This document shows, in pieces, positions 1 through 64,000 of a stretch of 64,000 nt of DNA. Source of the stretch: Acidimicrobiia bacterium (lineage in GTDB: Bacteria; Actinomycetota; Acidimicrobiia; Spongiisociales; Spongiisociaceae); contig JBFGLM010000016.1 in the NCBI GenBank assembly GCA_041576165.1, forward strand, positions 25,301-89,300, read 5' to 3'. The position numbers and the translations under genes are program-made. The notes under the pieces were generated by a model. The model did no database searches. It saw nothing but the letters and a program-made list of their open reading frames with translations, and was not told the origin of the DNA. The first letter of the stretch is position 1. Every line of letters begins with the position of its first letter.

Positions 1-1014
1 GTCACCTTCCTGAGAACCGAGACGGTCGGCCAGCCCGTCGCCGACCTCTTCGACTGCCCGGATGGTCCGCCGGTAGTTCATACGTCTCGGCCCAATCACG
101 CCGACTCGTCCTCCTGAGTCATCGCCCACGTCGTAGGTGGTCGTCACGAGCGCGATGTCAACGTCGTCCTGCAGGCCCAGCTCCTGGCCGATGCGGACGA
201 CGGTTCCGATCGGGATGTCCGACAGCATCTCGAGCAGCGCAGCCTCGCGTTCGAGGAGCTCGAGCACCTGATGCACCTTGGATAAGTCCTCCCATAGCGA
301 GGGCATCTGGCTGGTGCCGCCTACGTAGACGTCACGGCGCAGCACCCGGGCCTGGTTGGCTGCTTCGAGAACCGAGTCGACAATCGCCCGGATCCGTTCC
401 GGGATCGGCTCTTCGCCCGCATCAGCATCAACTCGAAGCGTGCGCGGCATCGGACGATCGGTGAGCTGCTGGCGGATGACGCGCTCGGCGGCCTCCACCT
501 CGACCCGCTCCATCGGCTCCGGGAGCCTTGCGACCTCCTGGGTGACACTGCCGGAATCGCCCACCAGGACGATGAGCACCACCTGAGAACTCAATTGCAC
601 CAGATGCACTGCCCGCAAATGTTCCCCGGCCAGTCCCGGGCCCACCACTAGCGACGGGTAGTGGGTGATGTCGCTGAGCAGGCTGGTGGTTGATTTCAGC
701 AACCGGCTCAACTCGTAGTGAACCGATGAAAAAAACTCATGGATGCGCTGGCTGGTCCGGTCGCGCAGGTCCTGGGGTTTGGCCTGGTCCACGTAGTACC
801 GGTAGGCCTTGGTAGTGGGCACGCGACCAGCAGAAGTGTGCGGCTGCTGGACATATCCCTCCGCTTCCAGCGCAGCGAGTTCGGTGCGAACGGTGGCCGG
901 GGACACGCTGAGCCCGCTCGCTTCGAGGATCGCGCGGGAACTCACGGGCTCAGCCGTGCGAATGTGTTCCTCTATGAGCGCAAAGATGATCTCGGACTTC
1001 CGCGCGTCCAACAT
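1..1014 (-). CDS. hrcA: Heat-inducible transcription repressor HrcA (3' end runs off the window)
   Basis: Manual translation from ATG at 1014: MLDARKSEIIFALIEEHIRTAEPVSS...SPATVRTELAALEAEGYVQQPHTSAGRVPTTKAYRYYVD; near the C-terminus GVIGPRRMNY; lies downstream of hemW. Confidence 0.95.
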   Translation of the reverse strand, partial: MLDARKSEIIFALIEEHIRTAEPVSSRAILEASGLSVSPATVRTELAALEAEGYVQQPHTSAGRVPTTKAYRYYVDQAKPQDLRDRTSQRIHEFFSSVHYELSRLLKSTTSLLSDITHYPSLVVGPGLAGEHLRAVHLVQLSSQVVLIVLVGDSGSVTQEVARLPEPMERVEVEAAERVIRQQLTDRPMPRTLRVDADAGEEPIPERIRAIVDSVLEAANQARVLRRDVYVGGTSQMPSLWEDLSKVHQVLELLEREAALLEMLSDIPIGTVVRIGQELGLQDDVDIALVTTTYDVGDDSGGRVGVIGPRRMNYRRTIRAVEEVGDGLADRLGSQEGD

Positions 1015-1026
1015 GATCACCGTATG

Positions 1027-2216
1027 TTAGGGGGCGTGGGGCGGATCTTCGGCCGGCAGACCGACGAGACTGCGCGCTGCCGTATCGGTGCGGAGAGGAT
1101 CCAACACCACGATCCGGCCTCCCAGGCGGGCAACGATTCCAGCCGAGCGCAGCCGGCTGAACTCGTCCGTTTCAGACCACCGCCGCCCTAGACCTCCCGC
1201 TGCGACCCCGGCCCGGCGACGCATTCCCACAACCAGACGCTCCCGCTCCTGGTCGATCGGTCTCAGCTCCTCGCCCGACGCTTCGACCCCGCGGCCGCCC
1301 CGACCGATATAGGCATCGAGACGGCGGATATTCCAGCTCCGCCGGCCCGCCCGGTGGCGATGCGCTCCCAGACCAAAGCCGAGGTACTCGCCCTGGGCCC
1401 ACACGATCAAGTTGTAGGTGCAGGCGTGCCCCGGCCGCGCCCAGTTCGAAACCTCGTATTGCACCAAGCCCGCCCCGGCCAGGACCCGGCAGGCGTAGTC
1501 GTACGCGTCAGCCTGGTGGTCCGGGTCGGGGGCTGCCGCCCCGGCCTGGACCGCCCGGCTGAGCGGCGTCCCCCGTTCGACCGTGAGCGCATAGGCCGAA
1601 ACGTGATCCACGGGTAGGGCCAGCACCCCATCGACAGTGATCTGCCACGCCTTCCGCGGCTCCGCCGGAGCACCGTAGATGAGATCGACGCTGACCGAGC
1701 GGTAACCGCTCGCTCGCGCTCGGGCGACGGCGACAGCGATCTGTTCGGGAGAGTGCCGCCGCCCCAGGTAGGCCAGAGTCGGCTCGCTCAGCGACTGTGC
1801 TCCGAATGACACCCGATCGACGCCCGTGCTCCGAAGCTCATCGGAGCGGCCTGACGTCCAATCCTCTGGGTTGGCCTCGATGCTGATCTCAGCCCCAGGC
1901 GCAATCGAGAACCGGGCGTCCAGGGCATCGAGAATCGTCGCGATGTAGTGGGGCTCGATGTGTGACGGGGTGCCGCCTCCGATGAAGACGGCGTCGAGCG
2001 GGCCCCACTCGTCCTCGGCCGATATCTCGCTCAAGACGGCGGCCACGTAACGCTCGACTAGGTGATCAGCACCCTCGACAACTGCGAAGTCACAGTAGGG
2101 ACACACCCGCGCACAGAAGGGGATGTGAACGTAGGCGGCTCGGCGGCGGGCGAAGGTGTCGACGTAGACCGGATCGTCGGGCCGGAGATCGGGCGGCGGC
2201 GGGGCCGCCGACGAGT

Positions 2217-2220
<4 letters not shown>
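1027..2220 (-). CDS. hemW: Radical SAM heme chaperone HemW (HemN-like)
   Basis: [16 protein letters not shown] (CxxxCxxC), GGGTPS and YEVSNWA motifs; lepA-hemW-hrcA order; start placed at the ATG overlapping the lepA stop. Confidence 0.92.
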
Positions 2221-4025
<1,805 letters not shown>

Positions 4026-4205
4026 CGGGGACTCCGGTAGGGATCTCCCGCATTGTATGCCTGGTCGTGACGCTGCTACGCTGGCATCGGCCGCTCCAGC
4101 AGCGGTCCCCCATTTCCGTTCGCAACCGCCGCCGCTCGTCCGGCAGCCAATCAAGTTCACCGGACCCGCTGCGACCACCAACTCGAGAGAATTTCCAGAG
4201 GAAAC

Positions 4206-4475
4206 ATGGCCAACATCCAGTCTCAGAAGAAACGGAACCGCCAGAACGTCACCCGCCACGAGCGGAACAAAGCCGTCCACTCCGAGGTGAAGACCAGGGC
4301 GCGCAATGCGCTGGCCGCGGCCGACGCGGGCGATGCGGCGGCCGCCGAGGAGGCGCTGCAACTGGCCCAAAAGCGGATCGACAAAGCCGTGACCAAGGGC
4401 GTGCTCAAGAAGAACACGGCAGCCCGGCGGAAATCACGCTTGATGCGCGAAGTCCGGGCGCGTCTCGAGGCATAG
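4206..4475 (+). CDS. rpsT: 30S ribosomal protein S20
   Basis: [14 protein letters not shown]...[16 protein letters not shown]; divergent from lepA. Confidence 0.97.
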
Positions 4476-4519
4476 GGCCCCGATCAGCGGACTGGGTGCT
4501 GAGGCCGTCTCGCCAACGC

Positions 4520-5515
4520 TCAGCCGTACCAGCGGCACAACGCGACTACCAGGCGCTCCAGGGTCACCCGGTGCACTGCCTCCGGCGCGGTCTTCAACGT
4601 GTTGTCGGCGCGCACGAACGCATCCAAAGCCCGGCGCAGATCTGTGTCCGAGACCGCGCCCCGGGCCCGCCACGCTTTCTTGGTGGGATACGCGTCGGGT
4701 TTGGCGTTGGCCCAGTCGGCAAACGTCTCGATGTCCGGCGCGGCCGCAGCCAGGGCGCGACGACGAACGTCGTTTTCCAGGAACGCGAGCAACACCAGCG
4801 GATGCCCGTAGGTGAGGAAGTCAGCGAGACGCCGCAGCGCCGTCGGCACGTCGCCCTGACTGATCGCGTCGCCAATCCGCCACATGGGCTCATCCGGCCG
4901 ATTCCTGAATATTGCTCGAATGGCGTCGCCCGTGATCGAACCAGCAGACATTGCGAGTTGGTCAAGGGCCTGTCCCAGCGCCGCGACGTCGGCGCCGAAC
5001 CGCTCCAGTAGCGCCGCCGCGGCATCACTGCGGAGCGAGAGTCCGCGGGCCTCGACTTCGGAGCTCAGCCAATCTGTGGCGTCGCGCTCGCGCATCTTGG
5101 CCAGAGTGATCGACTCACCGTGGGACTTGACCGCCTTGGCGAGAGCAGCCGGCAGCGCACCTCCCGACACAAACACGACTTGAACCGCCGCCGGATCGGC
5201 ATGCTGCAACAATTCGGCCACCAGCCCGGCCTCGGCAGCATGGATCAATTGGGCGTCGACGACGAGCAGCCCCTGCTTCACTCCGAACAGCGATCCGGAC
5301 TGGAGGGTGGGGACCACCAGGTCGAGTTCGGGTCGCAGAGCCGCATCGCCGGCCTCAGAGCCGCCCCGGCCCGGGACATCCACCCGGACCACGTCGGCCG
5401 CTGACACCCCAGCCTCCGCCAAAACCTGCTGGGCGCGTTCGAGCATCTGTAGCCGCTCGCCCGGGCCCGGATCGGATGGACCCTTCACATGGACGACGAA
5501 CTTCACAAGTTCCAT
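4520..5515 (-). CDS. holA: DNA polymerase III delta subunit
   Basis: 331 aa with SGSLFG and a clamp-loader-like helical region; conserved comEC...holA / rpsT position. Confidence 0.85.
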   Translation of the reverse strand: MELVKFVVHVKGPSDPGPGERLQMLERAQQVLAEAGVSAADVVRVDVPGRGGSEAGDAALRPELDLVVPTLQSGSLFGVKQGLLVVDAQLIHAAEAGLVAELLQHADPAAVQVVFVSGGALPAALAKAVKSHGESITLAKMRERDATDWLSSEVEARGLSLRSDAAAALLERFGADVAALGQALDQLAMSAGSITGDAIRAIFRNRPDEPMWRIGDAISQGDVPTALRRLADFLTYGHPLVLLAFLENDVRRRALAAAAPDIETFADWANAKPDAYPTKKAWRARGAVSDTDLRRALDAFVRADNTLKTAPEAVHRVTLERLVVALCRWYG

Positions 5516-6213
5516 CCTCCGCCGACATGCAGAAACGCGCCTGTGACGTAGCCGGCTTCGTCGGACAGCAGGAAATCCACGACTGCGCCCACATCCGAGT
5601 CGGTTCCATGTCGACCGGCCGGGATCTTGGCCGGGTCGGGCAGCGGATCAGAGTTGTCCATGACGCCGGGCAGAATGGCGTTCACGGTGATGCCGTGCTC
5701 GGCTTCGGTGACGGCCATCGATCGGGTCAGTATCAGAATTCCGAGCTTGCCGATGGAGTATGGCGTGCTGCGGGGCCGGGCGACGATCTTGTCGGCAGAC
5801 GAATCGGAGAAGTTGATGATCCGGCCCCGACCCGAATCGCGAAGCCGTGGTAGCGCCGCCCGCGACACGTAATAGGTGGCGGATACCGTGCTGGCGATCT
5901 GCTGGTCCCATTCGGCGGGCGTCAGCTCGTCGAGGTTCTTCAACAGGAACCCGCCGACATTGTTGATCACCACATCCAGGCCCTCCAGTTGAGCGGCGGC
6001 GTCGTCCACCAGATGTGCAGCTTGGCCGGCGTCGGTGACATCCCCTGAGACGAGCACACCTCTGCCTCCGGCAGCGCCGATCTGCGCAACGACGTCCGCC
6101 GCAGCCGCGGCGCTGCTCCGGTAGTGCACGGCCACTTCATGGCCCTGGGTGCCCAGCCGCACGGCCAGCCCGGCCCCGATCCCCCGAGCCGAACCGGTGA
6201 TGAGAATCTTCAC
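5503..6213 (-). CDS. SDR family oxidoreductase (possibly pteridine reductase/FolM-like)
   Basis: TGSARGIG, VHYRSS, INNVG, YSIGK; coupled to the folP-like gene. Confidence 0.85.
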   Translation of the reverse strand: MKILITGSARGIGAGLAVRLGTQGHEVAVHYRSSAAAAADVVAQIGAAGGRGVLVSGDVTDAGQAAHLVDDAAAQLEGLDVVINNVGGFLLKNLDELTPAEWDQQIASTVSATYYVSRAALPRLRDSGRGRIINFSDSSADKIVARPRSTPYSIGKLGILILTRSMAVTEAEHGITVNAILPGVMDNSDPLPDPAKIPAGRHGTDSDVGAVVDFLLSDEAGYVTGAFLHVGGGWNL

Positions 6214-7094
6214 ACCGGCACCCTTCCCTCGCCGAGCCTTCCCATCAGACGGGCCACGTCCGCAATCTCCGCTACATCGTGGATCCTCAGCATGTCCGCT
6301 CCGGATTGCAGGGCGAGCGCCGCCAGAGCCACATTGCGGTACAGGTCGGCCTTGCGGGGCACTGCGTAGAGGACCGGTGCGCCCAAGTCGGCCAGCCGAT
6401 CGAGGTGGGCCGCCACCTCGAACTGCACACGGGTGTACGCGATGTAGTCCGTCTGGTAGGAGATAGCGATTCCCGGATCAACTATGACCTTGGAAAGGCC
6501 TGCGGCGGCCAGTTCTGCCAGTCGTGCTTGGAACGCGGCCTGGATACGCCGGCTCTTGCCGAGGCCGGTGTCGTATTCGCCGGCTTCGTTGGGTGTGCCG
6601 GCCTCGAGGTACATCAACACCGCCGGGACGTCGGCGGCGGCCAAGACTTCAACCATGGCCGGATCCTGCAAGCCGCCCGTATCGTTCACCAGTGCCGCGC
6701 CGGCAGTTATGGCCGCATTCGCCACTTCCGCTTTCCACGTATCGACTGAGACGACGTGTCCCGCCGCGACCAGCGCCTCCACAGTGGGCAGCAGCCGGCG
6801 CACCTCCTCGGCCGGCCCGATGTCGGTGTTGGCGTAGTTGGTGGACTGACCGCCCACGTCGATGACCCGCACGCCAAGTTGGGCGTAGCGTCCGGCCATT
6901 TCCACCGCCGCCTCCGCCGATGGGGCGTACACGTCTCGGTTGGCCGACTCGGGCGACCGATTGATGACCCCCATCAAGACGACCTCGGGACCGCCTACCC
7001 CGACGGTGTGTGTCGAACCTTGCAGGCGGATGACGGGCACGGCTCTCCTTTGTGGGTGCTCGTGCCCGATCGTACTTGGCACGGTCGGGACCAC
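6210..7094 (-). CDS. folP: Dihydropteroate synthase-like pterin-binding protein
   Basis: MGVINRSPES, IDVGGQST, SVDTWK, VNDTGG, IVDPGI, LRIHDV; divergent at PRK (usually SRK); start uncertain. Confidence 0.75.
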   Translation of the reverse strand: MVPTVPSTIGHEHPQRRAVPVIRLQGSTHTVGVGGPEVVLMGVINRSPESANRDVYAPSAEAAVEMAGRYAQLGVRVIDVGGQSTNYANTDIGPAEEVRRLLPTVEALVAAGHVVSVDTWKAEVANAAITAGAALVNDTGGLQDPAMVEVLAAADVPAVLMYLEAGTPNEAGEYDTGLGKSRRIQAAFQARLAELAAAGLSKVIVDPGIAISYQTDYIAYTRVQFEVAAHLDRLADLGAPVLYAVPRKADLYRNVALAALALQSGADMLRIHDVAEIADVARLMGRLGEGRVPV

Positions 7095-7098
7095 AGAC

Positions 7099-9234
7099 TC
7101 ATCCGGCGGGGGCGAGTGAGATCACGACGTCTCCGTCCCGATCGGTACGGCGGACATCAGCCCCGGTTGCCGTCAACGCTTCGAGAATCCGGTCGCTCGG
7201 ATGCCCGTACGTGTTGGGACCAACGCTGACGACTGCCACCGACGCCCCGACCCCGGCCAGCCAGGCCGGATCAGAGGTGGCCGCACCTTGGTGGGGCACT
7301 TTGAGAACCTGTGCGTGCGGGACCGCCAGGTCCGCCTGGGCGTAGAGCTCGACGTCGCCGGTGAAAAGCACCGTTGTGCCGTCGAGCGTGACCCGGACGA
7401 CCAGCGATTGGTCGTTGGGTGACGCGTAGCGCCGAATCGGTCCCAGCACCTCCAGTGCGACGCCATCGAGGGTCACCCAGGTGCCGGCCGGGGGCACTTC
7501 TATCCGGGTGCCGGCTCTTTGCGCCGCGGCGACCAACCGGGCTAGACGGCCGGAGTCGTCGGGGGGATCCGAATGCCACAGGGTTGTCACCGGGCGCCTG
7601 CCGACCACGGCCTCCAACCCATCGATATGGTCACGATGTGAATGTGAGACGATCAGCAGATCAACCGTGTCGATCCCCCGTTCCTTGAGTTTTCGGTCGA
7701 GCAAGACCGGGTCGGGACCGCCATCGATCAACACGGTCCGGCCGCCTGTGGTGCGGATGGCGGCCGCGTCACCCTGCCCAACGTCAAAGAAGATCACTGA
7801 TGAAGGCGTCAGGCGATCTCCAGTTGCGGGAATCAGGGCGAGCGTGATCACAACCGCAGCGGGGACGCGCAGGAAGGTGAATCTGATGGCGGCGAGGGCA
7901 GCCGCCAATCCGGCCAGCGCCCAGATTCCGGCCGCGGGCAGCGCGGCCCCGAAATGGGCAATTGCCAGCACCGCCTCGGCCAGGCGTACGGCGGCCGTCG
8001 TCATTGCAGCGATGGGTAGTGCGGTGCCCGCTGCTCCCAGCACCGTCGACGCCGCGACCAGCGGGGCAGCAGCCAGATTCAGCGCCGGCCCCCACTCGGG
8101 TATGTCCCCGAAGCGCAGCAGCAATACGGGCGCCACCGCTAGGTGGGCGGCAACCGCAGTCGACATGGCCGGACCGATCACTCGGGCTTGCCAGAATCCG
8201 GCCCCGGCGATCACTCCGGCGGCAGCCGTGACCGAGAGTTGGAAGCCGGCCTCGGCCGCCAGCTCACCCGATACCAGCACCAAACCGCCCACCGCCACAC
8301 CCAGCGCCGACCACGGCGACACCACAATCCCGCCAGCGCGCCCGCCTAGAACAATTGCCGCCATCGTGCATGCGCGCAGCACGGAAGGCTCCCAGCGAGT
8401 GATGGCGGCAAACAGCACCAGGCCGGTCAGACCGCCCACGGCCCGGCGGCGGCTCCCCAACCCAAGCGGCCCCAGCGCCACCCACAATGCCGCCAGAAAC
8501 AGCGCCACGTTGCTGCCCGATACGGCGGTGAAATGCGACAGTCCGGCGGCCCGCATCGCCGCTCGGTCAATCTCGGGCAGCGCCCGCTCGTCACCTATCA
8601 AGAAGCCGCGGACGAGCGCCGCGCCGCGGCTGTGCTGGTGGGGCAGCAGGGCTCGATCCACCCGGCGGCGGACGGCGTTGGCCGCCACCAACAAATGCGA
8701 CGATGTGCCCGTCAATTCCACCGAGCGGGCCGTCAACCGCCAGCCGTAGGCTGTCCCCCGGGCGATGCCTCCAACCGGACGTGCCGAACCGCGCACGGTC
8801 ACGACCTCGCCGACCGCCAGCGAGCCGGGGACCGCACCCTGGAGCAGCACGGGCGGCCAGCCGCGGGCGCCGCTTTCCGGGTCGAGCGGGTAGGCAACTG
8901 CCCAGACGCCGTATCGACCGGCCTCAGCGTCGGTCTTCAGCTCCAGCGCCAGCGCGACGGGGCCCTCCGGCCCGCCTGCGGCGACCGTGGCGGCCTGCGC
9001 TCTGGCTGCGGCAGTCCCGCTCACCACCCCGGCCATGGTCGCTGCCAGTCCCAAGGCGGCGACCCCCCACGAGACCCGTTCCGACCGGATGGCCAGTGCA
9101 GCCAGCCCGAGCAATCCCAGGAGCAGCGGCAGGGCGCGGCCGACCGGCGCCGCCAGGGCACCGAGCCAAACCAGAGCGGCGAGCCCGACGATCGTGCGGT
9201 CACGTCCCGCGGGCAGGCGAAGGCGTCCGGTCAC
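7099..9234 (-). CDS. comEC: DNA uptake channel ComEC/Rec2
   Basis: GLSHFTAVSGSNV, PSVLRA, GFQLS, plus metallo-beta-lactamase motifs DVGQGDA and SHSHRDHIDG, NTYGHP. Confidence 0.96.
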   Translation of the reverse strand: MTGRLRLPAGRDRTIVGLAALVWLGALAAPVGRALPLLLGLLGLAALAIRSERVSWGVAALGLAATMAGVVSGTAAARAQAATVAAGGPEGPVALALELKTDAEAGRYGVWAVAYPLDPESGARGWPPVLLQGAVPGSLAVGEVVTVRGSARPVGGIARGTAYGWRLTARSVELTGTSSHLLVAANAVRRRVDRALLPHQHSRGAALVRGFLIGDERALPEIDRAAMRAAGLSHFTAVSGSNVALFLAALWVALGPLGLGSRRRAVGGLTGLVLFAAITRWEPSVLRACTMAAIVLGGRAGGIVVSPWSALGVAVGGLVLVSGELAAEAGFQLSVTAAAGVIAGAGFWQARVIGPAMSTAVAAHLAVAPVLLLRFGDIPEWGPALNLAAAPLVAASTVLGAAGTALPIAAMTTAAVRLAEAVLAIAHFGAALPAAGIWALAGLAAALAAIRFTFLRVPAAVVITLALIPATGDRLTPSSVIFFDVGQGDAAAIRTTGGRTVLIDGGPDPVLLDRKLKERGIDTVDLLIVSHSHRDHIDGLEAVVGRRPVTTLWHSDPPDDSGRLARLVAAAQRAGTRIEVPPAGTWVTLDGVALEVLGPIRRYASPNDQSLVVRVTLDGTTVLFTGDVELYAQADLAVPHAQVLKVPHQGAATSDPAWLAGVGASVAVVSVGPNTYGHPSDRILEALTATGADVRRTDRDGDVVISLAPAG

Positions 9235-9818
9235 GGGATGACGATCTGGTCGCGCAGCTCGGCCAGCCTCCCTTCTCCGATGCCGGGAACGTCGAGCAGG
9301 TCCTCCACCACCAGAAAGGGTCCGTGGGCATTGCGATAGTCCAGGATCCGCCCGGCCAGCACCGGCCCCACCCCTGGCAGCCGTTGGAGATCCTCCACTG
9401 TGGCCTGATTGACAGCAACCTTGTCCTCCGACGCGCCGCCGCCCACCGCCGCTCGAGGGGACTGCTCACCGGTACGCGGTATATGCACCTGGATGCCGTC
9501 CATGAGTCCGGCGGCCAGATTGACAGATCTCGTATCGGCCACCGGCGCGAAGCCGCCGGCGGCCGCAACCGCATCCGCAACCCGCGAGGTGGCCGCCAAC
9601 CTGACCAGACCCGGATCCGCAACCGCTCCCGAGACGTGCACAACAATGGTGGCCGCGGTGGATGGGATGGTTGCGAGGGGCGCCAATTGGGCGTCGGTGT
9701 CGACCCCGCCCGGCGGGGCCGCCGCAACGGGCACCGGTGTTGCACTTGACCGCAGCCACACCATCACGACCGTTACGACGAGCGCCACCCAGATCAGTTG
9801 CCACGTGCGGGCGCTCAT
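9231..9818 (-). CDS. comEA: Competence DNA-binding protein ComEA
   Basis: N-terminal TM, SLBB VHVSGAVADPG, HhH motifs LPGVGP and VPGIG. Confidence 0.95.
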   Translation of the reverse strand: MSARTWQLIWVALVVTVVMVWLRSSATPVPVAAAPPGGVDTDAQLAPLATIPSTAATIVVHVSGAVADPGLVRLAATSRVADAVAAAGGFAPVADTRSVNLAAGLMDGIQVHIPRTGEQSPRAAVGGGASEDKVAVNQATVEDLQRLPGVGPVLAGRILDYRNAHGPFLVVEDLLDVPGIGEGRLAELRDQIVIP

Positions 9819-9987
9819 CGCCGGCTCCTTGCGCTGGGTACAGCCGGCAGCAATCCAGCGGTGCTACCGGAGCGTGCGCGGGGGAAGTCGACGACCAGGC
9901 GACGCCGGGTCGTGCTCTGCGGTTCTTGTAGCAAACACGGCTCCCGGAGTGAATACCCTTGCCAGATCAGCAGCAGAAGGGAGCCGT

Positions 9988-10792
9988 CATGGATCAGTAC
10001 CGTGTGGTGCCCGGGACGACCGTGGATCTATCCCAGCATGACCCTCGGGACCTCGGCGGGTTCACAGGCGGGAAATCGGCCGGCAAGGCCGCCGCCCGGG
10101 AAGGCAATGCGGAGCTCGAGTTACTCCAGGAACTGCTGTACGCCCAAGGCAAACACAAGATGCTCATCGTGCTCCAGGCGATGGACACCGGCGGCAAGGA
10201 CGGCACGATCCGTCACGTCTTCGACGGGACCAACCCCCAGGGCGTAAAGGTCGCATCGTTCAAGAAGCCCACGCCTGAGGAGCTCGCCCACGACTATCTC
10301 TGGCGGATCCACCAACACACTCCCGCCAACGGCGAGATCACCATCTTCAACCGCAGCCATTACGAGGACGTCCTGGTGGTGCGAGTGCACAACCTGGTTC
10401 CGCCCAACGTGTGGCAGCGACGCTACGACCACATCAATGCCTTCGAAAAGCTGCTCGCCGACGAGGGAACCACGATCGTCAAGTTCTTCCTCCATATCTC
10501 GAAGGAGGAACAACGGGAGCGCCTCCAGGCGAGGGTCGACACCCCAGAGAAGAACTGGAAGTTTGCCTTCGGCGACCTGGACGAGAGAAAGCGGTGGGAC
10601 GATTACATCTCGGCGTACGAGGCTGCGCTGAGCCGAACCAGCAGCGAGTGGGCGCCGTGGTACGTGGTGCCGGCAGACCGGAAGTGGTATCGCAACCTCG
10701 TCATCACGCGGGTGCTCACCGACACGTTGAAAGGCCTGAACATGTCGTATCCGGAGCCGACGACGGATCTCACGGGGGTCATTGTCGAGTGA
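9988..10792 (+). CDS. ppk2: Polyphosphate kinase 2 family protein (class III-like)
   Basis: [33 protein letters not shown]. Confidence 0.93.
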
Positions 10793-11550
10793 GCCTTATT
10801 GAAGCCATCGAATGGTCCGGCAACCGAACCTGGCCGGCGCTGGAAGGCGACATCTATGACGGGTGGCTTTTGCGCGCCTCCGGCGGGGTGACCCGCCGCG
10901 CCAACTCGGTCACGGTCTATCGGCCGTCGCGGATTCCGCTTTCCGAGAAGGTCGACCACTGCGAACGCTGGTATCACGCCCGCCGCCTACCCACCATCTT
11001 TCGTACCACGCCGCTCACGGACGCGGCCGTACACGCCGAGTTGGACCAACGGGGCTATACCAACGTGGATGGGGCGATCGTCATGATCCGCCCGCTCACT
11101 GCCCGCATCGACCGCGAGCCGGTCGAGGTCGATCCGATGCCATCCGACGCATGGTGGGAGTTGTTCGAGGCTGATCGCGAGCTGCCGGTGGATCGAGTCA
11201 CGCTGATGTGTATGTGGGAAACCCAACACGTCGAGAAAGGCTTCCTCGTCCGTCGCAACGGCACCGAAGCGGTGGCGATCGGCTCGGCTGCCGTGGACGG
11301 TCCGTTCACCGGCATTTTCAACATGCGCACCGCCTCCCACCTCCGTAGGAACGGGCACGGAAGCGCCGTACTGGAGGACCTGCTGCGGTGGGCGCAGGCC
11401 CGCCGGTCGACGCATGCTTACCTCCAGGTGATGCCCCACAATCACGCGGCGCGGGCGCTCTACGGGAGTATGGGTTTCGAACCGTTGTACGAGTACCGCT
11501 ACCGGGTGAAGCCGTCCCCGCAGCTACGCTCGATACATGACACTCTTTGA
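10789..11550 (+). CDS. GNAT family N-acetyltransferase
   Basis: [28 protein letters not shown]...[10 protein letters not shown]; GTG overlaps the ppk2 stop. Confidence 0.88.
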
Positions 11551-12298
11551 CCTCACGGGTCACGTCAGCGTCGTGACCGGCGGAAACGGCGGCATCGGGC
11601 TCGGTCTGGCGACCGGGCTCGCCAAATCGGGGGCCTCGCTCGCTATCTGGGCTCGGAATGAAGAGAAGAACCAGGCCGCCACCGCCACCCTGGAAGCGCT
11701 CGGAGCCGAGGTCATTGCGCTTGGTTGTGATGTCACCGACCCCGGCGATGTCGAGACATCGATGGCGGAGACCCTGGAACGGTTCGGACGGGTCGATTCC
11801 ATGTTCGTCAACGCAGGTACGTCCGGAGCAGACAAGTTCGTCGATTTCGAACTCGAGGAGTTCGAGCGGGTGATGACCGTCAACGTGACCGGTGCGTTCC
11901 TGTGCATGCAGGCTGCGGTTCGCCACATGCTGGACCGAGGCGGGGGCGGCTCCATCGTGGCGGTGGCGTCGGTGGCGGCCACGAAGGGAAACCGATTCAG
12001 CCCTCACTACTCGGCCTCAAAAGGCGGGATCCGCCAGCTCGCCCGGGCGCTCTCAACCGAGGTGGGCCGCGAGGGCATCAACGTCAACATCATCTCGCCC
12101 GGCTTCGTTCGCAGCGAGATGACCGCTCCGTTGGCCGGTGTGCCCGGCTTTGAGGAGGCGATCCGGACCCGGGTCCCGCTAGCGAGATGGGGTGAACCGG
12201 AAGACTACGAGCGTGCCGCCGTGTTTCTGGCGGCTGAAGCCGGGGGGTTCATGTCGGGCACCGAGATCATCATCGACGGCGGCCTCCACGTCTTCTGA
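11537..12298 (+). CDS. SDR family NAD(P)-dependent oxidoreductase
   Basis: TGGNGGIG, VNAG, YSASK. Confidence 0.92.
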   Translation: MTLFDLTGHVSVVTGGNGGIGLGLATGLAKSGASLAIWARNEEKNQAATATLEALGAEVIALGCDVTDPGDVETSMAETLERFGRVDSMFVNAGTSGADKFVDFELEEFERVMTVNVTGAFLCMQAAVRHMLDRGGGGSIVAVASVAATKGNRFSPHYSASKGGIRQLARALSTEVGREGINVNIISPGFVRSEMTAPLAGVPGFEEAIRTRVPLARWGEPEDYERAAVFLAAEAGGFMSGTEIIIDGGLHVF

Positions 12299-12302
12299 GC
12301 CA

Positions 12303-12686
12303 TCACGGCGATAGCCCCTCCGCGATGGCCCGCGCCTCGCGTTCAAGGGAAATCGCCGTATAGGCGGCCTGGTGGGATTTGCGGCGCAACCGGCCGCCTG
12401 CGTACTCCCCCAGGTATCTGAGGGAGAAGTGGAGCCAACCCAGGCGCCGCCATTGCTGGACGTGCACCAGTTCGTGCACGATCAGGCCGGCTCCCAAGCG
12501 GAGGGACGCGGCCGGCATGTAGATCCCCCAGGGCATCGTGATGGCCAGCGCCCGTCCCTCCCACAACGGGTCCAGCCAGCCTGGGGTGACATACACCGGG
12601 GTGTGCAGCGACCCGTCCGGCACGAGCTGGGTGACCCGATCGAGCGCGGCGCCCTTCTCGATCAGCAGTTGGGCCGGCGATCGCAT
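12303..12686 (-). CDS. Small HEXXH protein (DUF4157-like zinc metallopeptidase)
   Basis: AITMPWGIY...LIVHELVHVQQW...AYTAISLEREAR. Confidence 0.7.
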   Translation of the reverse strand: MRSPAQLLIEKGAALDRVTQLVPDGSLHTPVYVTPGWLDPLWEGRALAITMPWGIYMPAASLRLGAGLIVHELVHVQQWRRLGWLHFSLRYLGEYAGGRLRRKSHQAAYTAISLEREARAIAEGLSP

Positions 12687-12729
12687 GGTCCCGAGGACGA
12701 TAGGTGCCGGGCGGCGCCGCCTGCGGCCT

Positions 12730-15459
12730 TCACACCACCACGTTGACGAGGTTGGGTGGGCGCGCGATGACCTTGCGTACTTCGGCGCCGTCGATGTGCT
12801 TGACGACGTTGTCGGCCGCCAGCGCCAGTTCGGTCGCCTCGGCTTCGGTGATGTCGGCCGACACTTCCACCCGGGCGCGCAGCTTGCCGTTGACCTGCAC
12901 CACCATTGTGACCGTGTCATCCCGGGCGGCCTCCTCGTCGACCTCGGGCCACGACTGGAGATGCACGCTCTCGGAGTGACCCATCCGATGCCAGAGTTCC
13001 TCGGTGATGTGGGGGGCAATCGGAGCCAGAAGCTTGACCAGCAGCTCCGCTGCTTCCGCGAAGGCCTCCGCCGTAACGTTGCCCGTAGACGACACCTCAT
13101 TGAGCGTGTTGCGGAGCTTCATGAGTTCGGCGACCGCCGTATTCCATTTGAAGTTCTCGATATCGGAGCCAACCTTGCCAATCGCCTGGTGGGCCTGTCG
13201 ACGCAACGCGGCTGTGGCGCTTGCGTCAGTTTCGCTTTCGCTGTAACCGAGCGTGCCCAGCCGCCACACATCCTGGATGAATCGATGGGCGCCCCTGATG
13301 CCCCGGCTGTCCCAAGGGCCACCCTTCTCCCACTCAAACGCAAACATCAAATATGTGCGCACGGTGTCTGCGCCGTACGCCTTGACCAGTTCGTCCGGAG
13401 CGACGACGTTGCCACGCGACTTGGACATCCGTTGCACATCCAGCCGGTGCTGGAGTTGCGTGACGTCGTTGTCACCAGGTATAGACGGGATGTTGACCGT
13501 TGCGGTGGCGGGCACTTCGACGATCACCGGATCGCCATCGGCGGGTTGGACGTGGAGGACGTTCTCGGTGCGCCGGACCAGCTCACCGGCCACCCGCTCG
13601 GCGTCGGATGAGGCCGGTTCATCGTGTCCGACGACCCGGACGCTTTTGGCCATGAACCGGTCATCCGCCCAGGACCCCGCTATCTCCACCCGGTCGCCCA
13701 ATCGCTCCTCCCCCAGGATCTGACCCTGGTTGCGCAGCATGACGAACGGCTCATCGAACGCGGCAAGCTGGTCCCGGCCGTGCGCCTTCATGGCGGCAAC
13801 AGTGTCGTCGAACATGCCGAGATCCCGCATGGCCTTGACGAAGAAGCGGGCATACATCAGGTGGAGGACTGCATGCTCCGCCCCGCCGGTATACGTGTCG
13901 ACCGGCAACCAGTAGGCCGCTTCTTCCGGGTCGAATGGGGCCGTATCCAGCTGCGGCGACAAGTAGCGGAACCAGTACCAGGACGAGCACATGAAGGTGT
14001 CGAGCGTGTCGGTTTCCCTGGTCGCCGGGCGGCCCTGGCCGTCCACCGTGTGAAGGAAAGGCTCGTGGTAGGTCAAGGGACTGCGCCCGGAGGGCTGGAA
14101 ATCAACCTTGTCGGGCAGCTCCACCGGCAGCTCCGAGTCCGGAACGGGCACGATCCCATCTTCCGTGTAGATGATCGGGATGGGACTGCCCCAGTAGCGC
14201 TGACGGCCGATGATCCAGTCCCGCAGCCGGTACTGCACCGCGCCTTCACCGTGGCCCTCGGCCTCCAACCATTCGATGATTCGAGCCTTGGCGTCGTCGA
14301 GATCGAGGCCGTTGAGAAACCCTGAGTTGATCGCCGGCCCCTCGCCCAGGTACGCCTTGCCTTCGAAGTCGGGCGGGGGCTGCACCGTACGCACGATCGG
14401 CAGTTCGTATTGTTCTGCGAACTCCCAGTCGCGCTCGTCTTGTCCGGGGACCGCCATGATTGCTCCGGTGCCATACGTCAACAGCACGTAGTCGGCGATC
14501 CACACCGGCAACCTGGCGCCGTTGACCGGATTGAGCGCATATCCGCCCGTGAAGACGCCGGTCTTGTCACGCGACAGGTCAACCCGTTCCAGCTCGCTCC
14601 GGCCCGCGGCCATCTCCTTGTACGCGATGACTTCATCCCAGTGGCTTTCGGTCGTGAGCACCTCGACCAGCGGATGCTCCGGTGCCAGCACCATGAACGT
14701 AGCGCCGAAGAGCGTGTCGGGCCGCGTCGTGAACACCTCAATGTCGTCGCCACCGTCGGTGTGGAACCGAATACGGGCGCCTTCGGACCGGCCGATCCAG
14801 TTGGTCTGCATCGTCTTGATCGGCTCCGGCCAGTCCATACCCTCGAACGAGAGCAGTTCCTCGGCGTAGTTCGTGATCCGGAAAAACCACTGCTCCATCA
14901 TGCGCTGGACGACAGGCTGGCCGGTACGTTCGTCTTTGCCGTCGATCACCTGCTCGTTGGCCAGCACGGTCTGCAGCGTCGGTGACCAGTTGACCAGTGC
15001 CTCACTCCGGTAGGCCAGGTCGTTCTCGTAGAACTTCTTGAAGAACCACTGCGACCATCGGTAGTACTCGGGCGTGCATGAGATCGCCTCGCGCCGCCAG
15101 TCGAACATCGCCCCCATCGACTTCAGCTGGGTGCGCATTCGCTCGATGTTGTCGTAGGTCCAGATTCGCGGATCGATGTTGCGCTGGATCGCGGCGTTTT
15201 CGGCCGGCAAACCGAACGCGTCGAAGCCCATCGGGAACAGGACGTTGTAACCCTTCATCCGCATGTACCGGGCTCGGGCATCACCGGGCGTCATGGCATA
15301 CCAGTGACCCATGTGCAGATCACCACTCGGGTAGGGCAGCATCGTGAGCGCGTAATGCTTGGGACGGCCCCAATCGACGTCGGAGTGGTACAGGCCGGTC
15401 TCTTCCCACACCTGCTGCCATTTCGCTTCGGTGGCGTTGTGGTCGTAGCGCTCTTGCAT
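12730..15459 (-). CDS. leuS: Leucine--tRNA ligase
   Basis: PYPSGDLHMGH, FTTRPDT, YGTGAIMAVP, RMSKS, VVQVNGKLR. Confidence 0.98.
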   Translation of the reverse strand: MQERYDHNATEAKWQQVWEETGLYHSDVDWGRPKHYALTMLPYPSGDLHMGHWYAMTPGDARARYMRMKGYNVLFPMGFDAFGLPAENAAIQRNIDPRIWTYDNIERMRTQLKSMGAMFDWRREAISCTPEYYRWSQWFFKKFYENDLAYRSEALVNWSPTLQTVLANEQVIDGKDERTGQPVVQRMMEQWFFRITNYAEELLSFEGMDWPEPIKTMQTNWIGRSEGARIRFHTDGGDDIEVFTTRPDTLFGATFMVLAPEHPLVEVLTTESHWDEVIAYKEMAAGRSELERVDLSRDKTGVFTGGYALNPVNGARLPVWIADYVLLTYGTGAIMAVPGQDERDWEFAEQYELPIVRTVQPPPDFEGKAYLGEGPAINSGFLNGLDLDDAKARIIEWLEAEGHGEGAVQYRLRDWIIGRQRYWGSPIPIIYTEDGIVPVPDSELPVELPDKVDFQPSGRSPLTYHEPFLHTVDGQGRPATRETDTLDTFMCSSWYWFRYLSPQLDTAPFDPEEAAYWLPVDTYTGGAEHAVLHLMYARFFVKAMRDLGMFDDTVAAMKAHGRDQLAAFDEPFVMLRNQGQILGEERLGDRVEIAGSWADDRFMAKSVRVVGHDEPASSDAERVAGELVRRTENVLHVQPADGDPVIVEVPATATVNIPSIPGDNDVTQLQHRLDVQRMSKSRGNVVAPDELVKAYGADTVRTYLMFAFEWEKGGPWDSRGIRGAHRFIQDVWRLGTLGYSESETDASATAALRRQAHQAIGKVGSDIENFKWNTAVAELMKLRNTLNEVSSTGNVTAEAFAEAAELLVKLLAPIAPHITEELWHRMGHSESVHLQSWPEVDEEAARDDTVTMVVQVNGKLRARVEVSADITEAEATELALAADNVVKHIDGAEVRKVIARPPNLVNVVV

Positions 15460-15540
15460 GTGACCTGAGATGGTATCGCAGCCGTGGCCCGGGGAGGTCG
15501 TCATTGCGGCCAGCGGCTCTAGGGAGGGTACGCTGGCGCC

Positions 15541-16206
15541 GTGCCCAGGATCGCGCTGATCATCGAATCCGAGCACAGGGCCCAGGCCGGGCACCTGGGT
15601 GATGCCGCCCAGGCCCGCGGTTTCGAGTTGGTTCGGATGCAGGTCGACGGTAATGCTGCGGCGTTCGACGATCTGCCGGATCCAGAGATTGTGATCGTGA
15701 CGGGATCTCACGAGCACTGGTGGGAGCGCGATGACCACCCTCATCTGCAACGCGAGCTGGCGTGGATCCAAGGCTGTATCGCTTCGCAGACCCCCATTCT
15801 GGGCGCTTGTTTCGGAGGTCAAGCGCTGGCACTGGCGCTGGGTGGGGAAGTCAAGCCGCTTGGATTCACCGAAATCGGCTGGGTGAAGCTCGAAACCACA
15901 CGCCCCGAGCTGATTCCGGCTGGGCCGTGGCTGGCTTGGCACTCGGACTACTTCGCGCTGCCCGACGGCGCCGAACCGCTCGCCCGCAACGACGTGTGCG
16001 TCCATGCCTTCCGGCATGGCCCGCACCTCGGGTTGCAGTTCCATCCCGAGGTAGGTCCGGACCTGCTGGGGCATTGGATCGACGAAGTCCCGGAGGGGAC
16101 CGACCCCGATCAGCTGATTGCCGACGCCCGCCGCCACGCCACAGCCGCCCGGGAGCGGGCATTTGATTTGTTCGACGTATTCCTCTCGTTGGGGCAGACA
16201 CAATGA
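15541..16206 (+). CDS. Class I glutamine amidotransferase-like protein
   Basis: LGACFGGQ nucleophile elbow and QFHPE. Confidence 0.9.
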   Translation: MPRIALIIESEHRAQAGHLGDAAQARGFELVRMQVDGNAAAFDDLPDPEIVIVTGSHEHWWERDDHPHLQRELAWIQGCIASQTPILGACFGGQALALALGGEVKPLGFTEIGWVKLETTRPELIPAGPWLAWHSDYFALPDGAEPLARNDVCVHAFRHGPHLGLQFHPEVGPDLLGHWIDEVPEGTDPDQLIADARRHATAARERAFDLFDVFLSLGQTQ

Positions 16207-16937
16207 AACCAACGGTTGCAGTGACCCTGTGGCGGCGGACCGCCCCCACGTTCCTGTACGACCACACGGTCATGCATACCCTGGTGGACGACTATGCCGC
16301 CGCGCTGGCCCGCGCCGGCGCAGTGATGCTGCTGGTGGGACCGCTCGACGCTGCCGACGTGGGAGAGGTGCTCGACCGGGTGGATGGGCTCGTCGTCACC
16401 GGTGGCGGCGACTTCGAACCCGCTAGCTACGCCGCGGACAACACCCACTCGGTCAATATCGAGCCGGATGCCGACGCCCGTGATCTGGCCTTGGTGCAAG
16501 GCGCCCGGGAGCGTCGAATGCCGGTGCTCGGAATCTGCCGTGGAATGCAGGCCATCAACATCGCACTGGGCGGATCGCTACGCCAGGAGGTCAACGGGGA
16601 TTCGCACGATCATCCGTCCCTGGCCGATTCGCCGGATGAACGAAACGCCCATCGTCACCTGGTGTCATTCGACGACGGATGCCGGCTCTCCCGGATATAC
16701 GGGACCAGCGAACGCAAGGTCAACTCATTGCACCATCAGGGCTTGCATCGCATCGCCGATGGCATCCGGGTCGTGGGATCGACGGCCGACGGCAACCCCG
16801 AAGCTGTCGAATCAACGGACGGATCCTGGCCGGTGCTGGCCGTGCAATGGCATCCCGAGATGCTGGACGATCCGGTGGAGGACCGTTTGTTCGCGGCCTT
16901 CGTTGCAGACACTCGTGCGTACCGGGAGCGCGCCTAG
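16203..16937 (+). CDS. Gamma-glutamyl-gamma-aminobutyrate hydrolase family (peptidase C26)
   Basis: TGGGD, LGICRGMQ, VNSLHHQG, VQWHPE. Confidence 0.9.
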   Translation: MKPTVAVTLWRRTAPTFLYDHTVMHTLVDDYAAALARAGAVMLLVGPLDAADVGEVLDRVDGLVVTGGGDFEPASYAADNTHSVNIEPDADARDLALVQGARERRMPVLGICRGMQAINIALGGSLRQEVNGDSHDHPSLADSPDERNAHRHLVSFDDGCRLSRIYGTSERKVNSLHHQGLHRIADGIRVVGSTADGNPEAVESTDGSWPVLAVQWHPEMLDDPVEDRLFAAFVADTRAYRERA

Positions 16938-16961
16938 CACTCGCCGCTCAGCGGACCGCTG

Positions 16962-17549
16962 CTAGGCCGGCAACCTCACAAATTCGGCCCACCGGGTCGA
17001 CCATGGTCGCCTCCTGGGGTGAGCGGCCGGCTCGTCGACCGTCAACTCGAAGCCTGAGCCCAGCGAACCCGCCAGGTCGGAGGTTGACATGCCGAACGGG
17101 GGTCCTCCCTCCGAGAGCGGCCGGCCGAACGGAAACACGCACGAGGCGATCCGCCCGCCGGGTCGCAGCACCGTGGCCGCCCAGCTCCCGAACTCGGGCC
17201 GGCGGCGCAACGGGATGGCGCAGAAGAACGTGTGATCGAAGACGAGGTCGACGTCCTCCTCCGGCGCCCAATCTAGGGCGTCTGCAATCACCACCTGCCC
17301 CGCCGGGCCGACCGCATTGTGCAATCGGTCCGCTAGCCGGGCCACGAACTCGATCGCCGTGACCTGCCAGCCCGCTTGCGCCAGCGCTCGGGCATCATGC
17401 CCGGTCCCGGCCCCCGGGACCACCACCCGCCCCGGCGGGCCGAGCGCGGGCAGCCGGTCGACCAGCTCGGGATGGGCCCGGCCCAGGTCCCACGGAGTTG
17501 TACCGGCCGCATAGCGGGATCCCCAGTCGGTCGGAGTTGGATCAGGCAT
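16962..17549 (-). CDS. Thiopurine S-methyltransferase-like SAM methyltransferase
   Basis: TPWDLG, VPGAGTGHDA, FDHTFFCAI, GGPPF. Confidence 0.88.
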   Translation of the reverse strand: MPDPTPTDWGSRYAAGTTPWDLGRAHPELVDRLPALGPPGRVVVPGAGTGHDARALAQAGWQVTAIEFVARLADRLHNAVGPAGQVVIADALDWAPEEDVDLVFDHTFFCAIPLRRRPEFGSWAATVLRPGGRIASCVFPFGRPLSEGGPPFGMSTSDLAGSLGSGFELTVDEPAAHPRRRPWSTRWAEFVRLPA

Positions 17550-17624
17550 CGCGCGATCGTATCGGCTGTGGGCCAGACCACCCACCGGCTACATTGCCGC
17601 CGAAACGAGAATAGGGAGTCGAGC

Positions 17625-18473
17625 GTGCAGAAACTGGGAATCGTCGGCGTAGGACAGATGGGCGCCGGTATCGCCGAGGTGGCGGCCAAAGCCGGCGTCG
17701 ACGTCGTCGCCCGCGAGATCGACGCGGATCTGCTCGGCAAGGCCCAAGCCCGAATCGAAAAATCGCTACGTCGCGCCGTCGAGCGAGGAAAGCTCGACGA
17801 AGCTGGGATGGAATCGGCTCTCGGAGGAATCGACTTCACGACCGATCTCGCGGCCATGGCCGACCGGGAGCTGATCGTCGAGGCTGCCACCGAGAACGAG
17901 GATCTGAAGCTGTCGATCTTCTCGGACCTCGATCGCATCGCCCTCGACGGCGCAATCCTGGCCTCTAACACGTCGTCATTACCGATCACCCGTCTGGCCC
18001 GGGCCACCCGCCGGCCTGAGCACGTGGTCGGCATGCATTTCTTCAACCCAGTGCCGGTGATGGGGTTGATGGAGCTCGTCACGACTGTTCTGACTTCCGA
18101 CGAAACCCGGAACCGAGCCCGGGCGTTCGCCGAGGAGAAGATGGGAAAGACCGTCATCGACGCCAAGGACCGGGCCGGATTCATCGTCAACATGCTGCTC
18201 GTCCCGTACATGACCGAGGCGATGCGTATGTACGAAGAGGGCTTCGCGTCGGCGGAGGACATCGATGCCGGAATGCGGCTGGGCGCCAACCACCCGATGG
18301 GACCGCTCGAGCTGGCCGATTTCATCGGCCTGGACACAATGAAGTTCGTCGCCGATGTGCTCTTCGATGAATTCAAAAAGCCGCAGTACGCTCCGCCGCC
18401 GCTGCTGGTGCGCATGGTGGAAGCCGGGTTGCTCGGACGGAAGACCGGCCGCGGATTCTACGAGTACTCCTGA
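17625..18473 (+). CDS. 3-hydroxybutyryl-CoA dehydrogenase
   Basis: GVGQMGAGIA, ASNTSS, GMHFFNP, HPMGPL, GRKTGRGFY; GTG start after GGGAG. Confidence 0.95.
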   Translation: MQKLGIVGVGQMGAGIAEVAAKAGVDVVAREIDADLLGKAQARIEKSLRRAVERGKLDEAGMESALGGIDFTTDLAAMADRELIVEAATENEDLKLSIFSDLDRIALDGAILASNTSSLPITRLARATRRPEHVVGMHFFNPVPVMGLMELVTTVLTSDETRNRARAFAEEKMGKTVIDAKDRAGFIVNMLLVPYMTEAMRMYEEGFASAEDIDAGMRLGANHPMGPLELADFIGLDTMKFVADVLFDEFKKPQYAPPPLLVRMVEAGLLGRKTGRGFYEYS

Positions 18474-18707
18474 TCCGGCCACGACGCTCGTGGACCCAGC
18501 AACACAACGGCCCGCTTGGGTGGCTCGACGGTCACGCGGAGCGGCAGATGCGCGCGGTCGTGGCCGGCGTGGGTAAGGTGTTCGCCAGTTAGGTGTAGGC
18601 AGCGTCCTCCTAGTGGCGGAACCACCGCCTCGGCGGAGCGGCGGACGGCGGGCAGTTGATCCAGAAAGTGGGGATCAAGCCCGGCAGCCTACGAAGGAGC
18701 CGAAGGC

Positions 18708-18962
18708 ATGGCCAAGAAACTGTTTGTGGGAAACATCTCGTTCGCGACGACCTCGGAGGACTTGCGCGACATGTTCGCCCCACATGGTGAAGTGACGGAC
18801 GCAGTCGTGATCCAGGATCGGGCCACCGGGCGCTCGCGGGGATTCGGCTTCGTCGAGATGGCCAATGAGGAAGCGGCCAACGCGGCGATCGAGGCCCTGA
18901 ACGGCGCCAACGTCGGTGGCCGGGATCTCACGGTCAACGTGGCCCGCGAGCGAACCCGCTGA
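18708..18962 (+). CDS. RRM (RNP-1) RNA-binding protein
   Basis: RNP2 LFVGNI and RNP1 RGFGFVEM; AAGGAG RBS. Confidence 0.95.
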   Translation: MAKKLFVGNISFATTSEDLRDMFAPHGEVTDAVVIQDRATGRSRGFGFVEMANEEAANAAIEALNGANVGGRDLTVNVARERTR

Positions 18963-19056
18963 GCAGCGGCCGCGCGCTTCCGGCCCTCGGTTAGGCCACC
19001 AGAGCTCCAAGTATCTAGCGTCGGCGACCATGGCGCACCTGGCGTGGAGGTGACTG

Positions 19057-19824
19057 TTGCGCGGGCTGACGGGCAAGGTAGCCATAGTGACCGGCGGCGG
19101 TGGCGGGATCGGGTCGGCCGTGTGCCGGCGTCTGGGTGAGCAAGGCGCTCATGTCGCTGTTTTAGACCTGGACACTGACACCGCTATGCGAGTGGCGGCC
19201 GAGGTGGCCGGTATGGGAGTCCAGACTGTGCCGATCGAATGCGACATCGCTGACTATCGAGCGGTTGAGCAGGCCGTGGCAGATGCCGTCACGACGCTGG
19301 GCCCGATCGACATCCTCATCAACAACGCGGGCTGGGACGTGTTCAAGCCGTTCGTCTCGACCGAACCGCACGAATGGGATCGGTTGATTCAAATCAACCT
19401 GATCGGCGCTCTGAACACGCACCACGTCGTGTTGCCGTTGCTGGTCGAGCACGGAGGCGGCCGCATAGTCAATGTTGCGTCCGACGCCGCCCGGGTGGGC
19501 TCTTCGGGTGAGGCCGTGTATGCAGCGTGCAAGGCCGGAGTCGTCGGCTTGTCCAAGACCCTGGCGCGAGAACACGCCCGGCACAACATCACGATCAACG
19601 TCGTCTGTCCCGGGCCGACCGACACAGCCCTGTTCGCCACCGTACGGGAAGGTGCTGCCAATCCCGAGAAGCTCGAGGCGGCGTTTCGGCGGGCCATTCC
19701 GATGGGGCGGATCGGCCATCCTGGGGACCTGCCGGGGGCGATCTGTTTCCTCGCCAGCGACGATGCCGCGTACATCACCGGCCAGGTCCTGAGTGTGTCG
19801 GGCGGCCTCACCATGTCCGGATGA
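19057..19824 (+). CDS. SDR oxidoreductase, BadH-like (2-hydroxycyclohexanecarboxyl-CoA dehydrogenase family)
   Basis: NNAGWD, SDAARVGSSGEAVYAACK, VCPGPTDT, SVSGGLTM. Confidence 0.85.
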   Translation: MRGLTGKVAIVTGGGGGIGSAVCRRLGEQGAHVAVLDLDTDTAMRVAAEVAGMGVQTVPIECDIADYRAVEQAVADAVTTLGPIDILINNAGWDVFKPFVSTEPHEWDRLIQINLIGALNTHHVVLPLLVEHGGGRIVNVASDAARVGSSGEAVYAACKAGVVGLSKTLAREHARHNITINVVCPGPTDTALFATVREGAANPEKLEAAFRRAIPMGRIGHPGDLPGAICFLASDDAAYITGQVLSVSGGLTMSG

Positions 19825-19925
19825 ACGCGGAAGTGTGACCGGACGGTGCGCACGTTTGGCGCCCGGCTCTCCGGCCACCCTGGGCAACCGCTCAGGCCCG
19901 TCCGCAAAGGAGCCGATGCAACAGG

Positions 19926-20780
19926 ATGCAGGCCGAGTCCTCCCTTCTGCGCTCTCTCGAGGACGGGCCGCCGGCCGCCGTACTGATGGTGGCGATCGCT
20001 GCTGCGCTGCTCGTGGCGATCATCGACGGCGTCACCGGGCCGGATGTCTCCTTTTCGTTCTTCTACGTCATGCCGGTGGCCATCGTGGCCTGGCGCTTCC
20101 TCCGAGCCGGAGCGGTGGCGGCCGCCACGTTTGCCTCGGCCATCTGGTTGGGGATCGACCTCGCGACCGGGCCGGTCCGGCCACTGGCGATTCCGCTGTG
20201 GAACACGCTGATCAGGGGGGCGTTCTTCGTGACGATCGGCGTGTTGCTCGTGGGTCTGCGCCAAGCACTGATCCGCGAGCGCGATCTGGCCAGGTTCGAC
20301 GCATTGACCGGTCTCGCCAATCGGCGGACATTTGTCGATGTCGCCGGTGGGGAACTCGCCCGAGCCGACCGGACCGCGGAACCGGTCACGATTGCGCTGA
20401 TCGATCTCGACGAGTTCAAAGCGATCAACGACTCCGCTGGACACGGCAGCGGCGACGCCGCACTGAGGTCGGTGGCGAGAACGATCGAGTCCTCGGTACG
20501 TCGCCACGACCTGGCAGCCCGATTGGGCGGGGACGAGTTCGCGCTGTTAGTGACGGGCAGCGGTATCGAAGCTCGTGCCGTGCTCGAGCGGATCTGCGAG
20601 CGGGTGGGGTGGATCGAAATTGCCGAGCGGCCGCTGGGCTGCTCGATCGGGGCAAGCACAGTGACGGGAGGATCGCTCGATGATGCCCTGGCCGCTGCAG
20701 ACCGCGCTCTGTATCGGGCAAAACGACGCGGCAAGGGCCAAGTCGAGATCGTTGACGCTCCCGATCGGGCGGTCAGCTGA
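19926..20780 (+). CDS. Membrane-bound diguanylate cyclase (GGDEF)
   Basis: About four TM segments, then DALTGLANRR, DLDEFKAIND, RLGGDEF. Confidence 0.93.
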   Translation: MQAESSLLRSLEDGPPAAVLMVAIAAALLVAIIDGVTGPDVSFSFFYVMPVAIVAWRFLRAGAVAAATFASAIWLGIDLATGPVRPLAIPLWNTLIRGAFFVTIGVLLVGLRQALIRERDLARFDALTGLANRRTFVDVAGGELARADRTAEPVTIALIDLDEFKAINDSAGHGSGDAALRSVARTIESSVRRHDLAARLGGDEFALLVTGSGIEARAVLERICERVGWIEIAERPLGCSIGASTVTGGSLDDALAAADRALYRAKRRGKGQVEIVDAPDRAVS

Positions 20781-20800
20781 GGCGCTTCGCCCGCCGCCCG

Positions 20801-21073
20801 CTAGTCCTGCCGGTACTCATCGAGGTACCGACCGGCCTTGCGCTCTTCGAGGTGGCGACCATCCATGAAGTAGGCCAGTGCGTGAAACGCCGGCGCGAAT
20901 CCTCAGGCCGCCGTGATCCAGAAGGCTCAGATGCCGCCCGGTCCCATCGCATTCAGGATCCAGAAGAAGGCACTGATGATCACGAAGGCCCCAGCGTGCC
21001 ACATCAATCCGGGGAGATTGTGTGCCCGCCTCAGCGCAAGCTGTTCGGGGCTCGGGGTTTGCGTTGATGCCAC
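20801..21073 (-). pseudogene. 2TM-domain small membrane protein with two in-frame TGA codons
   Basis: AGGAG then GTG at 21073; VASTQTPSPEQLALRRAHNLPGLMWHAGAFVIISAFFWILNAMGPGGI*AFWITAA*GFAPAFHALAYFMDGRHLEERKAGRYLDEYRQD*; TGA at 20927-20929 and 20903-20905. Confidence 0.75.
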
Positions 21074-21210
21074 GAACAACTCCTTTGCATCGTTCCTCCA
21101 GTGTCGGCAAGCCTGCGAGGACGCGGTAGGTCCTTGGTCGTGTCGGGTGTGGGATGAAGTACCACGACCTTCGGCTCTAGTGGAGGTCCCGCAAGGCTGA
21201 GAGACTCGAG

Positions 21211-22002
21211 ATGAGCCGGGAGTCGTCAGTGGCTGCACGTCTGGTTCTGACCGGAGTCCTGATCCTCAGCCTGGTGTCGTGCCGGCCGGGCGTTGGAGAT
21301 CGCACGGCAACCACGAGTTCCGTCGTGCCGTCGACGACTACCTCAATCGAGGTGGCTGCCGCGCCCCCGACCGAGCCCATGACACAGCCGCGCGCCACAC
21401 CGACAACAGCGACAACAAACACCACGGCTGTCCCACCCTGCACAACGACGACATCCAGCACAGCACCAACAACGACTACCACGCAGGCCCCGGCTGCACC
21501 CGCTCTGGTGCTGCGCCACGACGGTCTCGGGTTGGTTTCCTTTGGCGAGTCGGTCGCCTCGGTAATGGCGGACCTGACGGAAGTGTTGGGCCCGCCGGAC
21601 TGGGAGGAGATCCAGATCTCGGCAGATCTCGACTTCAGCGCGGCCTGGGGGCCGGACGGCGACGAGTTCCTCTACTTACAGTTCACCTACTGGGGTTACT
21701 TCGACGCTGCCCCTCCGCCCCCAGGACCGATGCCCGAAGGGCCGGTGCTCCATTACTACCTGACCAAGTCAGACGCCCTCGCAACGGAAGCCGGGATCAC
21801 CGTCGGATCGAATGTGGCCGATCTCGTGGCCGCCTACCCCAACGTGCACTTCGATCTCGGCTGCGCGGAAAACGAGTTCATGCTCGACCCGACAACTGGG
21901 TGGCTGCGGCTGCCGATGTGGGGACTGCTGGATGGTGAAGCGGACAACTCGGCCACCCGCATCGTCTACATCGGCGCCGGCTGGGACCGGTCTCCCTGCT
22001 GA
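21211..22002 (+). CDS. Putative lipoprotein with Thr-rich linker
   Basis: Lipobox-like LVSC, Thr/Pro-rich stalk, globular domain starting LVLRHDGLG. Confidence 0.75.
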   Translation: MSRESSVAARLVLTGVLILSLVSCRPGVGDRTATTSSVVPSTTTSIEVAAAPPTEPMTQPRATPTTATTNTTAVPPCTTTTSSTAPTTTTTQAPAAPALVLRHDGLGLVSFGESVASVMADLTEVLGPPDWEEIQISADLDFSAAWGPDGDEFLYLQFTYWGYFDAAPPPPGPMPEGPVLHYYLTKSDALATEAGITVGSNVADLVAAYPNVHFDLGCAENEFMLDPTTGWLRLPMWGLLDGEADNSATRIVYIGAGWDRSPC

Positions 22003-22028
22003 CGCCGGGCGCATGCCCGGGGACATGC

Positions 22029-22946
22029 TCAAGAAACTGGGACATACCCGCTCGCCTCAACTACGGCGCGGCCCTGATCGGTGCTCAGCCAGTCGCGCAG
22101 TAGGCGGGCGGTGTCATCGGGCGGGGTCGACGCCCGGAGAACCCCATACACCTCTGTGATGAGCGGGTATTCCCCGGATCTGATCGTAGACGAGTCGGGC
22201 TCAACACCCTGGATCCGTACTAGGCGGATCTCGTCGTTGGCCAGCATCTCGGTTGCGAAGAAATAGACCGAAAAGCCGATGCCATCAACATCCCGACTGA
22301 TGGCATCGAATGGGGCCATCATGGAGGGGAGCATCATGTTCGGCGCGTCGATCATCGGGATGTCGCCCATCACGAGGCTCTTCATGAGCACCTGGCTTCC
22401 AGAGGTTTCATTACGTTGGTACGGCTGAATGGGCCGGTCCCCGCCGCCCAGCTCTGCCCAGGTCGTTATCGATCCTGAGAAGATTCCCCGGATCTGGTCT
22501 AGGTCCAACTCCTCGACCGAGTTGGCCTCATTGACAAGGAAGACGAAGCCGTCCAGCGCGACCGGAGCGATCTCGAACTCAACGTCATTGGTCGCTGCCA
22601 GGTCGAGCTCGTCGTCGGACGGCAGCCGGGCGGTCAAGATCAGGTCGGCCCTACCCTCCGCCAGGGCCACGTACGAACCATGAGTCCCGGACGATGGGAC
22701 GACTTCTCGGAACACGTCAGACAGCGCGTCGTCGGACGCGAGGACATGGCGTGACCCGTCCATGAACGTCTCCCACCCGCAGGCGACATCGAGAAGGGCA
22801 CAACCGATGAACATCCGCACCGGCAACGTCGAGGTGGACCCATTCATCACGGGAATGTCCGCCGCGATCCGCTCGGCCAGAACATCCTCGCCCCCGGCAT
22901 CGTCCAGTCCTCCCCCACACGCGGCGACCGTCAACACGGCAGCCAT
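22029..22946 (-). CDS. PstS-like substrate-binding lipoprotein
   Basis: VAAC lipobox, NGSTSTLP, SGTHGSY, YQRNETSGSQ, GEYPL; start could be as far upstream as 23015. Confidence 0.85.
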   Translation of the reverse strand: MAAVLTVAACGGGLDDAGGEDVLAERIAADIPVMNGSTSTLPVRMFIGCALLDVACGWETFMDGSRHVLASDDALSDVFREVVPSSGTHGSYVALAEGRADLILTARLPSDDELDLAATNDVEFEIAPVALDGFVFLVNEANSVEELDLDQIRGIFSGSITTWAELGGGDRPIQPYQRNETSGSQVLMKSLVMGDIPMIDAPNMMLPSMMAPFDAISRDVDGIGFSVYFFATEMLANDEIRLVRIQGVEPDSSTIRSGEYPLITEVYGVLRASTPPDDTARLLRDWLSTDQGRAVVEASGYVPVS

Positions 22947-23128
22947 GAGCCACGCGACCGCTCGGATGGCGCCTCCTCTCGTCAGGCAGGCCATTCTGGA
23001 CGCCGCGGTGCGCAACCTGGACTTCGAGGCTCCGTCCCCGACGGCCGAGCGTGATAATGGGTGACCCGGTGGGCCCGCCCTCGGTACGCTCGCGCAGCCT
23101 GACGACAGCAGCCAACCGGGAGATCGAA

Positions 23129-23971
23129 ATGAAGTTCGGGTATTTCGGTTTGCACAAGGGACCGGGGATCGAACCCGACACGCTTGCCCGCCGGGCCCGA
23201 GCCGCCGAGGAAGCAGGCTTCGAGTCGCTCTGGGTCGGCGACCACATTGCCCTGCCGCGGGATATGCCCGGCGCCACCGAACCGCGTCTCGAAGCCCTCG
23301 CCGCGCTGACCTATCTTGCCGCCACCACCTCTTCGGTGCGCCTGGCGGCTGGGGTTCTGGTGGTCCCGCAGCGGCACCCGGTGCTCCTCTCCAAGCAACT
23401 AGCCTCGCTCGATGTGCTGTCGCGGGGGCGGCTGATCGTTGGCGTCGGCGTGGGCCATGTCGAGGCCGAACTCGCAGCGCTTGGGGTTCGGATGGCCGAG
23501 CGCGGTCGTCGGACCGACGAATACCTGGCGAAGATGGTGCAGCTCTGGACTAGGCCAACCGAGGTCGACAGTGCAGCGGATGGCAACCGCGTGGTTCAGC
23601 ACCCGGGACCCATCCAAGTCCCGCATCCACCGATCGTGGTAGGAGGCCATTCTGTAGCTGCACTGGCTCGAGCCACCCGGATGGCCACGGGTTGGTTCGG
23701 GTGGCTCACACCCATCGACGAGACTCGGGACCTGATCCAGCGGCTCGAGGATCTGGCGGGATCCGGGAGACGTCCACACACTCTCGGATCCCTCGAGATC
23801 ACCGTTGCCGCCCCTGGTGAGGTCACGCTCGACACCGTGGCGGAATACCAGCTCATCGGCGTCGATCGCATCGTCGTCGGTCCCGACACGGGCGAGGGCG
23901 ACGAACCAGACCGCTTCATAGAGAACTTCGAACGCAGCGTGATCGCACACCAGCCAGACCCCGATGGGTGA
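23129..23971 (+). CDS. LLM-class (probably F420-dependent) oxidoreductase
   Basis: AEEAGFESLWVGDH, PQRHPVLLSKQLASLDVLSRGR, PPIVVGG. Confidence 0.9.
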   Translation: MKFGYFGLHKGPGIEPDTLARRARAAEEAGFESLWVGDHIALPRDMPGATEPRLEALAALTYLAATTSSVRLAAGVLVVPQRHPVLLSKQLASLDVLSRGRLIVGVGVGHVEAELAALGVRMAERGRRTDEYLAKMVQLWTRPTEVDSAADGNRVVQHPGPIQVPHPPIVVGGHSVAALARATRMATGWFGWLTPIDETRDLIQRLEDLAGSGRRPHTLGSLEITVAAPGEVTLDTVAEYQLIGVDRIVVGPDTGEGDEPDRFIENFERSVIAHQPDPDG

Positions 23972-24012
23972 CTCGCGATGGGCACTCGCAACGCCAGCAT
24001 GACCCCGCCGGC

Positions 24013-24163
24013 GGAGGGCGTGGTTGACATGGGCGCCTACGGCACCGGCAAAACCCCGGTCGTCGAGAGATGGTCGACTTGGTTGAGAGGGCGCAGATCC
24101 CTATGCGCGATCGGGCTGGCAGCGCGAGACATCCTCGCCTGGCTCGGCTGGATCGAACGCTAG
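24013..24163 (+). pseudogene. Remnant of a P-loop nucleotide kinase-like gene
   Basis: GAYGTGKT Walker A followed, after a frameshift, by MVDLVERAQIP; no full-length ORF. Confidence 0.45.
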
Positions 24164-24240
24164 CGGCCGGGCGGAGTCCAGCTCGCCGCCAACCCGTCAG
24201 GCGCCAGCGGTGTATCACGGGCAGCCAGCAAAACGAGCAA

Positions 24241-24737
24241 GTAACGAGGGCCGGAGTATTCGCAGTCGCTCTAGTGGTGGTATCGGCTGCCCTGAATGCC
24301 GGAAACGCCTTCGCCAAAGTGGACCTGGTCGGTGCGAGCATCGTGGGCCCGCGACTCAGCAGCGGCCTCCAGATCGAGGCCCCCCCTCGCGGGGCATGGG
24401 GGAATCTGGGATTGACATCGCCGGTGTCCTGGACGACGCCTCGGCCGCCTCGCTCGAGGAGCTGGGGCTCGACGCTCTCGACCTGGGCCCCCGGTACCTC
24501 GTCACCTACTGGTTCACCGGAAGCGACGTCGTCCGACGGGCCATGTACCCGTACGCCCGGGGCGGGCCGGTCACCCACACCCCACCCGGCCAAGAGTTGA
24601 CGAGACTCTTGAGCGACGGCGACACATCACCCGTTACCACCGGTTGGTACCAGACCTCCGCCGGCTTCTTCCGGTACCTCGTGGAGGTGGGCCTGCCCCA
24701 CCGGATGCGATCGATGACCCAGCCGGCGGTCTGGTGA
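24241..24737 (+). pseudogene. Frameshifted secreted hypothetical protein
   Basis: Signal-peptide-like TRAGVFAVALVVVSAALNAGNAFAK in one frame, then ...LGPRYLVTYWF...YPYARGGPVTHTPPGQ...GWY in another; junction near the C7 run at 24380-24386; no clear start codon. Confidence 0.55.
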
Positions 24738-24823
24738 TGAGAGGGCCTCGATCTCGAGCAGTAGGCGGTGATTGTCATGGCATCCGAGATCGACGGATTC
24801 TTCCAAGGTCGTCCGGAGCCTCG

Positions 24824-25645
24824 CTACTCGAGGAAGTCGACCAGGTCCAGCCCGGTCGCCAGCCCGTCCATGATCTCCCGATCACCGAGAGGCTGGGGCA
24901 GCTCGACGGTGACAGACTGCTCGGGGTTGCTCGGACAAGACTGGTCCCCGGGCAGCGGTCGAGCCGCAAATGCGATGAGCACTTGCCTGCCTGTCACAAC
25001 GACTTCGGGACCCAGCATGCGGTCGTCCATCGGTAGTCCGCTGGCGCAGTCCTACTCCGTGACCAACACCGGGATCGAGGTGCTTTCGGGGCTGAGCGGC
25101 GGCCCAGCGGGGTCGATCCGCCATTCGACGACGCCGAGACCCGCAGGCAGTAGCGTCTGCAGGGGGCAGGGACCACCGGATGACGCTCCGGCCCGCCGCC
25201 AAGAGCCGTTCTGCGATTCAAGATTCATGAACGAGACGCCCCCGGTCGCGGAATCGTGGTGAACGATCAGTACCGTCTGTTCGGTTGCGTGCAGGACCCG
25301 CCAGCCATCCTGGGGCCAGAATTGACCCTCCTCGTTGCCGAGGAAGCTTTGCACGGCGTCCTCGAGACCCGGCAGCTCGGCATCATCGATCGGCAGCACT
25401 TCCTCCAGCGCAGCGGCTGGGAATGAAGGGCCGGCCCGACAGCCAACGGTGACATCTGGCGACAAGCCGCCGTCGACATCGGGCATGACGATGACGTGCA
25501 GATCAGCATCCGATTCGACAGGCACATCGGCGCTCTCGGCGGCCGTCGCCCGACTACCGCCTACCTCACCGACCGGGCCCCCACACGCCGCCAGCAACAG
25601 GACCATGGCGCCGACCACCGATGCGATTCGAATCCTCACGAGCAC
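24824..25645 (-). pseudogene. Lipoprotein interrupted by an in-frame TAG at 25052-25054
   Basis: LAAC lipobox; ORFs 25052-25645 and 24824-25030 share a frame: ...PVLVTE*DCASGLPMDDR...QSCPSNPEQSVTVELPQPLGDREIMDG. Confidence 0.75.
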
Positions 25646-25667
25646 CCTTCATCCCCACCGAGGATAC

Positions 25668-25695
25668 GACGCCCCGCTCGCATCGCCGGGTTCCC
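25668..25695 (-). promoter_or_regulatory. Candidate ECF-sigma promoter for the lipoprotein gene
   Basis: Minus strand GGGAAC-N18-CGTC, about 20 nt upstream of the start; resembles actinobacterial GGAAC...CGT ECF promoters. Confidence 0.4.
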
Positions 25696-25811
25696 TCCTC
25701 CGCCATTCATGTACCGGAGCCACCACGTCCAACATGAACCGAGACCGCAAACCCCTATGCGATGTCGACGGCGATTTCGAGTTTCGTACACCGCAGTCAA
25801 CCTGAGACGCC

Positions 25812-25838
25812 AGAAACCCCCGCCTGAGCAGGGGTTCT
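25812..25838 (-). terminator. Hairpin downstream of tRNA-Ala
   Basis: Imperfect GC stem, aacccc(c)gc / gc(a)ggggtt, followed by a T-containing tail on the minus strand. Confidence 0.55.
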
Positions 25839-25846
25839 CCGTTACG

Positions 25847-25919
<73 letters not shown>

Positions 25920-26008
25920 GGGATCGCTGGCGGTGCAGCCTCGAGCCGACCGGAGCGAGACGACATCGTACCAGTAAACCGCAACGTTTCCAGATCGATT
26001 GAACGCAA

Positions 26009-26386
26009 TCAGGCGCTGTCGGACACCGGGGCCGGCGCCCATTCGATCTTGGGCGCATCGCCCCACAGCCGCTCCAGCGAGTAGAACTCGCGCATCTCCG
26101 GCTGGAACAGGTGGACGACCAGATCTCCGTAGTCGAGGAGGACCCACTCCCCTTCTCCCCGACCTTCCACGCGGAGAGGGCGGCGGTCGACGTCCCGCAA
26201 CTTCTCTTCGACCGCTTCGGCCAGCGTCTGGACCTGGCGGCGCGACATCCCGGTCGCGACAAGAAAAACATCGACGATGCGAAGGGTGTCTGAGACGTCG
26301 AGGATGATGAGATCCGTCCCCTTCTTGTCGTCGATGGCGTCGGCGGCCATGAGGGCCAGGTCGGCAGCGACATCTTGTTCAGTAAT
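26009..26386 (-). CDS. rsfS: Ribosome silencing factor RsfS
   Basis: AIDDKKG, RVEG..EGEWVLLDYGDLVVHLF..EMREFYSLERLWGDAP; start is either ATG at 26350 or ATT at 26386. Confidence 0.93.
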   Translation of the reverse strand: MTEQDVAADLALMAADAIDDKKGTDLIILDVSDTLRIVDVFLVATGMSRRQVQTLAEAVEEKLRDVDRRPLRVEGRGEGEWVLLDYGDLVVHLFQPEMREFYSLERLWGDAPKIEWAPAPVSDSA

Positions 26387-26390
26387 GCGT

Positions 26391-27650
26391 TCAACCTCCG
26401 ATCGGGGCTAGGTCTTGACCCACGATGATAGTGAGATCTACGACGCCACTGGGCTGGCGCACCTCCACCGCAACCTGACCGATACCGATGATGTCCTGCA
26501 CCGCGATGGCCGACTCCTGGTTCTCTCGGCCATGTGCGATCACTCGTGTCTCGTCGTAATCGAGTCGATCGGCGTTGTCGGTGAGGATGATCCGGTAGCC
26601 GCGCCGGATCAGGTTTGCGGCTATCGGCCGGACCGATCCGATGACTCCGTTGCCGTTCAACACCTCAACCCGCACCCGGGGCTCTTCGGCCAGCTGCAGG
26701 TAGGGAAGGCTCTCCGCGACAAAGGACGCCGCCACCTCGCCGCTCAGCTGGTACCGCTCTTCTCCGCCGGTCGGCTCGATACGGGTGGCAGGCACCGCGG
26801 TGACCACAGCATCGACCGCAGCGGCGGTCAAGGCCGCTCGAGCGGCATCCAGGTCACCCCCGGCGTATTGGAGCAACCGTTCGATCATTGGCGGGTCGGC
26901 CGCCTCCAGCACTGCCCGCCATACGGCACCCTGGCGTTCGAGCCACGTCAATTCGTCGTCCGTACCTCTATCGGTGAGCAGTCGTGCGATCTGGTCTGCG
27001 CTGCGGAGTGACTCTCCCGGCGCGATGACGACCACCTGCGCATCGCCGTCTTGGCGGAATAGCGGGTCGGCGATCGCGATCATGAGCTCTTCGGCCACGG
27101 CCCCGGTCACAGCATCGACGTCGAGAGCGATTGCCGCGTCAATCCTCACTCCGAGCAGGTTGGCGACCGTGTTTTCGAGTAGGCCGATACCGTCGAACCG
27201 GGTGGCGTTGGCGAGAGTGTTCTCCCCGAATCCGGGAAGCGTTGACAGGATCGAAGGTTGCAGGAGAACCAACCGGGGAGCCGCCTGCTCGGCTGCGGCC
27301 AGCAGCCCGATCGATGTGGCCTGGCCATCCGGCCCTGTCACGGCAATCAGAAGCGAGGCGCCGTCGGCAGGGACCGGCTCGGGACCGGGAGCATCAGCGG
27401 AATCTTCTTCCCGGCCGGTCAGCAGAGAGGTGATCGCAACCGTCAACCATACGATCGCCACCGCGATGAGAAGCGCACCCACAACCTTCCCGCGGACCCG
27501 ACGGGCGTGGCGGCGTCTGTCGCGCCGGGTGATATCTGCGCGCGGCTCCGGGCTGGCCGCAACCGTCCCAGATGAACGACGGCGGCCGGTTGTGGGCGCT
27601 ACGCGGACGCCGCGCTTGCGTCGCCGGCGACGGTGCTGCGGCTCACTCAT
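26391..27650 (-). CDS. LCP-like membrane protein with a LytR C-terminal domain
   Basis: Basic N-terminus and a TM segment; C-terminal VRVEVLNGNG...DLTIIVGQD; located between nadD and rsfS. Confidence 0.8.
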   Translation of the reverse strand: MSEPQHRRRRRKRGVRVAPTTGRRRSSGTVAASPEPRADITRRDRRRHARRVRGKVVGALLIAVAIVWLTVAITSLLTGREEDSADAPGPEPVPADGASLLIAVTGPDGQATSIGLLAAAEQAAPRLVLLQPSILSTLPGFGENTLANATRFDGIGLLENTVANLLGVRIDAAIALDVDAVTGAVAEELMIAIADPLFRQDGDAQVVVIAPGESLRSADQIARLLTDRGTDDELTWLERQGAVWRAVLEAADPPMIERLLQYAGGDLDAARAALTAAAVDAVVTAVPATRIEPTGGEERYQLSGEVAASFVAESLPYLQLAEEPRVRVEVLNGNGVIGSVRPIAANLIRRGYRIILTDNADRLDYDETRVIAHGRENQESAIAVQDIIGIGQVAVEVRQPSGVVDLTIIVGQDLAPIGG

Positions 27651-28224
27651 ACAAACGGTGCTCCGTGATGTATCGCCACACCGGGTCCCGCACCAAGAAC
27701 CGGACGCTCAGGCCCGCAGCGGCACGCGCTCTGAGCATCGTCCCACTGATCCCGATCTCCGGAGTGTCCAGCCACGTGACCGAGTCCGGTACAGCAGATT
27801 CCACCATCTCCTGGCTGGTTCCGGGGCGGCGTATCACCGCAAGGCGGACGCGTTTGAGCACATCGTCCACCCGGTGCCACGTGGGTATCCGGGTGGCGGC
27901 GTCTGCCCCGAGAATGAGCGTCAGCTCCTCCGCCTCGTCAAACGACTGGAGCGTGTCCGCTGTGAAGGTCCATCCGTCGCGGTCAACCTCACGCGAATCC
28001 GCCTCGAAGTACTCAACCCCATCGACGGACGCTCTGGTCATCTCCCAGCGATGCGCAGGCGCTGAAACCTGCCGGTCGGCCTTCTGCCAGGGCGCTCCCG
28101 CCGGAAGCAGCGTGATCACATCTAGTCCGAGCTGCCGGTAGGCCGCCTCGCCTGCCATCAGATGAGCTAGATGCGGCGGGTCGAACGTCCCGCCCAGGAT
28201 GCCGCGTTGCACGGCGGGGAGCAT
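27643..28224 (-). CDS. nadD: Nicotinate-nucleotide adenylyltransferase
   Basis: GILGGTFDPPHLAHL, ILGADA, ISGT.LR, YITEHRLY. Confidence 0.95.
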   Translation of the reverse strand: MLPAVQRGILGGTFDPPHLAHLMAGEAAYRQLGLDVITLLPAGAPWQKADRQVSAPAHRWEMTRASVDGVEYFEADSREVDRDGWTFTADTLQSFDEAEELTLILGADAATRIPTWHRVDDVLKRVRLAVIRRPGTSQEMVESAVPDSVTWLDTPEIGISGTMLRARAAAGLSVRFLVRDPVWRYITEHRLYE

Positions 28225-28741
28225 AGGCGGCAGCGCTCGGTGGCGGGACGAGGTAGACCCCACCAGCCGGTCCCCGTGCCTTGCAGCCCAGGTACTGCAT
28301 CGGATCCACGTATGTCCCGTCGACCCTCACCGAGAAGTGCAGGCCGTCCGAGTCATGCGCTCGCCCGGTGGAGCCCAATCCGGCACCCCGAGTCACCGAG
28401 GCGCCGCGTCGGACTGTGAGTTCGGATAGATACGAATACGACGTCTTCAACCCCCCGCCGTGGTCCAGGGTGACGGTGAGGTTGTGGGCAACGCTCCCGG
28501 CAAAGGTCACGGTGCCTTCTGCCGAGGCCCGGACCCGGGTCCCGGGCGGGGCTGCCATATCGATTCCCCAGTGCCCGGCGTAGCGGCCGACCGGGGCATA
28601 CGGCTCGATGACTCGCCCCGGCACAGGCCGGTCGAGCCCGACACAGCTGGTGCCGGTTCCGCCGGGATCCGTGACAGGCGCGGACAAGCCGAGAATGGTG
28701 GCAGACAACGCCGCTGAGAGCGTCACGAGTGGGCGCAGCAT
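28013..28741 (-). CDS. M23 family metallopeptidase
   Basis: Signal peptide, GHWGID, V.ASAEGTV.FAG, LHFSVR...YVDP; a low-complexity tail overlaps nadD. Confidence 0.8.
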   Translation of the reverse strand: MLRPLVTLSAALSATILGLSAPVTDPGGTGTSCVGLDRPVPGRVIEPYAPVGRYAGHWGIDMAAPPGTRVRASAEGTVTFAGSVAHNLTVTLDHGGGLKTSYSYLSELTVRRGASVTRGAGLGSTGRAHDSDGLHFSVRVDGTYVDPMQYLGCKARGPAGGVYLVPPPSAAAYAPRRATRHPGRDVRPAASSSSDGRRGGLPAARTRCDHAASGGSALAEGRPAGFSACASLGDDQSVRRWG

Positions 28742-28826
28742 GGAACCTCCGGCCCTCCCGCCATACCCAACCTAGCGGGATTGGTGAGGTGCCGGAAGAG
28801 GTTCGGAGCGCCGCCTACCGGCCGGA

Positions 28827-29228
28827 TCAACCGGCGACGTTGGGCACGGACCGCAGCCCGCGAGCGGCCAGCAGGCTCAGAACCTCCTGGCGAAAGACGT
28901 TGGGCTGGAAGGGCTTGGTGACGAATGAGTCGGCCCCGCCTTCGTCGGCCCGGCGCCGTGACTCCTCTTCGGCGTGCGCCGTCAACACGAGGACTGGGAG
29001 CTTCTTGGTCTGCTCGTTCGAGCGCAGTCGGTCGAGTACCTCCCAACCATCCATCTCGGGCAGTCCGATGTCGAGCACGAGCAGGTCGGGGGACTCTTTG
29101 AGCGCCGCTTCGAGGCCCGAGGGCCCGTCTTCACGCATGAGGATGTCGAGGTTGGCGGGACGTAGACACACCTCGATCAGGCGGCGAATGACCGCCGAAT
29201 CTTCAACCACGAGTACCCGGTTGCCCAC
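28827..29228 (-). CDS. Single-domain response regulator (CheY-like)
   Basis: VLVVEDS, LLVLDIGLPEMDG, LTA, FVTKPF. Confidence 0.92.
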   Translation of the reverse strand: MGNRVLVVEDSAVIRRLIEVCLRPANLDILMREDGPSGLEAALKESPDLLVLDIGLPEMDGWEVLDRLRSNEQTKKLPVLVLTAHAEEESRRRADEGGADSFVTKPFQPNVFRQEVLSLLAARGLRSVPNVAG

Positions 29229-29442
29229 GTGAATCCTCCGGTGCCTTCTGAGCGTCCAGTCACGATCGACCGCGTGACGTAGATCAACTATCGGCATCGC
29301 AGCCACCACACTTTATGCGCCATACAACCACTACGCGCCGGGCGAACCGCAACCAGCCCGCAACGCCCTTGGCCGCTTGGAGGTGGCCGTGGCCCGGGAA
29401 CCCAGCTGACGTCCTGGCCGGCAGGCGGGTGCACAAGGCGGG

Positions 29443-30906
29443 CTAGTCCACTGCGGTCCGATGACGGGGGGCGGGTCTGAACGTCGGGATCACCATGTCC
29501 TCGATGAACTGCTCGAGCTGCCGCAGATTCCGCACCTCGTAGACATTGGTGCAGTAATCGGCGTAGCTGCGCATCACCGAGTCGCCGGTGTTCCAGTAAC
29601 CGGTCGGCTCCGGATTGAGCCAGTACACCGCCCGCACCTCAGCGGCGATCTTTCCCAACAGCTCTGCTTTGGGCGGCCGGTAGTTATTGCGGGCGTCCCC
29701 GGTGATGATCACAGCCGACCGGGGCGTCAACTGGTCGCCATAACGGTCCCAGAACATCTCGAGTGAATTGCCGTAGTCGCTGTGGCCGTCGAGCCACACC
29801 ACCTTGGCTTCCGCAGTCACCCGCGCCAACGCTTCTTCGAAGTCGCGTGCCTCGTCGAAATAGCGAGTCGTTTCGTCCAGCGCATCGACGAAGACAAAGG
29901 ACCGCAACTTCGAGAACTGTGACGACATGGCATAGACGAACTGCAGCGTGAAGCGGGCAAATGTCGCCATCGAGCCGCTGATGTCGCACAAGAGGAAGAC
30001 CTCTGGTCGGGACGGTCGCGGGGATCGGAACTGGGGGTTCATCGGTACGCCGCCCGTCGAAAGCGACCTGCGCACCGTCTTGCGGAAGTCGAGACGCCCA
30101 TGCCGGAACCTCTTGCGGCGCTGAGCCAGACGAGCAGCCAGCTTGCGGGTGAGGGGATGGACGGCCTGCTCGATCTGCCGCAGCTCGACACGGGTCGCGT
30201 GCATCAGATCCAGATCTTCGATCAGCGGCTTGCGCAGCGTCTTGGCCACCGCCTCTCGCCCGCGATCGGCCACCAATCGCCGGCGGATCTCGGCTCGCAC
30301 CTCCTCGCGGAACTGTTCGAGCCGGGCCTCGTACTCTTCTTGCGCCAGCCGGGAGTCGAACTCGCTGAGATCTTCGGGCGTGCCCTCCATGAGGCGCTGC
30401 ACGAGATCGTCGGCAGACAGCTGACGGAGCGTGCGATACAGGTAATAGGTGCCGCCCACCGGCCGGCCCCGCTCCATGCCCGCTAGTTGATCTACCGCCC
30501 GGCGGGCGATGCTCCGCATCAGCTCACGGTCATTGCCCACCAGGGCCATCATCAATGCCTGCAACAGCTCGTCCAGGTCGGATTCGCCCCCGCCCCGGCC
30601 GCCTCCGCTGCCGGGATGGCCCCGTCCGCCGTCGCCGGATTCGGCTCCCCCGGCGCCTGCGACCTGCTCTTCGGCAGGCGGGAATGACCGATCGAGCGCA
30701 AAGAAGACTTCGAACGCCGTCTCGAACGCCTCGTAATGGCGCGCATTCTTCACCAGCGTTGCGCCGAGCGCCGCTTTGAAGGCCTGGCGGTCCGACAGGT
30801 CTGTGTGACCGAGAGCCTCGAGAGCATCGATCGCTTCCACCATCGAGACCGGAATACCGACCTCCCGAAGCTCCTGAATGAAGCCGGCCAGGACGTCGAG
30901 CAACAT
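29443..30906 (-). CDS. CoxE-like VWA domain protein
   Basis: LCDISGSM MIDAS motif, GHSDYG, GDARNN, YWLNPEP, EVRNLRQL. Confidence 0.9.
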   Translation of the reverse strand: MLLDVLAGFIQELREVGIPVSMVEAIDALEALGHTDLSDRQAFKAALGATLVKNARHYEAFETAFEVFFALDRSFPPAEEQVAGAGGAESGDGGRGHPGSGGGRGGGESDLDELLQALMMALVGNDRELMRSIARRAVDQLAGMERGRPVGGTYYLYRTLRQLSADDLVQRLMEGTPEDLSEFDSRLAQEEYEARLEQFREEVRAEIRRRLVADRGREAVAKTLRKPLIEDLDLMHATRVELRQIEQAVHPLTRKLAARLAQRRKRFRHGRLDFRKTVRRSLSTGGVPMNPQFRSPRPSRPEVFLLCDISGSMATFARFTLQFVYAMSSQFSKLRSFVFVDALDETTRYFDEARDFEEALARVTAEAKVVWLDGHSDYGNSLEMFWDRYGDQLTPRSAVIITGDARNNYRPPKAELLGKIAAEVRAVYWLNPEPTGYWNTGDSVMRSYADYCTNVYEVRNLRQLEQFIEDMVIPTFRPAPRHRTAVD

Positions 30907-31796
30907 CAGAGCTGCGGTTCGGGTTCCTCGGGCGCCGGCACCTCGAGGTCGGCGGCCACCTTGTCGATGTCGCCCTGGTGCTTCAGAAGCACATGCAGTG
31001 TGTCCGTCACGACCTCGGGATCGATTGCAGAAACGCCGAGCGACAGCAACGTGCGAGCCCAGTCGATCGACTCAGATACGGACGGCGCCTTCTTCAACGT
31101 GAACTGGCGGATGCTGCGCACCACGCGGGCAATCTGCTCACCGAAATCCTCGGTGAGTCCCGGCACACGGGCCAGCAAGATCTCCTTCTCCCGGTCGACG
31201 TCCGGATAGGTGATGTGGAGGAACAGGCAGCGGCGCTTGAGGGCTTCGGACAGCTCTCTGGTGTTGTTCGACGTCAGCAACACCAGCGGCTGGCTGTTGG
31301 CCCGCACCGTACCCAGCTCAGGGATGGAGATCTGAAAATCGGACAGCACCTCGAGCAGCAACGCTTCCGTCTCGACTTCAACCCGATCCACTTCGTCGAT
31401 GAGGAGCACGATTGGAGCCTCCGACCGGATGGCTTCGAGTAGCGGTCGGGTGAGCAGGAAGTCTTCGGTGAAGATATCGTCCTCCAATTCCTGCCACGAA
31501 GACCCCCGATCGGCCTGAATCCGCAGAAGCTGCTTCTTGTAGTTCCACTCATAGATCGCTTTGGCTTCGTCGAGGCCCTCGTAGCACTGGAGGCGCACGA
31601 GCCGGCGACCATGGATGGCCGCCAGTGCCTTCGCCAGTTCGGTCTTACCCACACCGGCCGGGCCTTCCACGAGCACAGGCTTGCCCAGCTGCTCGGCGAG
31701 ATACACGACCTGGCTGATGCGTTCATCGGCGAGATAGTCGACAGATTTCAGGGCGTCCCGCACCTCGGCCGGAGAGGCGAAGGGCTCGGCGGTCAT
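30906..31796 (-). CDS. MoxR family AAA+ ATPase (CoxD-like)
   Basis: EGPAGVGKT, RLQCYEGLDE, LLIDEVDR, SEALKRRC. Confidence 0.93.
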   Translation of the reverse strand: MTAEPFASPAEVRDALKSVDYLADERISQVVYLAEQLGKPVLVEGPAGVGKTELAKALAAIHGRRLVRLQCYEGLDEAKAIYEWNYKKQLLRIQADRGSSWQELEDDIFTEDFLLTRPLLEAIRSEAPIVLLIDEVDRVEVETEALLLEVLSDFQISIPELGTVRANSQPLVLLTSNNTRELSEALKRRCLFLHITYPDVDREKEILLARVPGLTEDFGEQIARVVRSIRQFTLKKAPSVSESIDWARTLLSLGVSAIDPEVVTDTLHVLLKHQGDIDKVAADLEVPAPEEPEPQL

Positions 31797-31943
31797 GCCG
31801 CACCTGCCCGGTGGGCAGACGCGCAGTGGCCATCTGACAGAACGTGCATCTGGTGGAGTGTACCCGTCCTCGGGCTGCGCCAACTGTGGACGGTTCCGCA
31901 GACGGATTACGCTATCCGGCACTGAATTCCGAGACGGACAGAC

Positions 31944-33278
31944 ATGCGAATCATCATTGTCGGCGCCGGTGCCGTCGGTTCCTACCTCGCCAGCCGGCTC
32001 TCCACCGAAGGCCAGGACGTCGTAGTCATCGAAGCTGACCCGAAGCGGGCTGCCGAGCTTCAGGATTCGTTAGACGCGCTGGTCATCACCGGTAATGGCG
32101 CCTCCCAGAGCGTGCTGAAGGAGGCGCAGGTCGATCGTGCCGACCTGCTGATCGCAGTGTCCAGCAGTGATGGCGCCAACATCCTGGCCTCGCATGCAGC
32201 CAGCATCATCGGGGTCAAGCGCACGGTAGCCAGGGTGGAGGATCCAGGCCTGCGCCAGGGCCTCACCGACCTCGAGGTCGACGCCGTGATCGACCCCGGC
32301 GAATCGGCCGCTCAGGAGATTCAAACTCTCCTGGGCGAAAGCGGCGTCTCTGAGCTGGTCGAATTCGCCCGCGGCCAGCTGGTACTCGTGGGCGGGATCG
32401 TGCAGGCCGCTTCTCCACTGGTTTCGGCGGCGTCCCTGGCCGAGCTGCGCAAGTCGCTCAACGGAGTCGATTGGGTGGTCACGGCGGTGGTCCGGGGTGG
32501 TCGCACCATTGTGGCCCACGGCGAAACGGAAATCCGCGAAGGCGACCACGTGCTGGTGATGGTCCGGGAGGAGGATCTGGACCATGCCAAGGATCTCATC
32601 GGTCTCCGAACTCGCAAGATCCGCCGGGCAATCATCCTCGGAACGACTCGGGTCGCAGAACTGACCGCAGACCTGTTGGAGAGCCAGGGTTTGCAGGTCA
32701 TCATCATCGATCCCGACCCCGATCGGTGCCGGATCGCGGCTGAACGTCACAGCGACGCTCTCGTGGTGGTGGGCGATCCCACGGACCCCTTCGTGCTCGA
32801 CGAACTCGAAATCGGCGAAGACGACGCGGTGGTCGCCCTCACCGGTAGCGACGAGGTCAACATCCTGGCGTGCCTCGTGGCCAAGGCGATGGGGGCGGCT
32901 ACCACCATCTCGCGGGTGTACCGGCTCACCTACGTCGGACTTCTCGCCGGGTTCGGCATCGACGCCACTGTTTCGGTTCGCCTCGCTGCAGCCAACTCCA
33001 TACTGCGGTTTGTGCGCCGCGGCCGGATTCATTCGGTGGTCACCTTCCAGGACACCGACGCCGAGGCGATCGAGATCGAAGTCGAGGCCAGCAGCCCGGC
33101 GGTTGGGAAGACCCTGTTGGACCTTCCCCTGCCGCTGGGCGCCGTCATTGGCGGGATACTGCGGGAAGGTGACGTCTTCGTGCCGCGCGGTTCTACCGAG
33201 ATCCGACCCCGCGATCACCTGATCATCTTCGCTCTCCCGGCGGCAATGTCCAGCGTCGAGTCGTTGTTCTCCCGGTGA
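31944..33278 (+). CDS. trkA: Trk potassium transporter NAD-binding subunit
   Basis: MRIIIVGAGAVG; duplicated RCK_N/RCK_C architecture, 444 aa. Confidence 0.95.
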   Translation: MRIIIVGAGAVGSYLASRLSTEGQDVVVIEADPKRAAELQDSLDALVITGNGASQSVLKEAQVDRADLLIAVSSSDGANILASHAASIIGVKRTVARVEDPGLRQGLTDLEVDAVIDPGESAAQEIQTLLGESGVSELVEFARGQLVLVGGIVQAASPLVSAASLAELRKSLNGVDWVVTAVVRGGRTIVAHGETEIREGDHVLVMVREEDLDHAKDLIGLRTRKIRRAIILGTTRVAELTADLLESQGLQVIIIDPDPDRCRIAAERHSDALVVVGDPTDPFVLDELEIGEDDAVVALTGSDEVNILACLVAKAMGAATTISRVYRLTYVGLLAGFGIDATVSVRLAAANSILRFVRRGRIHSVVTFQDTDAEAIEIEVEASSPAVGKTLLDLPLPLGAVIGGILREGDVFVPRGSTEIRPRDHLIIFALPAAMSSVESLFSR

Positions 33279-34786
33279 GCGCTCGCATTCGCCCTTTCCG
33301 TCCCGGCCGACGTCCCGAAACGAGGCGCCAGCCCATGTTCCGCCTGCTGTCCTACGTAATCGGGGCAGTAGTCGTGGCGGTCGGCATTGGGATGGTGCCG
33401 GCCGCGTTGGTGTCGGCGATGTACGCCGAGTGGGCCGTAGCGCTCCAGATCTTGCTCGCGGCCGCCCTGACCGTGGCGGCCGGGCTCATCGGATGGAGGC
33501 TGGTGGGTCGCACCGGACCCGTCACTACCAAAGAGGGCTTCGCCACCGTGGGCCTGGCGTGGTTCTTCCTCGCATTTTTTGGAACGCTCCCGTACCTGTT
33601 CAGCGGCGCCATCCCCAATCTGACGGACGCTTTTTTCGAGACGGCATCCGGTTTTACGACGACCGGAGCATCAGTAGTTCCCGACCCCGGGGATCTGCCT
33701 CGTGGCATTCTGTTCTGGCGCTCACTCACCCAATGGTTGGGTGGCATGGGCATCATCATTCTGTCGCTGGCGATACTCCCGCTCCTCGGCGTGGGAGGCG
33801 TCCAGCTGGCGCGGGCCGAGTCGCCCGGTCCCGAACCGGACCGGCTGACGCCGCGCTTTCGGGAAACCGCCAAACGTCTCTGGTACGTCTACGCCGGGAT
33901 CACGTTCATCGAGGTGCTGTTCCTATGGGCCGGAGATATGGACTTGTTCCAGGCCGTCAACCACGCGCTCACCACCATGTCGACCGGCGGATTCGGCACC
34001 GAAGCCGACTCCATTGCAGGGTTCTCCGCGTATACACAATGGGTGATCTGCGCATTCATGTTCATCGCGGGTGTCAGCTTCGCTTTGCACTTCCGGGCGC
34101 TACGGAAACCAGATGTTTACATCCATAACGCCGAGTTCCGGCTGTTCGGGGTGCTCATTCTGGTTGCGATAGTCATCATTGCCGGTGGTATCTGGGGAGA
34201 CCAGCAGTTCGGGACCACCATCCGCGATTCGACTTTCACCGCTCTCACTCTGCTCACAACGACGGGCTACACCACTGCGGACTTCGGCGCATGGATAGGC
34301 GGGCTGCAGATATTCGTCGTCGGCTTGATGTTCCTGGGCGGGATGGCAGGTTCGACGGCGGGTGGAATCAAGACGTTCCGCATCGGGGTGCTCACCCGGG
34401 CGGCATCGGCCGATCTGCGTCGCTTGATCCATCCGCGCGGGCTGTTCATCACCCGGTTCGGCCGCAATCCCGTGCCCGACCCGATCGTGGAATCGGTGCA
34501 GTCGTACTTCTTGTTCTTCATGTTCCTGTTCATGACCGGGACGTTTCTGATGGGGTTCATCTCCTCCACCTTGCCGAATGCCGAGCTGGACCTGGTGACC
34601 AACGTATCCGCTGTCGCCTCGGCCCTCGGCAACAACGGTCCCGGTCTGAGCGAGGTCGGTCCGACCAGCAACTACTTCGGGATCGCCTGGCCCTCCAAGT
34701 GGCTGCTGTCATTTCTGATGATCGCGGGCCGGTTGGAGATCTTCCCGGTTCTCTTGCTCTTCACTCGCGACCTGTGGCGACGCTGA
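33275..34786 (+). CDS. trkH: Trk potassium uptake membrane protein
   Basis: FETASGFTTTGA, QWLGGMG, STGGF, GSTAGGIK, GRLEIF. Confidence 0.96.
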   Translation: MSARIRPFRPGRRPETRRQPMFRLLSYVIGAVVVAVGIGMVPAALVSAMYAEWAVALQILLAAALTVAAGLIGWRLVGRTGPVTTKEGFATVGLAWFFLAFFGTLPYLFSGAIPNLTDAFFETASGFTTTGASVVPDPGDLPRGILFWRSLTQWLGGMGIIILSLAILPLLGVGGVQLARAESPGPEPDRLTPRFRETAKRLWYVYAGITFIEVLFLWAGDMDLFQAVNHALTTMSTGGFGTEADSIAGFSAYTQWVICAFMFIAGVSFALHFRALRKPDVYIHNAEFRLFGVLILVAIVIIAGGIWGDQQFGTTIRDSTFTALTLLTTTGYTTADFGAWIGGLQIFVVGLMFLGGMAGSTAGGIKTFRIGVLTRAASADLRRLIHPRGLFITRFGRNPVPDPIVESVQSYFLFFMFLFMTGTFLMGFISSTLPNAELDLVTNVSAVASALGNNGPGLSEVGPTSNYFGIAWPSKWLLSFLMIAGRLEIFPVLLLFTRDLWRR

Positions 34787-34808
34787 ACAGTCCCAGCTGA
34801 CGCCTCAC

Positions 34809-35918
34809 TCAGTGTGCGAGTAGGACCAGGTTGTCGCGGTGGATGATCAGGCTCTCGCCTTCGGCCAGATCCGCAGTGCGCCTGCCCATCACGGCCGCCG
34901 TTCGCCCTGCCCCCACCGCGGTGACCCCTTTGGCAATCAGCTCGTCGGTCGAGGTGTACACCTCGACCGCATCACCTGCGTCGAAGCTGCCCTCACAGGC
35001 GACGACGCCCACAGCCAGCAACGAGCTGCCCCGACGGATGAGGGCGTGTGCCGCTCCCGGATCCACGTGCAGCTGTCCCCGGGCCGGCTGACCGAAGGCG
35101 ATCCACAGTTTGCGGGCGCTGAGGCCAGTGGCGTGTGGTTCCACCCAGGTCCCCACGTCGGCCCCTCCGGCTATCCGGCTCACGACGTCGGGTTCGGTGG
35201 CGAGAGCGATGACCGTCGGCACTCCCGACCAGGCGGCCATGCGGGCCGCGGCCACCTTGGTGGCCACTCCGCCAGAGCCAAAGGGACCGGTTTTGCGGTT
35301 GGCGACCTCATCCAGCACCTCGTCGGTATGACGTACCGCATCCAGCAACTCGGCATCTTCCACCTTGCGCGGGTCGTCCCGGTAGATGCCGTGGGTATCG
35401 GTCAGCAGCACCAGGAGACCGGCACCGACCAGGTGCGACACCAGGGCTGCCAGCCTGTCATTGTCGCCCAGTCGCAACTCCTCGACGGCCACCGTGTCGT
35501 TCTCGTTGACAATGGGGATCACGCCCGCCGACAGCATCCGGGCGAGGGCAGTGCGGGCATGGAGATACTGGCTGCGGTTGGCCAGAACATCCTTCGTAAG
35601 CAGGACCTGGCCGGCCACCCATCCACGGGCCGCGAATGCCCGCCCGTATTGCTCCATGAGCCGGACTTGGCCTACCGCGGCTGCGACCTGAAGGCCGGCG
35701 AGATCGTTGGGGCGGCCCCCCATGGCGGGCGCGCCTGCGGCCACAGCCCCGGACGACACCAGCACGGTCGGGTGGCCTTTGTCCCACTCTGCGCACACCT
35801 GGTCGGCTATCCGCTCGATGGCGTCGCCGTCGATCCCGCCCCCGGGTCGGGACAGGCTGGAAGAGCCGATCTTGACGACCAGCGGCACACCCGTGCGCAG
35901 CGGGCGTCGCTCAGGCAT
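34809..35918 (-). CDS. proB: Glutamate 5-kinase
   Basis: VVKIGSS, VSSGAVAAG, PIVNENDTV, GDNDRLAA, PUA domain. Confidence 0.96.
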   Translation of the reverse strand: MPERRPLRTGVPLVVKIGSSSLSRPGGGIDGDAIERIADQVCAEWDKGHPTVLVSSGAVAAGAPAMGGRPNDLAGLQVAAAVGQVRLMEQYGRAFAARGWVAGQVLLTKDVLANRSQYLHARTALARMLSAGVIPIVNENDTVAVEELRLGDNDRLAALVSHLVGAGLLVLLTDTHGIYRDDPRKVEDAELLDAVRHTDEVLDEVANRKTGPFGSGGVATKVAAARMAAWSGVPTVIALATEPDVVSRIAGGADVGTWVEPHATGLSARKLWIAFGQPARGQLHVDPGAAHALIRRGSSLLAVGVVACEGSFDAGDAVEVYTSTDELIAKGVTAVGAGRTAAVMGRRTADLAEGESLIIHRDNLVLLAH

Positions 35919-37170
35919 CCTCGTCCTCGAACTCGAACACCAGGTCACCGATCCGAACCTCGTCCCCTGGCACCGCACCCGCCGCGCGGAGCGCATCATC
36001 CACTCCCATGCGGGACAGGCGCCGGGCGGCGAGCGCAGCCGCGTCGGGCTGCGTCAGGTCGTTGAGCGACACCGCCCGCTCGGCGGCCCGGCCGGTCACC
36101 ACCCACATATCGTCGTCCCGGGAGATCTCGAACGACGTTTCCACCGGGCGATGCAGCACAAACCCCTCGCGCTCGGGGGTCGCCTTGGCGGCGGTAGCCA
36201 CGGCGTCGGCAATGGCATGGAGAAGCTTCGACAACCCCTCGCCACTGACCGCGCTGATCATGTAGACCGGTTCCTCCACAAGGTCTTGGATGACCGCCGC
36301 GGCGACCTCAGCCTGGGGCAGGTCGGCCTTGTTGACGGCCACGACCCGCGGGCGCTCTGCCAGTTCGGTGCTATGCCCGGCGAGCTCCCGTATGAGCACC
36401 GCGTACTGCTCGTCGACGTCTTGCGTCTGGAGGGGGGAAGGATCCAGCAGCACCACAAGCGCCCGGGCGCGTTCTGCGTGGCGAAGGAATTCGTGACCCA
36501 ATCCCCTGCCCTCGGCAGCCCCTTCGATCAGTCCTGGGATGTCGGCAAGCACAAATTCGCGCCCGTCTACCGAGACCACCCCCAGATTGGGTTCGAGCGT
36601 CGTGAAGGGGTAGTCGGCGATCTTGGGCTTCGCGGCCGACACCCGCGAGATGAGGGTGCTCTTGCCGGCGTTGGGAAAGCCGATCAGCGCCGCGTCGGCC
36701 AGTAGCCGCAGCTCGAAGACAACCCACACCGATGCGCCATATTCGCCCTGTTCACAGAAAGTGGGCGCCCGCTGGCCGGGGCCGACCAGCGCGGCGTTGC
36801 CTCGACCTCCCCGGCCTCCCTTGACGAGAACCACCGACTGGCCGTGCTCGACGAGGTCGGCCAAGACCGTGCCGTCGTCGTCCCGAATCGTCGTCCCAGG
36901 CGGAACAGCAAGTACGAGGTCATCGCCCTGGCGGCCATGCTGGAAGTCGCCGCTCCCGTGCGTACCGTTGCCCGCGGCGTGGTGGGGGTTGCGCTTGTAT
37001 GTGAGTAGCGTCGACACGTTACGGTCGGCGCGGACGATCACGTCGCCTCCGGCCCCACCCGAGCCGCCAACCGCGCGGCCCTTCGGTTGGCGGCCCTGGC
37101 GTTGGAAGCTGACGACACCCGCACCACCATTTCCGGCACGCAGGCAGACGCGTACTCGATCGACGAACAC
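35911..37170 (-). CDS. obgE: GTPase ObgE
   Basis: Gly-rich Obg fold, GFPNAGKST, YPFTT, DIPGLIEGA. Confidence 0.97.
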   Translation of the reverse strand: MFVDRVRVCLRAGNGGAGVVSFQRQGRQPKGRAVGGSGGAGGDVIVRADRNVSTLLTYKRNPHHAAGNGTHGSGDFQHGRQGDDLVLAVPPGTTIRDDDGTVLADLVEHGQSVVLVKGGRGGRGNAALVGPGQRAPTFCEQGEYGASVWVVFELRLLADAALIGFPNAGKSTLISRVSAAKPKIADYPFTTLEPNLGVVSVDGREFVLADIPGLIEGAAEGRGLGHEFLRHAERARALVVLLDPSPLQTQDVDEQYAVLIRELAGHSTELAERPRVVAVNKADLPQAEVAAAVIQDLVEEPVYMISAVSGEGLSKLLHAIADAVATAAKATPEREGFVLHRPVETSFEISRDDDMWVVTGRAAERAVSLNDLTQPDAAALAARRLSRMGVDDALRAAGAVPGDEVRIGDLVFEFEDEDA

Positions 37171-37192
37171 GATCGCGGGTGCCGAATTCCCC

Positions 37193-37444
37193 TTACTCGG
37201 GGAGGACGGACACCATTCGGCGTCTGTTGCGGGTGTGGTATTTCACCGACCCGGGCCGCATGGCAAACAGCGTATCGTCGCTGCCCTTCCCGACGTTCTC
37301 TCCCGGGTGGATCCGGGTCCCACGCTGGCGGACGATGATCTGGCCGGCGTTGATGATCTCGCCGTCGAACACCTTCGGTCCGAGGCGCTTGGCCCTCGAA
37401 TCACGCCCGTTCTTGCTGGAACCGCCTGCTTTGGTCTTCGACAT
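37193..37444 (-). CDS. rpmA: 50S ribosomal protein L27
   Basis: [23 protein letters not shown]. Confidence 0.97.
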
Positions 37445-37447
37445 GCC

Positions 37448-37822
37448 TCACTCCTCTTCGTCGGCCGACGCCGCGGCTTTGGTCGACTTGGCGGCCTTCG
37501 CTTTCTTGGTGCCGGGCATGTCGATCGCCGTGATCTCCAGCTGCGTGTAGAGCTGACGATGGCCCTGCCGCCGCCGGTAACCCGACTTGTTCTTGTACTT
37601 GAAAATGTCGAGCTTGTCGCCTCTCACCTCACCGAGGACCTTGGCCCGCACGGTGATCTTGTCGAGCTTGTCTCGATCCGTCACCGCCTCACCGTCGTCA
37701 CCGACCACCAGGAGGGGCTTGAACTCGACTTCGTCGCCAGCGGCCTTCAGCCGCTCGACATCAACGATGTCTCCCGGCGACACCTTTGACTGCTTACCGC
37801 CGGTTCGGATGATTGCGTACAT
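37448..37822 (-). CDS. rplU: 50S ribosomal protein L21
   Basis: MYAIIRTGGKQ...KYKNKSGYRRRQGHRQ. Confidence 0.97.
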   Translation of the reverse strand: MYAIIRTGGKQSKVSPGDIVDVERLKAAGDEVEFKPLLVVGDDGEAVTDRDKLDKITVRAKVLGEVRGDKLDIFKYKNKSGYRRRQGHRQLYTQLEITAIDMPGTKKAKAAKSTKAAASADEEE

Positions 37823-37925
37823 ATCTACCTCACAAACCGGATCATTGTATCGTCGCCCCGGCAGGTCGAAAAACCTGGACCGTGATGCCGGCCTTCCAGC
37901 CCCCCGGTCGGGCTGGGACAGTCAG

Positions 37926-39557
37926 CTAGTTGTCGATGTCCGCATCGTCCGCGTCGTGATCGAACACAGGCGCCCCGACCGTGGCGGCCTCCTCGTGGAG
38001 CAGCACGCCCCGTCCGTTACACGTCGGGCAGACTTCTGAGAACGATTCGAGCAGTCCCTCTGACACGTTCTTGCGTGTCATCTCCACCAGACCGAGGTTG
38101 GAGACGTCGAAAACCTGGGTTCGTGTCTTGTCTTTCGCCAGAGTCTCGCGCAGGCGGCGCAGCACCGCGTGGCGGTTCTTCTCGATCTCCATGTCGATGA
38201 AATCGATGACGATGATCCCGCCGATGTCGCGTAGCCGCAGCTGGCGGCCTATCTCCTCGGCGGCTTCGAGATTGTTCTCGAGCACAGTCTCCTCGAGGTT
38301 GGACTTGCCGACGAACTTGCCGGTGTTGACATCGATGACCGTCAAAGCCTCGGTCCGATCGACGATCAAGTGCCCACCGGAGGGGAGCCAGACCTTCCGG
38401 TCGAGTGCCTTCCGCAACTGATCCTCCACATGGAAGCGCTCGAACAACGACATCTCGCCGTCTTTGTACAGCTGGACTTTGGAGGTCAAGTGGGGAGCCG
38501 TGTCATCGAGGTATGCCTTGACCTCCTTCTCGGCCCGGGGATCGTCGATCAAGAGGCGCCGGAAGTCCGGCGTGAAATGCTCGCGAATCACGCGGATGAG
38601 CAAGGGTGGCTCCTCGTAGATCACCCGCGGGGCGCCACCGTCACCGATCTGAGACTGGATACCCGTCCAATCCTGGACGAGACGATCGATGTCCGCCTTG
38701 ATGTCACTCTTCGACGCCTGCGAAGCAGCCGTGCGGACGATCACCCCGTAGCCGCCCGGCTTGACCTCGTCGATGATCTGCCGGAGGCGAGAACGCTCCT
38801 CGTCGGGCAGGCGGCGGCTGATGCCCTGGATGTCGGAGTTCGGGACCAGAACGAGGTGGCGGCCGGGCAGCGTGACCTCATTCGACAAGCGCGCTCCCTT
38901 CGCCCCCATCGCGTCCTTGACCACCTGCACGAGAAGCTCGTCGCCCTCTTTGATGACCTCTTCGATGCGGGGACGGCGGCGGCCGTGCTTGCTGCGGTCG
39001 TAGCTGATGTCGCCTGCGTACACGACGCCGTTCTTGTCCGAGCCGAAATCGACGAACGCTGCCTCCATCCCGGGAAGGACGTTCTTGACACGGCCCAGAT
39101 AGACATTGCCGACCAATGACTCCCGATCCGAACGCGCTACGTAGTGCTCCACCAGCACCGGGCCCTCGAGAATCACGACCTGGGTTTGGTGAGGAAGCAC
39201 GCGGACCAGCATCTGCTTGCGCGCGGTCTCCGGCGGGATGATGATCTCTTCCTCCCGCCGCCGGTGATCGGGACGACGGTCGTTTGCGCGTCCGTTGCGG
39301 TGGTTGCGGTTGGAGGATCGGTCCCGACCGCCTGATTTGGCGCCGGCCGGCGGTGCCTCACGCGAAGGGCGCTGTTTGCTCGCCGGACGCTGTTTGCTCT
39401 TCTGACGGTTGTCAGGAGCCTTCGGTGGGGCCTCGCGAACGCGCCGGATCTGCACCTGGTCGCGGCCAACTTGGCGGACTGTGGTTTCCTCGATTGATTC
39501 GTCGCCGACACCACGGCGCAATACCTGTGGTGTCCGACGGCGGCGGAACAATGCCAT
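37926..39557 (-). CDS. rne: Ribonuclease E/G family
   Basis: S1 domain NVLPGMEAAFVD, DVNTGKF, RLRDIGGIIVIDFIDM, CPTCNGRG; disordered N-terminus. Confidence 0.95.
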   Translation of the reverse strand: MALFRRRRTPQVLRRGVGDESIEETTVRQVGRDQVQIRRVREAPPKAPDNRQKSKQRPASKQRPSREAPPAGAKSGGRDRSSNRNHRNGRANDRRPDHRRREEEIIIPPETARKQMLVRVLPHQTQVVILEGPVLVEHYVARSDRESLVGNVYLGRVKNVLPGMEAAFVDFGSDKNGVVYAGDISYDRSKHGRRRPRIEEVIKEGDELLVQVVKDAMGAKGARLSNEVTLPGRHLVLVPNSDIQGISRRLPDEERSRLRQIIDEVKPGGYGVIVRTAASQASKSDIKADIDRLVQDWTGIQSQIGDGGAPRVIYEEPPLLIRVIREHFTPDFRRLLIDDPRAEKEVKAYLDDTAPHLTSKVQLYKDGEMSLFERFHVEDQLRKALDRKVWLPSGGHLIVDRTEALTVIDVNTGKFVGKSNLEETVLENNLEAAEEIGRQLRLRDIGGIIVIDFIDMEIEKNRHAVLRRLRETLAKDKTRTQVFDVSNLGLVEMTRKNVSEGLLESFSEVCPTCNGRGVLLHEEAATVGAPVFDHDADDADIDN

Positions 39558-39559
39558 GT

Positions 39560-39940
39560 TCTGTCACTCCTTTGCCGGCCATGTGGGCCGGTGCAAACTG
39601 GTGACGGGTGGCGCGGCTCGATGCGGCGGAATGGTGGCCGCAAGCCTGGAGCGCCCCGTCAATGGTGACCCGCTCGTCGGCGTCGACGGACGGTGAGTTG
39701 AGTTCACCTAAATCCGCCTGGCTGACGCGACCGCGAGCCGGTCGAGTAGAGAGCCACGGGAAGCCCACCAGGCCGATGGCCTGCAGGCACGACGTCAACA
39801 TCGAAATCAATGACGGTCCGACTCGCACCACGCGCCCTCCCGACAGCGTGGCCCCAATATTGGGCGAGCCGGCACGCGACGCCAGGGTCACGGTGCCTCC
39901 GATGGCTCAGAAAGCAGCTTTCGTAATTCGAAGAGCTGCA
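39560..39940 (-). ncRNA. Candidate long structured 5' leader of rne
   Basis: About 380 nt with no convincing ORF, several hairpins, and an upstream extended -10 (TGGTAGCCT at 39953-39945). Confidence 0.5.
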
Positions 39941-39995
39941 CTGCAGGCTACCACGCATTGTGCAAAAACCCCAGGTCGTTGGTAAGGCGATCTGG

Positions 39996-40577
39996 TCACG
40001 GGTCGAACGACATCTGCCGGGGCTCGTCGGGGTCGTAGCAGCGCCGGCACCGGGCTTCATACGCACCGGTCGCGCCGAGCACCACCAGATCGTCTGACTG
40101 AATGATTCGCTGCGTGAATCCGGCCGGATCCCCACAGCGGTGGCACACCGCCAGCATCTTTGTCACATACTCGGACCGGGTGGCGAGGGTTGGGATCGGC
40201 TCGAACGGACGAGCCAGGAAGTCCATATCCAGGCCCGCAACGATCACCTGCTTCCCGGACAGAGCCAGCTGCTCGGCGACGTCGACCAGCGCATCGTCGA
40301 GGAACTGGCCTTCATCGACGCCGATGACCTCGGTCGCATCTAGCACGGCTTTGACCAGCTCTTCGGAGTCCGCAACCGGCTGCGCATCGACCGCGAGCGA
40401 TGAATGCGACACGACTTGATCGACGCCGTACCGCTCGTCGACGCCCGGTTTGAAGACCTGCATGGGAATGCCGGCGATCTTGACCCGGGTCATCCTCCGG
40501 ATCAGCTCTTCGCTTTTCCCAGAGAACATCGGTCCACATATGACTTCGATCCAACCCTGACCGCCACGTCGATACAT
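39996..40577 (-). CDS. tdk: Thymidine kinase
   Basis: ICGPMFSGKSEEL, VDEGQF, AGLDMDF, CHRC...YEARCRRC. Confidence 0.96.
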   Translation of the reverse strand: MYRRGGQGWIEVICGPMFSGKSEELIRRMTRVKIAGIPMQVFKPGVDERYGVDQVVSHSSLAVDAQPVADSEELVKAVLDATEVIGVDEGQFLDDALVDVAEQLALSGKQVIVAGLDMDFLARPFEPIPTLATRSEYVTKMLAVCHRCGDPAGFTQRIIQSDDLVVLGATGAYEARCRRCYDPDEPRQMSFDP

Positions 40578-40642
40578 GAGCCGGGACTGTAGTGGCCAGT
40601 GGTCCGCCGCAGCAGGTGGAGTCCGGCGGCGGCCACGCAGGG

Positions 40643-41815
40643 CTAGAGCGGCACGTACTCGCGGCCGGGAACCGGGGAGCGGTCCCGCCACACTGAGTTG
40701 ACGACTCCGAGCGACGCGGCCATCACGATCATGGCCGTGCCACCCGCGCTGATGAACGGGAGCGGGAGGCCGGTGACCGGGGCGACCCCGATTGTCATCC
40801 CGATGTTGATGAACACGTGGAACATGAGCATTCCGGCCACTCCCACCGCGATCAGAGAGCCGAATCGATCGGACGCCCCGATCGCGATCCGCAAGATTCG
40901 CCAGAGGAGCAATGCGTAGGCCACGACGACGATCGCCGCGCCGACGAAGCCCAGCTGCTCGCCGATCGCAGTGAAGATGAAGTCGGTGGTCTGTGCCGGC
41001 ACGTAACTCAGCTCGGTCTGAGTGCCCTGGAATAGCCCGCGACCAAACAGCTGGCCGGAGCCGATGGCGATCTGGCTTTGATTCAGATTGTAGTTGACGT
41101 CCCGCAATCCCTGGGATTGATCGAGGAAACTGGTCACCCGCGCCACCTGATACGACTTGAGGAGCTCGAGCTGCCAGAACGCCACTATGCCGACCACGCC
41201 GGCTCCGATCAGCGCCAGCAGCTGCCGGAAGGTCGTGCCGGCGGCGAAGAGCACTACCAGAGTCATGAACCCGAAGACGAGCATCGTCCCGAGATCGGGC
41301 TGACGGAAGATCAGGTAGGACGGGATCGCGACCACCGCCAATGCGGCGGTCAGGCGTTGCCACCGCATCCCCTCTTCGGGGGCCGGGGCCAGGATCATGG
41401 CCAACGTCAAGATGATGACCAGCTTGGCCACCTCTGACGGCTGAAGCTGGAAGTCGAATGGGAGCTGAATCCAGCGCTGTGCGTTGGCGATCGGCTCTGT
41501 GAACAGCACGTAGACCAACAGCCCCAGCGTCCCTACATAGATGAATGGGAGCAAGTTTCGATATTCGTGATAGTTGATGAGCGACGTGACAACGAATGCG
41601 ACAAGCGCCCCCGCTGCAAAGATCAGCTGCTTTTGCATTGCCCCCGTGGGATCCTCGCCGATGGTTTCGAGCCGGACCCGGGTTGCCGAATAGACCATCA
41701 GCACTCCGAGCGCCAGCATCGCGGCCATGATCACGAACATCACGACATCCGGCGCGGGGCGCCGCCGATCCGTGAGAAGCCCGACCCGGGCCGCGGATCG
41801 ACCGAGTACGGCCAT
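40643..41815 (-). CDS. rodA: Rod shape-determining protein RodA
   Basis: QPSEVAK, QPDLGT, IGSGQLFG, TDFIF, PVTGLPLPFISAGG. Confidence 0.95.
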   Translation of the reverse strand: MAVLGRSAARVGLLTDRRRPAPDVVMFVIMAAMLALGVLMVYSATRVRLETIGEDPTGAMQKQLIFAAGALVAFVVTSLINYHEYRNLLPFIYVGTLGLLVYVLFTEPIANAQRWIQLPFDFQLQPSEVAKLVIILTLAMILAPAPEEGMRWQRLTAALAVVAIPSYLIFRQPDLGTMLVFGFMTLVVLFAAGTTFRQLLALIGAGVVGIVAFWQLELLKSYQVARVTSFLDQSQGLRDVNYNLNQSQIAIGSGQLFGRGLFQGTQTELSYVPAQTTDFIFTAIGEQLGFVGAAIVVVAYALLLWRILRIAIGASDRFGSLIAVGVAGMLMFHVFINIGMTIGVAPVTGLPLPFISAGGTAMIVMAASLGVVNSVWRDRSPVPGREYVPL

Positions 41816-43743
41816 CAGTCGGTCTCCGCGCCGGGGGTCAGCTCGGTGCGCGGCACACCGAGGAGGTGCTGGAAGATTGCTCGGGCCGCCGGCGCGGCGA
41901 CGGAGCCGCCCGATCCGCCTTCGTCGACCATCACGACGACCACGTATTCCGGGTTGTTGATCGGGGCGGCTCCGATGAACCAGGCCGTCGAGTCGTGCAT
42001 GCGCCCGTCACGGTCCTCGAAACCCTGCGCGGTGCCGGTCTTTCCACCCACTTCGCCGATCAGGCCGCTGCCCTCAAACGCAGCCCGGGCGGTCCCGGCA
42101 GATACCACTGCTTGCATGTCGCGGCGCAACGCGACCACAGTCGACGGCGAAATATCCGCGTCGCGAATCGGACGCGGTCCGATCTCACGTACCGGGTCTC
42201 CGCCGCTTTCGACAAGGTGCGCGACCCGCGGCTGGTAAACCGTTCCCCCGTTGATCATGGCTGAGTATGCAGCGGCCATCTGGATTGGGGTTGCCAAGAT
42301 GTCACCCTGGCCGACGGCGATGTTCATCAGGTCGCCGCCGAGCCAGCCTTCCGGCCGCACCCGCCACGGCTGCTCGGCCCGCCAATGGTCGTACAGCTCC
42401 CGGTCGGGGAGAATGCCGGAGGACTCGAAGGGCAGGTCGACCTGGGTGGGCCTCCCCAACCCGAGCTCGAAAGCCCAATCCTGGAGGATGTCTTCGCTGT
42501 CTGTTTGCTTGAACTGCTGCCAGATGCTGAGCGCTACTTCCCAGAAGTAGATGTTGCAGGACTCCCGGAACGCATCGTGCAGGTTCTGCATGCCCGCTGC
42601 ATTGGGGTACGTCCAGTTGCGGTAGACCAGCTGGGACGCATCGTCTGCGAGCTCCAGCGCCTGGAGCTCGGCTGAGCATTCGATCGGCTGCTCTGCGTTG
42701 ATGACGCTCTCGGGATAGACGCCCTCCTCAATGGCGGTCACATACGTGATTGCCTTGAAGGTGGATGCCGGCGGCTTGAGGCCCTGGATAGCGAAGTTGT
42801 TGAACGCGAACAGCTCGGCCAGGCGGGCGAATTCATCCCGGTCGATGCCGCCGACGAACGCCTGCGGATCGAATGACGGGTACGAAGCCAGCGCAATCAC
42901 TTCTCCGTTGGTGGGATCCATCACGACCGCCGCCGCCCGTTGGGCCGGAAGCGTCGGTTCCTCGTCCGAGGCCTTCAGCCGGTTGGCGAGGATCACTGCG
43001 TCGCGCAACACCTCCTCGACTACCTGCTGGGTCGACAGATCGAGCGTGAGGTGGACCGTGGCGCCCGCTTGGGGATCAATGACCTCGCGGGCCTCCAAGA
43101 TGTCCCCCGACGCGTTGACCCGGTAGGCGGCCGTGCCTTCGGTCCCCTGCAGGAATGCGTCGTACTCGCGCTCAACACCCATCTTCCCCACCACGCTGCT
43201 CGGGAGGAGATCTGCGTTTGCCTCGAGGTCGGTTGTCTCCGGGAGTCCCACATGGCCCAGAACGTGCGCCATGTTCTCCTCCCGCAGGTACTGGCGGACG
43301 GGAACCGCCTCCACCGTCACGCCAGGCAGATCGGGCGACTGCTCGAGAATGGTGTAGGCGATCGACGCCGTCACCTCGAGATCGTCGAGCTTCGCGAGGG
43401 CTCCCGAGCCGACCTTCTCCAGCTCGGCCCGAATCTCGATTGGCGGGACCTGCAGCAACGCCGACAGGCGCTGAATGACATCTGGCTCATCCTCGAGCGG
43501 TACCTCTGCACGGTCGACGACGACCACCAGCTGCGACGTGCTCGTTGCCAGCTTCACACCGTTCCGGTCGACAATGTCACCACGAGGAGCCGTGAAGTAG
43601 TCAAACCGGATGATCTGCTCCTCCGCAGCTGCCGCAAAGACCTGCCCCTGGGCCACCTGCACGAACCACAGCCTTATGAACAGCACCGTGAACAGGGCCG
43701 TGAATACGAGACCGAGGAAGGTGACGCGCACCCCGAATTTCAT
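41815..43743 (-). CDS. mrdA: Penicillin-binding protein 2
   Basis: APRGDIVDRNG, STFK, SCN, GKTGTA. Confidence 0.95.
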   Translation of the reverse strand: MKFGVRVTFLGLVFTALFTVLFIRLWFVQVAQGQVFAAAAEEQIIRFDYFTAPRGDIVDRNGVKLATSTSQLVVVVDRAEVPLEDEPDVIQRLSALLQVPPIEIRAELEKVGSGALAKLDDLEVTASIAYTILEQSPDLPGVTVEAVPVRQYLREENMAHVLGHVGLPETTDLEANADLLPSSVVGKMGVEREYDAFLQGTEGTAAYRVNASGDILEAREVIDPQAGATVHLTLDLSTQQVVEEVLRDAVILANRLKASDEEPTLPAQRAAAVVMDPTNGEVIALASYPSFDPQAFVGGIDRDEFARLAELFAFNNFAIQGLKPPASTFKAITYVTAIEEGVYPESVINAEQPIECSAELQALELADDASQLVYRNWTYPNAAGMQNLHDAFRESCNIYFWEVALSIWQQFKQTDSEDILQDWAFELGLGRPTQVDLPFESSGILPDRELYDHWRAEQPWRVRPEGWLGGDLMNIAVGQGDILATPIQMAAAYSAMINGGTVYQPRVAHLVESGGDPVREIGPRPIRDADISPSTVVALRRDMQAVVSAGTARAAFEGSGLIGEVGGKTGTAQGFEDRDGRMHDSTAWFIGAAPINNPEYVVVVMVDEGGSGGSVAAPAARAIFQHLLGVPRTELTPGAETD

Positions 43744-43914
43744 TGATGGTTCTCCAACCGCACGGTCCTCCGTATGAGGATGCACCCGTACACCAGGTGT
43801 GGTGTGGTCATGTTCCGCTCCCCCGGCAGGAGGTTACCGAGCTTGCTCGAGAATGCAGAGAGCGCGGGTGAGGCGCACCAGAGAAACGGGTTCAAAACTG
43901 GGCATTGATCGCTC

Positions 43915-44421
43915 CTAGAAGACTGGCTCAGCCGACCGGCTGTCACCCACTGTGGCCCCGATGATCGGCAGCACCACCAGGCCCAACACGACGTTGTAGG
44001 CAGGGACGAGAAGCAACGTCTTCATGATGTCAGGATCCGACAGCGTCCCTTGACCGAAGAGCGTACCGATGATGGCTACCAGGACCACGCCCATGAATGT
44101 GAGCACCCCCACTGCGACGCCCATACCGACCACGTTGTAGGCGTACCGATCCCGCGTCCGAACGGCCGCTAGCGCCACCAGCGTGAACGCCAGCGCCTGC
44201 AATCCCAGCGGGGCCGAACCGAACAGGTCGATCAGAAGACCACCGGTGAAGCCCAGCAGCACCGCCGGTTCGGGCTCGATCCAGCGCGCACAGGCGATGA
44301 CGGCCAGCAATACGAGGTCGGGCGACACGTCAAGCGGTCGGACCCGGGCAAACAGGGTCGTCTGCAGAATGACGGCGAGAATGACTGCCAGTAGGGCGAT
44401 GGAGATCTGGCGTGTGCTCAT
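43915..44421 (-). CDS. mreD: Rod shape-determining protein MreD
   Basis: Hydrophobic protein, PDLVLL, GF.GGLLID; follows mreC. Confidence 0.92.
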   Translation of the reverse strand: MSTRQISIALLAVILAVILQTTLFARVRPLDVSPDLVLLAVIACARWIEPEPAVLLGFTGGLLIDLFGSAPLGLQALAFTLVALAAVRTRDRYAYNVVGMGVAVGVLTFMGVVLVAIIGTLFGQGTLSDPDIMKTLLLVPAYNVVLGLVVLPIIGATVGDSRSAEPVF

Positions 44422-45398
44422 GGTTGCTCCGCCGTACCCGCCGCTCCCTCCCCGTCGCCGGGTATTGATCCATCCTCGGGCACTTCGCCATCGAGGCCGT
44501 CTCCGCCTTCGCCCGGAACCGCATCATCTGCATCCCCAGGGGGAGGCTCGTCGACCGTCACCTCTTCGGGGGGCCAAGGAATCACGGCCAGCAGGTCGAG
44601 GCGGTCGAAATCGGCCAGCGGTTCGACCGCCACCCGGATCACCTGCGCTTGCGGCACCTCCGACTCGACCACGATGCCGACGTCCAGGTCGCGAGGGAAC
44701 CTTTCACTTCCGAGGGTGCGTACCAGCTGACCCTCCACCACCGGGTTTACTGCTTCGAATACTTCGAGGATCAGCTGGTCGGTTCCTTGACCGCTGACGG
44801 TACCGACCTCTTCGTTATCAGCAATGCGTACCGTCACGGACGGACGGCCGGTCCGGGCTGTGATCGGGACCACGGTGGCGGTGGTATCGGTGACCGCACT
44901 GACCACCCCCACCAGCGCACCCTGGGGGTCGATCACAGGATGGCCTTCAAGCACGCCGTCGGCCTTGCCCTTGTCAATTGTGAAAGACACCTCCAGCGCT
45001 CCGCCGCGGGTCGTCACCTCGGCCGGTATGAGCAGATCGTCGAGGTTGTCGGATAGTTGCAGCCCGAGAAGAATCCGTAGCTGATCCACTTCGGCCTGCA
45101 ACGCGGCAAGCGAGGCGGCTTCGCGCGTGCTCTCTTCCAGGTCCGCTCGCAACCGTTCATTCTCCTGCCGCAGGCTGGCCAGGTTGGCGATGCCGTCCCC
45201 GAAGTCCACGATCGGATCGACCACCGCATTGACCAGCTGCTGAATCGGCGCCGCGACGGTCTGAGCCCCATTACGCAAGGTCTCGGCCACGCCGGACTGG
45301 GAGGAGCGGATGTCGAACGTCATGAGGAGGAAGGACAGGACCGTCAATCCGATTGCCACAAAAGCGGATCGATCTGGCCGGTGGTAGTTACTGATCAT
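44418..45398 (-). CDS. mreC: Rod shape-determining protein MreC
   Basis: TM, coiled coil LRQENERLR, IDKGKADGV..G.PV, GALVG. Confidence 0.92.
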   Translation of the reverse strand: MISNYHRPDRSAFVAIGLTVLSFLLMTFDIRSSQSGVAETLRNGAQTVAAPIQQLVNAVVDPIVDFGDGIANLASLRQENERLRADLEESTREAASLAALQAEVDQLRILLGLQLSDNLDDLLIPAEVTTRGGALEVSFTIDKGKADGVLEGHPVIDPQGALVGVVSAVTDTTATVVPITARTGRPSVTVRIADNEEVGTVSGQGTDQLILEVFEAVNPVVEGQLVRTLGSERFPRDLDVGIVVESEVPQAQVIRVAVEPLADFDRLDLLAVIPWPPEEVTVDEPPPGDADDAVPGEGGDGLDGEVPEDGSIPGDGEGAAGTAEQP

Positions 45399-45461
45399 AT
45401 GGCGTTTCGGTTGGCGGCCGCGCGTGCGATCGCGCTGCTCAACCAGGTTGTCATCAGATAC

Positions 45462-46493
45462 TCAGGGACGGCTTGACGAGACGAGCACCGTGTGGAGGAC
45501 TTCAAACTCCTCGAGGCACTTGCCACTGCCGAGCACCACCGACTGCAGCGGGCGATCGGTTGTCACAATCGGCATACCCGTCTCGTACGCCAGCCGCTGA
45601 TCGAGGGCACGCAAAAGTGCGCCGCCACCGGTGACGATTATCCCATGTTCCATGATGTCGGCCGCCAGTTCTGGCGGTGTCTTGTCCAAGGTGAACTTGA
45701 CGGCGTCCACGATCGCCTGCACAGGCTCTTCGATCGCTTCTCGCATCTCGGGGCTGTGCAGGACAACGGTTTTCGGCAGTCCCGAGACGAGGTCCCTGCC
45801 TCGCACCTCAGCCGCCGGCTCATCCGCGTACGGGTACGCCGATCCGATTGCCATCTTGATCTGCTCGGCCGTCCGTTCACCCAACAGGAGGTTGTATTCC
45901 TTCTTGACCCACTCGATGATCGCTTCGTCCAGCTCGTCGCCACCGATGCGGACGCTGCGCGATACGACGATCCCACCCAGTGAGATGACGGCTACCTCGG
46001 TGGTCCCACCGCCGATGTCAACCACCATCGAGCCGGTCGGCTCATGCACGGGCAGTCCGGCGCCGATGGCCGCCGCCATCGGCTCCTCGATCGTGTAGGC
46101 GCGCCGGGCGCCGGCGTGGTACGCGGCTTCCTCGACCGCCCGTCGTTCGACGCCGGTGATACCGGACGGCACACAGATCACGATCCGGGGTTTCGCCCAA
46201 CGCCGCCGGTGCACCTTCTGTATGAAATATCGAAGCATCTTCTCGGTGATGTCGAAGTCGGCGATGACACCATCTCGCAGGGGTCGGATCGCCCGAATGT
46301 AGGAAGGCGTGCGGCCGATCATTCGCTTGGCTTCCATGCCCACCGCCAGCGCCTGGTTGTTCTGCGTATTGATCGCAACAACCGACGGCTCGTTCAAAAC
46401 GATGCCGCGACTACGGACAAACACGAGAGTGTTTGCGGTTCCCAGATCGATGGCCATGTCCTGGCCGGCAAACGAAAATGGGCTGTCAGCCAT
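45462..46493 (-). CDS. mreB: Actin-like protein MreB
   Basis: IDLGTANT, EEPMAAAIGAG, DIGGGTTE, TGGGALL. Confidence 0.98.
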   Translation of the reverse strand: MADSPFSFAGQDMAIDLGTANTLVFVRSRGIVLNEPSVVAINTQNNQALAVGMEAKRMIGRTPSYIRAIRPLRDGVIADFDITEKMLRYFIQKVHRRRWAKPRIVICVPSGITGVERRAVEEAAYHAGARRAYTIEEPMAAAIGAGLPVHEPTGSMVVDIGGGTTEVAVISLGGIVVSRSVRIGGDELDEAIIEWVKKEYNLLLGERTAEQIKMAIGSAYPYADEPAAEVRGRDLVSGLPKTVVLHSPEMREAIEEPVQAIVDAVKFTLDKTPPELAADIMEHGIIVTGGGALLRALDQRLAYETGMPIVTTDRPLQSVVLGSGKCLEEFEVLHTVLVSSSRP

Positions 46494-46568
46494 GCGTCAC
46501 GCCGTCCTCGGGTGTGCGGCAAGTGTAACGATTCGGGCCTGGTTCGCCCAGAAGAGAGGTGTTGCAGG

Positions 46569-46973
46569 TCACCCGAACCAGATGGACAGCTCTCGCTCGG
46601 CACTTTCCGGCGAGTCGGACCCGTGCACGATGTTCTCCTGAATCTCCAGCCCATAGTCACCGCGGATGGTTCCGGGTGCCGACTCTGCAGGATTTGTGCC
46701 CCCCATCAGGGTGCGGGCCACCGACACTGCGGATTCGCCCGACCATTCCATCGCCACGACCGGGCCGCTGGTTATGAACTCCACCAGACTCGCGAAGAAC
46801 GGCCGTTCCACGTGCTCGGCGTAGTGGGTTTCGGCAGTCTCGTCGTCGACCGAACGCATCTCGAGACGCTCCAGATTCAGCCCCTTTTGCTCGAGACGGC
46901 GGATCACTTCTCCAATCAGACCCCGGCGCACGCCGTCCGGCTTGACCATGACGAACGTATTCTCGACTGCCAA
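46569..46973 (-). CDS. ndk: Nucleoside diphosphate kinase
   Basis: [25 protein letters not shown]; TTG start after GAGG. Confidence 0.96.
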
Positions 46974-47004
46974 CGTTTCATCCTCTCTCGGGCCGGCCGG
47001 GATG

Positions 47005-48381
47005 CTAATCGGGCGATGAACTGAGGCCCGGCTCGGACGAACGGCCACCGGGCGTCTGATCCGCTGGACCGCGATCGCCGACGAGATGCGGTCGAGCCTC
47101 GCCCACCACGTACAGTGAGCCCGTGACCAACACCGCTCCATCGGCGTCGGTAGTGCCCATGACATCAGCGACCGCGTCCCGCACCGTCGCCGCAACATCC
47201 ACCGTGGGAATGTCCGGCAGCTTCTCCCGGATCTGGGCCGCGAGCTGCCCGACCGGGATGGCGCGGGAGCTATCTGCCTCGGTCACGACGAGCCGTCCGA
47301 TTCGGGGTTCGAGGTGACCGAGCATCGATTCGATGTCTTTGTCACCCAGCGCCCCGAAGATCACGGTCCATGACAAATCGGGGAACTCGTCGGCCAGGGT
47401 GGCGGCCAGCGCCGCCATCGACGCCTCGTTGTGAGCGCCGTCGATGACCACCAGCGGAGCGTGCTGCACTACCTCGATACGACCGGGCGAATGGACGGCG
47501 GCGATCGAATCGCGCACCGCCTCGACGTCGAGGGGGCGAGCGAAGAACTGCTCCGCGGCAGCGATCGCGATGACCAGGTTGGTCACTTGGTGCCGTCCAT
47601 GCAGGGGAAGGAAGATCTCGTCGTAGCGACCCAGCGCTCCATCGATGGAAGTCATCCAGCCTCCAACCGCCATCGCCGCACTGTCTAAGCCGAAGTCTCG
47701 ACCGAACGCACAGTGCGCCAGCCCCCGCTCAGCCGCGTACCGACCAGCCACGAGCGCCACCGGGTCCGTGAGAGCGCCAGTGACCAATACCGAGTTGGGT
47801 TTGGCGATCGCCAGCTTCTCCAGGGCGATCTCCTCGACCGTATCGCCGAGATATTCGGTGTGGTCAAGTCCGACATTCGTCAAGACGGCGACGACCGGAT
47901 CCACAATGCTCGTTGCGTCCAGCCGGCCGCCGAGTCCCACCTCCACGACCGCTGCTTCAACCGCTCGCTCAGCGAAGAACGCAAACGCCGCTGCAACCGT
48001 CAGCTCGAAATAGGTCGGGCGCTCCCCCGTCTCCGCCTCCAGCACATCGACGAAGGGAGCGATGTCGGCAATCGACTGCGTGAAGTCATCCGGGCTGGCG
48101 ACCTCATCATCGATGCGAAACCGCTCCTCGATCTTTTCGAGGTGAGGGGATGTGAAGGTACCCGTCGTCAGACCGTGGCCGGTGATGATGGCGGCCAGCA
48201 GCAGGGCAGTGGTGGTCTTGCCGTTGGTGCCGGCAATGTGCACTGTCGCGATGTCGCGATGCGGATCTCCCATCAGTTCGATGAGGCGTGAGATGCGGGC
48301 GAGGCCCGGCCGAACGCCCAGACCGACATGCGCATCTAGATACGCCAACGCTTCTTGGTGTGTCCTGGGCTGGCTCAGCAT
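47005..48381 (-). CDS. folC: Folylpolyglutamate synthase/dihydrofolate synthase
   Basis: [35 protein letters not shown]. Confidence 0.95.
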
Positions 48382-50993
48382 CCCAGCTCGTTCATTTGCG
48401 CCTCGATCTTCTTCAATAGATCGGCCGCCTCCTCGAATTTTCGCTGCTCCTTCTCAACGACGTCTGCCGGTGCCTTGTCACGGAACTGCGGATTACCGAG
48501 CTTTTGCTCGGCGCGGTTGCGTTCAGCCGCGGCCTCGTCCAGACGTTTCTCGAGCCGGCTGCACTCCGTCGCAACGTCGATGAGTCCCTCGAACGGAATG
48601 AACCCCTGGACGGGACCGGCCACCAGCCGGGCCATCCCTGACACATCGTCGGGCATGCCGGCCACCGAGATCTCGGCGGCGCCCAGGAATCTGGCCTGCT
48701 CGTGCCACCATGGTTCGATGATCCCGGTCGGATCGTCCACGGTCACGGCCAGCTCTCGCCGGGGCGAGATCTCGTGTTCGGCGCGAAAACGGCGGATGCC
48801 CCCGATCAAATCCTGGAAAGTCTCCATGCCGGCCGGTTGGTCATACAGGGGAGGCTGCGGCCAATCGCTGACGATGATCAGATCGTCGCCCACCAGGTGA
48901 GACCACAACTCTTCGGTGAGAAACGGGATGATGGGATGGAAGTACTTGAGGATGTCACGCAACACCACCCCGAGAGTGGCTTTGGTCTGCTCTGCGCCAG
49001 GCCCACCCTCCTGAAGCGAAGGCTTGGCCATCTCGAGGAACCAGTCGAAGGCCTCAGACCAGGCGAATGAGTAGAGCGCCGAGATGGCATCGGAGAGCCG
49101 ATATTCGTCGAACAGCGAATCGTATTGCGTTCCTACCTCATGGAGTCGTGACAGAATCCAGCGATCGATTGGACCCGGGTCGGAGGGGTAGCCACCGCTG
49201 GGCGGCACGTCGTCCGGACTGAGATGGTTGGTCGCCATCCGGATTGCGTTCCACAGCTTGTTCCCGAACCTACGAGCGGCATCGACCCACTCTTCGCTGA
49301 ACGGGATGTCGTGGCCCGGAGCCGCCGCCTGCAGCAGACTCAACCGCAGCGGATCGGCGCCAAATTCCTCAACGAGGTCCATGGGGTCGATGGCGTTGCC
49401 GATCGACTTCGACATCTTCCGCCCATCGGCTGCCCGCACCAGCCCGTGGATCGCAATGTCCCGGAAGGGCACCTGATCCGTGAAACGCAGACCCATCTTC
49501 ATCATGCGGGCCACCCAGAAGTAGATGATGTCGAAGCCGGTAACGAGGACGCTGGTTGGGTAGAACCGAGCCAGATCATCCGTCTGTTCCGGCCAGCCCA
49601 GAGTGGTGAATGGCCACAGTGCCGACGAGAACCACGTGTCGAGCACGTCCTGCTCGGCGCGCAAGTCGTCGTTCTCGCATTCCGGACATGCCGCCGGCGG
49701 CTCCAGCGCGACAATCACCGTCTCGTCTCGGTCGCAATACCAAGCCGGGATACGGTGTCCCCACCACAGCTGCCGCGACACGCACCAGTCGCGCAGGTTC
49801 TCCATCCAATGGAAATAGTTCTTTTCCCACCGGGTGGGGATGAACCGGGCCTCACCCTCACGCACAGCGTCGATGGCCGGCCCGACCAGCTCGCCTACCT
49901 TCACGAACCACTGTGCCGAGAGCATCGGCTCCACCGGTACGCCGGACCGGGAGCAATGGCCGACCGAGTGGCGGTACGGCTCAACGCCCACCAGAACGCC
50001 CTCCGTCGCCAGGGCGTCTTTGACGGCGGTTCGCGCCTCGAACCGATCGAGCCCGGCGTAGGCCCCGGCGGCTGCTGTCATGCGGGCGTCCTCGCCGATC
50101 ACTTGAACCGGGGCAAGGCCGTGCCGCTCGGCGATCTCATAATCCAGCGGATCGTGGGCTGGTGTCACTTTCACGGCACCGGTGCCGAACTCTTGATCCA
50201 CCGATTCGTCGGCCACGATCGGTATTACCCGGTCCATGAGCGGCAGCCGCACCATCCGCCCGATCGCGTCCGTGTAGCGGGGGTCGTCAGGATGCACCGC
50301 GACGGCCGTGTCGCCGAGCATCGTCTCCGCCCGGGTGGTTGCGACAATGACTCCGGCGGTCCCATCGGGGAGAGCCCCGCCCTCGAAGGGGTAGAGAATG
50401 TGCACCAACTCTCCGTCTACGTCCCGGTATTCGACTTCGATGTCGGAAATGGCGGTCATCAACCCGGGCGACCAGTTGATGATCCGGGCACCGCGGTAGA
50501 TGAGGCCGTCCTCATACAGGCGAACGAACACCAGCTGCACGGCGTGGGAGAGTCCCTCATCGAACGTGAAGCGTTCCCGCGACCAGTCGCACGAGAAGCC
50601 GAGCGCCCGCATTTGTTTTCGGATCTTCGCCCCGGAGTGGCGGGTCCAATCCCAAACCTTCTCCACGAATGCATCACGTCCGATGTCGTGACGGGAGATA
50701 CCTTCCTTGGCCAGCTCGCGCTCCACCACCATTTGGGTGGCGATCCCCGCGTGGTCCATCCCCGGCACCCACAGAGCCGCGTACCCCTGCATGCGCCGGC
50801 GCCGGATCAAGGCATCCTGGATGGACAGATCTAGGGCATGACCCATGTGCAGTACCCCGGTCACGTTGGGCGGCGGGATCACGATCGTGAATGGTTCACC
50901 ATTGGGATGCAGTTCCGGGCGAAACGCACCCGCGGAGTCCCACCGGTCGTACCAGCGAGCCTCCACCTTGCCGGGATCGTACGTCGCGTCCAT
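48375..50993 (-). CDS. valS: Valine--tRNA ligase
   Basis: [31 protein letters not shown]-terminal coiled coil. Confidence 0.98.
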
Positions 50994-51099
50994 TCAGCCT
51001 TCATCGAGGGGATGGCCACGATACTCGTTGTCCGACTGGAGCGATCCGGTATTGGCACCCCCACGGACGGCACTCCCGATCGCCCAGGAGCCAAGTGGC

Positions 51100-52182
51100 T
51101 CAGGGCAGGCGCGGGGTCCGCAGGTTGCGCACGAAGCCAATGCCGGTCAGCAAGCCGCCAAGGCCGAGACCCACCGTGACCAAGACCCGCTGCGGTGTCG
51201 TCATACGCGAGAAGATCGAACCGGTGCCGGCACCGTCGAGCGGCGCCGCTGCTGTTTCCGTAATCCGGGTCGGGCCGCCATCCGCAGCGGCAACATCATC
51301 CCGCCCACCCCCGGGCAGCGAGGTGGCCGGCACCGGGCTCGGACTGGGATCGGAGGCGGACGTTATGGTCGGCGCCGAGTCGACGATCGACGTCGACGGA
51401 GTGGGTGCATCCGCTGAATCCGCTGCCGGTGTTTGTCCAGGCGCGGCCGTTGTGGGCGGCGAAGACTCAGGCGGGACCGGCACGGCAGGTGTTGGGGGCG
51501 TTGAAACCGGCAGGGTTGAAACCGGCGGCGTCGAAACCGGCGGAGTCCAAACCGGCGGCGTCGAAACCGGCGGAGTCGAAACCGGCGGAGTCGAAACCGG
51601 CGGCGTCGAAACCGGCGGAGTCGAAACCGGCGGCGTCGAAACCGGCGGTCCAGGAGAAACCGGCGGGGTCGAAACCGGCGGTCCAGGAGAAACCGGCGGC
51701 GCAGGCACCGGCGGCATCGGAACCGGCGGCGTAGGCACCGGCGGGGTCGAAACCGGCGGTCCAGGAGAAACCGGCGGCGCCGGCACCGGCGGCGTCGGAA
51801 CCGGCGGCGTAGGCACCGGCGGCGTCGAAACCGGCGGTCCAGGAGAAACCGGCGGCGCAGGCACCGGCGGCGTCGGAACCGGAGGCGTCGGAACCGGCGG
51901 CGTCGGAACCGGAGGCGTCGGAACCGGCGGCCCGGCCGGAGGCTTGATCGTTGTCGGGGGCGATGACTCCTCCGAGGGCTTGATGGTCGTGGAGGGTATC
52001 GCCATCCGCTCGGAGCACCTCGACGTGGCTGTGGTCCGGTGCTGAGTCGGGGTGGATTTCACATCCGGGCAGCCGCCCGAGCTACCCTCGGCTCGGCCTT
52101 CGCCCAACACGATGTAGGCAACAACGAGCACCATGGTGAGCGTCGTAAGCCCAACCAGGCGGCGTGTCACCGGCACCCGCAT
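51100..52182 (-). CDS. Pro-rich repeat surface protein with a C-terminal TM anchor
   Basis: Signal peptide, a Cys pair, more than 20 xTPPV-type repeats, C-terminal hydrophobic segment with a basic tail. Confidence 0.7.
   Translation of the reverse strand: MRVPVTRRLVGLTTLTMVLVVAYIVLGEGRAEGSSGGCPDVKSTPTQHRTTATSRCSERMAIPSTTIKPSEESSPPTTIKPPAGPPVPTPPVPTPPVPTPPVPTPPVPAPPVSPGPPVSTPPVPTPPVPTPPVPAPPVSPGPPVSTPPVPTPPVPMPPVPAPPVSPGPPVSTPPVSPGPPVSTPPVSTPPVSTPPVSTPPVSTPPVSTPPVWTPPVSTPPVSTLPVSTPPTPAVPVPPESSPPTTAAPGQTPAADSADAPTPSTSIVDSAPTITSASDPSPSPVPATSLPGGGRDDVAAADGGPTRITETAAAPLDGAGTGSIFSRMTTPQRVLVTVGLGLGGLLTGIGFVRNLRTPRLP
51500..51930. repeat. Coding tandem repeats: 15-bp units plus a 78-bp higher-order unit
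   Basis: Arrays of gaaaccggcggmgtc; ccaggagaaaccggcggcgc recurs at 51683, 51761 and 51839. Confidence 0.9.
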
Positions 52183-52340
52183 CCCCTTCACCTCTCCCGC
52201 CGCAGCGTTTTGCTCACAAGTCGAGCCACGTCGCGTGGATGGCACCCAAAGGCGTCCTGGACGTCGAACTTTGGGCACCGATCTTCCCCGCCAGAACTGG
52301 CAATACGATCCAGAAATCCAAAACCTGGCGGTGCTAGCAC

Positions 52341-53144
52341 CTACAGAGTATCTGAAGACCGGCGGCCAACCCAAGCGATAAGCCCAGATCCGGCGAGCAG
52401 CGCCACGAAGGCCAGCAGCGCCAGTGTGCGGGAATCGAGTCCGGTGAGCGGAAGTCGCTGGCGGGTGACCTGGAGTCCGAGCACCTTTACCACCGTCGGC
52501 GCAGGCGCCTTGGGGGCGACGCTGGCCGGGCCGGACGCCTCACGAGGTTGGGGAGGCGGGCGGACGACGCTGATCGGGGGGATGAGTCCGATATGAACAG
52601 AACTGGGCGGGCTGAGCAGGGTGGTGGTGGTGGCCGGCTCATCGAGATCTGGCCCAGCGGTGGTCGACGTGGCGGGTGGAGGCTTCGCATCAGCTGGAGG
52701 GGGCGGCGGCTCACTCCCACCATCCGGCATCGACACAGAATTGGCGCCGCCATCGGGCGCCGTGGTCGACGGAGGGGATTTCACTCCGCCGTCCGAGGCC
52801 GCCTCGGACGGCGAATCGCCATTTGCCGCGGGCGTCCCGGCCTCGGCGACGGTCGTCGATGTATACGCGGCCGGAGGCGCCCACGGCTGGCTGATCTGGC
52901 CGTCTGTGGTTTGTCCCGGGCCGTCGACGCGAACGACACTCGGGCCTCGACCGCTGCCACCATTCAAGAGGTCACATGGCTCGCCGGCCCGACTGCCGGT
53001 GTTCAGGGTCGGCCGACCGGCCCGACACTCGCCGGGATCTGCAATGGCCTGCGCAGGCGGCGGCACCACCGTCAGCACCACCACAAAGGCAGCGAGCAGT
53101 GCCGTGATGATGCCTGTGGTGCCGCGCACCGGTCCGGTCCGCAT
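52341..53144 (-). CDS. Secreted Pro/Ser-rich protein with an LPXTG-type sorting signal
   Basis: GGAGG RBS, signal peptide ending AQA, a Cys pair, C-terminal LPLTG + TM + RR. Confidence 0.72.
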   Translation of the reverse strand: MRTGPVRGTTGIITALLAAFVVVLTVVPPPAQAIADPGECRAGRPTLNTGSRAGEPCDLLNGGSGRGPSVVRVDGPGQTTDGQISQPWAPPAAYTSTTVAEAGTPAANGDSPSEAASDGGVKSPPSTTAPDGGANSVSMPDGGSEPPPPPADAKPPPATSTTAGPDLDEPATTTTLLSPPSSVHIGLIPPISVVRPPPQPREASGPASVAPKAPAPTVVKVLGLQVTRQRLPLTGLDSRTLALLAFVALLAGSGLIAWVGRRSSDTL

Positions 53145-53526
53145 GGGTCCTCCGATTCGACACGAGTTCTTCCACCGTCGAGGTAATGGCTTCGGTCGAC
53201 GAGAGTGGGAGGATGAGACGCAGATACGTACTGGCCATAAATGGGACGGCTGACCTAGATCGATGGTCTCGGAGCGGGCGCTTGGCCGGGCCGGCGGGCG
53301 ACAAGCGGTTTGGCCCTGTCCGCGCATGCGAATCCCCTTTGCGCGGCGGGTCGACTTCCTAGCTGTCGCCGCGTCCTTCCACAATGGGCCCGGTCCGCCT
53401 CGACCTGTGGGATTTCGGGGCCAAATGAGGCCGGCGACCCACGCAGGCCATCACATTTCGCGGCTCATGTGGGGAGTTGGACCACAGAAAGTGGGGATAA
53501 GTCTCCGCCCGATCGCGTGGGTTTGG

Positions 53527-54795
53527 TCAGGCGCTGCGCTCTTGCGGCTGCGGGTCGATCTCGTGTAGTGGCACCAGCGTGGGGTTCACCTGTTCGGCGA
53601 CGACCTGCTTGTCTATTACAACCCGCCCGATGTCACTCCGGGACGGCAGCTCGTACATCGTGTTGAGCAGCACTTCCTCCATGATGGCCCGGAGGCCTCT
53701 GGCACCGGTGCCGCGCAGGAGCGCCTGCTGGGCAATGGCATCCAGCGCGGCCGGCTCGAACTCGAGCTCCACGCCGTCAAATTCGAAGATCCGCGAATAT
53801 TGCTTGACGAGCGCATTCTTGGGCTCCTGGAGGATCCGGATCAGCGCATCCAGGTCTAGATCCTCTACGGTGGCCACGACCGGCAAGCGGCCGATGAATT
53901 CCGGGATCAGCCCGTATTTGATCAGATCCTCAGGGAGGACCTTCGCGAGTATCTCACTCGACTTGGCTTCGGAACTGCCCTTCACGTCGGCGCCGAAGCC
54001 GATCCCGCGATTGCCGATCCGGGCCCCGATCACATCTTCCAATCCGGCGAAGGCCCCGCCGCAGATGAACAACACGTTGGTGGTGTCGATCTGGATGAAC
54101 TCCTGGTGCGGGTGCTTGCGGCCGCCTTGGGGTGGCACCGACGCCACGGTGCCCTCCAGGATCTTGAGCAACGCTTGCTGAACGCCCTCACCCGACACGT
54201 CACGGGTGATCGACGGGTTTTCGGCTTTGCGAGCGATCTTGTCGATCTCATCTATGTAGACGATGCCCTGCTCGGCCCGTTTGACGTCATAGTCGGCGGC
54301 TTGGATCAGCTTCAGGAGGATGTTCTCCACGTCCTCACCGACATACCCCGCCTCGGTCAAGGCAGTGGCGTCGGCGATGGCGAATGGAACGTTCAGCTGA
54401 CGGGCGAGGGTTTGGGCAAGCAGCGTTTTGCCGCACCCGGTGGGGCCGATCAACAAGATGTTGGACTTGGCCAGCTCGACCTCGTCCTTGCGGGGCTGGC
54501 CGGCCCGGACTCGCTTGTAATGGTTGTACACCGCGACGGACAGGACCTTCTTCGCTCGCTGCTGGCCGACTACGTAGCCGTCCAGGAACGAGAAGATCTC
54601 ACGCGGTCGGGGCAGCTCGGAGAAGGTGAGCTCTTCGGACGCCGAGAATTCCTCTTCGATGATCTCATTGCAGAGGTCGATGCACTCATCGCATATGTAG
54701 ACGCCAGGTCCGGCAATCAGCTTCTTGACCTGTTTCTGGGACTTGCCGCAGAAACTGCATTTCAAAAGGTCTCCGCCCTCGCCGAACTTGGCCAT
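53527..54795 (-). CDS. clpX: ATP-dependent Clp protease ATP-binding subunit ClpX
   Basis: CSFCGK...ICDEC zinc finger, [16 protein letters not shown] loop. Confidence 0.98.
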
Positions 54796-54798
54796 CGC

Positions 54799-55437
54799 CT
54801 AGGCTCCTTCGCCGCTCACCGCCGACAATTCGCGCCGTGACAAAACATCGTCGACCACACCGTACTCTTTGGCCTCGGCCGCCAGCATCCAGAAATCACG
54901 GTCGGTGTCCTGCGACACCTTCTCATAGTCCTGGCCGCTGTGCTCAGCGAGGATGTGGTTGAGCTGCTCGCGCATCTGGATGATCAGCTTCGCTTGGATC
55001 TCGATGTCGGTCGCCTGACCCTGAGCGCCACCATGGGGCTGGTGCAGCATGATCCGTGCGTGCGGGAGGGCGAACCGCTTTCCCTTGGCTCCGCCGGCCA
55101 GGATCACGGCGGCCGCAGATGCCGCCATGCCCATGCAGACTGTGTTCACGTCCGGCTTGATGTACTGCATCGTGTCGTAGATCGCGAACAGGCTGGTGAT
55201 CGATCCACCCGGTGAGTTGATGTAGAGGAAGACGTCCTTGTCGGGATCCTCGCTCTCCAGATGCAGCAGCTGGGCCATGATCAGGTTGGCCACCGCGTCG
55301 TCGATGGGAGTTCCCAGGAAGATGATGCGGTCTTTCAGCAGACGTGAGTAGATGTCGAATGCCCGTTCGCCCCGACTGGTCGACTCGATGACGGTAGGTA
55401 CGAGGTAGCTCTGCGGAATCTCAAACTCTGTGCTCAT
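54799..55437 (-). CDS. clpP: ATP-dependent Clp protease proteolytic subunit
   Basis: [32 protein letters not shown]. Confidence 0.98.
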
Positions 55438-55445
55438 GGTCGCTC

Positions 55446-56912
55446 TCACTCTTCTTCGTCCCCGTCTGGGGAGTGGTCTTCTGGCACGTCGCGCTCTTCG
55501 GCCGAATTGCCTTCTGAGGCGGCTCCAGCTCCCACATTCCCGTCGGCTTCTGCCCGGGCGCTATTCTCCACGGCCTCGGGTGAGGGTTCAACGTCTTCTT
55601 GACCGAGGTCGATGGGAGTGCCGTTTTCATCAACTGCGACCGCGCCTTCGACGATCGCCGCCAGCGCCTTGCGCCTCAGGATATCACCGACTATTCGCTT
55701 CTCTTGCACGGTGCCCGCGAAGCGGGTGGCCAGCTCTGCCGGCTCCTCTTCGCCTTGCGTGGCCAGCGCCTCGTACACCGAAGCCAGTTCGCCGTCGTCA
55801 ACCTCGAGGCCGGCCGACTCGGCCACGGTGTCGAGCAGGATGTCCGTTCGTACACTGCGTAGGGCTTGCTGGCGCAGGTCATCGAGAAAAGCTTCCTGGG
55901 TCATACCGGTGACTTCGAGGTAGTCGTTGAACTCGATGCCGGAGTCAGACAGCCGGTGGCTGAACCGGTGGAAGATCTCCTCCATCTCAGCGTTGACCAG
56001 ACCCTCGGGGATATCCAGTTCCATCTCCTCCAAAAGGGCCTCCATCAGCTTCGCCTGGAAGGTCTCCCGGGTGATGCCCAACCGCATCTCTTCCATCCGG
56101 GCAACCAGGTCTGACCGAAGGTCTTCGAGACTTTCGAACTCGGTGAAGTCGGACACCCACTCGTCCGTCAACTCGGGCAGTCGCTTCTCCTTCACCTCCT
56201 TGACGAGCACCTGAATCGTCACGCTCTGACCGGCCAGTTCACCGAATCGGTCGGGCAACGTCGTGTCGAACTTCTCGATTACGCCGGCTGATCGTCCAAT
56301 CACGTGCTCGTCTAAACCCTCGATGAGCGACTGTGAGCCGATCTCGTACAGGAGGTCGGTGGCCGAGACTTCGGGCACTGGCTCCCCGTTGCGGGTGGTT
56401 GAGAGATTGATCGACACGTAGTCGCCTTCATGCGAAGGACGATCCACGGTTTCCAGCTCGGCGAACTGTTCCCGCAACCTGTCGATTTGAGCCTCCACGG
56501 CCTCGTCGTCGATCTCGGGGCGTTCGACCTCGATCTCCCGATTCTCATACTGGGGGACTCTGTCGACTGTGGGCCAGAGGGTGACTTTGACGTCTACCTC
56601 GACGCCTCCCCCGTCAACGTCACGCAGCGCCTCGACTGAAGGGGCCACGGCCGGCTCCAGCGCGGCCTCCTCCAGCGCGCCGCCCACGACGTCGGGTAAC
56701 ACCTCGTCGATGGCTTCGGCCCGCACCCGCTCCGCGCCCACGGTTGCTTCGACGATGCGCCGGGGGGCTTTGCCCGGACGGAATCCCTTGATGTTGAGCT
56801 CACGGGAGATCTTGCGTGCGGCACGGTTCTTCGCCGCATCCAGGTCTGCTTCGGCCAGTTCGATCGTCAAGATCCGTTCGTACGGGCCCAGCTCCTGCAG
56901 GGTTTCACTCAC
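55446..56912 (-). CDS. tig: Trigger factor
   Basis: [10 protein letters not shown] ribosome-binding motif; tig-clpP-clpX order. Confidence 0.96.
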
Positions 56913-56958
56913 GACAGCTCCAATTCGAGGGGATTCGCGACACGGTGTCGCGCACGAC

Positions 56959-56984
56959 GCGGCGGCTGTCGCAGACAGCCGCCG
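56959..56984 (-). terminator. GC hairpin between tRNA-His and tig
   Basis: cggcggctgtc-gca-gacagccgccg, a perfect 11-bp stem; no strong U tail. Confidence 0.5.
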
Positions 56985-56987
56985 ATC

Positions 56988-57066
56988 TGGGGTGACCGAG
57001 GGGACTTGAACCCCCGACCTCCAGGGCCACAACCTGGCGCTCTAACCGGACTGAGCTACGGCCACC
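56988..57066 (-). tRNA. tRNA-His(GTG)
   Basis: GGTGGCCGTAGCTCAG...CCAGGTTGTGGCCCTGG...GTTCAAGTCCCTCGGTCACCCCA; G-1 and CCA are encoded. Confidence 0.96.
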
Positions 57067-57109
57067 AAGTAGTAAGTGATCTTAGACGCTCCCCGGCCGC
57101 GGCCGGCCA

Positions 57110-57410
57110 GGGCGCGATGGGTTTCGGCCGCTCCAGCTCCAGCCACGGCCACCGGCGGAGCCGGCGAGCAGCACAGCCGCCACGCGAAGGCCAGCACCCC
57201 GGCGGCACAGCGCAGCAAGCCGCCACAAAAAGGGGGAGTTTGAGGGGGAACCCGCTGCGCTGTCCCCCTCAACCTGCATCGCAGCGACCTGCGCGGTGCG
57301 ATGCAGCAGGGAACAGGGCGGCAGAAGGCCGCTCCTCCAGACCTCGCCCCGAATCTTGATTCGGGGCGACACTCGGCCGGAGCCTGCTGCGGCCGAAACC
57401 CATCGCGCCC
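57110..57410. repeat. 301-bp non-coding cassette with 22-bp perfect terminal inverted repeats (MITE-like or structured nucleic acid)
   Basis: gggcgcgatgggtttcggccgc (57110-57131) is the exact reverse complement of 57389-57410; several perfect internal hairpins. Confidence 0.75.
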
Positions 57411-57478
57411 CCGGGAGGATTCGAACCCCCGACCAAGAGCTTAGAAGGCTCCTGCTCTGTCCACTGAGCTACGGGGGC
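57406..57478 (-). tRNA. tRNA-Arg(TCT)
   Basis: GCCCCCGTAGCTCAGTGGACAGAGCAGGAGCCTTCTAAGCTCTTGGTCGGGGGTTCGAATCCTCCCGGGGGCG. Confidence 0.96.
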
Positions 57479-57532
57479 GGTGATCACGGGACATTGCCGC
57501 ACGGCCGGCCATCCGGGAGCGGTCCGACCCTC

Positions 57533-57604
<72 letters not shown>

Positions 57605-57612
57605 AGGGCGCG

Positions 57613-58443
57613 TCATTGTAAACGCCGGTCTTGTGCGTTTCGATCCGATTGGCCCGCACGCCTTCGGCGCACGGCCTCCACATACCGGCCGGCCGCTTCG
57701 CGCCCTTCTGGATCTGAAATGGCCGCGAGGAAGCTATCGGCGTCCGACCAACTACGAGCAATCGCGACGGAGTGATCCGTGACAGCATTGACGTGCCGTT
57801 TGGTTGCTGCGATCGGGTAGGCGGGCTTCGCAGCGATGACAGCGGCCAGACCCGCCACCTCGCCCTCTAACTCGGCCGGCGGCACGACGCGGTTCACGAA
57901 CCCGGCGGCCAGCGCCTCGGGGCTCGTGAACGGCCGGCAGGTCATGACCAGCTCTTTGGCCAGGGCCGGGCCGATTTCTCGCACCAAGCGGGGGATGCCG
58001 CCCCATGCCAAGGGAATGCCCAGGTCTACCTCAGGGATGGAGAAATACGCGTCGTCTGCCGCGACCCGCAGGTCACACGCCGCCGCCAGCACAACGGCCC
58101 CGCCGACACAATGGCCTTGAATCTGCGCTATTGCGATCGGCCGCATTCCCTCGATCGCATCGGCCATCCGGCCACCGAGCTCGGCGACCCCCCGAGTTTC
58201 CAAATCGGGCCGCGCCCGCTGGAACATGTCGCGGTCGGCCCCGGCTGAGAAAGAGCGGCCGGCTCCTTTCACGACGACTACCCGGATGTTGGGCTGGCGA
58301 TCGAGCCAGGCGGCCGTTTCCGTGATCTCGCTCAGCATCTCAGGGCTGAGCGGGTTCAGCCGCTCCGGGTCATTGAGCGTCAGGGTCGCCACCGCACCCT
58401 CAACCTCGAGACATGTACGCGTAAGGCTGGGTAGCTGATCCAT
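57613..58443 (-). CDS. Enoyl-CoA hydratase/isomerase family protein
   Basis: FSAGAD, GHCVGG, ACDLRVAA, PEVDLG. Confidence 0.93.
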   Translation of the reverse strand: MDQLPSLTRTCLEVEGAVATLTLNDPERLNPLSPEMLSEITETAAWLDRQPNIRVVVVKGAGRSFSAGADRDMFQRARPDLETRGVAELGGRMADAIEGMRPIAIAQIQGHCVGGAVVLAAACDLRVAADDAYFSIPEVDLGIPLAWGGIPRLVREIGPALAKELVMTCRPFTSPEALAAGFVNRVVPPAELEGEVAGLAAVIAAKPAYPIAATKRHVNAVTDHSVAIARSWSDADSFLAAISDPEGREAAGRYVEAVRRRRAGQSDRNAQDRRLQ

Positions 58444-58530
58444 GCCGCTCCTCCGGCCGGGGGTCCGAACAATATCGCGCCAGTAAAGGACGGCGGGCTC
58501 GCCACCCGGGTCGCGTACAATGCCGCCTAC

Positions 58531-58604
58531 CGGGCTGTGGCGCAGTTTGGCAGCGCGCCTGCTTTGGGAGCAGGAGGTCGTCGGTTCGAATCCGACCAGC
58601 CCGA
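58531..58604 (+). tRNA. tRNA-Pro(TGG)
   Basis: CGGGCTGTGGCGCAGTTTGGCAGCGCGCCTGCTTTGGGAGCAGGAGGTCGTCGGTTCGAATCCGACCAGCCCGA; TACAAT -10 at 58516-58521. Confidence 0.96.
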
Positions 58605-58713
58605 CCGGCGTTGTTGGGTACCCCATTGTGGGGCCCACACGGCGTCGTGGGGGCCGACCAAGCGAATCGACTTGTAGCAGCGGGACGGCTGATCGTGCAA
58701 TAGGGTTGACCTG

Positions 58714-59436
58714 ATGCACCTCGTGATCATTACCGGCGGCTCCAGTGGGATCGGGCGCGCGCTGGTCGCAACCTGCCCGTACCCGGAGCCCCGCGTCATC
58801 GATATCAGCCGGCGCGGCGGTGGAGCAGCCGAGCACGTGGAGTCCGATTTGTCGACCGAAGCTGGATGGGACATCGCCACCGAGGTCTTTGAGCAGCACG
58901 TGGCCGATTTCGACGGCGAGAGAGTCGTCTGTGTGCTCAATGCGGGAACGCTGTTCCCGATCGGTTTCGCCGGGCACGTCGATGCAGCTGCGTACCGCCG
59001 CAATGTGATGGTCAACAGCGCCGCGCCCCAGGTTCTCGGCGACGCGTTTCTCCGTGCCGCTGCGAACACCGAAGCTCGCACCGATCTGGTCTTGATAGGG
59101 TCCGGAGCTGCGACGAACGCGTATCCCGGCTGGAGCTCCTATGGGGCCGCCAAGGCGGCTGCTGCGCAGTGGGTGCGCAGCGTGGGTCAAGAACAAGAGA
59201 TTCTCGGTACGGCAAATCATGTCTGGTGGATCGCTCCTGGGGTTGTGGCGACGCCGATGCAGGCTGAGATACGGGCCACTGGCGAAGACGCCTTCCCGGC
59301 CGTCCCGCGCTTCCAGCAGATGCACGACGAGGGGGAACTGCGCGAGCCGCACGATGTCGCGAACCAACTGTGGCGCGTTTTGGACCAGGATCATCCGAAC
59401 GGAGCGGTTCTCGACCTGCGCAGAATGATGAGTTGA
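58714..59436 (+). CDS. SDR oxidoreductase (benzil/sepiapterin reductase-like)
   Basis: TGGSSGIG, LNAG, SGAA...W.SYGAAK, APGVVATPMQ..IR. Confidence 0.9.
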   Translation: MHLVIITGGSSGIGRALVATCPYPEPRVIDISRRGGGAAEHVESDLSTEAGWDIATEVFEQHVADFDGERVVCVLNAGTLFPIGFAGHVDAAAYRRNVMVNSAAPQVLGDAFLRAAANTEARTDLVLIGSGAATNAYPGWSSYGAAKAAAAQWVRSVGQEQEILGTANHVWWIAPGVVATPMQAEIRATGEDAFPAVPRFQQMHDEGELREPHDVANQLWRVLDQDHPNGAVLDLRRMMS

Positions 59437-59623
59437 GGCAGCCGCGGCTTAGCAATAGGCGTTCGAGCACGACGGGCGAATGACCCAAGGATGTTTGCGG
59501 GGCTTCATCGGCTGAGCCCCCGAGGCAGCTGCCGGGCAAATAGAACGAGTTCCAAAACCGGTCGCGGCAACGCCACCAGTTGGCGGAGTAAACGCCAAGC
59601 TGCAGGGTCTTCGAGCCAAGCCG

Positions 59624-59696
59624 TGGGTCGCCCGGGACTCGAACCCGGAACCTGCCGGTTAAGAGCCGGATGCTCTGCCAATTGAGCTAGCGACCC
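59624..59696 (-). tRNA. tRNA-Lys(CTT)
   Basis: GGGTCGCTAGCTCAATTGGCAGAGCATCCGGCTCTTAACCGGCAGGTTCCGGGTTCGAGTCCCGGGCGACCCA. Confidence 0.96.
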
Positions 59697-60409
59697 GGCG
59701 TTAGATTACTGCCCAACCACAGGCGAGCCACATCGAGCCAGACCATTGTTCTAATCCAGGCGTCGGTGCTGCGCTGCATCCGGACGCGACACACACCCGA
59801 CGGCAGGTGGTTCTTTCGATGTCCGGTCCCGTCGGGTTTTATGAACGACTTCGTGAAGTCGGATTCCGCATCCAGCGATAGCTCCGTCGCCCAGTACCGT
59901 CGGGCAGCTTGCTCGTCGTTGTCGGCGTGCAGGTTCACGGTCGCACGGAACTGTGCGTCGGTAGCGTGGTAGGCACGTGTCCAATGCATGAACAGCCGCA
60001 ACGCCTCAGGTTCGCTGTTCGCGAGTTCTAGCCGGCGGCTCGTCTTGCTTCCCTCGCCCCAATAGAGCACTACCCCGGCCGTCCATAGGGGATCCGAAAG
60101 CATCCTGCTACCGCTGATGGCCGCTGAACGCTGGATTTCACGGATCTCTCTGCGCCGGCGCCATTGCGTGTCAATCTGCCGAGGTCGCCGAGCGCGCGAG
60201 CGACTCACAATCCCTTCGCGCTGGCGGTCGGAGAGTTCTATTCCTTTGCACCACTATGAAAGAGTGCTCTTACTCACTGGCACGTGTGACGCGATCTCGG
60301 CGTACGACAGCCCTTGTGCTCGGAGATCCCGAGCAAGCTCAAACTGCTCGGAGCGGCTCAAGGTCGGCCAGAGGCGCACCCGGCGCTGGACAGAGTCTGA
60401 CACCTCCAC
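59687..60409 (-). pseudogene. HTH + LAGLIDADG-like protein with one in-frame TAG (60254-60256)
   Basis: ARDLRAQGLSYAEIASHVPVSKSTLS*WC (HTH), then AGVVLYWGEGSK...LELANSEPEALRLF...YWATEL...GVCRVR; both parts are in the same frame. Confidence 0.75.
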
Positions 60410-60412
60410 GAC

Positions 60413-60428
60413 TCGAGCATATGTGCCG
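60413..60428. promoter_or_regulatory. Degenerate LexA-box-like site overlapping a candidate -10 (TATGCT, minus strand)
   Basis: tcgagc-atat-gtgccg compared with the actinobacterial consensus TCGAAC-N4-GTTCGA; several mismatches. Confidence 0.3.
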
Positions 60429-60498
60429 GTTATGACGGATTTCGATAGCGGTGCGCCGGAGATGCCGAGGACGGGACCAAGTACCATGGCACGGCGCC

Positions 60499-60582
60499 GC
60501 GGGTGTGGCGGAATTGGCAGACGCGCCAGGTTTAGGTCCTGGTGGGCATCGTCCCGTGGGGGTTCGAGTCCCTCCACCCGCA
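60499..60582 (+). tRNA. tRNA-Leu(TAG)
   Basis: GCGGGTGTGGCGGAATTGGCAGACGCGCCAGGTTTAGGTCCTGG...GTTCGAGTCCCTCCACCCGCA with a long variable arm. Confidence 0.96.
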
Positions 60583-60583
60583 C

Positions 60584-60774
60584 GGCAGTTTCGAGGGCTC
60601 AGCTGCTCGGAGAATCCTCCGGATTCTCGTCGCCGAGAACCAAAGACTTGCACGCCGTCCCAACAACACCAGGCAGCTTCGAAGGCTCAACTGCTCGGAG
60701 AATCCTCCGGATTCTCGTCGCCGAGAACCAAAGACTTGCACGCCGTCCCAACAACACCAGGCAGCTTCGAAGGC
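60584..60774. repeat. 88-bp tandem direct repeat (2 copies + 15 bp) with an internal hairpin
   Basis: Units start at 60584, 60672 and 60760; the two full units differ at 3 positions; hairpin gagaatcc-tcc-ggattctc. Confidence 0.92.
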
Positions 60775-60917
60775 CACTGGCTGCCATCCGGCGCAAGCTC
60801 CCGGCGCGTCATGAGCACCCTTGGGGTTCGCCGCAGTCACGCGGCCCGTCGCTACTCCGGTGCTGCGCTTGGTTCCCGCCTCGCCACAATCACTACCAGC
60901 GCTGGTACGTTGAGAGC

Positions 60918-62024
60918 ATGGATACCGTGGGGCAGCGGTTTTTTGACAGCCGGGCCGCGTTCACGATGTTCGTCACCACCACAGACGAGAAATTCGAGAT
61001 CGCGGAGCGTATCGACCGCGAAAGCGAACACCTACAGCCCGGTGATTGGGCCCTTCGCATCTTCGATGCCGGGATGGGCGACGCCACCGTGCTCGGGCTT
61101 CTCATGCGCCGGCTTCACAAGCAGTTTCCCCACGTCCCTTGGCGGGTGGTCGGCAAAGAGATCAGCGTCGAGGACGTCCGCCACGCGCTCGGCTGGCTGC
61201 CCGACCGCATCGCCGAACATCCCGAGTTGGTTTTCGTCGTCACCAACCTTCGTTACGCCCAGGCCCCGAGCCTCACCTCCAAAGGCGACCTTCGCTGGCG
61301 CGTCCACGCGCTAGAGGGATCGACAGCCCATGATTTCGAATTGCAGATCCGGTCGGCCCATCCGATGGTCGAAGCCGATTGGGAGGTGACGACATCGGCC
61401 CAGACCGGGAATCCCATCCCGGCCCATCCGTCGGTCCACGTCTTCTACCGCAAGGATCGCGAATTCATCCTCCGCAACGCCATCCCCCGATCCGGCTACG
61501 TCGACGGTGAATACGACCTAATCATCGCGTCACAGCCGTACCGGGCTCGCAGCTCGGCCGAGCACAAGGTGCGTACCGTGATTGCACCACTCGCCAAGGC
61601 GCTGGCGCCCGGCGGCCGCCTCATCGGGATCCACGCCCACGGCGCCGACCCCGGGCTCGACATCATCCGCGGCGTTTGGCCGGATGAGGATCCGTTCGTG
61701 ACCGACCGCAACGACATCCTCGTAGAAGCGGAAGCACAGCTGGCGGCCCAGCATCCCGACCTCGAGTTTCCGAAGTTGTCCGACGATGAAGCGATCTTCC
61801 GCTTTCGGCTCAACGCGATGCCGTCCGAGCAACAGGAGCACATCGGAACCTCATCCATCCTGGCCGCTTGGAACGCCGCCGCCTACGTTGCACAGATCGG
61901 CGAAGCGCGGTTGGCAGAGGCCCTCGCCAGCGGCGCCTACGTGGACGCCACTCGCCGGGTCCTGAAGGAGTACGGCGGCGTGTGGTTCAACGACGAGTCG
62001 TACGTCATCAAACGCAAGGGGTGA
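60918..62024 (+). CDS. Hypothetical protein with a class I SAM-methyltransferase-like motif
   Basis: 368 aa; IFDAGMGDAT motif-I-like, YDLIIASQPY, LAPGGRL. Confidence 0.75.
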   Translation: MDTVGQRFFDSRAAFTMFVTTTDEKFEIAERIDRESEHLQPGDWALRIFDAGMGDATVLGLLMRRLHKQFPHVPWRVVGKEISVEDVRHALGWLPDRIAEHPELVFVVTNLRYAQAPSLTSKGDLRWRVHALEGSTAHDFELQIRSAHPMVEADWEVTTSAQTGNPIPAHPSVHVFYRKDREFILRNAIPRSGYVDGEYDLIIASQPYRARSSAEHKVRTVIAPLAKALAPGGRLIGIHAHGADPGLDIIRGVWPDEDPFVTDRNDILVEAEAQLAAQHPDLEFPKLSDDEAIFRFRLNAMPSEQQEHIGTSSILAAWNAAAYVAQIGEARLAEALASGAYVDATRRVLKEYGGVWFNDESYVIKRKG

Positions 62025-62147
62025 CACGCCGCGACTCGCGCGGCTCGCAGCTCCACGGGCCGCTCGGCGGCCATTCCGGCCTCGGAGTGCCCGGGAAGCA
62101 GGCAAGCCACCGGGATCCGAGAACGCGACCTGGGAGCGAGCCTCGTC

Positions 62148-62317
62148 TCAGCGCTTCACCACGATCGTCATGTGCTCGTCGCCCGGCCACCGCATCCTGG
62201 CTGGTGACCGCGAAACTCGTGTTCGACCTGACTGTTCTCCTGCACCCGGAACTCGATCTTCTGGCCGGCCTCAACCTCGAGTGACTACGGGACGAAAGAT
62301 AATTCAGCCATGACCAC
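62148..62317 (-). pseudogene. Cupredoxin-like gene remnant
   Basis: VVMAELSFVP*SLEVEAGQKIEFRVQENSQVEHEF resembles a cupredoxin N-terminal half; TAG at 62285-62287; the C-terminal Cys/His/Met loop is absent. Confidence 0.5.
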
Positions 62318-62509
62318 ACCGAGGACGCGAGATCCGACTGATCCTTCCGGCCACACCGATGGCAGGCCGCGTCATCACGCCCATGGCCGGCAGTCGAGCG
62401 GTGGCACCGTCACCGATCACATACGTAGGTCACGATGACGAGTGACCGGCTATCGGGGCGCCTGCGGGCCGCTCGACCCCGGGCTGGCAGTCGAGCGAAG
62501 TTGCCATCT

Positions 62510-63148
62510 GTGAACGCCGATGTACCTAAAGTGGGACGGCCGGGGAGCGGGCGGGCGGTTCGACGCTCTGAGGCCGCGACGCATTTGCAGACTTTTGATT
62601 CGATTCTGGGTGCCGCACAGGCGGGGGGTGAATGGGCCTGGAGGGTGCTCTACGACGAGTATTTCCCTCCGTTGGTCGGATATTTTCGCGTCCAGGGCAG
62701 CCAGGACCCGGAGAACCTGGCCGGCGACGTCCTGCTCCGCATGTCGCGAACCATCCACAACTTCGCCGGTTCTGAAGGAAAGTTCCGCTCCTGGGTCTTC
62801 ACCATCGCCCACAACCGCCTCATCGACGAGCGCCGCAAACGAACCAGAAAGCCGGAGAACCTCGAGGATGAGCTTCCGGACCAACCCGCTCCGGGACATA
62901 CCGAAGACTCCGCCCTCGCGCGTCTGGGCACTGAGTCGGTGGTGGAGGCGCTCGGTCTGCTGAGCGCGGATCAACGGGAGGTGCTGGCGCTGAGAATCCT
63001 CAACAGTTTCACCATTGCCGAGATCGCCGAAGTCACCGGCAAAGGTTCTGGGGCCGTCAAGGCACTCCAGCGCCGGGCGCTGCGGCGCCTCGCCAAGCAT
63101 TTCAAGACTGCCCCGTACCCTTTTGACCACTCCGAGCGTTCACCGTGA
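62510..63148 (+). CDS. ECF RNA polymerase sigma factor
   Basis: FRSWVFTIAHNRLIDERR (region 2) and LSADQREVLALR...IAEIAEVTGK..GAVKALQRRAL (region 4); start uncertain. Confidence 0.93.
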   Translation: MNADVPKVGRPGSGRAVRRSEAATHLQTFDSILGAAQAGGEWAWRVLYDEYFPPLVGYFRVQGSQDPENLAGDVLLRMSRTIHNFAGSEGKFRSWVFTIAHNRLIDERRKRTRKPENLEDELPDQPAPGHTEDSALARLGTESVVEALGLLSADQREVLALRILNSFTIAEIAEVTGKGSGAVKALQRRALRRLAKHFKTAPYPFDHSERSP

Positions 63149-63166
63149 TGGATGGAGTATTGGCAA

Positions 63167-64000
63167 ATGACTGACCAACTGACTCACGACCTGGCAAGTG
63201 AGTCCGGGATCTCCGAGCCGTGGCTCGGCGAACTCGTGCGCGGAACGCGGGCCATCGCCAACGCTCCAATTCGCTCGGACGCCTCCCAACTCGTCGTTCG
63301 GGCCGCTGCCGAGGCGCAGCACCGGTCCACCCACACTGTGCGCCCCGCCCGGAGGCGTTCCCGTGGTGGGTTCGTTCCGGTGCTGCGCCGCGGCCTCGTT
63401 TTCAACCTGGTGATCGGCGCCATCCTCCTGATCGGGACCGCCGCGCTGACCGTGGGCTCGGTCGAAGCCGGAATCGCTCCCGATTTCGTGGAAGACCTCG
63501 TCGTCGATCTCACGGAGCGTGTCGGGATCACCGTTACTCCACCGGCCGAAGAACCCGCCGGCAGCGATGTCCACCCAGTCGATCTGGACCCGGCGCCGGG
63601 CGACAGCGGTGAGGTTTCCCGTGGCCTGCCCATCAATCCCAACCTCAACCCGGGCCATGACGGCGGCGGACCGGGTGCGAGCAACCTGGCGCCGGGCCCC
63701 GATGGTGCCGGGCCCCCAGGCCAGAGCGGGGCGACACCGGCGGACGGGGCTATCCCGCCGGGTCAGGCCGAGCAGGACGAGGAGACGGTGGACACCACCG
63801 CTGGGCCTCCCGGAAGCAGTGGCACGGCCCCCGGGCAGACCGAGGACACACCGGGACAGGAGGGAACGCCTCCAGGTCAGGAGGGAACGCCTCCAGGTCA
63901 GGAGGCAACGCCTCCAGGTCAGGAGGCAACGCCTCCAGGTCAGGAGGCAACGCCTCCAGGTCAGGAGGCAACGCCTCCAGGTCAGGAGGCAACGCCTCCA
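63167..64000 (+). CDS. Single-TM protein with a Pro/Gly-rich repetitive C-terminus (possible anti-sigma); runs off the window
   Basis: Manual translation MTDQLTHDLASESG...LVFNLVIGAILLIGTAALTVG...(TPPGQEA)n; GGAG RBS. Confidence 0.75.
   Translation, partial: MTDQLTHDLASESGISEPWLGELVRGTRAIANAPIRSDASQLVVRAAAEAQHRSTHTVRPARRRSRGGFVPVLRRGLVFNLVIGAILLIGTAALTVGSVEAGIAPDFVEDLVVDLTERVGITVTPPAEEPAGSDVHPVDLDPAPGDSGEVSRGLPINPNLNPGHDGGGPGASNLAPGPDGAGPPGQSGATPADGAIPPGQAEQDEETVDTTAGPPGSSGTAPGQTEDTPGQEGTPPGQEGTPPGQEATPPGQEATPPGQEATPPGQEATPPGQEATPP
63849..64000 (+). repeat. 21-bp coding tandem repeat (TPPGQE[G/A])
   Basis: ggtcaggaggcaacgcctcca-type unit repeated about 7 times up to the window edge. Confidence 0.92.

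Follow-up and report, generated by a model that had tools for sequence, protein, structure and literature searches.

A nonsense-interrupted gene overlapping tRNA-Lys(CTT) belongs to a large, unnamed protein family tied to the 5′ flanks of tRNA genes

The reading frame that lies between a tRNA-Lys and a tRNA-Leu gene in the window (the whole 64,000-nucleotide stretch of DNA from an Acidimicrobiia bacterium analysed here) is a recently inactivated copy, carrying a single nonsense TAG, of a gene from a large unnamed family. Each subfamily of this family is tied to the 5′ flank of one tRNA, which for the window's subfamily is tRNA-Lys(CTT). The explanation that we favour, with a little less than even confidence, is that the gene encodes a homing-like nuclease, is induced by DNA damage and contributes part of the tRNA promoter, the copy in the window being in decay.

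The frame runs on the minus strand from a GTG at 60409 to a TAG at 59689-59687 and takes up 713 of the 802 bases between tRNA-Lys and tRNA-Leu. Because of the in-frame TAG at 60256-60254, it is shown in the list of open reading frames as two same-frame pieces, 59687-60208 and 60254-60583. Its C-terminal end reads T-P-G-R-stop, and the sequence agrees with the proposal of the first-pass annotation that the stop codon is U8-A9-G10 of tRNA-Lys, giving an overlap of 10 bases. The same annotation had proposed a gene of some 240 codons in this gap, and the 527 homologues of the frame, of about 233 amino acids, indicate that the gene is real. The window protein is 49-58% identical to intact homologues of 233-268 amino acids and retains every invariant residue of the family; its gene is present as one copy in the genome, as is tRNA-Lys(CTT). 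The features discussed below are as follows.

59623-59696, minus strand: tRNA-Lys(CTT), found by ARAGORN and Rfam; bases 8-10 are the stop codon of the frame
60499-60583, plus strand: tRNA-Leu(TAG), found by ARAGORN and Rfam; divergent at the window locus
59687-60409, minus strand: nonsense-interrupted gene for a helix-turn-helix (HTH) plus alpha/beta (LAGLIDADG-like) protein of the Lys(CTT) subfamily, 240 codons plus stop
60236-60355, minus strand: N-terminal HTH, residues about 19-58 (5-50 in the structural model), from sub-threshold Pfam matches and the AF2 model
60254-60256, minus strand: in-frame TAG at codon 51, within the recognition helix of the HTH; T, G, N, S or V in homologues
59708-60103, minus strand: alpha/beta domain at the C-terminus, residues about 103-234, resembling LAGLIDADG domains in structure only
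60044-60064, minus strand: YWGEGSK motif, residues 116-122
59703-59708, minus strand: -10 box TAATCT of tRNA-Lys, in the last codons of the gene and 6 bases before the tRNA 5′ end
60416-60421, minus strand: TATGCT, the gene's own -10 box, 6 nt upstream of the GTG
60434-60436, minus strand: GTC triplet, a PafBC-type '-26 element', 12 nt upstream of the gene's -10 box
60482-60487, plus strand: putative -10 box TACCAT of tRNA-Leu

That the contig might be a mis-binned contaminant was ruled out by the affinity of its ValRS (63-69% identity to the assigned family versus 60-64% to others, one other family reaching up to 67%) together with order-wide ValRS-tRNA synteny.

The family is extensive, with 5212 representative clusters, and it has no name and no Pfam model for its main domain. 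Those parts of the literature on LAGLIDADG and HTH proteins, on tRNA loci of Acidimicrobiia and Streptomyces, and on tRNA-overlapping ORFs that were available to us contained no paper on it. Of 215 loci, drawn from Acidimicrobiia, from other Actinomycetota (Streptomyces among them) and from low-GC metagenomes, 200 have the gene directly upstream of a tRNA gene in the same orientation, in keeping with the earlier expectation that homologues would be found beside tRNA 5′ ends. Among Lys-type loci, tRNA-Lys directly follows the gene in 79 of 80. Loci from other orders adjoin a tRNA in 19 of 20 cases (18 Asn, 1 Gln), the twentieth being a truncated copy 261 nt from tRNA-Asn; phylum-wide, 36 of 40 loci are next to a tRNA (Lys, Gln, Asn, Thr or Pro), and in low-GC metagenomes, scanned with a single protein as query, 65 of 75 are (Gly, Lys, Arg, Glu or Met). 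The protein tree has one clade per tRNA label, with 4 label changes versus a mean of 39 after shuffling. The 3′ end of the gene lies either 9-13 nt upstream of the tRNA or inside it.

The linkage to one co-directional tRNA has to be distinguished from the divergent tRNA-Lys/tRNA-Leu pair to which the frame had first been related. This pair is present in the window, but it is a local rearrangement and no family trait: in relatives the gene is followed by tRNA-Lys and usually then by tRNA-Leu, all on the same strand, and the usual divergent neighbour is tRNA-Pro.

Intact copies are under purifying selection, dN/dS being 0.10-0.16 for the six unsaturated pairs that are closest and never above 0.19 in any computable pair. 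Selection of this strength also suits a different reading, which we consider rather unlikely, in which the gene is not selfish and encodes a damage-inducible DNA-binding factor or repair nuclease serving the cell. Such a protein might act at or, as the first-pass annotation had proposed for its alternative, regulate the adjoining, heavily transcribed tRNA genes, or the gene might boost their output by read-through from its damage promoter. In line with this, the Gln-type gene is found in 10 of 10 matching Streptomyces genomes examined, at 75-89% identity, where it lacks the damage motifs described below and looks like a fixed host gene, and the pairing of each subfamily with its tRNA is old and has stayed constant, without switching. 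A trans-acting factor, however, need not be encoded within 10 nt of one tRNA gene in nearly all genomes. Searches by tblastn gave no match in a phage collection with the Streptomyces member as query, nor in a plasmid collection with another member of the family (P0013).

The first-pass annotation had placed the -10 box of tRNA-Lys within the last codons of the gene, and comparison between loci supports this. A TANNNT ending 5-9 nt before tRNA-Lys is present at 76 of 80 loci (79 homologous loci plus the window), versus 0-2 of 80 at control positions; neither this box nor the gene's own -10 box, described below, is a match by chance. Because this box lies within the last codons, the site of any -35 element of the tRNA is coding sequence. 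In one relative only the last 36 codons are kept, in front of tRNA-Lys, which is what would be expected if the remnant holds the tRNA promoter. A generic sigma-70 two-hexamer scan of 59500-60900 found no promoter, and the promoter calls made here therefore rest on the comparison between loci. On the tRNA-Leu side of the gap, the sequence around TACCAT resembles, by eye, the tRNA-Pro promoter of relatives.

Some LAGLIDADG proteins are RNA maturases, and the contact between gene and tRNA could accordingly be taken to mean that the protein acts, maturase-like, on the co-transcribed tRNA precursor or on the tRNA, in processing, repair or quality control; cleavage by RNase P would then remove the in-tRNA stop codon and link the amount of protein to processing. 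The gene directly adjoins one specific tRNA, strictly in the same orientation, there is no space for a terminator between the two, and the stop codon lies within the tRNA in 9 of 80 Lys-type loci (the 10-nt overlap of the window recurs in 8 others), while in 15 of 20 Asn-type loci the ORF reaches 10-11 nt into the tRNA. We nevertheless regard an action on RNA as very improbable, since the HTH suggests duplex DNA, the conserved tRNA -10 box makes co-transcription unnecessary, the damage-type promoters described below suit DNA transactions, and no RNA-binding family was matched.

At the other end of the gene, 69 of 76 loci have a TANNNT that stops 6-7 nt short of an in-frame start codon, so that the mRNA is probably leaderless, as had been suggested for the window. 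This -10 box is part of a bipartite motif, GTC-N12-TANNNT, found in 68 of 69 loci, with other spacings in at most 8. Lys-type loci of other classes all have the motif (13 of 13), and 4 of them have LexA boxes too; LexA boxes are present in 6 of 27 Asn-type loci and damage motifs in 1 of 15 Gln-type loci, while internal control segments gave the PafBC-type motif in 0 of 60 and a LexA box in 1 of 60. A bipartite GTC-N12-TANNNT without a -35 box is the form given for the PafBC promoter in the published account (PMC8635444). The window has this arrangement, with GTC 12 nt from TANNNT and no -35, and its genome contains a regulator pair, in the form of adjacent, tandem WYL genes on contig C32, as well as a recA upstream region with both a LexA box and GTC-N12-TANNNT. 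By these motifs the promoter of Lys-type genes is of the PafBC DNA-damage type, and we infer that the genes would be induced by damage. Among RNA runs, none was listed as containing the stretch.

The likeness is to mycobacterial PafBC (RecA-NDp) promoters such as that of recA, but the bases after GTC differ from the mycobacterial 'gg', and in the usual arrangement of the locus the element coincides with the expected upstream element of the divergent tRNA-Pro promoter. The earlier idea of a LexA-box-like site at the gene's -10 was not borne out: even when as many as 3 mismatches to the actinobacterial consensus were allowed, no LexA box was found at 60410-60440, and the promoter instead follows the PafBC pattern. 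An inverted repeat pairing the upstream element with the first codons, noticed by eye, was considered and dropped. Repair genes are typically part of a damage regulon, which again suits a gene that serves the cell.

The N-terminal HTH had been recognised from the letters of the sequence, and both the Pfam hits of relatives and the AF2 model agree with that assignment. The window copy, with the TAG inside the helix, scores 15.5 bits against HTH_23, versus a gathering cut-off of 24.6 that relatives pass (P0186, 29.1 bits; P0253, 41.8; P0198, 69.9), and the HTH in the AF2 model has the HTH domains of KorB and Spo0J as its VIA-align matches. NCBIfam gave sub-threshold matches to transposase HTHs only, PADLOC had no match for the window protein, and its matches in PHROGs were confined to HTH-containing 'DNA binding protein' families, among which phrog_5536, of unknown function, extends to residue 132.

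The C-terminal domain is defined by an invariant Y-x-x-E-G-x-K motif and by conserved N, D, H and R residues. Y116, G120 and K122 are the same in 134 of 134 sequences, which cover the Lys, Asn and Gln subfamilies, and E119, W53, H161 and W173 are conserved in 99% and R198 in 97% of the same set. In the AF2 model the motif helix comprises residues 107-119 and ends in E119, followed by G120, as a LAGLIDADG helix ends in a conserved acidic residue and then Gly; the best structural matches of the domain are likewise LAGLIDADG domains. The first-pass description of this domain as LAGLIDADG-like has some support in structural matches and in the Glu-Gly motif helix, whereas similarity at the level of sequence or profile was not found. 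For the window protein, Pfam gave no LAGLIDADG match at E ≤ 1 and no WhiA match; PDB sequences searched with the protein and with the family profile returned nothing relevant; hhalign of the C-domain profile against 25 LAGLIDADG_3 domains (5 of 30 loci, from unpublished genomes, having been excluded) gave a probability of 0.06%, equal to the reversed control; and Foldseek against PDB and BFVD had no match at E ≤ 1e-3, its top rows being OmpA-like and IspF.

Free-standing, single-motif, homodimeric LAGLIDADG homing endonuclease genes such as that of I-CreI are the closest comparison by structure, through both the best matches of the C-domain and the motif helix with its conserved Glu and invariant Gly. 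The family differs from them in its lack of sequence-profile similarity, in an additional helix that the modelled C-domain has inside the core, which in the superfamily is alpha-beta-beta-alpha-beta-beta-alpha, in the fused N-terminal HTH, in lying in neither an intron nor an intein, in overlapping and supplying a tRNA promoter, and in having its own DNA-damage-type promoter.

An HTH followed by a second domain is also the usual layout of a one-component regulator, and if the gene serves the cell, the invariant polar residues could form a ligand site and not a catalytic one. WhiA is an actinobacterial protein that combines LAGLIDADG domains with an HTH, and it has lost the acidic residue of the LAGLIDADG motif. 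The family keeps that residue and the Glu-Gly pair, which argues against a gene that serves the cell; it also has a single alpha/beta domain and the reverse order, HTH first, whereas WhiA has two N-terminal LAGLIDADG-like domains and a C-terminal HTH, and, unlike WhiA, it is tied to tRNA genes, dispensable and patchy. WhiA does provide a precedent for a LAGLIDADG-like scaffold serving as a transcription factor (structural match 8dy9_I; PMC10243135).

The gene is present in 0 of 24 other genomes of the same family versus 8 of 16 of the same order, is patchy within genera, and is visibly disrupted in 16 of 58 same-order occurrences, although many of these genomes are metagenome-assembled (MAGs), so that patchiness may be partly an assembly artefact and some frameshifts may be sequencing errors. 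Among gene-less MAGs checked, 3 of 5 also lack a match to tRNA-Lys(CTT). Nonsense codons (TAG, TGA and TAA) occur at differing sites among the copies. Clean empty sites of 66-227 nt, for which the first-pass annotation had proposed a search, are found between tRNA-Pro and tRNA-Lys in relatives, some of them in complete genomes. In the gene tree, the genera g10, g21, g24, g34 and g53 are each split over two well-supported clades, and the AU test rejects monophyly of g24 and g34 (p 1.2e-4 each), with the genus groups picked after the first tree had been seen and genus codes standing in for a species tree.

A fixed site beside very conserved sequence, presence/absence variation with clean empty sites, many decayed copies and conflict between gene tree and taxonomy are the behaviour of LAGLIDADG homing genes, subject to these caveats on MAGs, genus codes and AU groups. 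The suggestion that the frame is a selfish element is thereby strengthened. A gene kept for the benefit of the cell sits less easily with the common loss, nonsense mutations and deletions in the window's order, with clean empty sites in complete genomes and with a gene tree at odds with genus assignments. Alleles could also be exchanged through the flanking tRNA genes alone, without a nuclease.

The window copy itself is decaying. Re-examination of 60254-60256, as had been proposed, found the TAG without variant letters in contigs of two runs (X1, record 3, covering 59626-60529; X2, record 13, covering 60187-60548), which belong to one study, may be the window's own source and have a depth of about 5-9x; the contigs of the run from another study do not extend over the position. 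It is improbable, in our view, that the copy is unbroken, with the TAG due to an error of assembly or consensus, confined to a minority allele, or read through, and the whole protein made. All invariant residues past the TAG are intact, the TAG sits in a variable column of the alignment, and the modest depth and single study leave room for error; yet the TAG appears in two separately assembled runs with no listed variant, relatives often carry independent nonsense and frameshift copies, and the absence of the gene from 24 of 24 other genomes of the same family fits ongoing loss.

Elements of other kinds occupy comparable positions. Ty3 and the Dictyostelium TRE5 elements are retrotransposons that insert just upstream of tRNA genes by way of RNA polymerase III factors. 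The family resembles them in its constant, short spacing to the 5′ end of various tRNA genes, but they are present in many copies per genome, whereas in the family each tRNA species has a single gene, which encodes neither a transposase nor an integrase domain, and the mechanism is an entirely different one. In one genome (G036), a gene with AbiEi_4 and DUF559/REase_MTES_1575 domains occupies the slot between tRNA-Pro and tRNA-Lys. It is likewise HTH-containing, nuclease-like and co-directional with tRNA-Lys, but it has an unrelated fold and ends 92 nt before the tRNA, without promoter overlap.

Under the homing-like explanation that we favour, a leaderless mRNA would be switched on by DNA damage, and the protein would act as a site-specific nuclease, directed by its HTH and probably working as a LAGLIDADG-like dimer. 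It would cut the unoccupied tRNA flank, and recombination through the conserved flanking tRNA genes would then copy the gene into the site. The host would tolerate the insertion because half of the tRNA promoter, the upstream half, comes with the element, and for the same reason the element would be hard to delete cleanly. Copies would decay after fixation, and the window copy, with its TAG, would be at that stage. More tentatively, and with clearly less than even confidence, we suggest that the family constitutes an undescribed class of bacterial selfish element: a damage-induced, HTH-guided nuclease that would recognise a particular tRNA gene at the DNA level, home to its 5′ flank and pay with a promoter half. 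Its separate lineages would each have specialised on a tRNA of their own (Lys, Asn, Gln, Gly, Arg, Thr and others), in Actinomycetota as well as in low-GC uncultured bacteria.

If the protein is a homing nuclease, the family would represent a new route to harmlessness, by promoter replacement instead of splicing, and would offer a set of natural nucleases directed at tRNA genes. As a host factor, it would tie the DNA-damage response to particular tRNA genes. Either reading is directly testable in cultured Streptomyces. For annotation, the family explains ORFs that seem to 'run into' tRNA genes, and deleting such genes may take away a tRNA promoter.

The interrupted gene of the window lies in a short interval crowded with overlapping elements:

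Features of the window locus
59623-59696, reverse strand: tRNA-Lys(CTT), concordant in ARAGORN and Rfam
60499-60583, forward strand: tRNA-Leu(TAG), concordant in ARAGORN and Rfam
GTG at 60409 to TAG at 59689-59687, reverse strand: gene frame, between tRNA-Lys and tRNA-Leu
60256-60254, reverse strand: sole in-frame TAG of the gene
59708-59703, reverse strand: TAATCT, 6 nt 5' of the first base of tRNA-Lys
60421-60416, reverse strand: TATGCT, 6 nt 5' of the gene's GTG
60436-60434, reverse strand: GTC of the gene's PafBC-type motif (GTC-N12-TANNNT), paired with the TATGCT at 60421-60416
58714-59433, forward strand: SDR gene, between tRNA-Pro and tRNA-Lys

Re-reading of the sequence bore out the coordinates of the first-pass annotation for the tRNAs, the frame, the internal TAG, the stop overlap and both -10 hexamers; the LexA-like site that it had placed at the gene's -10 box is absent there. 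The gene is present as one copy in its genome, and its stop codon forms bases 8-10 of tRNA-Lys, giving a 10-nt overlap. The internal TAG, seen in two run assemblies that both come from one study, falls in the HTH recognition helix at a variable alignment column, at which homologues carry T, G, N, S or V, and the gene retains every invariant residue of the family.

The window frame belongs to a large unnamed gene family. Read through with an X at the TAG, it retrieved 527 of 1864 candidate proteins at E <= 1e-3, almost without exception of 233-268 aa and 49-58% identity, annotated 'hypothetical protein' and, where an organism was named, derived from Acidimicrobiia MAGs. Searching with a profile of 107 of these homologues extended the family to 5212 representative clusters (50% identity) at a cut-off of E <= 1e-3, of which 3073 passed at 1e-10 and 199 at 1e-30. 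Pfam gave HTH matches at residues 20-58 of the window protein, all sub-threshold, and no match in its C-terminal 173 aa, while NCBIfam, PADLOC and PDB sequence searches yielded nothing further on its identity. Sixteen distant representatives carried HTH families only, or no family, and the look-alikes in the ESM Atlas were all 'hypothetical' or HTH_23 proteins from Actinomycetota, Chloroflexota and Minisyncoccota.

An AlphaFold2 model based on a 107-row alignment (mean pLDDT 94.6, pTM 0.77) places HTH helices at residues 5-50, then a linker of two long helices and, at about 103-231, an alpha/beta domain. A Foldseek search with this model found no match at E <= 1e-3 in the PDB or BFVD. In a VIA-align comparison of the C-terminal domain with 48,161 chains, the best structural matches were LAGLIDADG domains, and this domain shares with LAGLIDADG enzymes a helix ending in Glu-Gly. 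On the basis of structure and motif we therefore call the predicted domain LAGLIDADG-like, a term that stops short of superfamily membership; in profile-profile comparison with 25 LAGLIDADG_3 domains from actinobacterial genomes (5 of 30 loci were omitted as coming from unpublished genomes) it scored a probability of 0.06%, equal to the reversed control. Y116, G120 and K122 do not vary in any of 134 family sequences, drawn from three tRNA subfamilies; W53, G112, E119, W143, H161, W173 and G205 are 99% conserved, and R198 and N131 reach 97% and 94%. This is a real, conserved gene, combining an HTH with a second domain that bears an active-site-like set of invariant residues.

The family as a whole is positioned at tRNA 5' flanks, with 200 of 215 loci having a co-directional tRNA at the 3' end of the gene. 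For the Lys-type genes (the best 80 of 541 relative-encoding stretches, with one genome per species scanned), tRNA-Lys(CTT) follows on the same strand in 79 of 80 loci, the lone exception being L050, in which tRNA-Leu lies 354 nt downstream. After tRNA-Lys, tRNA-Leu(TAG) comes next in most loci; the divergent neighbours are tRNA-Pro, Gly, Arg and His, with tRNA-Pro usually 58-63 nt 5' of the start codon. Taking 79 loci together with the window, 47 of 80 genes end 9-13 nt short of tRNA-Lys; in nine, the window included, the gap is -10 nt and the stop forms tRNA bases 8-10, and in another nine it is -38 to -45 nt, with the stop inside the anticodon loop. At one locus, L010, ARAGORN called a 92-nt 'tRNA-Arg(GCG)' at 1929-2020, on the opposite strand within the family gene, which is probably a false positive.

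Weaker relatives from other orders of the class (20 loci) adjoin tRNA-Asn(GTT) in 18 cases and tRNA-Gln(TTG) in one; the 20th locus has a truncated copy 261 nt from tRNA-Asn. In 15 of the 20, the open frame runs 10-11 nt into the tRNA. Phylum-wide, 36 of 40 loci have a same-strand 3' tRNA (Lys 14, Gln 14, Asn 5, Thr 2, Pro 1; 33 of 37 without unpublished genomes), two have tRNA-Asn on the opposite strand and two a tRNA upstream only. The large-genome genus among the tRNA-Gln carriers is Streptomyces, judging from the protein names that the sources give. When metagenomes were scanned with a distant low-GC member as query, 80 loci emerged (mean G+C 39%); among the 75 with downstream room, a same-strand tRNA lies at -56 to +68 nt in 65 (Gly(GCC) 49, Lys(CTT) 8, Arg(TCT) 4, Glu(CTC) 2, Met(CAT) 2), and ten have none. 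In one low-GC subgroup (L254-L262; 39-42% identity to the protein P0174), the 150 nt downstream are free of tRNA genes. Since eight loci of this subgroup supply 8 of the 10 exceptions, part of the family may no longer be tied to tRNA genes.

In a FastTree phylogeny of these 134 family members, each tRNA label has a clade to itself that takes in every row so labelled (Lys, 92 rows, support 0.90; Asn, 25 rows, 0.999; Gln, 15 rows, 0.36), with four changes of tRNA label against a shuffled mean of 39. Because related sequences share labels, this clustering shows the stability of the gene-tRNA tie, not independent events. Three genomes carry two paralogues at two different tRNAs.

The genes also harbour promoter sequence of the tRNA that follows. 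A TANNNT hexamer ends 5-9 nt 5' of tRNA-Lys in 76 of 80 loci, the remaining four having it at 10 nt, compared with 0-2 of 80 at five control offsets, and in many loci a TAA or TAG within it doubles as the stop codon of the gene. An extended -10 box also closes the Asn-type genes, about 10 nt 5' of tRNA-Asn. The tRNA -10 box, in the last codons, and the would-be -35 position are thus both within the gene. In genomes of the window's taxonomic family (L091-L095), a different gene precedes tRNA-Lys(CTT); by eye, its end resembles that of an rdgB-like non-canonical NTP pyrophosphatase, and the spacing between -10 box and tRNA matches that of family-gene loci.

At the other end of the gene, 69 of 76 loci have a TANNNT that ends 6-7 nt 5' of an in-frame start codon, implying a leaderless mRNA. 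GTC stands exactly 12 nt 5' of this hexamer in 68 of the 69 (as TGTC in 60), any other spacing being found in at most eight loci each. The same bipartite arrangement characterises mycobacterial PafBC promoters of the DNA-damage response, described by the motif tGTCgg(N10)tA(N3)T, with a '-26 element' whose GTC is strictly conserved, and no -35 box (PMC8635444). PafBC-type or LexA-type motifs occur in both the Lys and Asn subfamilies. The PafBC-type motif is present at 13 of 13 Lys-type loci from other classes, four of them with a perfect CGAAC-N4-GTTC LexA box (10 of 10 and 3 of 10 without unpublished genomes); among Asn-type loci, 6 of 27 have LexA boxes and 5 of 27 the strict PafBC-type motif, with several further loci carrying a TGTCACACC element and a weaker -10 box. 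Of 60 internal coding segments used for comparison, none has the PafBC-type motif and one has a LexA box. The window's genome has two WYL-domain genes side by side, and upstream of its recA (L324, G000:C21 ~1270-1335) are a perfect LexA box and a GTC-N12-TANNNT that closely resembles the window gene's own form. A dual LexA and PafBC arrangement at recA is known from mycobacteria.

We regard a host damage-response factor as a somewhat less likely reading of the gene than the homing-like one given below. Gln-type genes have the PafBC-type motif in 1 of 15 loci, and the Streptomyces gene (75-89% identity between species) is fixed and well conserved without a damage motif, so that at least some lineages behave as ordinary host genes.

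The window's local arrangement is derived. Its order is His(-) Arg(-) Gly(-) Pro(+), SDR gene(+), Lys(-), gene(-), Leu(+), and, relative to the usual order, the gene appears to have been inverted as a block together with tRNA-Lys and the two promoters, which leaves tRNA-Leu divergent to the gene. The tRNA cluster (56988-60583) is rearranged relative to 79 relatives, with tRNA-Pro on the forward strand and the SDR gene parting it from the gene. To judge by eye, tRNA-Leu may be fed by sequence resembling the relatives' tRNA-Pro promoter. Immediately 3' of tRNA-Leu, 60584-60774 comprises 2.2 copies of an 88-nt unit (97% matches), each copy containing a short GC-rich inverted repeat that could be a duplicated terminator-like hairpin. 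The contig agrees with its family assignment: ValRS identity is 63-69% to members of that family, 60-64% to the others and 67% to one other family, and the ValRS-tRNA neighbourhood is common to the whole order.

Patchy presence, decay, empty sites and tree conflict all occur within the window's order. In a class-wide sample, 101 of 401 genomes of at least 90% completeness have a match, with strong orthologues confined to this order (f4 34/61, f2 13/31, f7 4/6, f10 1/18). The gene was found in none of the 24 other genomes of the window's taxonomic family, many of them single-contig, and in 8 of 16 from the order's other families; genera g21 (4/9), g19 (3/5) and g34 (3/6) are mixed. Three of five gene-less MAGs probed had no tRNA-Lys(CTT) match whatsoever, so some 'absences' are assembly gaps. 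Among 58 same-order genomes with a match, three carry one in-frame stop (G000, the window's genome, G370 and G211), five more are interrupted by contig ends, and 13 are frame-split or fragmentary (G081, G413, G161, G291, G372, G357, G380, G392, G164, G176, G167, G040 and G317), contig ends having been checked in part; sequencing error may account for some of the frameshifts. A TGA (at the invariant Trp) or a TAA is present in 2 of the 80 species loci. In G040 the last 36 codons alone remain before tRNA-Lys, whereas the gene is complete in its congener G029. Four genomes have clean empty sites:

Clean empty sites, tRNA-Pro and tRNA-Lys back to back
G089: 66 nt, on one contig
G059: 85 nt, on one contig
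G035: 99 nt
G038 (L106, G038:C1 1274-1500): 227 nt

The G038 site keeps the GTCACA element and has a ~60-nt tandem duplication in the gene's place. In G036 the slot holds an unrelated 300-aa gene with AbiEi_4 and DUF559/REase_MTES_1575 domains (L105, G036:C1, 1671-2570, reverse strand, co-directional with tRNA-Lys), another HTH plus nuclease-like protein; three of five members of its genus have the family gene.

Intact copies are under purifying selection, with dN/dS never above 0.19 in any computable pair and at 0.10-0.16 for the six closest of the pairs that are unsaturated (dS 0.49-1.25). An IQ-TREE analysis (quick, LG+C20 PMSF) of 41 Lys-type genes from coded genomes and three Asn-type outgroups, with G232 omitted, recovered two strong clades (SH-aLRT 96 and 99), each with members of g10, g21, g24, g34 and g53. 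AU tests of groups chosen after sight of a first tree rejected monophyly of g24 (delta lnL 134, p 1.2e-4) and g34 (delta lnL 93, p 1.2e-4). The window copy falls into one of the two, next to a copy from a different taxonomic family (SH-aLRT 90). Unpublished genomes (G028, G039, G198, G232, G372, G486, G558, G713, G423, G439 and G467; loci L087, L089, L138, L139 and L167) enter the order and class presence counts, the phylum tally, the 134-sequence conservation, the FastTree labels, the initial 30 LAGLIDADG_3 loci and the other-group promoter counts; no conclusion rests on them.

We tentatively favour a homing-like reading of the gene as a plausible one. Under such a homing-like scheme, expression would be leaderless and damage-induced, the protein would act as a nuclease, homing would proceed via the flanking tRNA genes, and the gene would be kept through the promoter that it donates to the tRNA.
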